Positions 1 through 35,190 of a stretch of 35,190 nucleotides of DNA are shown one piece after another. The translations under genes and the position numbers were made by a program. This stretch comes from a virus (Duplodnaviria > Caudoviricetes), in the IMG/VR virus record IMGVR_UViG_3300033067_000862, positions 1 through 35,190 of that record. One strand, given 5' to 3'. Below the pieces are notes generated by a model. It searched no databases and was not told where the DNA came from. It saw only the letters and a program-made list of their open reading frames with translations. Position 1 is the stretch's first letter; every line of letters starts with the position of its first letter.

Positions 1-195
1 GGCCAGTTTGGGAACATCCACACCAACACAATCGAAGGCTTTTGGGCCATCGTTAAACGGGCCGTGTACGGGCAATTCCACCATGTCAGCAAAAAGTATC
101 TGCCGCTTTACATGAACGAATTGACATATCGGTATAACAATCGCGGAAACAACAATGTTTTGGAGGATTTACTATGCCTAGCGATAAAGCCCTAA
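1..195 (+). CDS. IS1595-family DDE transposase, C-terminal fragment
   Basis: Frame 1 reads GQFGNIHTNTIEGFWAIVKRAVYGQFHHVSKKYLPLYMNELTYRYNNR...KP*. HTNTIEGFW..KR...G..H.VS..YL..Y..E...RYN is the IS1595 signature. Not in the ORF track because it has no start in the window. Confidence 0.92.
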   Translation, partial: GQFGNIHTNTIEGFWAIVKRAVYGQFHHVSKKYLPLYMNELTYRYNNRGNNNVLEDLLCLAIKP

Positions 196-209
196 AGCGT
201 ATAATTCCG
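1..209 (+). mobile_element. Right end of an IS1595-family insertion sequence (truncated by window start)
   Basis: Transposase C-terminus at 1-195, then a candidate terminal IR reading CGGAATTATACG on the minus strand (209-198). An AT-rich flank AATTTTTG (210-217) is the candidate 8-bp target duplication. The exact end is inferred. Confidence 0.8.
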
Positions 210-315
210 AATTTTTGATGGTATCCACTGGGGTGTTGGTTTCTTTGGCAAGCCGGGCGCGTGACCAATTTAAAACCTTGCGCACGTAACGCAGATATTT
301 TCCGCATATTTTCAT
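210..315 (-). pseudogene. XRE/Cro-like helix-turn-helix gene interrupted by the IS
   Basis: ATG at 315 overlaps the upstream stop (ATGA). It reads MKICGKYLRYVRKVLNWSRARLAKETNTPVDTIKN, matching HTH_XRE (LR..R....S...LA......TI..xE). It enters IS sequence at the end of the recognition helix and stops at 178. Confidence 0.75.
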
Positions 316-803
316 CCCCATAGCTCCGCATAATCAAATCGCTTGCCCAGCGCATGGCGTATGCTGATTTGCTCACCATCAAATTCCATAACCTTGTCGT
401 CAAAAACATGGGCGTATTTATCAATGTTAATTTTACCCTCCAGCCAGCGCATGCCCTTGTAAGTCAGCGACCACATGCCGCTGCTGCGCTTTTCCTCGCT
501 GGGGTCAGCTTCTTTGGCCTCTGCCAGCCCCCAGTGTTTCACAATGCAGAAATCTCGACCGCTTGTGTGGCTGCCCGGCCTAAACGCTTCAATATGCACC
601 CAACCATCGGGGTGCCCATTCAATTCAACGCTTTTTTTGTAAAGGTTAATCAGCATCCTTGCCAGTGTGCTATGAATGCTCATGCGCCATACGTTTGCTG
701 GCCGCTTGCAGCACGGGCATCTTAAATTCGGCTTGCGATTTTTGAGATCGCGCTCAAAGCTCTGTTGCTGAATACCTTCAAAAAGTGACATTTGCGCGGT
801 CAT
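312..803 (-). CDS. Phage hypothetical protein (CPCC knuckle, possible winged helix)
   Basis: 163 aa; ATGA-coupled to neighbours on both sides; CPCC motif; WSLTYKG resembles a wHTH end. Confidence 0.8.
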   Translation of the reverse strand: MTAQMSLFEGIQQQSFERDLKNRKPNLRCPCCKRPANVWRMSIHSTLARMLINLYKKSVELNGHPDGWVHIEAFRPGSHTSGRDFCIVKHWGLAEAKEADPSEEKRSSGMWSLTYKGMRWLEGKINIDKYAHVFDDKVMEFDGEQISIRHALGKRFDYAELWG

Positions 804-1936
804 AATTCCCCCATAAGTTTTTCAATAAGATTAATCCGTTCACCGATGTATCGCATCACTGGCACTGGCATTGAATTGCCGATCGCCTTGTATCGAGCGC
901 CATCGGGTGTTTTTTCCGAGATACGGGTATAATTGTCCGGGAAGCCCTGCAGGCGTTCGCATTCAATCGGCATCAGCCTGCGAACGCGCATTTTTGCATC
1001 CATCACGCCTTCATGGCGACCGCCATTCCCGCCCCTCTGGATAGTTCCAGCAAGGTCTACGTGGGCATTTAATTGTTCAGACCATCCAATGGTGCAAACC
1101 GCAGCGGTGGCGTTATGCTGCGCTCCTATCGCATGACAGATATCGTTTGATGATATCGGGTCTTGTGTTGGGTGAAATGCAAACGGCACAAGCGGTGTTC
1201 CGCGCCCTGTCCCATCCTCACTGGCATCAAATCCATCGCCACGCAGGGTGTGGGTTATCAGGTTTTCTGATCCTCCACCAATATCCCCGCCATTGGCTCT
1301 TAAGGTTCCGACCCCTTCGCTGTATCCTCCAATGCTTGACGGAGTAAAGCAGGCAGTGTCTTTTTGCGTTTCTCTGCGCGGCGCAGGATTCCACGACATG
1401 CTCTGGCTGTCAAAAAGTACTGCGGCGGGAGGTCGCCAGTCACCAAGATATCCGACAACGAACACACGGCGGCGGCGCTGTGCCAATCCGAAATATTGAG
1501 CGTCAAAAACCCTGTAGGCGAACCCATACCCGCACTCTGCCAGCCCCGCGAGGAAGGTTCCAAAACTGCCCCCCCCTCCTTTAGCTGACAGGACTCCGGG
1601 GACGTTTTCCCAGACCAACCACTTTGGCCGCAGGCGCTGAGTAAGTTTAACAAACTCAAGTGTGAGATTGCCTCGCTCGTCAGCAAAGCCTTTTCTAAGC
1701 CCAGCGACACTGAAGGCTTGGCACGGTGTTCCACCGACAAGAAGGTTAATTGGTTCATAGTCGTTTTCCTTTATCGTTGTAAAATCGCCATGGCATGGCA
1801 CGTCTTTGTAGTGGTGCTTAAGCACTGCGCGCGGAAATTTTTCAATCTCACTGAAAAACGAAGGATTCCAACCCAGCGGATGCCATGCGACTGTTGCGGC
1901 CTCAATACCTGAGCAAATGCTGCCGTAAATCATCAT
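800..1936 (-). CDS. DNA (cytosine-5) methyltransferase
   Basis: Motif I SICSGIEA, IV GGTPCQAFS, VI ENVPG, VIII QRRRRVF, IX RRLMPIECERLQGFP, X YKAIGNS. Confidence 0.96.
   Translation of the reverse strand: MMIYGSICSGIEAATVAWHPLGWNPSFFSEIEKFPRAVLKHHYKDVPCHGDFTTIKENDYEPINLLVGGTPCQAFSVAGLRKGFADERGNLTLEFVKLTQRLRPKWLVWENVPGVLSAKGGGGSFGTFLAGLAECGYGFAYRVFDAQYFGLAQRRRRVFVVGYLGDWRPPAAVLFDSQSMSWNPAPRRETQKDTACFTPSSIGGYSEGVGTLRANGGDIGGGSENLITHTLRGDGFDASEDGTGRGTPLVPFAFHPTQDPISSNDICHAIGAQHNATAAVCTIGWSEQLNAHVDLAGTIQRGGNGGRHEGVMDAKMRVRRLMPIECERLQGFPDNYTRISEKTPDGARYKAIGNSMPVPVMRYIGERINLIEKLMGEL
1300..1758 (-). CDS. Overprinted ORF in the +1 frame of the C5-MTase, resembling the M.EcoHK31I beta polypeptide
   Basis: 152 aa open frame; AGGA SD 8 nt upstream of the ATG; C-terminal CSLSDILVTG..PPQYFLTARACRGILRRAEKRKKTLP..LRQAL resembles (from recall) the alternative-frame beta subunit family. 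Confidence 0.7.
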   Translation of the reverse strand: MNQLTFLSVEHRAKPSVSLGLEKALLTSEAISHLSLLNLLSACGQSGWSGKTSPESCQLKEGGAVLEPSSRGWQSAGMGSPTGFLTLNISDWHSAAAVCSLSDILVTGDLPPQYFLTARACRGILRRAEKRKKTLPALLRQALEDTAKGSEP

Positions 1937-2229
1937 TAGCCCCCATTTTCAAGTTTATGGGCTTGTCGCAATATTTCATTCCTATATTCAGGTGTTGTGT
2001 ATCCGAAAGTGCTAATATTAGCAGCCATTCTCATTCCCTTGATGATGCCAAAATTTTCAGATTGCATCACAAGTTTTGCCTCTGCTTCCAGCCGCAGCTC
2101 GTGCTCTTTTTCGGCACGCTCTTTCCATGCTTTTAAATCATGCTTTAACTGCTGTATTTCTTTATGATATTCAGCAATCTCTGGCTCATAAATAATCCGC
2201 TTAAAGTCTGATAACTCGGTCATTCGCAT
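1936..2229 (-). CDS. Hypothetical protein with coiled coil
   Basis: 97 aa, charged heptad-like segment, stop overlaps the MTase start. True start may be the second Met (2223). Confidence 0.7.
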   Translation of the reverse strand: MRMTELSDFKRIIYEPEIAEYHKEIQQLKHDLKAWKERAEKEHELRLEAEAKLVMQSENFGIIKGMRMAANISTFGYTTPEYRNEILRQAHKLENGG

Positions 2230-2747
2230 CCCCTTCCAAGGCCTGTTTTTGGATCAGTATCGGCGGTGAATTTTTCCCAATGCACCCACCCTTGTGGGCA
2301 GTGAAATCCCCACTGTCTCACCCGCGGCCCGGTAATAAAAATGGTAGTTACTGGCACGTTTTCAGTTTTGCCACGTTCATTCGTATCACAGCGCATTAAT
2401 TGAATTCGATGAGCTGATTTTGCACTTCGTAAATAAACAAAACCCTCTTGTCGCAGATTAGGTATGCATCGGTTTCCCCAAACATCCAACTTGAATGGCA
2501 CCCATTCAAAATAATCGCCATCTAACAACACCGATGCATTCCACCATGGATGGTCATGTAGCGCCCGGTCATCATCGCTGCGCAGGAACCTGTGAAGGTA
2601 GATATTGAACCAGCGGTTGCGCGGGATGATATGCCAGCGCTTGAGGTATGGCCTATCCTCGCCACCGATCACAACATCGGGCGGTGATTGCATCCTCTTG
2701 TTTGCCCAGCTCAGAAGCGTTTTGCGGATAAAATTTGGGATTTTCAT
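2220..2747 (-). CDS. Cupin-like phage protein
   Basis: LHRFLRSDDDRALHDHPW...DGDYFE...AHRIQL...TIFITGP resembles cupin metal-binding motifs; SD AAGGA upstream. Confidence 0.8.
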   Translation of the reverse strand: MKIPNFIRKTLLSWANKRMQSPPDVVIGGEDRPYLKRWHIIPRNRWFNIYLHRFLRSDDDRALHDHPWWNASVLLDGDYFEWVPFKLDVWGNRCIPNLRQEGFVYLRSAKSAHRIQLMRCDTNERGKTENVPVTTIFITGPRVRQWGFHCPQGWVHWEKFTADTDPKTGLGRGCE

Positions 2748-2750
2748 TTT

Positions 2751-2765
2751 TTAACAATCCTTTAA
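2751..2765. promoter_or_regulatory. CtrA-like box TTAA-N7-TTAA
   Basis: TTAA-CAATCCT-TTAA brackets the SD of the 2220-2747 gene; one half-site includes the upstream stop codon. Confidence 0.35.
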
Positions 2766-2950
2766 AAATTATATTGCCAATCACAATATAACGAACCTTT
2801 TGGTATAAATAACCCAGCTCTGATTAGGTAAATTTCGCTATTAAAATACTTACAGCCCCAAGCTATTTTTTGTGAATTAATAACAAGCCATCCAGTAGAA
2901 AATGCTACAAATAAACAACCAATTATTAATCCTGTTATATAATTTTTCAT
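2762..2950 (-). CDS. Small membrane protein, AT-rich
   Basis: 62 aa with an N-terminal hydrophobic helix; about 28% GC in 2761-2820; ATGA coupling. Confidence 0.65.
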   Translation of the reverse strand: MKNYITGLIIGCLFVAFSTGWLVINSQKIAWGCKYFNSEIYLIRAGLFIPKGSLYCDWQYNF

Positions 2951-3216
2951 GGCCTAACCCCGCAAATATCAAAGACACTTGTTTTGCTGTGTAGGTGCTG
3001 GCCGTTTATATAAAAGCCAACTGGCTTTTCATGGTCATCAAGCCAGAGGTTGCAGCGCACTGAGGTTTGCCACTGTATCCCTTTCACCTTTGAAAGGCCG
3101 CCATTTGCAAACAGCACCGAATTGCCTATAGCAATGTTTTTAAGGATAGGTTTTTCTGAATGCTTTTTCAGGGGCGGCCACTTAGCATGCACCTTGGCTG
3201 TAGTTTCTTTTTTCAT
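2947..3216 (-). CDS. Hypothetical protein
   Basis: 89 aa; SD AAGGAG upstream; coupled to the downstream gene. Confidence 0.7.
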   Translation of the reverse strand: MKKETTAKVHAKWPPLKKHSEKPILKNIAIGNSVLFANGGLSKVKGIQWQTSVRCNLWLDDHEKPVGFYINGQHLHSKTSVFDICGVRP

Positions 3217-3219
3217 TGT

Positions 3220-3235
3220 GTTAAGCTCCTTTTAA
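3220..3235 (-). promoter_or_regulatory. CtrA-like box TTAA-N7-TTAAC
   Basis: Minus strand reads TTAA-AAGGAGC-TTAAC, bracketing the SD of 2947-3216. Confidence 0.4.
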
Positions 3236-3255
3236 TTGATATTATTTTTAAAACT

Positions 3256-3435
3256 TTATTCAGCAAACTCCAGTTTTTTCACGCATTTATGGCCACCCAT
3301 CACCTGAACAAGAACCCCTCCAGCTTTTTCACATTTCATCTGATCGCGCACAAATAAAGCCATAAAAACAATGGCTATTACTATTATTATTAAACATCCA
3401 CGTTCTTCCTCTGGGTCAAAATTTTTCATTGTCAT
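3256..3435 (-). CDS. Small single-pass membrane protein (59 aa, below ORF-track cutoff)
   Basis: MTMKNFDPEEERGCLIIIVIAIVFMALFVRDQMKCEKAGGVLVQVMGGHKCVKKLEFAE; SD AAGGA; TM helix followed by C...GG...C. Confidence 0.7.
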   Translation of the reverse strand: MTMKNFDPEEERGCLIIIVIAIVFMALFVRDQMKCEKAGGVLVQVMGGHKCVKKLEFAE

Positions 3436-3529
3436 TTTTCAATCCTTTTTTGTTATCATGTTGCGCTGGTTGATGACTCCTCCAGCTAAGTGGGCGGGCG
3501 GCATGCTTTTTGCGGGGCATGCCGCTTCC

Positions 3530-3835
3530 CTATTTGTCATTGCGTATGTCGTGGCGTGTCTCCTCTCTGGCTATGCGGTGCCCTTCAATGATTTCGGCTG
3601 CATCCTCGTCCAGCATCTCTTGAAAGTATGCCCCTACCGACTGGATGTATTCCATGCCGATTTTGCTGTTTTTAGGTATTTTGTGTGGTGCCCATGAAAC
3701 AAAAACCCGGCTGGCATCGATAGCAATTCCACCGATCCGTGCCTCATCAAAAATCGGGCGACCGCCCTCAATCACATAGTCCACATCGACTGGGATATCG
3801 CCCGGCAGATGATATTCTTGTGTACCTGACTCCAT
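3530..3835 (-). CDS. Hypothetical protein
   Basis: 101 aa; SD AGGAG; co-oriented in the early operon. Confidence 0.7.
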   Translation of the reverse strand: MESGTQEYHLPGDIPVDVDYVIEGGRPIFDEARIGGIAIDASRVFVSWAPHKIPKNSKIGMEYIQSVGAYFQEMLDEDAAEIIEGHRIAREETRHDIRNDK

Positions 3836-3844
3836 GGTGTGCTC

Positions 3845-4084
3845 CTATGCGGTTGCGGGTTCAGCTTGTAATCGGTATTCGAATTGGTCGTTTATCTCGT
3901 TCACCACATCGGCCAGCAGCGCCTGCCCCAGTAGGCTCTGATAGACCCTATGATCCACGTTTTTGAGCTCGCGCAGCGCAGTGTGGGCTTTTTTAAGGTT
4001 GTCATCGCTTGCATTCTGGATTAGTGCGATTAATGCGTTGGCAACATCATGCCTGCATTGAATGGATGCGGTTTCTTTGTTCAT
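3845..4084 (-). CDS. Hypothetical helical protein
   Basis: 79 aa; co-oriented and tightly packed. Confidence 0.65.
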   Translation of the reverse strand: MNKETASIQCRHDVANALIALIQNASDDNLKKAHTALRELKNVDHRVYQSLLGQALLADVVNEINDQFEYRLQAEPATA

Positions 4085-4131
4085 TTGATAGACACCAATC
4101 TTTTTGCTGGAAGTGGAACGATAAGGCCTCG

Positions 4132-4347
4132 TCAGTTTACATTTTGGGGATTGAAGCTGGCCGTTTTTGGTTTTGGTGCCATGTCCAATCGTTCAACTAT
4201 CGGGGTCAGCTTATATCCTTCTGGAAGGACGCACATGCCGTTTTTGACAGCTCTTAATTCTGCGTGAGTGTGTACGTCATCAATCAGCAGTACAGCGTTG
4301 CCTAGAATAAACAGGGTAAACACTAGTTTGGTATAAAACTTACTCAT
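4132..4347 (-). CDS. Small membrane-anchored protein
   Basis: Start reassigned to ATG 4347 (ATGA overlap); MSKFYTKLVFTLFILGNAVLLID is a TM or signal segment. Confidence 0.6.
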   Translation of the reverse strand: MSKFYTKLVFTLFILGNAVLLIDDVHTHAELRAVKNGMCVLPEGYKLTPIVERLDMAPKPKTASFNPQNVN

Positions 4348-4655
4348 GCTGCACCGCCTGTGGCTTTTGCTAGAGCTGCAATGCGCATATTCTTGCAATC
4401 CGCACCATTTCTATCAACCAGCAGGTCAGTCCATTTTTCGGTAAACTCGGCGCGTGAAAGCGTTGCGCCATCATGCTCAACCTGCAGGGCATTCACCAAA
4501 TCTTCATGGGCATTGACGCAGCGCACAAAAATCTCTGCATATTCAGCCTGTTGCTTTGACGTGGTTTGACCGTGACCGCTGTAATTTTTAAAAATAATTA
4601 CGTGGTCTGAAGCTCTGCGGATGTCCCCGCAGCTATCTGTATAAAATTTGTTCAT
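4344..4655 (-). CDS. Phage hypothetical protein
   Basis: AEIFVRCVNAHEDLVNAL...AALAKATGG is a recurrent early-gene pattern; start reassigned to ATG 4655. Confidence 0.75.
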   Translation of the reverse strand: MNKFYTDSCGDIRRASDHVIIFKNYSGHGQTTSKQQAEYAEIFVRCVNAHEDLVNALQVEHDGATLSRAEFTEKWTDLLVDRNGADCKNMRIAALAKATGGAA

Positions 4656-4759
4656 TTTCCGTTCCACCTTCTAATGTATTGAATAAAAGCTATTAAGCTG
4701 CGCATGGGTTCGTCACTTCCTTTTGGGTTGGACTGGTATGTAGTGTGGGTCGCCATCAT
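4652..4759 (-). CDS. Putative 35-aa micro-ORF
   Basis: MMATHTTYQSNPKGSDEPMRSLIAFIQYIRRWNGK fills the gap exactly, with ATGA overlaps at both ends. Confidence 0.45.
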   Translation of the reverse strand: MMATHTTYQSNPKGSDEPMRSLIAFIQYIRRWNGK

Positions 4760-5028
4760 CCTGCATGGTCAGCTCCTTTCCAGAAATCTTCAGAGTCCTT
4801 GTAATCAAAAATGTAAAATGAAACTTTGGCACCCATCGCTCCTTTGCGTTTGACGATAGCAAAGGTATCCTCTGTGTTGATGTTGCTTGAGCGATACGTC
4901 AGCTGGGTTTGCCCGTTTGCTTTTGCGTATGCATCAATCAGATCTATGGCTTCTTTGATGTTTTCAGCGCGGCAGAATGGTCGGGCGATGCGCTGGTGGG
5001 GCATTTTGGCTACAATGGTCAGGGTCAT
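4756..5028 (-). CDS. Hypothetical protein
   Basis: 90 aa; SD AGGA upstream. Confidence 0.7.
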   Translation of the reverse strand: MTLTIVAKMPHQRIARPFCRAENIKEAIDLIDAYAKANGQTQLTYRSSNINTEDTFAIVKRKGAMGAKVSFYIFDYKDSEDFWKGADHAG

Positions 5029-5047
5029 GGCGTTTTTCCTATTTTAA

Positions 5048-5224
5048 TTATTCAAGTCTTTCAGCGGCTTCCCAGCAATCAATAAATGCTTTCAGATATG
5101 CATATTGACGAGGTGTTAAATCTTCCCTGCCTATCAAGTCTGATGCGCTTGCATGCGGTAGGTTTTGGCTGGCGCACCAGTTTTTAAATGCTTCGCTGAG
5201 TTCTTCTAGGGTTGTTGGCTTCAT
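5048..5224 (-). CDS. Small hypothetical protein (58 aa, below ORF-track cutoff)
   Basis: MKPTTLEELSEAFKNWCASQNLPHASASDLIGREDLTPRQYAYLKAFIDCWEAAERLE; SD AAGGGG; fills the gap. Confidence 0.7.
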   Translation of the reverse strand: MKPTTLEELSEAFKNWCASQNLPHASASDLIGREDLTPRQYAYLKAFIDCWEAAERLE

Positions 5225-5235
5225 GGTTTTTCCCC

Positions 5236-5520
5236 TTAGGCTGCTGTTTTGCGCAGTGTGTCTTGGAATGCGCAGGCCGTTGCGATGTCCTGAATAATCA
5301 GGTCGTGGGCTAGGCGGTCTGGGTAGGATTGAATGTCGCCTGTTGGCATCTCAACCGCTACCTTGGCTCTGCAGCCCAATCCTGTTTGGACGATAACCGC
5401 AACCCGTTCATTGGTGCCTGCTATCAAAATCTCGCCTTCGTTTTCGTTGTCGCCTTCGGTGATGCGTTGGATTTTAATTCCCTTGGCTTCGAGCTTCTTT
5501 GCGTAGGTTGCTGCTTTCAT
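5236..5520 (-). CDS. First gene of the leftward early operon, hypothetical
   Basis: 94 aa; SD GGAG; directly downstream of a consensus-like promoter. Confidence 0.75.
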   Translation of the reverse strand: MKAATYAKKLEAKGIKIQRITEGDNENEGEILIAGTNERVAVIVQTGLGCRAKVAVEMPTGDIQSYPDRLAHDLIIQDIATACAFQDTLRKTAA

Positions 5521-5558
5521 CGTGTTTCTCCGTGTTGCGGTGTTTTGTCGATGCCCAA

Positions 5559-5587
5559 GTTATAGGGGGCTATTGACCCCATTGCAA
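5559..5587 (-). promoter_or_regulatory. Sigma70-type leftward early promoter with a palindrome in the spacer
   Basis: Minus strand TTGCAA-17 nt-TATAAC; spacer holds the imperfect palindrome GGGGTCAATAGCCCC. Confidence 0.7.
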
Positions 5588-5634
5588 GCAAATAATGCAT
5601 CCCAGAACGTCAAAAAGTCAGGCTATTGATATGA

Positions 5635-5663
5635 TTGCGTAATATGGCGATTTGTGGCATCTT
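5635..5663 (+). promoter_or_regulatory. Candidate rightward promoter
   Basis: TTGCGT-17 nt-CATCTT with extended -10 TG; weak match. Confidence 0.35.
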
Positions 5664-5697
5664 GGGATGCGTAATCCCACCCGCACTGGAGTCTAAA

Positions 5698-7053
5698 ATG
5701 GCAGAATTAAAGATTAAATGGACTGAAAAAACGGCAAAATTGACCGATTTGAAGCCATATGAACGCAACCCGCGCAGCATCACAAAGGCTGCGTTTAATA
5801 AGCTGAAATCCGCGATTGAAGATTTGGGCTATCACCAGCGGATTATCGTGCAGCCTGATTTGCGGGTTATCGGTGGTCATCAGCGTATTCGCGCCTTGCA
5901 TGAGCTTGGTATTGAGGAGGTGACCATTCTCATTCCCAGCCGCGAGCTCACCACCGAGGAATTCCGCAGATTGCTTGTGCAGGATAATTTGGCCTTTGGC
6001 GACTTTGATATGGAAATCCTCGCCAATGACTTTGACAAAGAAGAATTGCTGGACTGGGGCATGCCGCCTGCGATGATTGACGCATTACCGAATTCGGTAG
6101 AGGAAGGCCTCACCGATCCTGACGATGCCCCCCCCCTCGAAGCCACGGTTATTGCCCAAGAGGGAGATGTATTCGTGCTGGGTGACCATCGCATCATTTG
6201 CGGGGATTGCACCAGCGCGGACGTGGTGCAGCGTGTTATGGGTAAGGCGAAGCCTTCGCTTATGGTTACCGACCCACCCTATGGCGTGGAATACGACCCT
6301 TCATGGCGTGAAAAGGCAGGCGTTGGCGGCACTGGCACGGCCAAGGGCAAGGTTTTAAACGATGACCGCGCAGACTGGAGCGAAGCGTGGGCTTTGTTCC
6401 CCGGCAACGTGGCTTATGTCTGGCATGGTGCGCTGCATTGCCCTGTGGTGGCGCAAAGCCTTGAAAGATGCGGTTTTAAAGTCCGGGCGCAGATTATCTG
6501 GGTAAAAACCAGAGCTGCCCTTTCTCGTGGGCATTATCACTGGCATCACGAGCCTGCCTTGTATGCCCAGAAGCCTGACACGGATGATGGATGGCGTTTT
6601 GGTGACGACCATGAGGTGGCTGCCTATACCGTGCGTGAGGGAGCCGCTAATGCAAAATGGCGGGGTGGCAGGAAGCAGACGACCGTCTGGTTTATTGACC
6701 ACATGAAAAACGACACAGGCCACGGAACCCAAAAGCCTGTCATGTGCATGCAGCGCCCGATTGAGAACAATTCAGCCAAAGGCGATTTTGTGTACGACCC
6801 ATTCCTTGGCTCTGGCTCCACCCTTATCGCTGCCCAAATGACAGGCCGTAAATGTATCGGCAGCGAATTAAACCCAGCGTACATGGATGTCATCATCCGG
6901 CGCTGGCAAAACTTCACGGGTCAAAAGGCTATTCTTGAAGCCACTGGCCAGACCTTTGAAGACCTTGAGACGGGCGGTCGTACTGCGAAGCCTGAGGCCG
7001 CAAGTAAAACGAAGGCTAATAATATCAAAAAGCCATCAAATAAGAAAAAATAG
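5698..7053 (+). CDS. ParB/Srx-like N-terminal domain fused to an N6-A/N4-C DNA methyltransferase (beta class)
   Basis: LKPYERNPR...IGGHQRIRA (ParB-like); TDPPY precedes YDPFLGSGST; HGTQKPV; start reassigned to ATG 5698 after GGAG. Confidence 0.92.
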   Translation: MAELKIKWTEKTAKLTDLKPYERNPRSITKAAFNKLKSAIEDLGYHQRIIVQPDLRVIGGHQRIRALHELGIEEVTILIPSRELTTEEFRRLLVQDNLAFGDFDMEILANDFDKEELLDWGMPPAMIDALPNSVEEGLTDPDDAPPLEATVIAQEGDVFVLGDHRIICGDCTSADVVQRVMGKAKPSLMVTDPPYGVEYDPSWREKAGVGGTGTAKGKVLNDDRADWSEAWALFPGNVAYVWHGALHCPVVAQSLERCGFKVRAQIIWVKTRAALSRGHYHWHHEPALYAQKPDTDDGWRFGDDHEVAAYTVREGAANAKWRGGRKQTTVWFIDHMKNDTGHGTQKPVMCMQRPIENNSAKGDFVYDPFLGSGSTLIAAQMTGRKCIGSELNPAYMDVIIRRWQNFTGQKAILEATGQTFEDLETGGRTAKPEAASKTKANNIKKPSNKKK

Positions 7054-7082
7054 CTAATTCAATAGATTAAGTGAGGTTTGCC

Positions 7083-7523
7083 ATGGTGCAGGGTGTTGAA
7101 ATCAAAAGCGAGGAAAGAGAAGAAATTTGCCAGAAAATCATTGAGGGGTTATCGGGCGGCATGGGTGAGACGCTGTATGGCGTGGTGCAAAAAATGAAGC
7201 GGGTCAGTATTTCGGAGGTGTACCGATGGCGTAAAGAAGACCCTGAGTTTGACAAGGCCATCGATGCCGCCCGGCGGCTTGGCACCGAGAGCATGATTGA
7301 TTTGGCTGAAAGCAAACTGTTTAAGAACATTCACGATGGCGATATGAAATCGGTTAGGTTCTTTCTGGAGCGAAAGGGCAAAATCCGAGGCTATGCCGCG
7401 CGCACTGAATTGACAGGCGCGGATGGCGCTGCTTTGCCAACGGGCGTGGATAAAGACCGCAAGCTCACCCCTCAGGAGGAGCTGGACGCTGCCCTTGAAA
7501 TCATGCAACGCCAGCCTGAGTAG
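7083..7523 (+). CDS. terS: Terminase small subunit
   Basis: N-terminal HTH (VYRWRKEDPEF), C-terminal ELTGADG, directly upstream of TerL; SD GAGG before ATG 7083. Confidence 0.85.
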   Translation: MVQGVEIKSEEREEICQKIIEGLSGGMGETLYGVVQKMKRVSISEVYRWRKEDPEFDKAIDAARRLGTESMIDLAESKLFKNIHDGDMKSVRFFLERKGKIRGYAARTELTGADGAALPTGVDKDRKLTPQEELDAALEIMQRQPE

Positions 7524-7528
7524 CACAA

Positions 7529-9217
7529 ATGGCCGCATGGTCACCTGATTATGCCAGCGAGTTATACCGCAGGCGCATGAACGCCATTAAGGCGATTGAA
7601 AAGCCGCACCTGCAGCTGGCTTGGTGGAATTATTACGCTGCCCGGCCGATTGAATGGATTGAGGATTGGTGCTTTACCTTTGACCCGCGCAGGAACGATT
7701 TGCGCACGCTGCCCTTTATGCTTTTTCCAAAGCAGCGCGAATTCATCAAGTTTCTTGAGTATTGCCGCATCAATAAACGCAATGGCCTTGTGGAAAAATG
7801 CCGCGATGCTGGCATGACGTGGCTGTGTATTTGTTATGCGATATGGCTCTGGATATTCCATGGCGGTGCATCGGTAGGCTTTGGCTCGCGCAAACAGGAC
7901 TTAGTCGATAAAATTGGCGATCCTGATAGCATTCTGGAAAAAGGCCGGATTATCATCAAGTATCTGCCCTACTGGATGCTGCCCAAGGGGTTTGTACCAT
8001 CGAAACACTTGAATTACCTTAAGCTGGTTAACCCTGAAAATGGCGCAACCATCAAGGGTGAGGGTGGCGATAACATCGGCCGCGGCGGTCGCTCCACCAT
8101 GTATTTCAAGGATGAAAGCGCCCACTACGAGCACCCCGATTTGATTGAGGCAGCTCTGGGCGACAACACGGACGTGCAGATTGATATTTCAAGCGTGAAC
8201 GGCAGCGCGAATGTGTTTTACCGCAGGCGGCAGAGTGGCATTGTCTGGCAGGAAGGCACCGACATTCCCCCGGGCATGGTGGCAGTTTTTATCTTTGATT
8301 GGCGTGATGACCCCCGTAAAACGCAAGAATGGCATGATATGCGCCGGGCGCGTGCCGAGCGTGAAGGCCTGCTGCACATCTTCATGCAGGAGGTGGAGCG
8401 CGACTATTCCGGATCGGTGCAGGGCATCATCATCAAGCCCGAATGGGCGCGCGCCTTGCTGGATGCCGACAAGGTTATCGCAGAGCGTAAATTCGCGCAT
8501 ATTGTGGATATTGAGCAGCGTGAACGGCTCAAACAGGAATACATCGCCTCTTGGCGCAGGGGTGAACGCATAGCGGCTCAGGATATTGCCGACAACGAGC
8601 CGGGCAGTGGCGGTGATAAGAACGCCTATTTAAGCCGCCATGGCTCTGCGGTTAAGCGTATCGATTCATGGGGCGGCGAGGCAGGCGATGCCGCGCACAC
8701 GGCTGTCCCTTATGCGGTCGAGGATGGCGTACACGAGCTTTACTACGATTGCATCGGGGTTGGCGCTGGTTTCAAGGTCGAAATCAATAACATGATGCAG
8801 AAGGATTCATGGCACGAAGGCCTGCGGGTTATGCCATGGGATGCCAGCAATGCCCCGCTTAACCCCACCGACAATGTTATCGTGGGCGATGAACAAAGCC
8901 CAAAAAACGAGGACGTTTACGAAAACTTGAAAGCTCAGGCGTGGTTTTTGATGCGTGCTCGAGCGTGGAAAACATATCAGGCCGTGACCCGTGGCACTGA
9001 ATTCCCCGTTGACGAGATGGCCTGCATTCCATCTAATTTGCCCGGCGCGCATCAGCTGGTTATGGAATTGTCACAGCCCGTAAAAAAGACTAGCCTTAAA
9101 AGTGGTAAGACCGTTGTCGACAAAAAACCTGCAGGAGCTGTCAGCCCGAATATAGCGGATAGCTGCGTTATGTGTTATTGTCCAACCCGCGAAGTTTCTA
9201 TTTTTGATGTTCTATAA
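7529..9217 (+). CDS. terL: Terminase large subunit
   Basis: Walker A-like EKCRDAGMTW, GRGGR, Walker B YFKDESA, nuclease motifs QDIAD...DKNA and SPNIADS. Confidence 0.95.
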   Translation: MAAWSPDYASELYRRRMNAIKAIEKPHLQLAWWNYYAARPIEWIEDWCFTFDPRRNDLRTLPFMLFPKQREFIKFLEYCRINKRNGLVEKCRDAGMTWLCICYAIWLWIFHGGASVGFGSRKQDLVDKIGDPDSILEKGRIIIKYLPYWMLPKGFVPSKHLNYLKLVNPENGATIKGEGGDNIGRGGRSTMYFKDESAHYEHPDLIEAALGDNTDVQIDISSVNGSANVFYRRRQSGIVWQEGTDIPPGMVAVFIFDWRDDPRKTQEWHDMRRARAEREGLLHIFMQEVERDYSGSVQGIIIKPEWARALLDADKVIAERKFAHIVDIEQRERLKQEYIASWRRGERIAAQDIADNEPGSGGDKNAYLSRHGSAVKRIDSWGGEAGDAAHTAVPYAVEDGVHELYYDCIGVGAGFKVEINNMMQKDSWHEGLRVMPWDASNAPLNPTDNVIVGDEQSPKNEDVYENLKAQAWFLMRARAWKTYQAVTRGTEFPVDEMACIPSNLPGAHQLVMELSQPVKKTSLKSGKTVVDKKPAGAVSPNIADSCVMCYCPTREVSIFDVL

Positions 9218-9228
9218 AGGGCAGTCCC

Positions 9229-10668
9229 ATGAACAACCTTGTGACGATTTCAACTGCGAGTGATGAGGCTGCTTTGGAATACGCAGAGGAATTCGTCAAC
9301 TCCCTCTCCTCTCTGGCCAGCTCATTGAGCCCAAGCCCGTATGGCTCGCCCCAATTAAGCCAATCCGACACGCTGTTTTACAACCTGCGCTGGTATCTCA
9401 TATCCAACATGCGCCAGCTACTCAGCGAGCTGTTTGTCGAACATGGCATTGTGCAAACCCTTATTGACCAGCCTGTGGATGACGCATTCCGTTCTGGGTT
9501 TGAAATCAAAAGCAGCAATTTAAGCGCCGATGATATTGAACAGCTTTTGATTTATGAAAAGCGAAACGGTGTTATCCGCGCGCTTATGCAAGCCAGAAAA
9601 TGGGCGCGCCTGTATGGCGGTGGTGCTGTATTGCTGGTTACAGACCAAGACCCAGTGACTCCGCTGGATATCAAAAAAATCAAGCCCAGCACCCCTCTGG
9701 AGTTTCGTGCTGTTGATATGTGGGAGCTGTATTTTGCCCAGCAAAACACCACGGGCACTATGGAGGTTGGCGGTGCTTTGTGTGAAAATAAGGGCGAGTT
9801 TTACGATTATTACGGGAAGCCCGTGCATAAGAGCCGGGTGTTGCGTTGTGAGGGCAAGCAGGCACCATCATTCATTCGCCCTCGCCTGCGCGGCTGGGGT
9901 ATGTCGGAGCTGGAGCGCCTTGTGCGCAGCCTCAATCAATACCTGAAAAATCAGGACGTTATCTTTGAGCTTTTGGATGAAGCCAAGGTTGATGTTTATA
10001 AAATTAAGGGTTTCAATAATTCATTAATGACGAAGGATGGCACGTCAAAAACAGCAAGCCGGGTGCAACTTGCGAATCAGATTAAAAATTTCACCAACGG
10101 CTTGATGATGGATGCCGAGGATGAATACGAACAAAAACAAATCAATTTCACTGGCCTTAATGACATGCTGCTGCAGATACGCCAAGGAATCGCGGCTGAT
10201 TTGAAGATGCCAATGACAAAGCTATTCGGCATCAGCGCGGCTGGGTTTAATTCGGGTGAAGACGATATTGAAAACTATAATTCCATGCTGGAGTCGGAAA
10301 TCCGCGCGCCTAGCGAGTTTCAAGTGGTTGAGCTGCTGCAAATCAGCTGCCAGAAGCTATTCGGCACCACCATCCCTGATTTGATGATTACGTGGAATCC
10401 GCTGCGCATCTTGAATGCGAAGGAAGAGGAAGAGGTCAAGGACAGCCAGCTTAATCGCGTTATGTCTGTGTACGATCGCGGCCTGTGTGACGCTCAGGAA
10501 GCCAAAGAAAGCATTAATGCTGGCTCGCTGTTGCCTCAGGAGATAGATGCCAAGAGCGATGCCTTGCCTGCCCCCGGCAGCGCCGATGGCGGTGATGTTG
10601 CTGGCATGGGTGGCGGTGACGCTGGAAAGCAAACGAAAGAAGCAAAGCAAGCACCAAAAGAGGCCTAA
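9229..10668 (+). CDS. Portal protein (DUF1073/HI1409 type)
   Basis: Follows TerL; ARLYGGG, VHKSRVL, GWGMSELE, PMTKLFGISAAGFNSGEDDIENY. Confidence 0.92.
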   Translation: MNNLVTISTASDEAALEYAEEFVNSLSSLASSLSPSPYGSPQLSQSDTLFYNLRWYLISNMRQLLSELFVEHGIVQTLIDQPVDDAFRSGFEIKSSNLSADDIEQLLIYEKRNGVIRALMQARKWARLYGGGAVLLVTDQDPVTPLDIKKIKPSTPLEFRAVDMWELYFAQQNTTGTMEVGGALCENKGEFYDYYGKPVHKSRVLRCEGKQAPSFIRPRLRGWGMSELERLVRSLNQYLKNQDVIFELLDEAKVDVYKIKGFNNSLMTKDGTSKTASRVQLANQIKNFTNGLMMDAEDEYEQKQINFTGLNDMLLQIRQGIAADLKMPMTKLFGISAAGFNSGEDDIENYNSMLESEIRAPSEFQVVELLQISCQKLFGTTIPDLMITWNPLRILNAKEEEEVKDSQLNRVMSVYDRGLCDAQEAKESINAGSLLPQEIDAKSDALPAPGSADGGDVAGMGGGDAGKQTKEAKQAPKEA

Positions 10669-11616
10669 GTGAAAGCCTTACCCCCTATCGTTTTGCGTGA
10701 CAAATACTGGCACGACATTGAGGTTTCGATTAAGCGCCAGCTGGACGATGATATCTATCGCCCCCTTGCTGCTGCCTGCGCGGTGCCCTTCAAAGAAATA
10801 CAAAACGCTGCAACCTCTGCCCTGTCTCAGGCGATTGTGGATGGCGTTATCTGGTATGAAGGCGGCTATTTCAGGGGTGAATTCAATGCCCGAACCACAG
10901 CGGAATTGCGCGGCATTGGCGCTCAATTCAATTATGCCATGAAAGCGTGGCAGCTGGATTTGGTAGACATGCCCCCTGCCCTTAGTTTTGCGCAGGCCGC
11001 GGCCGACAGCCGATTTAACAATATGCGCAAGGCATTCCTTCACACGCTGGATGATATTGAAAACAAGGCTTTTGACTGGTACAGCGCGACCCGCGACCGA
11101 TACCGCGAATCAATCAACTGGATGGACAAAGATTTTTATGATGCGGTCAGCAGCATCGCCATCCCGCCCGTTTTAACGTCCGACCAGAAGCAGCTTATTG
11201 CCAGTGAATGGGGGCAGAACCTTGAGCTTTACGTGCAAAAGTGGCGCGCGCAAAGCATCACGCAAATGCGCCAGAAGGTGATGGCGAATACGTTTGAAGG
11301 CCGCCGAGCCTCTGCCTTAATTAATATGTTGCGCCAAAGCCATGGTGTTTCGATGCGTAAGGCCGAGTTTCTCGCCCGGCAGGAAACATCACTTTTGCTT
11401 TCAAAATATAAGCAAAGCCGCGCAAAGGATATGGGTTTACCTATGTATCGATGGTCAACCTCGCATGATGAACGGGTGCGCAGCGACCATCGGCACCTTA
11501 ATGGCAAAACGTTTTTATGGAGCGACCCGCCAGTCACCAATCACAAAACGGGGGCGCGAAATAATCCGGGCGAGGATTTCGGTTGTCGTTGCGTTGCCAT
11601 CATGCTTGTGAGATAA
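10669..11616 (+). CDS. Minor head protein (SPP1 gp7 / Mu gpF family)
   Basis: RKAEFLARQET, YRWSTSHDERVRSDH, NPGEDFGCRC. Confidence 0.93.
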   Translation: MKALPPIVLRDKYWHDIEVSIKRQLDDDIYRPLAAACAVPFKEIQNAATSALSQAIVDGVIWYEGGYFRGEFNARTTAELRGIGAQFNYAMKAWQLDLVDMPPALSFAQAAADSRFNNMRKAFLHTLDDIENKAFDWYSATRDRYRESINWMDKDFYDAVSSIAIPPVLTSDQKQLIASEWGQNLELYVQKWRAQSITQMRQKVMANTFEGRRASALINMLRQSHGVSMRKAEFLARQETSLLLSKYKQSRAKDMGLPMYRWSTSHDERVRSDHRHLNGKTFLWSDPPVTNHKTGARNNPGEDFGCRCVAIMLVR

Positions 11617-11625
11617 TGCCCAGAC

Positions 11626-11640
11626 TTAACCACAGCTTAA
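11626..11640. promoter_or_regulatory. CtrA-like box TTAA-N7-TTAA
   Basis: TTAA-CCACAGC-TTAA in the 33-bp gap before the protease gene; first half-site is TTAACC. Confidence 0.45.
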
Positions 11641-11649
11641 TGGCCTAAA

Positions 11650-12759
11650 ATGACCACGCCAAACAAAGACGAATCGCAGAAACAGAACGCAGTGAGTCAG
11701 AAGCCGCTGCATTTTTATGCGCGTCATATGCAGCCCGGTGTTTGTGGCTATGAGAATGAAGTGGTGCTAGTCGACACCGATGCAATGAAAAAGCTGATTC
11801 CCTCTGGCATGGGCATCCCTGTTTATATTGGCCATCAAAAGGTCGAATACTCCACCATGAAAGAGAAGGCCTGCGGTTATGTAGTCGAGAGCTTTTACAA
11901 CGAGCTTGATGGCTGGGCGTGGTTTAAGTTTATTGCGATTGATGATGAAGCTCGCGCTGCAATCGCTAAAGGTTGGAAGGTTTCAAACGCATACGTTCCC
12001 TCAGAATGGGGTGTAGGCGGTAAGAAAAATAATTGTGATTATCATCGTGAAGTTTTAAATGGCACGTTCACGCATCTTGCAATCGTGCCTGATCCGCGAT
12101 ATGAAGAAGCAGACATTATGACTTCGGATGAGTTTAAGGCTTATCAGGAATCCAAAAAACGGGAACTAGCCGAACTAAAAAATTCTCTGCCCTCCTCGAA
12201 AGGAAAGACCATGTTTAAAGGTTTCAAATTTTTCAAGACCGAAAAAAAAGAAGTAACCGAACCTGATATGGATACCACGGTCGAATTGACCAATGACAAG
12301 GGCGAAGTAATCACTGTTACGCTTGGCGAAATGGTCAATGCAGTTAAGAAAAATGCCGAAGACGAAAAGAAAAAGGCCGATGAAGGCAAGGACGATAAAA
12401 AGTCCGAAATGGCAAACGGCGACCAGATGATTGATATTGATGGCGAAATCATGCCAATCCGCGAGCTTGCTAATCGTTACAAAAAGCTGAACGAAAAGAA
12501 AAACGCTGACGATGACGATGCCAAGAAAAAGGCAGACGAAGAGAAAGCTAATTCCGAAAAGGAAGCAGCTGACAAGGCCGAAAAGGAAAAGGCCGAAAAG
12601 GAAAAAACCAACGCTATGAGCGATGGTACCGACATGAAGCATTTTGAAGAACTGCGCAACGCCCATAAACAGGCGGTTAAATCAGCGCCGCGCATCATCG
12701 AAACTGGAAGCCAACAGCTCCAGCGTGGTAAGGAAATGTTTAGCTTCAGTAAAGACTAA
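11650..12759 (+). CDS. Prohead protease-scaffold (DUF2213 type)
   Basis: IPVYIGHQ, KVSNAY, THLAIVPDPRY; K/E/D-rich C-terminal scaffold; located between minor head and capsid genes. Confidence 0.88.
   Translation: MTTPNKDESQKQNAVSQKPLHFYARHMQPGVCGYENEVVLVDTDAMKKLIPSGMGIPVYIGHQKVEYSTMKEKACGYVVESFYNELDGWAWFKFIAIDDEARAAIAKGWKVSNAYVPSEWGVGGKKNNCDYHREVLNGTFTHLAIVPDPRYEEADIMTSDEFKAYQESKKRELAELKNSLPSSKGKTMFKGFKFFKTEKKEVTEPDMDTTVELTNDKGEVITVTLGEMVNAVKKNAEDEKKKADEGKDDKKSEMANGDQMIDIDGEIMPIRELANRYKKLNEKKNADDDDAKKKADEEKANSEKEAADKAEKEKAEKEKTNAMSDGTDMKHFEELRNAHKQAVKSAPRIIETGSQQLQRGKEMFSFSKD
12211..12759 (+). CDS. Nested in-frame scaffolding protein (internal start)
   Basis: AAGGA SD 6 nt before in-frame ATG 12211 at the domain boundary; analogous to lambda C/Nu3. 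Confidence 0.6.
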   Translation: MFKGFKFFKTEKKEVTEPDMDTTVELTNDKGEVITVTLGEMVNAVKKNAEDEKKKADEGKDDKKSEMANGDQMIDIDGEIMPIRELANRYKKLNEKKNADDDDAKKKADEEKANSEKEAADKAEKEKAEKEKTNAMSDGTDMKHFEELRNAHKQAVKSAPRIIETGSQQLQRGKEMFSFSKD

Positions 12760-12820
12760 GGACTAAGGCCACTAATACGCACGGTAAAACTTAAACGCTA
12801 CCATCTACAGGAGACAGACA

Positions 12821-13663
12821 ATGCCTTTAAATATTAATCAATTCCAACAGTCTACCGTTCAAGGTCAAACCGACCTTACTGGTTTTGGTGGCAATGTTAT
12901 CACCTGTCAGGTTGATGCGGCTCAGGCCACTGCCCTTGTTGCGGGTCAAGCTGTAAAAGGCGCTGCGACCGCGGGTGGCGTGCCTAAGGTTCTTGCCGCT
13001 GCTGCTGCAAACGACCCAATCTTTGGTTTTGTGGTTCGCAATCTTAAAGATGCGAGCTTCCCAGCTAATTCAATGGTTGAAATCGCATCATTCGGTACTG
13101 TTGTATGGATGACCGCAGGTGGTGCGATTGCCCGTTTTGGCTCAATCGAAATCGTGCCGGGCACCATCAAGGTTATTGCCAACGCAGGCGTTAACCCTGT
13201 TGCTGGTATGGCTCTTGATAAGGCGACCGCTGATAACGATCTCATTCGCGTACTGGTTCAGGTTCCATTTGCTGCTGCTGATGCCGCAAATCCTAACCTT
13301 GTTCAAACTGTCAATGTCACTGCGACTTTGGCCGAAATCAATGCTGGCAAGGTTTTAATCCCCGGTATCGCTGGTCAAAAAATCACTGTCGTGGACTACA
13401 CGGCTCGCGTGACTGGTGGTTTTGCAACTGGTACATCGGTCAAATTGCAATCGACAAACGGTGCGCCTGTTGATGTGACAACCATCGCAGAAGCTGGTTT
13501 GACCAATGGTGCAATTCTTTTGCCAGCAAGCGCAAACACCACCCTTGGCGCTGGATATGCCCAGCCCCTTGGCACTGCTGATGGCTTGAAGGTTGTGAAC
13601 GTAGGTGCGGCTCAAACGGGCGGTACCAGCATCGACTTCGCCATCTCATTCAAGCAAGTTTAA
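12821..13663 (+). CDS. Head decoration/cement protein with an extra C-terminal beta domain
   Basis: Between scaffold and MCP; Ala/Gly/Val-rich; strong SD AGGAG. Confidence 0.75.
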   Translation: MPLNINQFQQSTVQGQTDLTGFGGNVITCQVDAAQATALVAGQAVKGAATAGGVPKVLAAAAANDPIFGFVVRNLKDASFPANSMVEIASFGTVVWMTAGGAIARFGSIEIVPGTIKVIANAGVNPVAGMALDKATADNDLIRVLVQVPFAAADAANPNLVQTVNVTATLAEINAGKVLIPGIAGQKITVVDYTARVTGGFATGTSVKLQSTNGAPVDVTTIAEAGLTNGAILLPASANTTLGAGYAQPLGTADGLKVVNVGAAQTGGTSIDFAISFKQV

Positions 13664-13727
13664 TAACTACCACCACTGAGGCTTAATACCTTTGGCTTAA
13701 AAAACACCACAAGACGGGAGCACTAAA

Positions 13728-14798
13728 ATGAAATATCAAGTCCTTAATTCCAAAGGCCAGCCTATTGAGTTAACGCCAGAGGAAAAAATGCGCGCGGCCA
13801 TGCTGCAACGCAATCCTGAAATCGTGATGGCCAATCAGGAGCTCGCTAATTCCATGGGCTTGGAAAATGCCCTTGGCTTTGAAATCAACATCACCACGTT
13901 GACTGAAATTTCAAAGAGCATCACCGAGCAAAAATTCTTTGAAATCCCAATCGCTGACTACCTCCCGGTTCGCGTGGGCAATAACGCATGGTCATCGAAC
14001 ATCGTAACCTATCGCTCATTTGAGCTTGGCGGCGACTTCGAAGCTGGCAACATCAACACGGGCGCTTCAAACAGCCGCTTGGCCGAAGCAGACTCAGGCG
14101 TTGATACCTTGACTAACCCAGTGGTTAACTGGGCTAAGAAGCTCAACTACACAATCTTTGACCTTAAGCTGGCTGCAAAGTCTGGCAACTGGGACTTAGT
14201 GACCTCTAAGGAACGCGCCCGTAAGAAAAACTGGGACTTGGGTATCCAGAAAATTGCTTTCTTGGGTTCAAGCACCAACGCTGCGGTTCTTGGCCTATTA
14301 AACCAATCGACTGTAAACGTGAACACTACGCTGATTACTGCTTTCATTAACAGCTTGAGCTCTGCAAACTTTGCAGTGTTTGTTCAAAGCATCATTGAAG
14401 CGTACCGCAGCAACTGCGCACGTACTGCATTCCCGACCCACTTCATTATCCCAGAAGGCGATTACAACGGCCTTGCAACGCCTGTGAGCCCAACCTATCC
14501 AAACATTACCATGTTGGATTACCTGTTGCAGGCTTTCAAGCTCATCACCCGTAATCCAAACTTTAAGATTTTGCCTTGCGCTTATTGCGACAAAGCAAAC
14601 TCTGGAACCATCAACAAGAACACCTACGTATTGCTGAACTATGATGAAGACAGCTTGCGCATGGACGTTCCCGTTCCATACGGCAACACCTTGCAAAACA
14701 CCATCAACGGCTTCCAGTTTGAAAACGTAGGTTATGGTCAGTACACTGGCGCTCTGGCCTACCGTCCATTGGAAATGCTATACTTCCAATTCGGTTAA
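13728..14798 (+). CDS. Major capsid protein (DUF2184-like, HK97 fold)
   Basis: 356 aa; AFLGS...GLLNQ, PTHFIIP; highly biased codon usage; followed by a terminator. Confidence 0.9.
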   Translation: MKYQVLNSKGQPIELTPEEKMRAAMLQRNPEIVMANQELANSMGLENALGFEINITTLTEISKSITEQKFFEIPIADYLPVRVGNNAWSSNIVTYRSFELGGDFEAGNINTGASNSRLAEADSGVDTLTNPVVNWAKKLNYTIFDLKLAAKSGNWDLVTSKERARKKNWDLGIQKIAFLGSSTNAAVLGLLNQSTVNVNTTLITAFINSLSSANFAVFVQSIIEAYRSNCARTAFPTHFIIPEGDYNGLATPVSPTYPNITMLDYLLQAFKLITRNPNFKILPCAYCDKANSGTINKNTYVLLNYDEDSLRMDVPVPYGNTLQNTINGFQFENVGYGQYTGALAYRPLEMLYFQFG

Positions 14799-14817
14799 TA
14801 AGTTAAGTTACGGGGCT

Positions 14818-14849
14818 GCGGGGCTGTAAAAAGCCCCGCCTCTCCTTTT
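14818..14849 (+). terminator. Rho-independent terminator-like hairpin after the MCP gene
   Basis: GCGGGGCT-GTAAAA-AGCCCCGC followed by CTCTCCTTTT. Confidence 0.65.
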
Positions 14850-14881
14850 ATACCCACCAACCGCAACAAAAGGATTTTGTC

Positions 14882-15289
14882 ATGAAGATTTTCAATAAAG
14901 GTAAGCGCCGCATCGATCATGCAACTGGTAGCCTGCAACCACAAACCGCGGCTGAATTCACCGATGAAGCAGGCGCATATTTGCTTGGCCTTTTCCCCAA
15001 TGAATTGATTGACATGAACAATGTCACTGAACAAAAGCTCGCGCTTTTAAGCGATAGCGCTTTGCATGAAGAAATTAAGCGCACGGATGATGAAATCGCC
15101 CAGCGTTTGACCGAAGCTCGCGCTAAAAAAGCACAAGCCGCATTTGATGCTGCTGTTGCTGAAGGTTTCAGTGAAGAGGAAGCTGCAGCGATCGCTGGCA
15201 TCCCTGTTCCTGTAAAAGAACCAGCCCCAGCTGAAGGTGAAGCTGAAAAGCCAAAGCCAGCGCAAAAGGCAAGCAAGAAATCGGCTTAA
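14882..15289 (+). CDS. Hypothetical head-associated protein
   Basis: 135 aa; SD AAGGA; A/E/K/P-rich tail; post-MCP position. Confidence 0.8.
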   Translation: MKIFNKGKRRIDHATGSLQPQTAAEFTDEAGAYLLGLFPNELIDMNNVTEQKLALLSDSALHEEIKRTDDEIAQRLTEARAKKAQAAFDAAVAEGFSEEEAAAIAGIPVPVKEPAPAEGEAEKPKPAQKASKKSA

Positions 15290-15307
15290 TCTCCATGAGG
15301 TGGCGAT

Positions 15308-15886
15308 ATGGATTTGACCACCATCACCATCGCCCAATTTAAGGCGCTTTTCTTTCGGGATTTTCCTTACTTTAGCGATATCCAATATGACGCAGCCGCC
15401 ACGTATAACACGGGCGATGAGGTCTATTATCCAACCACGAAGCTGTTTTATTCCGCGCTTGTGGATGGCGTGACAGCAACCGCGCCAACCGATGCCACTA
15501 AATGGGTAAAGGTTGCGGATAGTATTGACAATTACATTCAGGATGCGGACATCACCAAGGCGTTTGCCGAGGCTCTGGCCGTGGTCAATCAATCGCTTTT
15601 TGGTAATGACGACATCATCACCATGGCTTTTCTTTACATGGCCGCGCATTACCTATCCAATGACATTAAGGTGGCTATGGGTGGCGTTTCGTCATCGGCT
15701 GCATTCCCTATGCAGTCACGCAGCGCAGGCAGCGTCAGCGTGTCTTATGCGGTGCCTGAGGCCTTTATTAAAAACCCCATCTATGCCATGTATGCCCAAA
15801 CGGGATATGGCATGAAGTATCTTGCTCTGGCCATGCCAAGCATGACTGGGAATATGGTAGGCATTTGTGCGGATACCAACCCATGA
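15308..15886 (+). CDS. Head-tail adaptor (DUF4054 type) with an inserted CBM5/12-like module
   Basis: FKALFFRDFPY, YMAAHYL, SRSAGSVSVSY, QTGYGMKYL. Confidence 0.88.
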   Translation: MDLTTITIAQFKALFFRDFPYFSDIQYDAAATYNTGDEVYYPTTKLFYSALVDGVTATAPTDATKWVKVADSIDNYIQDADITKAFAEALAVVNQSLFGNDDIITMAFLYMAAHYLSNDIKVAMGGVSSSAAFPMQSRSAGSVSVSYAVPEAFIKNPIYAMYAQTGYGMKYLALAMPSMTGNMVGICADTNP

Positions 15887-16392
15887 AAAACACAGAAATC
15901 AGATTCAACCTTGATGGCTTGGATGATATCAAGGCCAAGGTTGGGTCAAACATGCGCGCGCGAGTCGGCGTACTGGGTTCAAAGGTGACGCGCCACGATG
16001 GTGATAAAAGCGGTATCACCAATGCTGAATTGATGCTCATCCAGATGTTTGGAAGCGTCACCCGCAACATACCGCCACGCGACCCTCTCTTGGCTCCCCT
16101 GATTAAAAAGCGCCGGGAGCTGCTGAAGTCTCTGGCCACGGGTGAGATGCGCGAAGCCTTTATGGCTGGGGATTATAAAAAGATGTTTATGTTACTTGGC
16201 GTGAAGGCCGAGGAATTCGTGCAGCAAGCCTTTGAAACAGGCGGCTTTGGTGAATGGCCTAAAAACGCCCCATCCACCATTATGGCAAAAGGAAGCAGCC
16301 AGCCTTTGATTGACACGGGCGAGCTGCGTAAATCGGTGACCAGCGATGTGGTGACCAATGCTGGCAAATCATCGCGTCTGGCAGGTGCATGA
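15883..16392 (+). CDS. Neck / virion morphogenesis protein
   Basis: ARVGVLG, IPPRDPL, WPKNAPSTIMAKGSSQPLIDTGELRKSVT; start reassigned to the ATGA overlap at 15883. Confidence 0.85.
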   Translation: MKNTEIRFNLDGLDDIKAKVGSNMRARVGVLGSKVTRHDGDKSGITNAELMLIQMFGSVTRNIPPRDPLLAPLIKKRRELLKSLATGEMREAFMAGDYKKMFMLLGVKAEEFVQQAFETGGFGEWPKNAPSTIMAKGSSQPLIDTGELRKSVTSDVVTNAGKSSRLAGA

Positions 16393-16763
16393 TGTCGCGC
16401 AAGCCTTTAAATTTCAGCTCTGGAATGCCTCAGGTATCGGATGCTCTTAATGGCTGGGAAAGCCGCATCACGCTTGTCGTGCGCAAGCAAACGGTTAATG
16501 AATATGGAAGGGTCACAACAGACCCGAAGCCAGTCACATTTAAGGGAGTTATCCAGCCCTTAAACCCGCAGCAGATTATGCTTAAGCCAGAAGGTCAGCG
16601 CGCATGGCAATGGCTGCAAATTCACGCTGTATCTGGTACACTTGACCTCAACGTTAATGACCAGATTGTCTTTAACAATGTTGTGTATAAAGTGATGAAC
16701 GTAAGCAATTTTGATTTAAACGGTTACATCGAATACCACGCAGTGAATGATTACCAGCCATGA
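16389..16763 (+). CDS. Head closure / stopper protein
   Basis: GVIQPL...PEGQR...DQIVFNNVVYKV; position in the neck module. Confidence 0.78.
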   Translation: MMSRKPLNFSSGMPQVSDALNGWESRITLVVRKQTVNEYGRVTTDPKPVTFKGVIQPLNPQQIMLKPEGQRAWQWLQIHAVSGTLDLNVNDQIVFNNVVYKVMNVSNFDLNGYIEYHAVNDYQP

Positions 16764-17413
16764 TTAAACTGAGCTCAGAATACATTGTGGACATTATCCG
16801 GCGCCGGATGGCTCTGGCCATGGATCGCGTGGTGATTCGCAATCAGGACTTTCAAATCCCCCCGCTGCCCGGATTGTATGTTTCTGTTGGTATTGTTGAG
16901 CATATGACCATGGCGACCGCAACCTATATGCGCTCTGCAGTGCCTGAAAATTATGACGTTCCCGGTGAAACCTTTGACCAGCCGGGGCAGAATTGGGATG
17001 AGCCGAATCTCCCCCCGCCTGCCCTTGTCACCCAGATTGAGGTGAATCAGATAACCGCGCGCGAGGTGGTTCAAATTGACATCATGTCAAAAAATGATGA
17101 GGCCTTGGAGCGCAGCTGGGAAGTGATAGCGGCATTGAATTCAATTTATTCACAACAAATTCAAGAGCTAAATAACTTTAAAATATTTCGATTGCCACGC
17201 AGCTTTGTTGACACATCGGCTGCTGAGGGTGGTTCACAGCTCAAGCGATATACTATTACATTCCCGTGTTTCGTGTGGTATAGAAAAGAAACGCCCATGG
17301 CGGCTGGAGATTATTACGATTATTTCCGCCAGCGAGTGGATGATGAGAAAAGCATTGGCACCGATACGCCAATTATTGAATTTGATATTGATAAAGAGGG
17401 GATCGTGCCATGA
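16760..17413 (+). CDS. Tail terminator / completion protein
   Basis: Immediately before the sheath gene; VVQIDIMS; ATGA-coupled on both sides. Confidence 0.72.
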   Translation: MIKLSSEYIVDIIRRRMALAMDRVVIRNQDFQIPPLPGLYVSVGIVEHMTMATATYMRSAVPENYDVPGETFDQPGQNWDEPNLPPPALVTQIEVNQITAREVVQIDIMSKNDEALERSWEVIAALNSIYSQQIQELNNFKIFRLPRSFVDTSAAEGGSQLKRYTITFPCFVWYRKETPMAAGDYYDYFRQRVDDEKSIGTDTPIIEFDIDKEGIVP

Positions 17414-18885
17414 CCACCAATGTTTTACCTGTCTCGAATGTCATTGAAGTAACGATTCAAAACACACCGTCAGGCTTGACCACCAAAAACGTCAACAGCC
17501 TCTGCTTGTTCACGCAAGATGCGCCTATTAATGGCGAACAATACGGCATTTATATCAGCCCATCGCAGGTTGCTTCCAACTACGGCACCAACAGTAAAAC
17601 AGCGCAGATGGCCAATAATGTATTTGCGCAGCTCCCCAACGTGCTGTCAGGTGGCGGTCGCCTTGTAATTATCCCGTTGCTTGCTGCGGTATCCGCAACG
17701 CCCGGCACTGGCACCACCCCAAATATCAGCGCAAATCTTGCCGCTATTGAGGCGGTAACCAACGGTAATTTGAAGGTTACCGTGGATGGCATCGCCCAGA
17801 ACCTTGGCAACCTAAACTTTGATGGCCTGACCACGCTTGCCCAAATTGCAGCTTATCTGGACACGGTATTGACCGATTGCGACTGCGCTGCGGTTGGAAA
17901 TACCCTTGTATTCACCAGCCATAAGGTTGGCACAAACTCGACCGTTACCTTTGCTGCCTACGCAGGCGGCGGCACCGATTTAACGGCTGCAGGCCTGTTT
18001 AATACGGGCGCAGCTGTATCTGTGGCAGGCGTGAACAGCAGTGGTGAAACCATTCTTGCTGCGATCGCACGAACCTCTGGCCTTGTAGGTTACGTCCCAT
18101 TAATGACCACGCTTGATTTGGATGATGCTGCAATCTCTGCAGCTGCAGCTGGTATTCAGGCGCTGGATAACATCTTCTTTCATCACTGCGGCTCATCGCA
18201 TGATATTGCTGGCATCGCCACCACTGTTGCAAACGCCAGCCAGACCCGCACTCGCCTTCTCACCCATACGCAGGGTCAATCTGCAGCCAACCTTTACAAA
18301 GCAGCCTATGCTGGCCGCGCATGCTCTGTGGACTTCACTGGCAGCCTAACCAGCCAGACGATGAACCTGAAGCAGCTGGCCAATATCAACACCGACACGG
18401 GCATTACGCAGACCCTGTATCAAGCTGCCCTTGTGGCTGGCACCGACCTGTATGTGAGCTATGATGGCGTGCCATCGGTGCTTTCAACGGGAGCTAATGA
18501 GTATTTTGACAATGTCTATTCCGATCTGGCATTGAAATTTGCGCTTGAAAGTGGCGGCTTCAACTATTTGCGCCAAGTCAACACCAAGGTTCCACAAACT
18601 GAGCCCGGCATGACTGGCCTTAAGGATGCGTATGCTCAGGTGATGCGTCAATTCGTGCGTAATGGCTGCCTTGCACCCGGCAAATGGAATAGCGCAGAAA
18701 CATTTGGCGACCCTGTTATTTTCAATAACAATGTTTTGCAAGATGGTTTTTATGTGTGGAGCCTGCCTGTTGCATTGCAAAGCTCGAGCGAGCGCAATAA
18801 CCGCATCGCTCCTATCGTGCAGATTGCAGCCAAGCGCGCGGGTGCAATCCACAAGAGCAACGTTCTTGTTATTGTTAATGCTTAA
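17410..18885 (+). CDS. Contractile tail sheath (DUF3383 type)
   Basis: LPVSNVIEV, KVPQTEPGM, FVRNGCLAPGKW, KRAGAIH. Confidence 0.93.
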   Translation: MTTNVLPVSNVIEVTIQNTPSGLTTKNVNSLCLFTQDAPINGEQYGIYISPSQVASNYGTNSKTAQMANNVFAQLPNVLSGGGRLVIIPLLAAVSATPGTGTTPNISANLAAIEAVTNGNLKVTVDGIAQNLGNLNFDGLTTLAQIAAYLDTVLTDCDCAAVGNTLVFTSHKVGTNSTVTFAAYAGGGTDLTAAGLFNTGAAVSVAGVNSSGETILAAIARTSGLVGYVPLMTTLDLDDAAISAAAAGIQALDNIFFHHCGSSHDIAGIATTVANASQTRTRLLTHTQGQSAANLYKAAYAGRACSVDFTGSLTSQTMNLKQLANINTDTGITQTLYQAALVAGTDLYVSYDGVPSVLSTGANEYFDNVYSDLALKFALESGGFNYLRQVNTKVPQTEPGMTGLKDAYAQVMRQFVRNGCLAPGKWNSAETFGDPVIFNNNVLQDGFYVWSLPVALQSSSERNNRIAPIVQIAAKRAGAIHKSNVLVIVNA

Positions 18886-18899
18886 GCTGGGAGGCTTCT

Positions 18900-19355
18900 A
18901 TGTCTATTTTTACCGTTACATCCAATGATACGCTGGTTTTAAATGGCCGCGTATTCAATGATTTCGCCACCGATGACGTGACGCAAATCACCATGCCTAA
19001 TGAGCTTGTGAATGTAAAAACAGGCAAAAAGGGCAACAGCATCATTTCACAAAATGCACAGGGTCTTAATGGCGTTTTGACGCTTAAGCTCAACCGCGGC
19101 AGTAGCGATGACCAATTCCTAAACGGCATCTTGTCTGGCTCGCTTAAGGATTTTCCATCCACTGTGTTGCTGGCTGGCTCATTCGTTAAACGCCTTGGCG
19201 ATGGTCAGGGCAACATCATCAATGATGTCTATAATCTCGCAGGCGGCACCATCTCTAAAATTCCAGAAGGCAAAGAAAATGCCTCAGGCGATGTGGCTCA
19301 GGGCGAGGTGACTTACATCATCAAATTCACCAATGTAAGCCGCAGCATGCAGTAG
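18900..19355 (+). CDS. Tail tube protein
   Basis: 151 aa directly after the sheath; TLKLNRGSSDDQFL. Confidence 0.85.
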   Translation: MSIFTVTSNDTLVLNGRVFNDFATDDVTQITMPNELVNVKTGKKGNSIISQNAQGLNGVLTLKLNRGSSDDQFLNGILSGSLKDFPSTVLLAGSFVKRLGDGQGNIINDVYNLAGGTISKIPEGKENASGDVAQGEVTYIIKFTNVSRSMQ

Positions 19356-19362
19356 GCTTGCT

Positions 19363-19533
19363 ATGGCTGGGTTGGTTTTAAAGATTACCGCAAAGAAAAC
19401 GTGGAAGTTTCATCTTTTGTTTTGGTGGACTGCTATGGTTTGGATTTTTTGCGGTGATGAAGTAACACGCAATAATACCGCAAAATTAATAGCAACCCAC
19501 GGCTACGAATACGAGGCTTCAATACATGACTGA
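19363..19533 (+). CDS. Small hydrophobic ORF (56 aa) between tube and chaperone
   Basis: MAGLVLKITAKKTWKFHLLFWWTAMVWIFCGDEVTRNNTAKLIATHGYEYEASIHD; fills the gap and overlaps the next start; weak SD. Confidence 0.45.
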   Translation: MAGLVLKITAKKTWKFHLLFWWTAMVWIFCGDEVTRNNTAKLIATHGYEYEASIHD

Positions 19534-19927
19534 AATCAAAACCACATCAGGCGCATCGGTGGTCATCAACATCGCGCCATGGGAAGATGCAAAACGTCTA
19601 AAAAAGGCAATTGAGCGCGAACTTGCCAACGCTGGCATTAAGCTCAATATGCAAAGCGATGTTTCGGAGCTTTTAAGCGCACTTTTACGCGTTGATAGCT
19701 CTGATGATGTTGACGCTGCATTATGGCCTTGCCTTGCCAGATGCACCCGCAATGGCTCAAAGATTATCCCGGGTATGTTCGATGATTCAGAAGCCCGAAT
19801 GGATTATTATGATATCGTTTCTGCCTGCATTCAGGAAAACTTGCGCCCTTTAGTCGAAAGCCTTTATTTGAAGTTACCAGCGTCAATAAAGGCGATGTTT
19901 CAAAAAGGCCAAAATATCCAAAAATAG
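19526..19927 (+). CDS. Tail assembly chaperone (gpG-like)
   Basis: Between tube and tape measure; contains an in-register slippery heptamer. Confidence 0.82.
   Translation: MTEIKTTSGASVVINIAPWEDAKRLKKAIERELANAGIKLNMQSDVSELLSALLRVDSSDDVDAALWPCLARCTRNGSKIIPGMFDDSEARMDYYDIVSACIQENLRPLVESLYLKLPASIKAMFQKGQNIQK
19846..19852 (+). other. -1 programmed ribosomal frameshift site C CCT TTA
   Basis: X XXY YYZ heptamer in register with the chaperone frame; -1 frame is open to TAA 20104-20106. Confidence 0.75.
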
Positions 19928-20106
19928 CCCTTGAGGACGATGCTTTTTTTGTAGCAATTCGTCTGGCAAAACTGGGATATTATGGCGGCGATCCGGCGCT
20001 TGTAATGGGTGCGCCTGCGGACGTGGTGGTTTCGATTTTAGAATATGAATCATTCGAGGTCGATTATCAGGCCGCCTATGTTGAGATAAATAAAGAAACT
20101 GATTAA
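19852..20106 (+). CDS. gpT-like -1 frame extension of the chaperone (fusion about 193 aa)
   Basis: SRKPLFEV...EDDAFFVAIRLAKLGYYGGDPALVMGAPADVVVSILEYESFEVDYQAAYVEINKETD*; ends 14 bp before the tape measure start. Confidence 0.78.
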   Translation, partial: SRKPLFEVTSVNKGDVSKRPKYPKIALEDDAFFVAIRLAKLGYYGGDPALVMGAPADVVVSILEYESFEVDYQAAYVEINKETD

Positions 20107-20120
20107 GGGGAGGGTTTATC

Positions 20121-21299
20121 ATGAATGTCGGGGAGCTTTTCGTCAGCCTCGGCTTTGATGTCGACCTGTCATCGCTTACAGAATTCAATGCTGGAATCAC
20201 CGAAGCACGCAACGATATCCTTAAAATGTCAGCCGCGGCCGTGGGTGCTGTTTATGCGGTTAATGCCCTATTCTCCAGCACTGCGCAGCAATCACTTGAA
20301 TTAAAGAATTTCACCGACCAGACGGGCTATTCGGCTGATGCTTTGCAGAAGTGGCAGGCTGTCGTGCATCAAACCAACCCAGCCATGGGATTGGAAGAGG
20401 CCGCAGCTGGCTATAAGAAGCTCGCCCAGACGCTGATTGATATCCGGCAGGGTAAGGGCGACAGCGGTGCGCTGGCTATGCTTGGCGTGACGTATGACAC
20501 GAATATGACCCCCGATAAGGCGCTTGAGCAAATCCGGCAGCATTTGCAGGAAAGCATCGCCCAGAACGGCATCGGTTTTGTAAGCGACAAACTTAACGCG
20601 ATTGGCGTTGGCGCTGGGTATATCAATGCTCTGAAGTTATCAAACCAGCAATTTAGCGAGCTCGCACAAAACAGCATGATTAGCCAAGAGGCGATTGATG
20701 CCAATGTGCGCTATGCTGAAACTATCGCCAAGATTGACGTTGAGTGGCAGAAATTCAAAATGAATTTTACCGCTGAGTGGGCAGATGACCTTGTTTCTGG
20801 TATTCAAAAAGCCGATATCGCCCTTGGCGAATTCTACCGTAATATTTCAGCGGTCGCCAAATGGATAGCCGATGCGGATAAAGAAGCGCATGAGTTTTTT
20901 GTAATCCTTGAGGTTTTAGCTGGGGTTTGGGCTATTGCCACCTTCCCCATCACAGCCGCCTTCATTGCGCTTGCTGTTGCTATCAATGACGTTGGGAAGG
21001 CCATTCGCGGGCTGCCATCTTTTACCGCTGATTTTATTGAAATGGAAAAGCGCGGCCTTTATCTGTTAAAAAACGACCCAGACCAGTTTTTAACAAACCT
21101 TGACAATAATATCGCCAATTTAATGGGTGGTAATAAGGCACAATCGGGCGCAGCGCCATCCCGTTCAATAACTCAAAACGTGACCAATCATATTCATGGT
21201 ACCAGCGACCCTCGCGTGACCGCTGAAGAGGTCAATCGCGTCATTCAAAATAATATTAATTCTGCTTATGCAACAACAAATCTGGGGGCTAATTATTAA
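20121..21299 (+). CDS. Tape measure protein (short)
   Basis: VGELFVSLGFDVD N-terminus; helical and Ala-rich; C-terminal ITQNVTNHIHG; SD GGGAGG. Confidence 0.88.
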   Translation: MNVGELFVSLGFDVDLSSLTEFNAGITEARNDILKMSAAAVGAVYAVNALFSSTAQQSLELKNFTDQTGYSADALQKWQAVVHQTNPAMGLEEAAAGYKKLAQTLIDIRQGKGDSGALAMLGVTYDTNMTPDKALEQIRQHLQESIAQNGIGFVSDKLNAIGVGAGYINALKLSNQQFSELAQNSMISQEAIDANVRYAETIAKIDVEWQKFKMNFTAEWADDLVSGIQKADIALGEFYRNISAVAKWIADADKEAHEFFVILEVLAGVWAIATFPITAAFIALAVAINDVGKAIRGLPSFTADFIEMEKRGLYLLKNDPDQFLTNLDNNIANLMGGNKAQSGAAPSRSITQNVTNHIHGTSDPRVTAEEVNRVIQNNINSAYATTNLGANY

Positions 21300-22216
21300 T
21301 GTCAAACACCCTTGATGCCATTGCAGCAGACCTGCAGAATTATGTTGTTTCGCCTCTCAATGCATTCGGCCTTGGCGGTTTCGTGTTTGATGCTGAGGGT
21401 GAAAGCATCGCCCGGCTGAGTGCGGATATTACCGACCATTACACCGAAGACAACCACGCCATTCAAGACCATATTGCTATCCATCCAAAGCGCATCACGC
21501 TCAAGGGATATGTTGGCGAGGTGGTTTATACAACTGCTGATCAGGATTTATCCCTGCTGCAGAAGGCCGTGCAAAAGCTGACCCAGATATCGGCATTCCT
21601 GCCATCGATAAGCTCTTATGCTGCGCAGGCTGAAGAGGCACTTTCGTCCCCCCTTTCATCAACCATTAATCTGGGTGATGCCTCAAACATCTATGGCATG
21701 GTTAAAAACCTAATCAGCAGCAATGGCGAGGAAGCGCGCCAGCAGAATGCCTACCTGTATTTTCAATCGCTTATGAATCAGGGTATCCTTATGGGTGTGC
21801 AGACCCCGTGGGAATTCATCACGAATATGGTGATTGAAACCATCACTGCGGTGCAAAGCGAAAATTCCCGCTTTATCACTGACTTTTCAATCACCATGAA
21901 GCAGATGCGTTTTGCCAAAACCAAGACCAATGCATTCAGCACGATTGTGAAGGGAATGTCAGCCCCCAATAATCTATCGCCAGATGCCACACAGGGCGAT
22001 ATGTCCCAGTCTGGGGTGTATGTACCTCTCCCCGAAAAACAGCTCATTGGCGCGGCTGCCTTGCAAGCTACGAACCCTGTGAAACTTGGCAATGTCCCCG
22101 GTGTAGCACTGCCATCCCCCACGCTGCCCAGCTTTCAATCCCAGATTGATGGCGCGGATGCTTTTTTAAACAACCCGGCGGTATTAAAAACCTTTAAGCG
22201 CGCGGTGGGTGAATAA
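21299..22216 (+). CDS. Baseplate / tube-initiator (Dit-like) protein
   Basis: GGFVFD, ITDHYTED...IQDHIAIHPKRITLKG, VQTPW..ITNMVI. Confidence 0.8.
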   Translation: MSNTLDAIAADLQNYVVSPLNAFGLGGFVFDAEGESIARLSADITDHYTEDNHAIQDHIAIHPKRITLKGYVGEVVYTTADQDLSLLQKAVQKLTQISAFLPSISSYAAQAEEALSSPLSSTINLGDASNIYGMVKNLISSNGEEARQQNAYLYFQSLMNQGILMGVQTPWEFITNMVIETITAVQSENSRFITDFSITMKQMRFAKTKTNAFSTIVKGMSAPNNLSPDATQGDMSQSGVYVPLPEKQLIGAAALQATNPVKLGNVPGVALPSPTLPSFQSQIDGADAFLNNPAVLKTFKRAVGE

Positions 22217-22557
22217 TGCTTTACATTAACAAACTCACATCGGATGCCCAGCAAAACATAACGCTTAATGGCATTCCCAATATCTCAATCGGCATGACGC
22301 TGCGTTTTATGCCGCGAATCCAGCGCTGGATTATGGGCATCACCTATAAAGGCAAATCCTATCAGGGCATTGCCGTGGTGTGCTCTGAGAACCTTTTGCG
22401 CCAATTTCAGAACCAGCTCCCATTCGGAATTTCATGCATCCGGGCGGATGGCCTTGACCCCTACACCGTTAATGACTTTTCGACACAGCTATCCAATCTC
22501 TACCTACTAGACGCTGCGGATGTGGCGTTGCTTGAAAAGAGCTTTTACACGACATGA
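22216..22557 (+). CDS. Small baseplate (plug-type) protein
   Basis: 113 aa; position; WIMGI...GIAVV..ENLL.QF. Confidence 0.72.
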   Translation: MLYINKLTSDAQQNITLNGIPNISIGMTLRFMPRIQRWIMGITYKGKSYQGIAVVCSENLLRQFQNQLPFGISCIRADGLDPYTVNDFSTQLSNLYLLDAADVALLEKSFYTT

Positions 22558-23420
22558 GCATTAAACTTGGGCGCAATTACCGGATAACGATTGACCCTGC
22601 CGATGGCGGTGAGGTTATTGTCATTACGATGCCGTTTAGCATTCAATTCTGGATGCAGCGCAACACCATGTCTGATTTAAACCGCTTAAGCATTGATATT
22701 TTCAATCTTTCAGAGTCAAATCGCGGCCGGATATTCCAAGACCGTTTTGACTTAACGCAGAATAAAACCATCATTTTTGAGGCTGGATATTCCACGCTTT
22801 ATCGTATTTTCAGCGGTCGCATCTATGAGGCCAACACTTCGCGCTCTGGCACTGAGTTAATCACCCGCATTGAAGCGCGCGATGGCCTGTATGATGTGGC
22901 GGCTTCACAGACCTATCAAACGCTGCAGGGCGGCCAGACGCTGGGTCAGGTGCTGCGTTTTCTTGCTGGACAATTCAGCGGCCTTGAAATTGGTGCGATC
23001 GGGGACTTCCCTGAAAAGCTATTGCGCCCGGTCGCCTTGGATGGTGCCACATGGGATTTGCTAAAACGATATAGCGACAATAAGGTTTATATCGACAGCG
23101 GGAAGATTTACGTCTTAAAGCCGACCGAGGCCACGGATAAGGAAATCTACACCATTGACGATGAGACAGGTTTGCTTGAAACCCCGCGGCGTGATGAGGG
23201 CTTTCTTTCTGTGACCACCTTGCTGGAGACTGGGATTGACATGGCGCAGCTGGTTAATCTGGCATCATCGGTGCAGCCCATCTATAATGGTCAGTACCGG
23301 GTTATTGGCATCAATCACAGCGGCATGATATCGGGAGCTGTAAGTGGCGAATGTCGCACGACCTTGAGCTTATTGGCTCCAAATAAGTTTGGCAAATTTA
23401 CGCAGGTACCATCAGGATGA
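22554..23420 (+). CDS. Baseplate hub protein
   Basis: IDIFNLS, IFEAGY, IFSGRI, TGLLETP, YNGQYRV...HSG. Confidence 0.83.
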   Translation: MSIKLGRNYRITIDPADGGEVIVITMPFSIQFWMQRNTMSDLNRLSIDIFNLSESNRGRIFQDRFDLTQNKTIIFEAGYSTLYRIFSGRIYEANTSRSGTELITRIEARDGLYDVAASQTYQTLQGGQTLGQVLRFLAGQFSGLEIGAIGDFPEKLLRPVALDGATWDLLKRYSDNKVYIDSGKIYVLKPTEATDKEIYTIDDETGLLETPRRDEGFLSVTTLLETGIDMAQLVNLASSVQPIYNGQYRVIGINHSGMISGAVSGECRTTLSLLAPNKFGKFTQVPSG

Positions 23421-24100
23421 ACGATATTGCCCCCACACTTAAACAGCCTAACCCAGCATCTTTAACCGAGCTTTTGGATGCCGTATCTCGTGAAATTCTT
23501 AAGACGCTTAATTGCGTTAAACCATGCGTGGTGGTTGAATATTCAGCAGGAGGCGCAGACGACATTCCGACTGCCAAGCTCAGGATTGCTTTTCAAAAGG
23601 TGACCTCGATCGCCAGCGATGGCACTAAAACACTGGCCGAGTACACCGAGCTTGTTTCGGTGCCCGTGTTTTTCATGGGTGGTGGCGGCTTTACCACGAC
23701 CTATCCTATTGCGCCCGGCGATGAGGGAATTCTTTTGTTTAACGACCGTAATATAGACAACTGGGTTCATTTTGGCGCTGGCCAGCCACCCGAAACTGGA
23801 CGGGTTCATGATTTAAGCGATGCAATAGCGCTGATAGGCATTCGCAGCATTCCGCGCAGGCTTGGCAATATATCGGCTACAGCCGCGCAGCTGCGCAGCG
23901 ATGATGGTCAAACGGTCATTGAGGCATCTCCCGGTAAAATTCAGCTCATTGCGGATGAAGTGGTTATTCATGCGCGAAATAAATTGTGCTATGATGCAGG
24001 CGGCACTGGCACTGTCATTCAACCGACTGTTATTGATAATTACACCACGGGCGTTCCTGTTAATCCGCATGCGCCTAATCCACCTCAGGTTCCATCATGA
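23417..24100 (+). CDS. Baseplate central spike (Gp138/GpV-like)
   Basis: VPVFFMGGGGFTTTYPIAPGDEGILLFNDRNIDNW, RVHDLSDAIA, QLRSDDG. Confidence 0.88.
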   Translation: MNDIAPTLKQPNPASLTELLDAVSREILKTLNCVKPCVVVEYSAGGADDIPTAKLRIAFQKVTSIASDGTKTLAEYTELVSVPVFFMGGGGFTTTYPIAPGDEGILLFNDRNIDNWVHFGAGQPPETGRVHDLSDAIALIGIRSIPRRLGNISATAAQLRSDDGQTVIEASPGKIQLIADEVVIHARNKLCYDAGGTGTVIQPTVIDNYTTGVPVNPHAPNPPQVPS

Positions 24101-24450
24101 TTTTTCGCAACCTTGACGCAAATGGTGACTGGCAATTCGGGCAGGGCTTGCAAAGCTATGTTTCGGGCGTGGAGGCTATCGGCCTGAACATAAAAACCAG
24201 AATCTTAAGCTGGGTTGGCGATTGTTTCTTTGACATCAAAGCAGGAATCGACTGGACGAACCGTTTGAGCCTGAAAAATCAAAAGAAGCTACTGGATGCC
24301 GAGCTGCGGCGCATCATCCTTCAATCGTATGGGGTGACTGCCATCACGAGTTTTGATACGGTGCTCATTGGCCGAACCTACAAAGCAACCTATGCGGTCA
24401 ATACCATTTATTCCAAGGCCTACATTGCCAGCATTGAGCAGGAGATTTAA
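24097..24450 (+). CDS. Baseplate wedge / sheath initiator
   Basis: RNLDANGDWQFG, TRILSWVGDCFFD..AGIDW. Confidence 0.8.
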   Translation: MIFRNLDANGDWQFGQGLQSYVSGVEAIGLNIKTRILSWVGDCFFDIKAGIDWTNRLSLKNQKKLLDAELRRIILQSYGVTAITSFDTVLIGRTYKATYAVNTIYSKAYIASIEQEI

Positions 24451-24453
24451 TAC

Positions 24454-25653
24454 ATGCCCGATACATTTGACGCGAATGGCCTTGTCGTAAAGACCGCCTC
24501 TGAAATCACCACAGCCCTCGTGACTGGCCTTCAAAGCATTTATGGCTCTGACATCCAGACCGACCAGAACAGTCCTGACGGTCAAATGGTGGGTATCCTG
24601 ACACAGATGGCCGTGGATATCCGCGAGAAGCTCGTAGATATCAATAATGGCTTTGACCCAGACCTTGCCACGGGCGCAATTCTTGACCAGCGCGTGGCTC
24701 TAAACGATATCCGGCGTGCTGGGGGCACGTACACGACCCAGCCGATTGATATTGTGGTAAGCCAGACGGTTAATCTGGCAGGCCTTGATGATAATTACGA
24801 TGACCCGCTTGGCGTTGGTTATACCATTCAAGATGCGAATGGTAACAAATTCATTTTAATTGATAGCGTAACGCTCACGGTTGGCAGTTATTCCCTGTCA
24901 TTCCGAGCCCAGAAAATTGGCAGCGTATCGGTGCCAACTAACACCATCACCAGCTTTGTGACAATTGTCCCCGGAGTTACATCGGTCAATAATTCCAGCG
25001 CGGCCACATCGGTTGGCTCCGATCAGGAAACAGACGCCCAGCTTCGCGTGCGTAGACGCAGCTCTGTGTCGAATTCGTCCAGCGGCTACCTCAATGGTCT
25101 TGAGGGCAATCTTCAGTCTATCACAGGCGTGATTGATGCGGCTGTATATGAAAACTACACCGATACCGTGGATGCAAACGGTATTCCTGCCCATGGGATT
25201 TGGTGCGTGGTGGAAGGTGGCGCAAATACCGATATTGCGGATATGATTTATCGCAAAAAAGACCCCGGCGCCAATATGCGCGGCTCTGTTGCTGTTGTAA
25301 AAACCACCCCAGCTGGCCGCATGTTGACTGTGAAGTTTGACCGCCCGACCGCGACACCGCTTTATATTCGTTTTAATATCAAGACGACCGTATCTGGTTA
25401 TGCATTTAACACGGCATCCATCAAGGATTATATCAGCACAAATCTTTCCTATGACATCGGCTCCTTTGCTGAAACGTCATCTATCACGGATGCCGCCATC
25501 GCTGCTATTGCCGCACAAGGCGGCGGTGGCGTGCCCGTGGCGGTGCAGGTGAGTTCGGATGGCGTAACGTGGGTTAGCTATCTGGATGCGCTCACCTTGG
25601 CATCGCAGTGGACGGTTTCATCGGCAAATATCGCAATCACGGTGCTTCCATAA
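24454..25653 (+). CDS. Baseplate J-like protein
   Basis: SPDGQ, ATGAILD, GSDQETDAQLRVRR, YENYT...GIPAH. Confidence 0.93.
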   Translation: MPDTFDANGLVVKTASEITTALVTGLQSIYGSDIQTDQNSPDGQMVGILTQMAVDIREKLVDINNGFDPDLATGAILDQRVALNDIRRAGGTYTTQPIDIVVSQTVNLAGLDDNYDDPLGVGYTIQDANGNKFILIDSVTLTVGSYSLSFRAQKIGSVSVPTNTITSFVTIVPGVTSVNNSSAATSVGSDQETDAQLRVRRRSSVSNSSSGYLNGLEGNLQSITGVIDAAVYENYTDTVDANGIPAHGIWCVVEGGANTDIADMIYRKKDPGANMRGSVAVVKTTPAGRMLTVKFDRPTATPLYIRFNIKTTVSGYAFNTASIKDYISTNLSYDIGSFAETSSITDAAIAAIAAQGGGGVPVAVQVSSDGVTWVSYLDALTLASQWTVSSANIAITVLP

Positions 25654-26411
25654 TGGCCAGCGTTCAAGAAATCATAGATTATTACGTTAATCTGCTGATT
25701 ATCCAATATCACAACAAGCCAAAGGCTCAGGAGACCATTCGCCTGTTTGCCGATACCATGCTTGCCAGCGGTGTGATGCTGGACGTAGAGAACGGATACA
25801 ATCTGGACACTGCGGTTGGTAAGCAGCTGGATATAATCGGAAAATATGAGGGTGTTGACCGTTTTTATAAGGATTTTGATTTAACAGATTATTTCGGCGT
25901 GCAAACCTACACGGAACCAGCACCGACATTCCCTCCCCGCCATGGCCTGACTGATTATGCAAGCTATGACACCGATCCGCCAAAGGGGACGCTGAAATAT
26001 TCCGATATCATCAGCTTTAATGCCCAGCTCTTGGATGATGCATTCCGCACGCTGATTAAGTTAAAAATCATCCAGAATTATTCTAACCATGCTGATGGCG
26101 ATATTGATGACAGGCTTTTTGCTCTTTTTGGCACTGGCATATCAATGGAAGACCCGCAGAACATGCGGATTGTGTATTTCATCACGCTTGCCGAATCAGC
26201 CCTTATTGATGCCATCATCTATAAAAAGGTTTTACCGCGGCCGATGGCTGTGACAGGATTGATTGTCAGCGGAACCATCGGACTGGTATTTGGCCTCACA
26301 GATTATTATGGAGCTGCCCCATCCACTTTTGGTTATGGCTTTTCAACTTATGCCGACTATGATAGTTTGTCTGGCACAGTTTTAACTTACAATAATATTC
26401 AGGTGGCATGA
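25653..26411 (+). CDS. Baseplate wedge protein (DUF2612 type)
   Basis: LLIIQYHNKPKA, LDTAVGKQLDIIGK..GVDR, DDAFRTLIKLKI, LPRPMAV; start reassigned to the TAATG overlap at 25653. Confidence 0.88.
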   Translation: MASVQEIIDYYVNLLIIQYHNKPKAQETIRLFADTMLASGVMLDVENGYNLDTAVGKQLDIIGKYEGVDRFYKDFDLTDYFGVQTYTEPAPTFPPRHGLTDYASYDTDPPKGTLKYSDIISFNAQLLDDAFRTLIKLKIIQNYSNHADGDIDDRLFALFGTGISMEDPQNMRIVYFITLAESALIDAIIYKKVLPRPMAVTGLIVSGTIGLVFGLTDYYGAAPSTFGYGFSTYADYDSLSGTVLTYNNIQVA

Positions 26412-27298
26412 TGGCTCGTATTCCTCGCGTAACGCAGAAAATCTTTGCAGGCAGTGCTGTCAATAATGGCGTATTTGGCTCTGGGCAGGATGGCACAAAG
26501 GTCACCACAAACGACCTTGCAACCTTGATGAGCAAGCCAGCATGGCTTCTTGGTTGGGCTGCGGCTGTTTTAGGCGGTCAAAAATTCCCACCACTTGAAG
26601 AATTGCAATCATCGCTTTTTGTGCATTCGCAGCAGGTTGCGTATTTACTACAGCAAGGCATTTCAGAATATGACGCTGGCACCACTTATTTCATTGGGAA
26701 TATCTGCGTAAAGGCTGGCACAACCGAGCTTTATTCATCGCTCACCGACAACAATACAGGAAACGCTCTTTCGGACGCTTCCAAATGGAAGGCTCTGGTC
26801 GACCTTGGCGCTGGTTATGCGCGGTCGGGGGCAAATGCCGATATTTCAACATTAAGCATCATCACTGACTTATTTACCCCCGGCGCTGGTAATATCTTAA
26901 ATCTTCACAGCGACCAGTACATCGGTCACGTCAATCGCGCTGGCTCTGCTTTTGTTAAAGCAAAATTCTTGCCCGGCACGACCACCAATGATGGCGTGAC
27001 GTTTGACCAATTCCCAACCTCGACCGCAGCTAATTATGTCGCGGTTAAGTTACCCGGTGGCGTTGTCATTCAAGCATTCAGCGTTGCTTTTGGTGGTGCG
27101 CCCGGCGGCCAAACTGTGACCTTCCCTGTTGCGCACACCACGCGCGCCTTTGTCACTGGCGTTGCGGATTCTGGAGCAAGCGTGAATTCTGACATTGTTG
27201 AGGTTAGCGCAATTACCGCTACAAACTTTAATCTGTTTATGGGGTCAGGCGGCGCTCCACAGGCAGGGACTGCTTATTGCGTATCAGTGGGGATTTAA
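26408..27298 (+). CDS. Tail fibre protein
   Basis: YLLQQGISEYDAGTTY anchor region; ARSGANADISTLS shaft; C-terminal KLPGGVVIQ...TVTFPVA domain; no signal peptide. Confidence 0.88.
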   Translation: MMARIPRVTQKIFAGSAVNNGVFGSGQDGTKVTTNDLATLMSKPAWLLGWAAAVLGGQKFPPLEELQSSLFVHSQQVAYLLQQGISEYDAGTTYFIGNICVKAGTTELYSSLTDNNTGNALSDASKWKALVDLGAGYARSGANADISTLSIITDLFTPGAGNILNLHSDQYIGHVNRAGSAFVKAKFLPGTTTNDGVTFDQFPTSTAANYVAVKLPGGVVIQAFSVAFGGAPGGQTVTFPVAHTTRAFVTGVADSGASVNSDIVEVSAITATNFNLFMGSGGAPQAGTAYCVSVGI

Positions 27299-27301
27299 AA
27301 C

Positions 27302-27847
27302 ATGACCAAGTTTTATTCAAAAGAAACAGGCGGCTTTTACGATACAGCATTCCATGGCGAGAAAACCATGCAGGTGCCAGACCCAAACTGGAAGCCAGCC
27401 ACTCATTTTGTGACGGTTAAAACCTACGTTCCTGAAAAAACCACCGAAATTATTGATGGCGTTGAGGTTGAGAAGGAAGTGAACGTTGAGGTTGAAGCTG
27501 AGGTTGAGCAGGAATTGCCCGATCAGCATGCGCCATTAATCACGGTTCCTAACCCATTCTGCACCATTCCATCGGATGCGGTCGAGCTATCGGATGATGA
27601 ATTCGCCAGCTCTATGAAGGGTAACCTTGAGGATATCAAGAAAATTGAAAGCTCAGAAGATGGCCGCCCCATGCTAGTTGACCATCCTGAGCCCACTGAG
27701 GAGGATAAAATCGCCTCACAGATTGCTGTGCTTCAGTATAGCATCACTCAGGAAAAACGCGACAAAGCAATATTTGACGATGAGGCTCGCGCTTGGCTTA
27801 AGGATATTTATGCGCAAATTGACAAACTGCGTAAAAAATTAAAATAG
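27302..27847 (+). CDS. Tail fibre assembly chaperone-like protein
   Basis: FYSKETGGFYDTAFHG...IPSDAVELSDDE...DGRPMLVD follows the fibre gene. Confidence 0.78.
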   Translation: MTKFYSKETGGFYDTAFHGEKTMQVPDPNWKPATHFVTVKTYVPEKTTEIIDGVEVEKEVNVEVEAEVEQELPDQHAPLITVPNPFCTIPSDAVELSDDEFASSMKGNLEDIKKIESSEDGRPMLVDHPEPTEEDKIASQIAVLQYSITQEKRDKAIFDDEARAWLKDIYAQIDKLRKKLK

Positions 27848-27855
27848 GGGTCATC

Positions 27856-29853
27856 ATGAAAAAGATTAGCTGGCTTGGCCTTGTTGCAATTATGGCCTGC
27901 CTTGCGCTGCCTGCTTTTGCGGTAACGCCAACCTCGACCGTCAACCCCAATGCTCCAGCACAGAATTCCGCGCTTTCATCGGCAACGCTGCGCGCTAATT
28001 TTCTTGCTGCATACAACGATATTAATGCGCTTTGGACATCTATTTATTCGGGCGTTGGAAATGTTGTGTCATCGGTATTCGGTCGCACTGGAGCTATCAC
28101 AGCCCAATATGGCGATTATTCGTTCAGCCAAATATCAGGCACAAATCCGATCGCACAAGGCGGTACTGGGCAAACCAACCAGCAGGCCGCCATCAACGCT
28201 TTAACTGGCAGCCAATCATCCGGGAAATATTTACGCAGTGATGGCACAAATGCGGCTCTATCATCTATTTTGGCTGCGGACGTGCCAACATTAAACCAGA
28301 ACACCACTGGAACCGCAGCAAATATCACCGCATCATCTAATTCATCACTGACAACCCTCCCTTCTTTATCACTGCCATATTCCCAATTAACTGGGGTTCC
28401 GGTGACGGGTGTATCAAGTGTATTTTCACGTAGTGGCGCAGTAACTGCGCAAAGCGGCGATTATTCTGTCGGTCAAGTAACGGGCGCTGCCCCTATCGCA
28501 TCGCCAACATTTACCGGAACCATCACCACGCCAGCGGCTCGCATCTCTGGTTTTTCAGCGGCTGGAATTGTTTCTAATGATTCCTCTGGTAATCTCACAA
28601 CCACCCCAAGGTGCAGCCTTAATCAATTTGCATTTATTGGCGATAGCAGATTGGCGCAAGTCACCGTTACAAACCCACCACAAAGCCCAAGATTTAACGG
28701 ATACCACTGGTTCACATTAGCCAATAATTTAATTGGCAATCGGATGTTTTTACCATCAGGAAACATTCAGGCTTTATCTGGGTTGCGCTCAGACCAATAC
28801 ACGGCTTCGATATATACAACGCCAGTTTATGCAAGCAACGCCTGCAATCTCATAATTTATGGTGCAGTTAATGATATAGGGCAGAATTACCCCACTGCAG
28901 GAACATCAGGTTCAACTGCTTACGCCAACATTAAGGCTGTTGCGGATGTGTGGACTTCAATGGGGCGGCGCGTAATTCTTCCAACCGAAACCGGGGCAAC
29001 AAGCCAAGCTGGGAATTCTACGCAGGTGGGGCAAACAGCAGTATTTAATAGATTAATTCGTCAATATTGCACTGAAAACCCTAATTGCGTTTTGTTTGAT
29101 GTTGCTGGGGTTTTTATGGATCCAACCCAGACCATGGCGTTTCGCACAAACGTGTCTGGAGATGGCGTTCATCCAAATCTTGTAGGTGGAGTGCTGGCAG
29201 GCGGTCGTGCTTTTGCGCAACTCATGGCTCCATTGGTGCCTGCGTATGGCGGATTAGTGACCACACCCGGAGAGGTTTTTGCCAATGGCGGCGTTCAGTG
29301 GTTCCCAAATCCAACATTTCAAACCACCACAGGTGGTAACTGTGTCACCACGGCAAATTTAACAGTCAGCGGCTCCCAGCCTCTTGGCATAACTTCATGC
29401 TCTGCTGACGTATCTGGCTCGACCCTCACATCAAGCATTGCTGCAGGAGCTTATGGTAATGACTGGGTTCTTGCCATGTCCATGCCGTCAGGTGGGCGAT
29501 TGCATATTCAAATGGATTTAACCAGCATCGGCACCGAAAATCCCGGCGATATTTTTACTGCAAATGCCGAGTATGATGTGGCGGCTGGAGCCACTAATTT
29601 TCAAGGATGCAGCTTTCAATTTGAGAGCAACCGGAATGCCAGCACTACTTTTACAATATCGAATTACGAAACCACATCGAATGGTTTTTTTGATAGCACT
29701 GCTAAAACCTTTCAAATCCAAAGCCCGCCACTTACGGTGCAAACCGGAACCCGCGGCTGGTTAACGAATTATCTTGATTGTTATTTCAGCGGCGCTGGCA
29801 GTGCCACCATCAATTTGCGCCGGGTGGGAATTTGGCGTAGGCAGGCTTCATAG
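27856..29853 (+). CDS. Signal-peptide-bearing fibre/spike-like protein with SGNH esterase and C-terminal beta-sandwich
   Basis: Signal MKKISWLGLVAIMACLALPAFA; fibre motifs VSSVFxRxGAxTAQxGDYS (twice), PIAQGGTG, APIASPTFTG; SGNH blocks FIGDS, GAVND, DGVHPN. Confidence 0.85.
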   Translation: MKKISWLGLVAIMACLALPAFAVTPTSTVNPNAPAQNSALSSATLRANFLAAYNDINALWTSIYSGVGNVVSSVFGRTGAITAQYGDYSFSQISGTNPIAQGGTGQTNQQAAINALTGSQSSGKYLRSDGTNAALSSILAADVPTLNQNTTGTAANITASSNSSLTTLPSLSLPYSQLTGVPVTGVSSVFSRSGAVTAQSGDYSVGQVTGAAPIASPTFTGTITTPAARISGFSAAGIVSNDSSGNLTTTPRCSLNQFAFIGDSRLAQVTVTNPPQSPRFNGYHWFTLANNLIGNRMFLPSGNIQALSGLRSDQYTASIYTTPVYASNACNLIIYGAVNDIGQNYPTAGTSGSTAYANIKAVADVWTSMGRRVILPTETGATSQAGNSTQVGQTAVFNRLIRQYCTENPNCVLFDVAGVFMDPTQTMAFRTNVSGDGVHPNLVGGVLAGGRAFAQLMAPLVPAYGGLVTTPGEVFANGGVQWFPNPTFQTTTGGNCVTTANLTVSGSQPLGITSCSADVSGSTLTSSIAAGAYGNDWVLAMSMPSGGRLHIQMDLTSIGTENPGDIFTANAEYDVAAGATNFQGCSFQFESNRNASTTFTISNYETTSNGFFDSTAKTFQIQSPPLTVQTGTRGWLTNYLDCYFSGAGSATINLRRVGIWRRQAS

Positions 29854-29862
29854 GGGATTGGC

Positions 29863-31008
29863 ATGAAAAACTTTTTTATCGGATTACTTTTTTGTTTATC
29901 TCCAGCGTTTCTGCTTGCTGCACCTGTTGACCAGTACATCGACCCAACGGGCGCAATCCAGATTCTACAGCCATCGAATTCGCTTTATTCCCCCAATGGC
30001 ATAAGCCTGACATCCCGTGCTGCACCCGGCGCTGGTACATTGGCGGCATCGACTGTATCCGCCTCCACTGGCATCACAACAGGCACGCTTTCTGTCTCTG
30101 GCACTCTCAGTGGCGCAGGCATATCAACCTACCTTGCATCGCCACCTGCGATTGGTGGCACTGCAGCAGCAGCTGGTAGTTTTACTACTTTAAATGCTAC
30201 ACAAAGCATTATTACTACCACTTCAGGAGGAACACCTTTTTGTGCAGGTTTAAGTGGTTGCACAAGCCCTCTATTTACCATGACCTTAAATGGTACTGGC
30301 GGTACTACTTTAAATATGCAGTCTCGGCCTGCAGGTAATGGCACCCTTTTTAGTTTTGGGTCTAGCAATACCGATGAAGGAGCAATCCTTTTATCAAAAG
30401 GCGCTGGTAATATAACCATTCAAAACAATAGCTCAGTATCAAATAACTCTGCACCTACTTTTGTAATAAATAACTCTGATAATACTTCTGGAGCTGGGAC
30501 TTCGACCTCTATTCGACACGGCGGGCGCGACATAGGCATCTTGTCTTGCTTTTCGGAAGATACCAGCACATTAACCGGAAACTGTTCTTTTTTTGCGTTT
30601 AATGCTGGCACAGCCACGCGGGCTTGGCGCGCTGATAAAAGTGGTAATGTTGGAATTAAAGCAAGTATTGGGGCACCGCAGGCATCTCTTGATGTTCAGG
30701 GAGGTCAGTTTTTAGTGCGCGGCGGTAGCGCCCCTACTATATCTTCATGTGGCACTTCACCTGTTGCGCCATCCGGATCGGATGCATCCTTTACATTTAC
30801 TTCTGGAAGTGGCGCTCTAACGTCTTGTGTTATTAATTTTGGCACCACATGGCTCACTGCACCAAAGACATGTCACCTTCAGCCAATGAATGCCGCGGCG
30901 GCATTGCAACAAACCACGGGTGCATATGTTTCTGGTATAAGCACGACCCAATTAACCATCACCGGACTTAATCTCACCAGCGTTGCTTATGGCGTTAAAT
31001 GTCACTGA
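29863..31008 (+). CDS. Signal-peptide-bearing fibre-like protein
   Basis: Signal MKNFFIGLLFCLSPAFLLA; S/T/G-rich; SPPAIGGTAAAAGSFTTL, GNVGI...PQASLDVQG; Cys-rich C-terminal domain. Confidence 0.8.
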   Translation: MKNFFIGLLFCLSPAFLLAAPVDQYIDPTGAIQILQPSNSLYSPNGISLTSRAAPGAGTLAASTVSASTGITTGTLSVSGTLSGAGISTYLASPPAIGGTAAAAGSFTTLNATQSIITTTSGGTPFCAGLSGCTSPLFTMTLNGTGGTTLNMQSRPAGNGTLFSFGSSNTDEGAILLSKGAGNITIQNNSSVSNNSAPTFVINNSDNTSGAGTSTSIRHGGRDIGILSCFSEDTSTLTGNCSFFAFNAGTATRAWRADKSGNVGIKASIGAPQASLDVQGGQFLVRGGSAPTISSCGTSPVAPSGSDASFTFTSGSGALTSCVINFGTTWLTAPKTCHLQPMNAAAALQQTTGAYVSGISTTQLTITGLNLTSVAYGVKCH

Positions 31009-31026
31009 TATTATTGCGGATAAAAA

Positions 31027-31392
31027 ATGAAAGTTTTTGTTGAATTAATCAAAGACACGGTTATCGCCATTAAATGCTTTTTTGATTGGCCGATGCTCTG
31101 GACGCGCATTTACTGCACGGCTGCTTTGATATTTATCGGTTATCAACTAAATTATATAGCTGAAAAGAACAGCGACAGCGTGCTGCATCGCTCTCTTGCC
31201 GATGGCTACCAATGGCTTGGCATGCTGATTATTGCATTCTATGTTGCACCCAAGGTGTTTGATGTCATCATGGCCGCATTCGTCCAGATGCGGACTGGAC
31301 AAAAAGTTTCCATTCCAGATACGCAATCAATTAAAGAAACAAACGTTCCCGTAAAAGAAACTCAAATTTCAAACAATCCGCCAGCTGCTTAA
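31027..31392 (+). CDS. Two-TM membrane protein, holin/antiholin candidate
   Basis: Two hydrophobic helices and a polar C-tail; start of the lysis region. Confidence 0.6.
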   Translation: MKVFVELIKDTVIAIKCFFDWPMLWTRIYCTAALIFIGYQLNYIAEKNSDSVLHRSLADGYQWLGMLIIAFYVAPKVFDVIMAAFVQMRTGQKVSIPDTQSIKETNVPVKETQISNNPPAA

Positions 31393-31465
31393 TAATAAAA
31401 TCCTTATATCTCCGCCATGAATCGTGATATGGCGTTTATGTATGTTGAATTGACGGGGTCTGAAA

Positions 31466-31753
31466 ATGGGTGTAAATACCAAAAATCACGGCGATGGTGG
31501 CGGCTATTGTGATTGCTGCATTGAATTGCAACAGAGGGTGTCTAGCTTGGAAGCCTTTAAACAAACCCAAGAGCGAGATATTGACCGATTAGTCGGCTCT
31601 CTTGGTGTTACCAATGAGAAACTTGGCGCTGCGATAAATGTGATGACTGAAATCAAAACCACCCAGCGCATCACGCACGTCATAGCTGGTTTTGGTGGTA
31701 CTGCATTAGGCGGAGCACTGCAGTGGATTTTCCACAAGGTTGGCCTTTCATGA
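31466..31753 (+). CDS. Coiled-coil plus C-terminal TM protein (holin-associated)
   Basis: QRVSSLE coiled coil followed by a Gly-rich hydrophobic helix. Confidence 0.65.
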   Translation: MGVNTKNHGDGGGYCDCCIELQQRVSSLEAFKQTQERDIDRLVGSLGVTNEKLGAAINVMTEIKTTQRITHVIAGFGGTALGGALQWIFHKVGLS

Positions 31754-32355
31754 TCGCAGTTTCTTTTTCGTCACTTATTTGCGGACTTGCCTATCGCCTG
31801 CGCGGCGGCGGATTTGTAGCATTCCAATCTTCCATTTTGCCGCGCGCAATCTGGGGTGCTGTGATCGCTCTGGCATATTTTTTCACTGCCACTTCTCATT
31901 CATTGGTTCGTGACATTTACGCTCCATTGCTGATTTTTTTATCGTATGCCGCTTTGATGGTGCCGCATGCGTATTGCCAGAACATGGGGCGCTGGCCTGT
32001 CCCTCAAAATCGGTGGCCTTCATTCTTTATGCCCACTCTGGAGCAAATTGACTGGTCAGTCATGGTGCCGTGGCAGCGGTTTGTTTATGATTTTATCTGC
32101 ATGACTGGGGTTGGTTTTTTTCGTTCTCTGATAGCTTTCCTGCCCTTCCTGATTGTTCATAACCTTGTGGATGGCTCTTGGCCTGTAATTCAGGTTGTGC
32201 AGGCGGTTGCGGTGCTTTCGGTAGGTCAGCCGCTTGCGTATAGTTTTGGTTATCTAATGCCCATTACCATCGGCGGCTCGCTTGCCCAGCGCAGCACCGA
32301 ATGGGGTGAGTTCTTTAACGGTATGGTCTGGGCTTTTGCAGTGGCATGCCTATGA
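31750..32355 (+). CDS. Multi-pass membrane protein of unknown function
   Basis: About 5-6 hydrophobic segments; AYRLRGGG and TEWGEFFNG; ATGA-coupled at both ends (start reassigned to 31750). Confidence 0.75.
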   Translation: MIAVSFSSLICGLAYRLRGGGFVAFQSSILPRAIWGAVIALAYFFTATSHSLVRDIYAPLLIFLSYAALMVPHAYCQNMGRWPVPQNRWPSFFMPTLEQIDWSVMVPWQRFVYDFICMTGVGFFRSLIAFLPFLIVHNLVDGSWPVIQVVQAVAVLSVGQPLAYSFGYLMPITIGGSLAQRSTEWGEFFNGMVWAFAVACL

Positions 32356-32837
32356 CACCTAATCGAAAAGCCTTCCTTGACATGCTGGCCAAGGCCGAGG
32401 GCACTAGCACGGTCGTGGGCAGCGATAATGGTTATAATGTTTTGGTGGGTTCTTTGCCTAAGAAGCCTATGCTTTTCAAAGATTACAGCAAGCACCCGCA
32501 CATCTACAATCGCGCCTTAAATTCCACGGCGGCCGGGCGTTATCAAATCATTTTCTCAACATACATTCGGCTTTGCAAAATACTGAAAACCACCTCGTTT
32601 TCACCCGCTACTCAGGATGCCATGGCTATTGAGCTAATCCGGTCGCGTGGCGCACTTGCTTTGATTGATGCTGGTAATATAGATGCGGCTTGTGATAGAC
32701 TGCATGATGAGTGGGCAAGTTTGCCGGGCGGCTCATCCGGGCAGCACCAGCAGACCCTCTCGTTTCTAAAGACCGCATTTGTCGCTGCAGGCGGCACACT
32801 TTACGAGGCAACTCCCCATGTCAATCCAACTTCCTGA
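32352..32837 (+). CDS. Endolysin, lambda R-like lytic transglycosylase
   Basis: AFLDMLAKAEGT, GYNVLVG, STAAGRYQ, FSPATQD, EWASLPG. Confidence 0.95.
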   Translation: MTPNRKAFLDMLAKAEGTSTVVGSDNGYNVLVGSLPKKPMLFKDYSKHPHIYNRALNSTAAGRYQIIFSTYIRLCKILKTTSFSPATQDAMAIELIRSRGALALIDAGNIDAACDRLHDEWASLPGGSSGQHQQTLSFLKTAFVAAGGTLYEATPHVNPTS

Positions 32838-33225
32838 CCCATCCTCTGGTTTACAAAACACCATCAAAATTATCTCAATCGCTGCTGTTATTCTTGCTAT
32901 CGTTGCAAGTGGCGGCGCTTTGGTTTGGATGCTGAATGATGCTAAATCGCAATTAACCGCAGATGCCGTGTTAATCACAGCGCTGCAATCCCAGAATAAA
33001 ATCTGGGAGCAAGATGCAGAACGGGCAAATCAAGCCCTTAAAACTTTGAAAGACGAAACCCAGAAGCGCATGGATGATGCGGCTGCTGCGATTGCGGCTG
33101 CTGAAAAAGAGTCAAGCGAATATGCGCAGGCTGCTGCACGGATCACAGCTGAAAAGCCAATAGGAAGCGATTGCGCGGCCACAAAGGCTCTTTTTGATAC
33201 CTATTTTGAAGGGGCTGCACCATGA
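32818..33225 (+). CDS. Inner-membrane spanin (Rz-like)
   Basis: N-terminal TM, long Ala-rich coiled coil and a C-terminal Cys; follows the endolysin; start uncertain. Confidence 0.8.
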   Translation: MSIQLPDPSSGLQNTIKIISIAAVILAIVASGGALVWMLNDAKSQLTADAVLITALQSQNKIWEQDAERANQALKTLKDETQKRMDDAAAAIAAAEKESSEYAQAAARITAEKPIGSDCAATKALFDTYFEGAAP

Positions 33226-33482
33226 AATTGCTACCATGCCTATTTGCCTGCCTGCTTTTGGCATCCTGCGCTTCGCCTGAGGTGGTTTACACCCCTCAGC
33301 CTGTGAACGTGGCTGTCCCCGTTCCCTGCCACGTAGACCCCATAAAACCCCCGATTTGGCCTACCTCATTAATCTCTAAAAAAGCCCCAATGTTTGAAAA
33401 GGCACGGGCGCTGCTTTCCGAGAACAAATTGCGCCGGGCTTACGAGGCCAAATTGATAGCTGCGGTGAATTCCTGCCAGTGA
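33222..33482 (+). CDS. Outer-membrane spanin lipoprotein (Rz1-like)
   Basis: Lipobox LLLASC; Pro-rich VAVPVPC; terminal Cys. Confidence 0.87.
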   Translation: MKLLPCLFACLLLASCASPEVVYTPQPVNVAVPVPCHVDPIKPPIWPTSLISKKAPMFEKARALLSENKLRRAYEAKLIAAVNSCQ

Positions 33483-33503
33483 TGGCTTTGATGGTGGTGT
33501 GCA

Positions 33504-33707
33504 ATGCTTTATCGACCGCCAAATAAGACTTTTGTTTACCGCAAGGCATTTGCCCAGCCAGAACGTGGCGGCAGGACGTGGCGGGTCGTCACAGACACGA
33601 TTAAGCGCGCGGATGGTACTGTGGAGGCCAAAATCTACGAGCCCTCTCTACCGTCAAAATTTAGGGCTATGGCGCTGGCTAAAATCCTGAACCTGTCACG
33701 CTCATGA
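33504..33707 (+). CDS. Small basic hypothetical protein
   Basis: 67 aa; last co-oriented ORF of the late operon; weak SD. Confidence 0.45.
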   Translation: MLYRPPNKTFVYRKAFAQPERGGRTWRVVTDTIKRADGTVEAKIYEPSLPSKFRAMALAKILNLSRS

Positions 33708-33771
33708 ATATGGATGTTGTTCTATTCCCCGCGCGCATGACTGTTTTCTGGGTCATGGCCACGTATCAGCT

Positions 33772-33954
33772 TCAATGCAAGCTATGGGGTATCAGGTCGT
33801 GCTGAGATGCGGTCGCAAATGCAGTAAGCCGATTATTGCATGCGGTTAAAGTACCGCCTTCGCTACTCATGATTATGTAGATTGTTTCACCACTCAATTC
33901 TTTGTGTGGCTTAATGTAGCAGGTGTTTTCATCTAGTTCTTTGCGCACATCCAT
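33772..33954 (-). CDS. DUF1150-like small protein
   Basis: CYIKP...IYIIMSSEGGTL...NRLTAFATASQHDLIPHSLH matches the recalled DUF1150 C-terminus (R..AFA.A.QHDL.P.SVH); GGAG SD favours ATG 33954. Confidence 0.72.
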   Translation of the reverse strand: MDVRKELDENTCYIKPHKELSGETIYIIMSSEGGTLTACNNRLTAFATASQHDLIPHSLH

Positions 33955-33966
33955 GGCTTGCTCCAT

Positions 33967-34004
33967 AAAAAAACCACCATCAGTTTATCCCCGATGGTGG
34001 TTTT
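33967..34004 (-). terminator. Perfect 12-bp inverted repeat; terminator and/or operator
   Basis: AAAACCACCATC-11 nt-GATGGTGGTTTT; T7 run on the minus strand. Confidence 0.7.
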
Positions 34005-34010
34005 ATGCAA
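33982..34010 (-). promoter_or_regulatory. Sigma70-type promoter overlapping the inverted repeat
   Basis: Minus strand TTGCAT-17 nt-TAAACT, upstream of the DUF1150-like SD. Confidence 0.55.
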
Positions 34011-34027
34011 ATAATTACGCTTTGTTA

Positions 34028-34189
34028 TTAAGTTTCTGATGCCTGCGGAAGGTCGCCAGATGGTTCTTCTTTGGCCTCTGGCTCTTTTTCAGGTTCAGGC
34101 TTGGCTTCAGCGACTTGTTCAGTTTCTTGCGCTACATCGGTCGCCTGAGTTTCATTGGTGCATGTTTCGTCTTTTTCTTTATCTGGCAT
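34028..34189 (-). CDS. Small acidic disordered protein (53 aa, below ORF-track cutoff)
   Basis: MPDKEKDETCTNETQATDVAQETEQVAEAKPEPEKEPEAKEEPSGDLPQASET; SD GGAG. Confidence 0.6.
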   Translation of the reverse strand: MPDKEKDETCTNETQATDVAQETEQVAEAKPEPEKEPEAKEEPSGDLPQASET

Positions 34190-34290
34190 GATTAACTCCA
34201 TTTTTTGCGAGGCTAAAAAGACCTTGCTGGGTATGCCTCATTCCCCAGCTTGGCAATCGGCAGGATAGTACACAAGTTTTGATGATTTTC

Positions 34291-34836
34291 CTATGGCTTA
34301 AAGATGGTTTTTGTTTCTTTGGCACCGAAATGATACCATGCGCAGTTATCCATTCCGGCCGTGCCATTCTCCATCCACGACACGCGCCCGACCGAAACGA
34401 TGGCGGAGCAATATTTCAAGAACGGCTTGGCCTGCTTGGTGTGCATCCAGTCAGCATCAAACAGCAGCCACGTTGGTGCCTTTGCCCGGAACAGGTTAAT
34501 CATGTCGTGTAGTGCGCCCGTGCCATCTTCATTGCGTGACCATGGCGGGTTGGTAATGAAAAAATCCGCAGGCGGGAATTCGCCATCAAAAAACAGCACA
34601 TCGCGCTTAACAATGCCTTCTTTCTGTGGCTCCAGATCGCAGGCATAGACGCACTGGCCATTGTGCTTTTCCAGATGGCTTATCAGCAGGCCATCGCCTG
34701 CGCATGGCTCAATGAACGTATAACGCCTTGGCAGGTGCTTGAGCAGCGGCACGACCGCTGAGTATGGGGTTCGATAGTAATCCCTCTCTACCCGCTTAAA
34801 ATCGCTCCTTTTACCCATTCGGCTCTGGCTCGACAT
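34291..34836 (-). CDS. Small DNA N6-adenine methyltransferase
   Basis: DYYRTP, FIEPCAGDG (SAM binding), ITNPPW (catalytic). Confidence 0.9.
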   Translation of the reverse strand: MSSQSRMGKRSDFKRVERDYYRTPYSAVVPLLKHLPRRYTFIEPCAGDGLLISHLEKHNGQCVYACDLEPQKEGIVKRDVLFFDGEFPPADFFITNPPWSRNEDGTGALHDMINLFRAKAPTWLLFDADWMHTKQAKPFLKYCSAIVSVGRVSWMENGTAGMDNCAWYHFGAKETKTIFKP

Positions 34837-35143
34837 TTTTGTCGTACCATTCCTCTATAATCTGGTCTGTCAGGTGCTTAAAATCGGGGACGTGTATGAA
34901 TTTTTCATCAACATTTTTAATGGCCGCAATAACTGTGCTGTGATCGCGGTTGCCAAAATTGCGAGCTATAACTGGCAGGGATGCGCTTGTGAGCTTTTTA
35001 CATAGCCACATGGCGAGGTGGCGCGGCGGTATCAGGCGCTTAAAGCGCCGACTGGACTTGATTTCAATCATGGATATATCAAAGGCTTTGCATATCCGCA
35101 TTTGTATCAAGGCTATTTTGCCGTGCCATACATCTCCCCTCAT
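34811..35143 (-). CDS. Stand-alone DnaA C-terminal (domain IV) HTH protein
   Basis: IKSSRR...PRHLAMWLCKKLTSASLPVIARNFGNRDHSTVIAAIKNV. Confidence 0.9.
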   Translation of the reverse strand: MRGDVWHGKIALIQMRICKAFDISMIEIKSSRRFKRLIPPRHLAMWLCKKLTSASLPVIARNFGNRDHSTVIAAIKNVDEKFIHVPDFKHLTDQIIEEWYDKNVEPEPNG

Positions 35144-35190
35144 CCTTTTCCTCCCTGCGCTCTGGCATTTGCCCTTTCAATCAGGCATGG
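35140..35190 (-). CDS. C-terminal end of an upstream gene (truncated by window)
   Basis: Open frame ...PCLIERANARAQGGKG* with ATGA overlap to the DnaA_C gene. Confidence 0.45.
   Translation of the reverse strand, partial: PCLIERANARAQGGKG

Follow-up and report, generated by a model that had tools for sequence, protein, structure and literature searches.

A gene nested in the +1 frame of a phage C5 cytosine methyltransferase gene is under its own selection and probably encodes a second enzyme chain

The DNA analyzed here (the window) is the whole 35,190-base stretch of a myovirus-like phage record that is 79% complete. Its minus strand carries a gene for a C5 cytosine methyltransferase, which matches the Pfam family PF00145 with an E value of 8e-56. 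By the established motif names for these enzymes, the encoded alpha chain contains motifs I, IV, VI, VIII, IX, and X in order within one chain and has a Rossmann-like fold (Table 1). A second ORF, read in the +1 frame, is nested in this gene and covers alpha codons 60 to 211, that is, motifs IV, VI, and VIII as well as 50 residues past motif VIII; the last codons of motif VIII and the five that follow, read in the +1 frame, form the start of the core of its product, beta. An initial annotation of the sequence had proposed this 152-codon ORF over motifs IV-VIII as an overprinted gene with its own ribosome-binding site, and its description of the locus was verified. An AGGA, part of AAGGA, lies 8 nt before the internal ATG, which sits in the main-frame TAT codon of Tyr60, and beta ends close to where the variable region begins. 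Motifs IX and X both lie in the main frame, as had been stated, and their core residues are 82-96% conserved there among 57 non-redundant genes.

Table 1. Positions of the two chains and their elements in the window.
Feature	Position	Strand	Basis or remark
Main (alpha) chain, C5 cytosine methyltransferase, 378 aa	800-1936	minus	motifs I-VIII, variable region, IX, X
Nested +1-frame gene (beta chain), 152 aa, ATG start	1300-1758	minus	ORF calls, selection, homology
Shine-Dalgarno-like AAGGA ahead of the beta ATG	1767-1771	minus	read from sequence
Beta residues 73-79 (WQSAGMG)	1522-1542	minus	predicted pairing with alpha edge strand 140-143
Beta core 99-143: linker (LSDIL...YFL, 101-116) and two helices	1330-1464	minus	predicted packing on alpha motif IX
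Alpha motif IV, catalytic Pro-Cys (PCQ, 71-73)	1718-1726	minus	sequence; invariant in relatives
Alpha motif VI (ENV, 110-112)	1601-1609	minus	sequence and relatives
Alpha motif VIII (QRRRRVF, 153-159)	1460-1480	minus	sequence and conservation
Alpha variable region	986-1303	minus	low model confidence, mosaic among relatives; target recognition expected here
Alpha motif IX (residues 318-337), main frame	926-985	minus	sequence and conservation
Alpha motif X (residues 347-368), main frame	833-898	minus	sequence and conservation

The alpha variable region ranges from 19 to 415 aa across 48 relatives (L055-L130) and seems to be a mosaic built of short modules, which have TL-like starts and include SEDGTG as one common block. 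We take this mosaic to be reminiscent of multi-specific phage methyltransferases. Upstream of the methyltransferase gene and in the same strand run, an ORF at 2220-2747 (minus) matches phrog_4786, labelled cysteine dioxygenase (E 1e-55). Elsewhere, a ParB-N6/N4 methyltransferase ORF lies ahead of the terminase genes (5635-7053, plus), a methyltransferase-related ORF matches phrog_799 (34291-34836, minus), and the C-terminal end of an IS1595-family (ISXO2-like) transposase is found at the edge of the record (1-195, plus). A scan of the window ORFs with PHROGs, in a record 79% complete, gave no family match to a restriction endonuclease.

Relatives were sought with the main protein in order to avoid selecting for the nested ORF. 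Scanning 29 of 64 parts gave 595 confirmed viral loci, and we retained the best 80. Every one of these 80 loci has a single uninterrupted +1 ORF across the beta profile. The start codon is in the same place throughout (65 ATG, 15 TTG); Shine-Dalgarno-like words precede 45 of the 65 ATG starts, and AGGAG precedes all 15 TTG starts. Trp73 of beta is invariant among the relatives. The layout is that of the window in 72 loci, while the C-terminal part is not detectable in five and lies in a separate ORF in three. At L100, L123, and L160, motifs IX and X are found in a third, +1-frame ORF apart from alpha and beta, which represents either an assembly error or a three-chain form.

For 57 non-redundant genes, including that of the window (less than 90% nucleotide identity, mean 71%), we compared the reading frames. 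Within the overlap, the +1 frame contains no stop in 7,964 codons, compared to 365 stops in the +2 frame; outside the overlap, the +1 frame has 108 stops in 3,078 codons upstream and 488 in 10,405 downstream. If synonymous codons are drawn at random with the main protein held fixed, 6.7 +1 stops per gene are expected, and 0.66 of the 57 genes should have an open +1 frame, whereas all 57 do. For the window, 5.2 stops are expected, and one of 2,000 draws left the +1 frame open. Diversity at four-fold sites is 0.30 inside the overlap (58 sites) versus 0.68 outside (35 sites; p 2e-13), with a minimum of 0.13 over the beta core, and the 100 codons upstream of motif VIII are constrained as well (0.42 and 0.28 versus 0.69). 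Thus, the absence of +1 stops and the synonymous-site constraint that the initial annotation had named as checks were both found. Furthermore, it is only in the +1 protein that silent changes lead to conservative replacements (+0.39 BLOSUM, CI 0.15-0.64; controls about 0), and over alpha residues 159-205 the conservation of beta exceeds that of alpha (0.74 versus 0.66). The common ancestry of the 57 genes inflates these counts, which are not independent events, but the frames are contrasted within each gene. Taken together, these results confirm that the nested ORF is under its own selection and that both frames are selected. Contigs of sequencing run X1 match the window with zero differences, but X1 may be the source sample, so that this match is not independent. 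In runs X1 and X2, contigs of many other sequences stack on positions 1402-1563, the dual-coded core, at 85% identity, which agrees with the high nucleotide conservation of the core.

Searches with beta against Pfam and PDB sequences gave no match, and Pfam together with NCBIfam yielded only weak LptM matches that we took as chance. Beta profiles found no methyltransferase match for the core among PDB sequences; one such search matched motifs IX-X only. PHROG 16143, 'DNA methyltransferase', was matched with an E value of 5e-6, which indicates that some annotators have called such ORFs. Matches in the ESM Atlas were confined to viral clusters (score 0.97), with a recognition value under its mark. 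The family itself is large: 1,011 of 1,088 candidate proteins pass an E value of 0.001, and a profile search returned 5,680 representatives at 50% identity, 4,016 of them at E 1e-10. By tblastn, 132 phage records and 530 plasmid records contain matches, mycobacteriophage Omega and P1-like dmt genes among them. Another 83 loci were located via beta (80 genome contigs and three records), and 75 of them share the layout of the window. The claim that standard annotation misses the second chain stood for most records checked: only the main frame is annotated in P1, RCS47, three streptococcal phages, Lactococcus phage 4268, Caulobacter phage J4, and the EcoHK31I copy described below. It did not stand for Paenibacillus phage Likha, where a nested CDS of a more distant type is annotated.

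An alpha/beta methyltransferase, M.EcoHK31I, was reportedly described by Lee, Kam and Shaw in 1995, and the nested product had been noted to resemble its beta chain in a sequence pattern. The accessible parts of PMC2836561 and PMC3404938 present M.EcoHK31I (YGGCCR) as an alpha/beta C5 methyltransferase; according to the former, activity requires both chains and is obtained from two separate genes. A primer from the supplement of PMC2836561 has matches in 81 of 5,426 E. coli genomes and led us to a near-identical RefSeq copy (L218) with ORFs of 309 and 176 aa. Their ends agree with the primers in PMC2836561, and one residue differs in the primer-covered part of beta. Against this real sequence the proposed likeness holds: hhalign pairs EcoHK31I beta 10-108 with window beta 45-145 (probability 98.2%, E 3e-14), and BLASTP finds 30% identity over 76 aa. 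In both systems the second gene is nested in the +1 frame over motifs IV-VIII with a homologous beta core in the same register, and the N-terminal domains of alpha are homologous. They differ, apart from the level of beta identity of about 30%, in the placing of motif IX and in their surroundings. EcoHK31I beta ends in motif IX, which its alpha chain lacks, as the initial annotation had said and L218 verified, and it matches PF00145 at 234-298 (the motif IX tail); the window has motif IX in alpha, and its beta has no PF00145 match. EcoHK31I also adjoins an endonuclease gene, whereas none was recognized among the scanned ORFs of the window, a phage record. Our first idea that the published motif IX of EcoHK31I beta is a misread core was ruled out, since beta in L218 ends in a complete motif IX.

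Truncations of EcoHK31I beta, as given in the accessible part of PMC2836561, bear on the shared core. Activity falls starting at residue 37, is nearly absent in vitro by residue 41, and drops a second time between residues 69 and 70, and every truncated form keeps motif IX. In the same system, three starts had to be removed. EcoHK31I residues 37-43 correspond to window beta 73-79, and the truncation sites align with W73-M78 and L105.

Single-chain phage enzymes carry an L-x-D-x-L-E...Y-Y/F-L-S segment shortly past motif VIII. In the window, this post-VIII linker is carried by beta and is lacking in the main chain: the SPbeta-type linker had no match in window alpha (E 0.28 and 0.73) and was found in the +1 frame. 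Correspondingly, the beta profile matches single-chain linkers with an E value of 1e-5, compared to 0.73 for the alpha profile, over a short segment of about 25-30 residues. Matches between whole-protein beta and single-chain enzymes are modest (E 7e-5 and 0.002), and in the comparison with KP15 the best match fell on motif IX rather than on the linker (E 0.008). The single-chain enzymes M.HhaI, SPbeta-type (L221), and KP15 (L225) share the catalytic fold and motif order of window alpha. The linker of the SPbeta-type enzyme matches window beta 101-131, and the KP15 segment at the linker position aligns with HhaI at about 195-212; unlike in the window, the single-chain enzymes have the linker in the main chain and a closed +1 frame.

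We then scored the linker motif in an outgroup, for which 200 of 215 loci could be parsed into 45 non-redundant genes (cut-off 8 bits). It was found in the main frame of 24 genes, in the +1 frame of 11, in neither frame of 10, and never in both; reversed-segment controls scored 0. The +1 frame is closed in all 24 genes with a main-frame linker. This test is partly circular, because the underlying alignment (A6) was chosen by the beta-core profile, four of the 11 +1 cases belonged to the training set, and one SPbeta seed pattern is the motif itself. The 10 genes with no detectable match also indicate that the post-VIII linker is not universal.

The position of the core in related layouts is consistent with a linker function. 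In a related gut family (80 loci, L435-L514), 42 loci have an alpha chain that ends 27-94 residues past motif VIII and a +1 chain that runs from the beta core through the variable region to motifs IX and X. There, the core stands ahead of the variable region, IX, and X, which is its place in a single chain and supports a linker role. The remaining loci comprise 12 with motifs I-IV in the beta frame as a separate ORF, 24 that are incomplete, and two that are different; in the 12, the motif I-IV ORF ends near the beta start, so that they are either broken alleles or a three-piece form. The accessible part of PMC3404938 describes M.AquI (CYCGRG) as two polypeptides, with the distal variable region and motifs IX and X on the small chain. 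It is therefore similar to the window enzyme in having two polypeptides with a break after motif VIII, but window beta contains no distal variable region, IX, or X. By the same description, the 42 gut-family loci show an AquI-like partition with a deep +1 overlap.

We also compared predicted structures. The alpha model superimposes on M.HhaI with a Z score of 25.3 (rmsd 2.6, 229 aligned residues). The prediction of the alpha-beta complex that had been proposed as a check scored 0.84 in three of three runs, while none of three controls scored above 0.00; the contacts agreed to at least 64%, and the partner had a pLDDT of 70 or more. The mark applied to this score is reached by 116 of 157 solved pairs versus 2 of 215 mismatched pairs and is only roughly valid with the alignments used here. 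The surest predicted contacts join beta 75-79 to alpha 140-143, which forms a strand in the alpha model, and beta 104-115 to motif IX residues 319-325. This score supports alpha-beta binding, falling short of proof, and may partly reflect likeness to solved single-chain enzymes. A natural fusion of beta with motifs IX and X (P0078), folded alone, gave a pTM of 0.29 with confidence in two helices only, and a fold search with this model was uninformative (best Z 3.2).

We conclude, with a probability of roughly 0.75, that translation of the nested frame begins at a start of its own and yields a small chain, which by prediction folds onto the methyltransferase and completes it. Beta would be made from its own ribosome-binding site. 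Its residues 73-79 are predicted to extend the catalytic sheet by lying against its edge strand, and residues 104-115 to form an arm that packs on motif IX and ties the small domain to the large one. Beta is thus likely to be an obligate structural subunit, as judged from these predictions, and the enzyme without it would have little or no activity. The heterodimer could act as an orphan enzyme that methylates cytosine in phage DNA, probably shielding it from host restriction, which is the usual role of phage orphan methyltransferases. The initial annotation had suggested that the second chain is kept for another role, structural or regulatory. The structural alternative is favored; that this is another role is not, as it is probably the role common to beta cores, since motif IX is only an optional tail.

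Four other explanations were weighed against this reading. The best of them, though unlikely, is that beta is translated and bound but only accessory, stabilizing or tuning a working alpha chain, for example by setting the timing of methylation through stoichiometry. The main chain might indeed work alone, because it has all catalytic motifs together with IX and X (motifs I-X in one chain); alpha by itself models as an HhaI-like fold, and the separate ribosome-binding site of beta fits this reading as well. It is difficult to reconcile with a linker that never occurs in both frames of the 45 outgroup genes, with the retention of beta in all 80 relatives, and with the loss of activity upon EcoHK31I truncations in the common part (PMC2836561, accessible part). 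We consider it still less probable that beta mainly contacts DNA, sets specificity, or inhibits alpha via its basic helix (120-133). This helix is among the most invariant parts of beta (A120, G123, L125, R127, A128, R131), and most of its residues lie outside the confident alpha contacts in the predicted complex, which was modelled without DNA. But a role in specificity is unlikely for a helix that is near-invariant although the variable regions differ so widely in length, and streptococcal and lactococcal betas end before the helix. Ribosomal frameshifting near motif VIII, yielding an alpha-beta fusion instead of a separate chain, is very improbable. A +1 shift at motif VIII would produce a single chain of normal order in the 42 gut-family loci, but the +1 frame of the window stops before the variable region and the shifted product would lack IX and X. 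Moreover, the constraint extends over the 100 codons upstream of motif VIII, the start and Shine-Dalgarno sequence are conserved, and EcoHK31I works from two separate genes according to the accessible part of PMC2836561. Least probable of all is that main-frame conservation produces the ORF as a by-product, or that it marks an RNA/DNA element: motif VIII codons read in the +1 frame do give CSL-like residues even in some single-chain genes, but this is largely refuted by the absence of stops, the closed +1 frame of genes with a main-frame linker, the higher conservation of beta, and the bias of silent changes described above.

The two-frame arrangement extends to phage P1. As in the window, the dmt genes of P1 and P1-like elements (L228, L137) keep motifs IX and X in the main frame, and their +1 ORF is intact and encodes the beta core; they differ in being fused to a Dam-type domain, and the records annotate the main frame only. 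In the dmt gene of phage RCS47 (L137:898-4185), a long intein-like insertion follows directly on the catalytic Cys of motif IV, with beta intact downstream in the +1 frame. In Lactococcus phage 4268 (L229:1423-1980), alpha stops 28 residues past motif VIII and beta just past the linker, and neither contains IX-X.

The end of motif VIII (VFVVGYL, VFIIGHL), read in the +1 frame, gives CSLSDIL, which resembles the start of a single-chain linker. Because of this mimicry, motifs could shift between frames repeatedly. In a quick unrooted tree of 48 main chains, which is possibly biased by overlap constraints and does not give the direction of change, the two-frame state changes five times, at least three of them forced by well-supported branches. 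Staphylococcal phage IME-SA4 and its kin group loosely with the two-frame genes and have the linker in the main frame. These phages (L222, L233-L235, L240-L243, L245, L249, L273) contain a +1 ORF of roughly 100 codons that is open up to motif VIII and homologous to the N-terminal part of beta; the main-frame linker was scored for L222, L234, L245, L249, and L273, and two close kin, L251 and L271, have lost the +1 ORF. The layout looks like a reversion or a further split, and the ORF is either a retained module or a recent relic.

Two-frame coding may be a major and labile design of phage C5 methyltransferases, with P1 making an unrecognized, needed Dmt subunit, a proposal whose chances we regard as evenly balanced. 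In that case, repeated moves between frames, involving the linker as well as the variable region and motifs IX and X, would have given single-chain, EcoHK31I-type, AquI-like, and core-only enzymes, and also apparent reversions in which a separate N-terminal beta peptide survives. The principle of overlapping frames is already known from M.EcoHK31I. In the open-access literature, only EcoHK31I and AquI were encountered; it yielded no account of a core-only beta, of so large a family, or of motif placement being labile. Neither did we find a description there of the nested gene in P1 dmt, and the accessible parts of PMC12707154 and PMC6070908 contain no description of the nested gene.

A 30-year-old curiosity thereby becomes a large family of 5,680 clusters at 50% identity, and the common N-terminal core, not motif IX, is indicated as the purpose of the second chain. 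In codon-optimized or recoded versions of such genes, the hidden chain would be lost, a possible reason for inactive constructs. The family also provides a natural setting in which to test directly how overlapping genes arise and revert within an enzyme, with the laboratory phage P1 among its members.

Follow-up and report, generated by a model that had tools for sequence, protein, structure and literature searches.

Two late genes with predicted export leaders

Assembly of tailed phages is generally regarded as completed in the reducing cytoplasm. What, then, do two fibre-like proteins with predicted export leaders do among the late genes of such a phage? We addressed this question in a window of 35,190 nucleotides (the whole stretch of DNA analysed, IMG/VR record IMGVR_UViG_3300033067_000862), which comes from a phage with a contractile tail and in which ORF1 (27856-29853, 665 aa) and ORF2 (29863-31008, 381 aa; coordinates rechecked) are two of the late genes. 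As a preliminary description of the sequence had stated, they are extra genes that follow an ordinary fibre and its chaperone, the latter a match to phrog_188:

26408..27847, + strand: short tail fibre (ordinary, leaderless) and its own assembly protein, preceding ORF1
27856..27921, + strand: predicted Sec/SPase I signal peptide of ORF1, residues 1-22
29863..29919, + strand: predicted Sec/SPase I signal peptide of ORF2, residues 1-19
31027..33482, + strand: lysis cassette (holin candidate, endolysin, i-spanin, o-spanin lipoprotein), directly after ORF2

The ordinary fibre (296 aa) had a weak C-terminal Gp53-like match (PF21882, 23.6 bits, below the 24.9 cut-off), and its N-terminus showed no homology to the anchor module of ORF1 described below. 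In the lysis cassette the endolysin matched phrog_90 and the spanins gave Rz-like matches, while the putative holin was assigned from position and hydrophobicity; a cassette with spanins implies a host possessing a periplasm. A moron or lysogenic conversion origin of ORF1 and ORF2 was rejected, since the gaps around them are 8, 9 and 18 nt, a consensus scan of 26397-31125 found no sigma-70-like promoter site on the + strand, and their GC content (0.47-0.49) is that of the backbone. The ORFs scanned in the window gave no match to an integrase or repressor. The contig has no terminal repeat, and one contig of run X1, possibly the source sample, is identical to the window over 22746-33500.

Both leaders have a basic n-region and a hydrophobic h-region. 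The last residues of the ORF1 leader are A-F-A, followed by the anchor module, and a leader ends directly ahead of this module in 56 of the 59 proteins that carry it. The predicted ORF2 cleavage site aligns with the A-x-A of its two closest homologs; a leader is present in both full-length homologs and in 114 of the 139 proteins of the ORF2 tip family. Signal calls rest on a purpose-made n/h/c heuristic and on conservation among homologs (small residues at -3/-1); among the 33 ORFs of the late operon the heuristic picked out four, namely both spanins, ORF1 and ORF2, and its false positives numbered 32 in 4780 internal control windows. These lines of evidence agree with the earlier statement that both proteins start with signal peptides. 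Processing as lipoproteins by SPase II was rejected, there being no conserved lipobox Cys at +1: the leader Cys (C15 in ORF1, C11 in ORF2) lie mid h-region and shift in position or are missing among homologs. Tat export was likewise rejected, as the twin-Arg is absent from both leaders. No Met occurs in ORF1 between residues 14 and 296.

Even cysteine counts follow the leader

ORF1 and ORF2 each contain nine Cys, one in the leader and eight in the mature chain, against two in the ordinary fibre, exactly as previously counted. Eight Cys alone prove nothing, because the eight of the P22 tailspike are all reduced (PMC3357383, available in part). Even Cys counts were found in 105 of 114 leader-bearing members of the tip family versus 96 of 194 leaderless shaft matches (Fisher p 1e-15, with rows related to one another), so that leader and even count co-occur across relatives, which had been put forward as a check. 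Within the ORF2 tip, C296/C322 is present in 146 of 146 sequences, and C337/C380 shows both residues in 119, neither in 24 and a discordant state in three. All eight mature Cys of ORF1 lie between residues 253 and 665, leaving the shaft Cys-free; they are kept in four of four close leader-bearing proteins, whereas six leaderless homologs keep 0-1, and Cys gain in this family thus tracks the presence of a leader. The earlier impression that the Cys lie mostly in nearby pairs was half right, as two pairs inferred for ORF1 span 77 and 57 residues. Taken comparatively, the leader and Cys data strongly support the view, already put forward in the preliminary description, that ORF1 and ORF2 are exported and disulfide-paired, and cleavage by SPase I with Dsb-type oxidation is very likely for both.

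ORF1: anchor, shaft and predicted esterase head

27925..28035, + strand: ORF1 anchor module, residues ~24-60 (the first 37 mature residues), candidate virion-docking element
28057..28605, + strand: ORF1 fibre shaft repeats (phrog_16348 at residues 57-96; shaft matches)
28612..29235, + strand: ORF1 SGNH/GDSL hydrolase (PF13472), with inferred disulfides 253-330 and 405-411
29248..29853, + strand: ORF1 jelly-roll carbohydrate-binding-like module (Foldseek CBM matches; Cys map), with inferred disulfides 496-515 and 585-642

Both bodies had been described as built from fibre shaft motifs. This holds for about residues 68-250 of ORF1 (most of the 120 matches listed for the protein are short shaft segments) but not for residues 253-665, which comprise an SGNH hydrolase and a jelly-roll. 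The likely C-terminal esterase and the carbohydrate-binding-like module had been missed. The PF13472 profile scored 34.8 bits against a curated cut-off of 32.9 over residues 260-442, the catalytic residues are S264, G336, N339, D436 and H439, and the Ser/Gly/Asn/DxxH blocks occur in 11 of 11 homologs; by this sequence evidence the enzyme is likely an O-acetyl esterase. The AF2 model of ORF1 has a mean pLDDT of 55.5 and is unreliable over residues 14-251. With it, Foldseek matched 9d81, 9d84 and 9lna, the last being the SFP21A fibre, at E 1-2e-5 but with TM-scores that were low; the matches include Moo19 gp82 and B2 gp48/49, and identity to the chains is about 14-15%. The ORF1 sequence has no relative in the PDB; its head found no match in a single-protein viral scan and one homolog, leaderless, in GTDB. 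The anchor is absent from the closest homologs (P0002-P0004, 77-81% identity in the part that aligns), and in P0015 the leader is followed almost at once by the esterase.

The esterase tailspikes of Moo19, B2 and G7C carry an SGNH and jelly-roll head on a fibre stalk, as predicted for ORF1. Those of Moo19 and B2 are taken as cytoplasmic, and ORF1 differs from them in its leader, its paired Cys and its anchor. In Moo19 and B2, gp82 and gp48/gp49 are virion appendages whose esterase head acts on acetylated surface polysaccharide; these are N4-like podophages, and the available part of the source, which also cites the G7C tailspike, makes no mention of export (PMC11654681).

The anchor module combines a proline-rich arm with an amphipathic helix (a helix in the AF2 model, at low pLDDT) and is likely trimeric. 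Proteins with no other relationship share it at their mature N-termini, and it lies directly after the cleavage site at 25 of 30 viral loci and at the Met in the other five. In L014/L020 a leaderless baseplate fibre includes a distal part whose counterpart in L026 is a protein of its own with a leader (39-41% across about 300 aa). Weak PDB matches of the anchor to a viral coiled-coil heptad were set aside as pattern matches.

A candidate docking site in a probable neck protein

16760..17413, + strand: leaderless protein bearing the loop, directly before the sheath gene
16952..16999, + strand: triple aromatic-Asp loop YD-x5-FD-x5-WD, an insertion of ~20 aa, candidate docking site for the ORF1 anchor

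This candidate partner, 11 kb upstream of ORF1, had been missed in the preliminary description. The loop is the only one of its kind in the window. From gene order its carrier is likely a neck/tail terminator; the protein itself had no family match, PF23961 included, while in L015 and L016 the proteins that bear the loop match PF23961 neck terminators. The insertion is missing in nine of nine homologs of the carrier, and the anchor is present in none of ten related records, of which two are near complete. A triple [WYF]D loop occurred at 17 of 30 anchor loci (shuffled mean 0.37, maximum 2) and at none of 12 other loci, a post hoc count because the loop was first spotted by eye in the same loci; several of the loci are near-duplicates, and L042, counted among the 17, is doubtful. 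A looser-spaced loop was found at three further anchor loci, and nine, including L040 (86% complete), had no clear loop. At least five different proteins carry it. In the converse scan, anchor kin were detected at 13 of 80 loop loci versus one of 80 decoys; 12 of these 13 are leaderless and seven begin no more than 30 nt from the loop, and at 67 of the 80 loop loci an independent anchor profile found no match.

Structural docking, proposed earlier as a check, was run as an anchor trimer with the loop: the predicted complex scored 0.58 against 0.01 for the best control, with runs sharing at least 97% of contacts and a partner pLDDT of at least 66. The mark used for this score is reached by 116 of 157 solved and two of 215 mismatched pairs, 18 of the solved pairs and both mismatches reaching it at 0.60 or below, and the model thus weakly supports binding of the loop by the anchor trimer. 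With the conserved position of the module, its leaderless sisters and its co-occurrence with the loop, it lends independent support to the earlier proposal of a virion anchor behind the signal peptide.

A comparable arrangement is known in E217, where the fibre-attachment loop of gp45 binds the N-terminal trimer of gp46 (PMC10329688, accessible portion). There the gripping element is a loop on a monomeric virion protein and its target is the helical trimer at the fibre N-terminus, and we propose the same here; in contrast to E217, the loop is a triple [WYF]D repeat that is portable, occurring in different phages in proteins of the wedge, the neck and elsewhere, and the fibre partner has an export leader. 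One exact DNA pattern of the loop matched about 1400 IMG/VR stretches, some of them unrelated repeats. Neither anchor nor loop has a relative among PDB sequences. Given its many matches and the lack of a PDB counterpart, the loop may represent a fibre socket of general use that has gone unrecognised.

ORF2: a putative lectin-like tip on a fibre shaft

29920..30696, + strand: ORF2 N-terminal segment and fibre shaft, with four Cys (127, 133, 229, 241), expected to pair as 127-133 and 229-241
30697..31008, + strand: putative ORF2 H-type-lectin-like fibre tip of ~100 aa (fold and Cys co-variation), with inferred disulfides 296-322 and 337-380

No anchor was recognised in ORF2, and its sequence has no relative in the PDB. 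Atlas look-alikes of its N-terminal and shaft segment are viral fibre-like clusters, which we note as a lead. The tip belongs to a family of 1478 clusters, is C-terminal in 130 of 150 members, and in some proteins follows a leader with nothing else. Its AF2 model (pLDDT 90) aligned with phage and pyocin fibre tips at Z 6.0-6.8, where the tool's clear level is 8 (rmsd 2.3-4.2 A, 66-83 residues), and gave no Foldseek match at E<=0.001 and no Pfam match. The alignment with the H-type lectin tips of AP22 gp53, the R-pyocin fibre and the Pam1 tailspike is thus middling, and the ORF2 family differs from them in its two inferred disulfides and in nearly always following a signal peptide.

Similar parts occur in the MAT fibres of Bdellovibrio, which, like ORF1 and ORF2, have a signal peptide and a phage-like fibre, with a similar G-N-V-G-I-type shaft motif; in contrast to the late-operon ORF1 and ORF2, MAT fibres are encoded by cellular genes and share a conserved MAT_N domain of ~130 aa (PMC10769870, available in part). 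Two proteins positive for the MAT domain NF053851 (P0267 and P0272) share the tip of ORF2, and the same parts therefore also serve cell-surface roles. NF053851 found no match after the signal peptide in ORF1 or ORF2, and a MAT identity was rejected.

Proposed maturation route and alternatives

The predicted leaders, the probable Cys pairs and the co-occurrence of anchor and loop together suggest that folding of these fibres likely takes place outside the cytoplasm and that they would join the finished virus only at burst. On this reading Sec likely exports ORF1 and ORF2 as accessory fibre-like proteins, presumably trimers, which likely form their disulfides while folding in the periplasm of the host and then, as we think probable, dock on the virion at lysis. 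The mature N-terminus of ORF1, which corresponds to the Met end in sister fibres without a leader, would with good probability bind the loop, one trimer to three repeats. Because the loop protein is leaderless, the two would meet only once holin and spanin have opened the membranes. On the virion, ORF1 would remove acetyl groups from the surface polysaccharide of the host, alongside which the ordinary fibre would trigger the baseplate. ORF2 has about an even chance of being a lectin-tipped fibre riding on ORF1 or another site, its docking being unsupported by any specific feature.

Alternatively, both might be free periplasmic factors, an esterase and a lectin fibre kept off virions and released at lysis as soluble enzymes or decoys, which would strip or mask receptors on debris or biofilm and keep progeny from being trapped, with the anchor as a leftover trimerisation module. 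The close ORF1 homologs without the anchor, its absence from ORF2, the proteins made of leader and tip, and the position of both genes directly ahead of the lysis cassette are all consistent with this reading, which is likelier for ORF2 than for ORF1. We consider it unlikely overall, as it leaves unexplained the loop insertion in a structural protein of anchor-bearing phages and the baseplate fibre with an exported distal half. A role in the envelope of the infected cell or lysogen, as MAT-like adhesins or in periplasmic superinfection exclusion by de-acetylation of the phage's own receptor, would fit the signal peptide and phage-like fibre of Bdellovibrio MAT proteins (PMC10769870, in its available part), the ORF2 tip in two of these, and the tyrosine integrase in four of 16 anchor-bearing records, with two proviruses among the 16. 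Such a role appears quite improbable, given the late-operon packing, the lack of an own promoter-like site, the backbone GC, and the absence from both proteins of MAT_N, lipobox or membrane anchor; 12 of the 16 records, most of them incomplete, have no integrase.

Finally, the leaders could be non-functional, through a downstream start or lack of cleavage, with cytoplasmic fibres docking on the loop before lysis. Leaderless sister anchors adjoin such loops, so the anchor/loop pair can work in the cytoplasm, and the signal calls come from a heuristic. The Met-free stretch of ORF1, the A-x-A-like site placed directly ahead of the module in nearly all its carriers, and the even Cys counts and Cys gain that follow the leader make this very unlikely.

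Relation to known systems and meaning

Host Sec and periplasmic disulfides are used by p3 of filamentous phages, a virion receptor-binding protein added at the membrane during extrusion, and tailspikes attach in vitro. To our knowledge, neither p3 nor spanins nor signal-peptide endolysins dock on a tailed virion at lysis. Spanins (disulfides cited in PMC13412088) and signal-peptide endolysins (PMC8951688) share the Sec and disulfide route but are lysis proteins, not virion parts. In their available parts, the papers retrieved (PMC3556154, PMC8951688, PMC13274417, PMC13001222, PMC13412088) treat lysis proteins or host dsbA effects, and our search among openly accessible main texts found no paper reporting export of virion fibres in tailed phages and none describing the triple [WYF]D loop. 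By tblastn, 50,697 records of cultured phages gave no match to the ORF2 tip or the anchor region, and three distant actinophage matches to the esterase head.

It is an evenly balanced possibility that virion completion is split between two compartments in many tailed phages and in at least one tectivirus-like virus: receptor-binding trimers, locked by disulfides, would accumulate in the periplasm and at lysis snap onto the triple [WYF]D loop, a portable element grafted on proteins of the baseplate, neck or nozzle. In that case progeny would become armed only on leaving, possibly with fibres from co-infecting phages or neighbouring lysing cells. The window supplies a directly testable pair, the 37-residue anchor and the 16-residue loop. 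If true, export, periplasmic oxidation and addition at lysis of receptor-binding parts would extend the picture of cytoplasmic assembly; phages would gain disulfide-rich lectin and enzyme folds, and their infectivity would depend on host Sec and Dsb.

Genomic context of ORF1 and ORF2

The window, an entire virus record (35,190 bases, no terminal repeats), had the gene content of a contractile-tailed phage: portal, capsid, DUF3383 sheath, E217-like hub, baseplate J, and DUF2612 wedge. A gene for a 296-aa fibre and one for a fibre-assembly protein preceded ORF1, with gaps of 8, 9, and 18 nt around ORF1 and ORF2, both of which matched the GC content of the backbone. A consensus scan, whose total sites were no more than expected by chance, found no promoter-like site on the + strand from 26397 to 31125. 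The lysis cassette 3' of ORF2 encoded an endolysin and a two-component spanin, pointing to a host that has a periplasm.

27856-29853 (+), ORF1, 665-aa candidate exported fibre, directly 3' of the fibre-assembly gene
29863-31008 (+), ORF2, 381-aa candidate exported fibre, between ORF1 and the lysis cassette
16952-16999, triple [WYF]D repeat (the loop), its single occurrence in the window, in the likely neck terminator gene (16760-17413) directly 5' of the sheath

The ordinary fibre and the DUF4054 head-tail protein had a ~54-aa module in common (26666-26827 in the fibre, 15383-15544 in the head-tail protein; E 4.5e-5; phrog_6278), visible too in the related loci L043-L045. The head gene (12821-13663) 5' of the major capsid gene encoded 280 aa, compared to 146-186 aa in the same slot of these relatives; the additional C-terminal stretch may form a domain displayed on the capsid. 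Three DNA methyltransferase genes were found in this 35-kb phage (800-1936, 5635-7053, and 34291-34836); one of them, immediately 5' of the terminase, was a fusion with a ParB-like domain. An open-ended frame at the contig end (1-195), which we take to resemble the C-terminus of an IS1595-type transposase, may mark an assembly break or flanking host DNA.

Domain structure

ORF1 comprised a leader (predicted signal peptide), a conserved 37-residue module (the anchor), a Cys-free shaft, an SGNH hydrolase (PF13472) with catalytic residues present in 11/11 homologs, and a jelly-roll. In structure searches its model (mean pLDDT 55.5) matched the SFP21A fibre, Moo19 gp82, and B2 gp48/49, as well as a mannan acetyl-esterase and several CBMs. 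Esterase activity is described for the Moo19 and B2 tailspikes (PMC11654681). ORF2 comprised a leader, a shaft, and a 100-residue tip (model pLDDT 90), which resembled the C-terminal domains of the Pam1 tailspike, R-pyocin fibres, and AP22 gp53 at a middling Z of 6.0-6.8, with H-type lectins ranking just under these. Five tip-family members (P0252, P0303, P0353, P0365, and P0375) were minimal proteins of 120-135 aa, with a leader and tip domain only.

Leaders and cysteines

On re-reading the sequence, the predicted leaders and cysteine counts of both proteins were as in the preliminary description. A heuristic requiring a basic residue, a hydrophobic 9-mer, and small -3/-1 residues was positive, among 33 late ORFs, only in ORF1, ORF2, and two spanins, against a background of 32/4780 internal windows. 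Because the P22 tailspike has eight cysteines, all described as reduced (PMC3357383), a count of eight alone carries little meaning. Across homologs, leaders mostly went with even cysteine counts. The tip profile matched 1478 clusters; among the 150 matches listed, 139 started with Met and 114 of these had a leader, the mature Cys count being even in 105. Two pooled full-length searches gave 219 Met-starting matches: the 25 with a leader had even counts in 22 and 1.17 Cys per 100 aa, and the 194 without had even counts in 96 and 0.31 Cys per 100 aa, though all these counts come from related sequences, on which p-values are overstated.

Across 146 tips covering all four columns, C296 and C322 were invariant, and C337 and C380 occurred together in 119 and were jointly missing from 24, the remaining three being discordant. 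All eight ORF1 cysteines were retained in the three closest leader-bearing homologs, only the 253/330 pair in a fifth leader-bearing ORF1-type protein, and one or none in six leaderless homologs. A leaderless homolog lay 3' of the fibre and chaperone in a Mu-like prophage (L002). A four-member leader clade (support 100/100) was nested among leaderless homologs, and this tree, rooted at its midpoint and not by a true root, suggests that leader and cysteines were gained together.

A baseplate fibre was found both fused and split. The N-terminus of its fused, leaderless form matched short stubs in two other loci at 35-40%, and its distal ~300 residues matched a leader-bearing protein in a third at 39-41%; the stub of this third locus (L026), where the ORF start was called late, was itself unmatched. 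Proteins 3' of the other two stubs had leader-like N-termini and tail-collar domains. We term these fused and split forms a second natural experiment.

Fused and split forms of the baseplate fibre
L014, L020: fused, leaderless
L026:4164-5932; L024:3284-4776; L036:8408-9921: split, short leaderless stub plus distal piece with leader or leader-like N-terminus

The anchor and its candidate docking loop

A three-row anchor profile, covering ORF1 residues 23-70, matched 59 proteins that ranged from 178 to 1557 aa, with the anchor directly after the leader in 56, at Met in two, and after a truncated leader in one. Sequence searches matched it to no family or PDB entry. In IMG/VR it occurred in 30 loci, some of them near-duplicates (25 with a leader, five leaderless), among clustered baseplate, neck, and head genes; the phages looked myovirus- or podovirus-like by gene content. 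Cleavage of the leader would leave a mature anchor N-terminus identical to the translated start of the leaderless forms. In two loci, leader-bearing fibres in the head-gene cluster (L001:7620-10294 and L016:9553-14605) each lay 3' of a leaderless protein of 110-125 aa, which may be a capsid-vertex base.

The loop was first noticed in structural proteins while reading the anchor loci, and its count there is post hoc: the strict pattern occurred once each in 17/30, one match being doubtful, against a mean of 0.37 and maximum of 2 in 200 shuffles, and in 0/12 other, mostly shorter, loci. Looser spacing added three loci and one partial match, leaving nine without a loop, several of them small fragments and one 86% complete. 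At least five different proteins hosted the loop, 17/18 being leaderless.

Two tests were independent of motif discovery. All 9/9 homologs of the window's loop protein lacked the ~20-residue loop insertion, and the anchor was found in 0/10 related records, in which positive controls were detected and only two of which were near complete. The converse DNA scan for WD-x5-WD-x5-WD found about 1400 IMG/VR stretches, some of them unrelated repeats, and returned 120 loci, 80 with flanks; an anchor profile built without these loci found kin in 13/80, compared to 1/80 reversed decoys. All 13 shared the strand of the loop and lay no more than 2 kb from it, seven within 30 nt, and 12 were leaderless. 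A different conserved N-terminal family lay downstream in 11 more, which makes it likely that several anchors use the loop. The WD-x5-WD-x5-WD loop (L046-L165), for which no PDB sequence match was found, was common in phage structural proteins, and the next gene often had a conserved N-terminal arm and helix. At L091:9971-10072 (-) a hydrophobic leader-like segment preceded the loop, and the anchor protein of this locus carried a leader as well; this may be a branch in which both are exported.

In E217, a loop is described as gripping the N-terminal helical trimer of a fibre (PMC10329688). The predicted complex of an anchor trimer with the loop scored 0.58 (best control 0.01), with at least 97% of contacts shared between runs and partner pLDDT of at least 66. 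The calibration mark was reached by 116/157 solved complexes and 2/215 mismatches; only 18/157 solved complexes, but both mismatches, reached it with scores of 0.60 or under, and the anchor/loop job was unlike the calibration set. The model thus lends weak support to binding, a guess already likely beforehand.

Proposed assembly across two compartments

As the anchor protein carries a leader and the protein with the loop lacks one, the two, if they bind, would meet only once lysis mixes cytoplasm and periplasm, and we postulate that exported anchor proteins dock on cytoplasmically made loops upon lysis. Finished P22 tailspikes can attach spontaneously to tail-less heads. Alternatively, ORF1 and above all ORF2 may be freely released or have a cell-envelope role, because close ORF1 homologs and ORF2 itself lack the anchor, minimal leader-plus-tip proteins occur, Bdellovibrio-type MAT cell fibres have the ORF2 tip, and 4/16 anchor-bearing records encode integrases.

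Tip and anchor had no match in cultured phages, and we found no description of a two-compartment route in the openly accessible literature searched; the component parts are of known kinds, and it is their two-compartment assembly in tailed phages that we did not find described. If docking occurs at lysis, the neck would carry ORF1 as an esterase fibre, alongside the ordinary fibre on the baseplate.

A virus resembling tectiviruses, with a PRD1 P3 capsid and a protein-primed polB, encoded a 948-aa leader-bearing fibre with the ORF2 tip (L010:4816-7662), and exported appendages may therefore reach beyond tailed phages.
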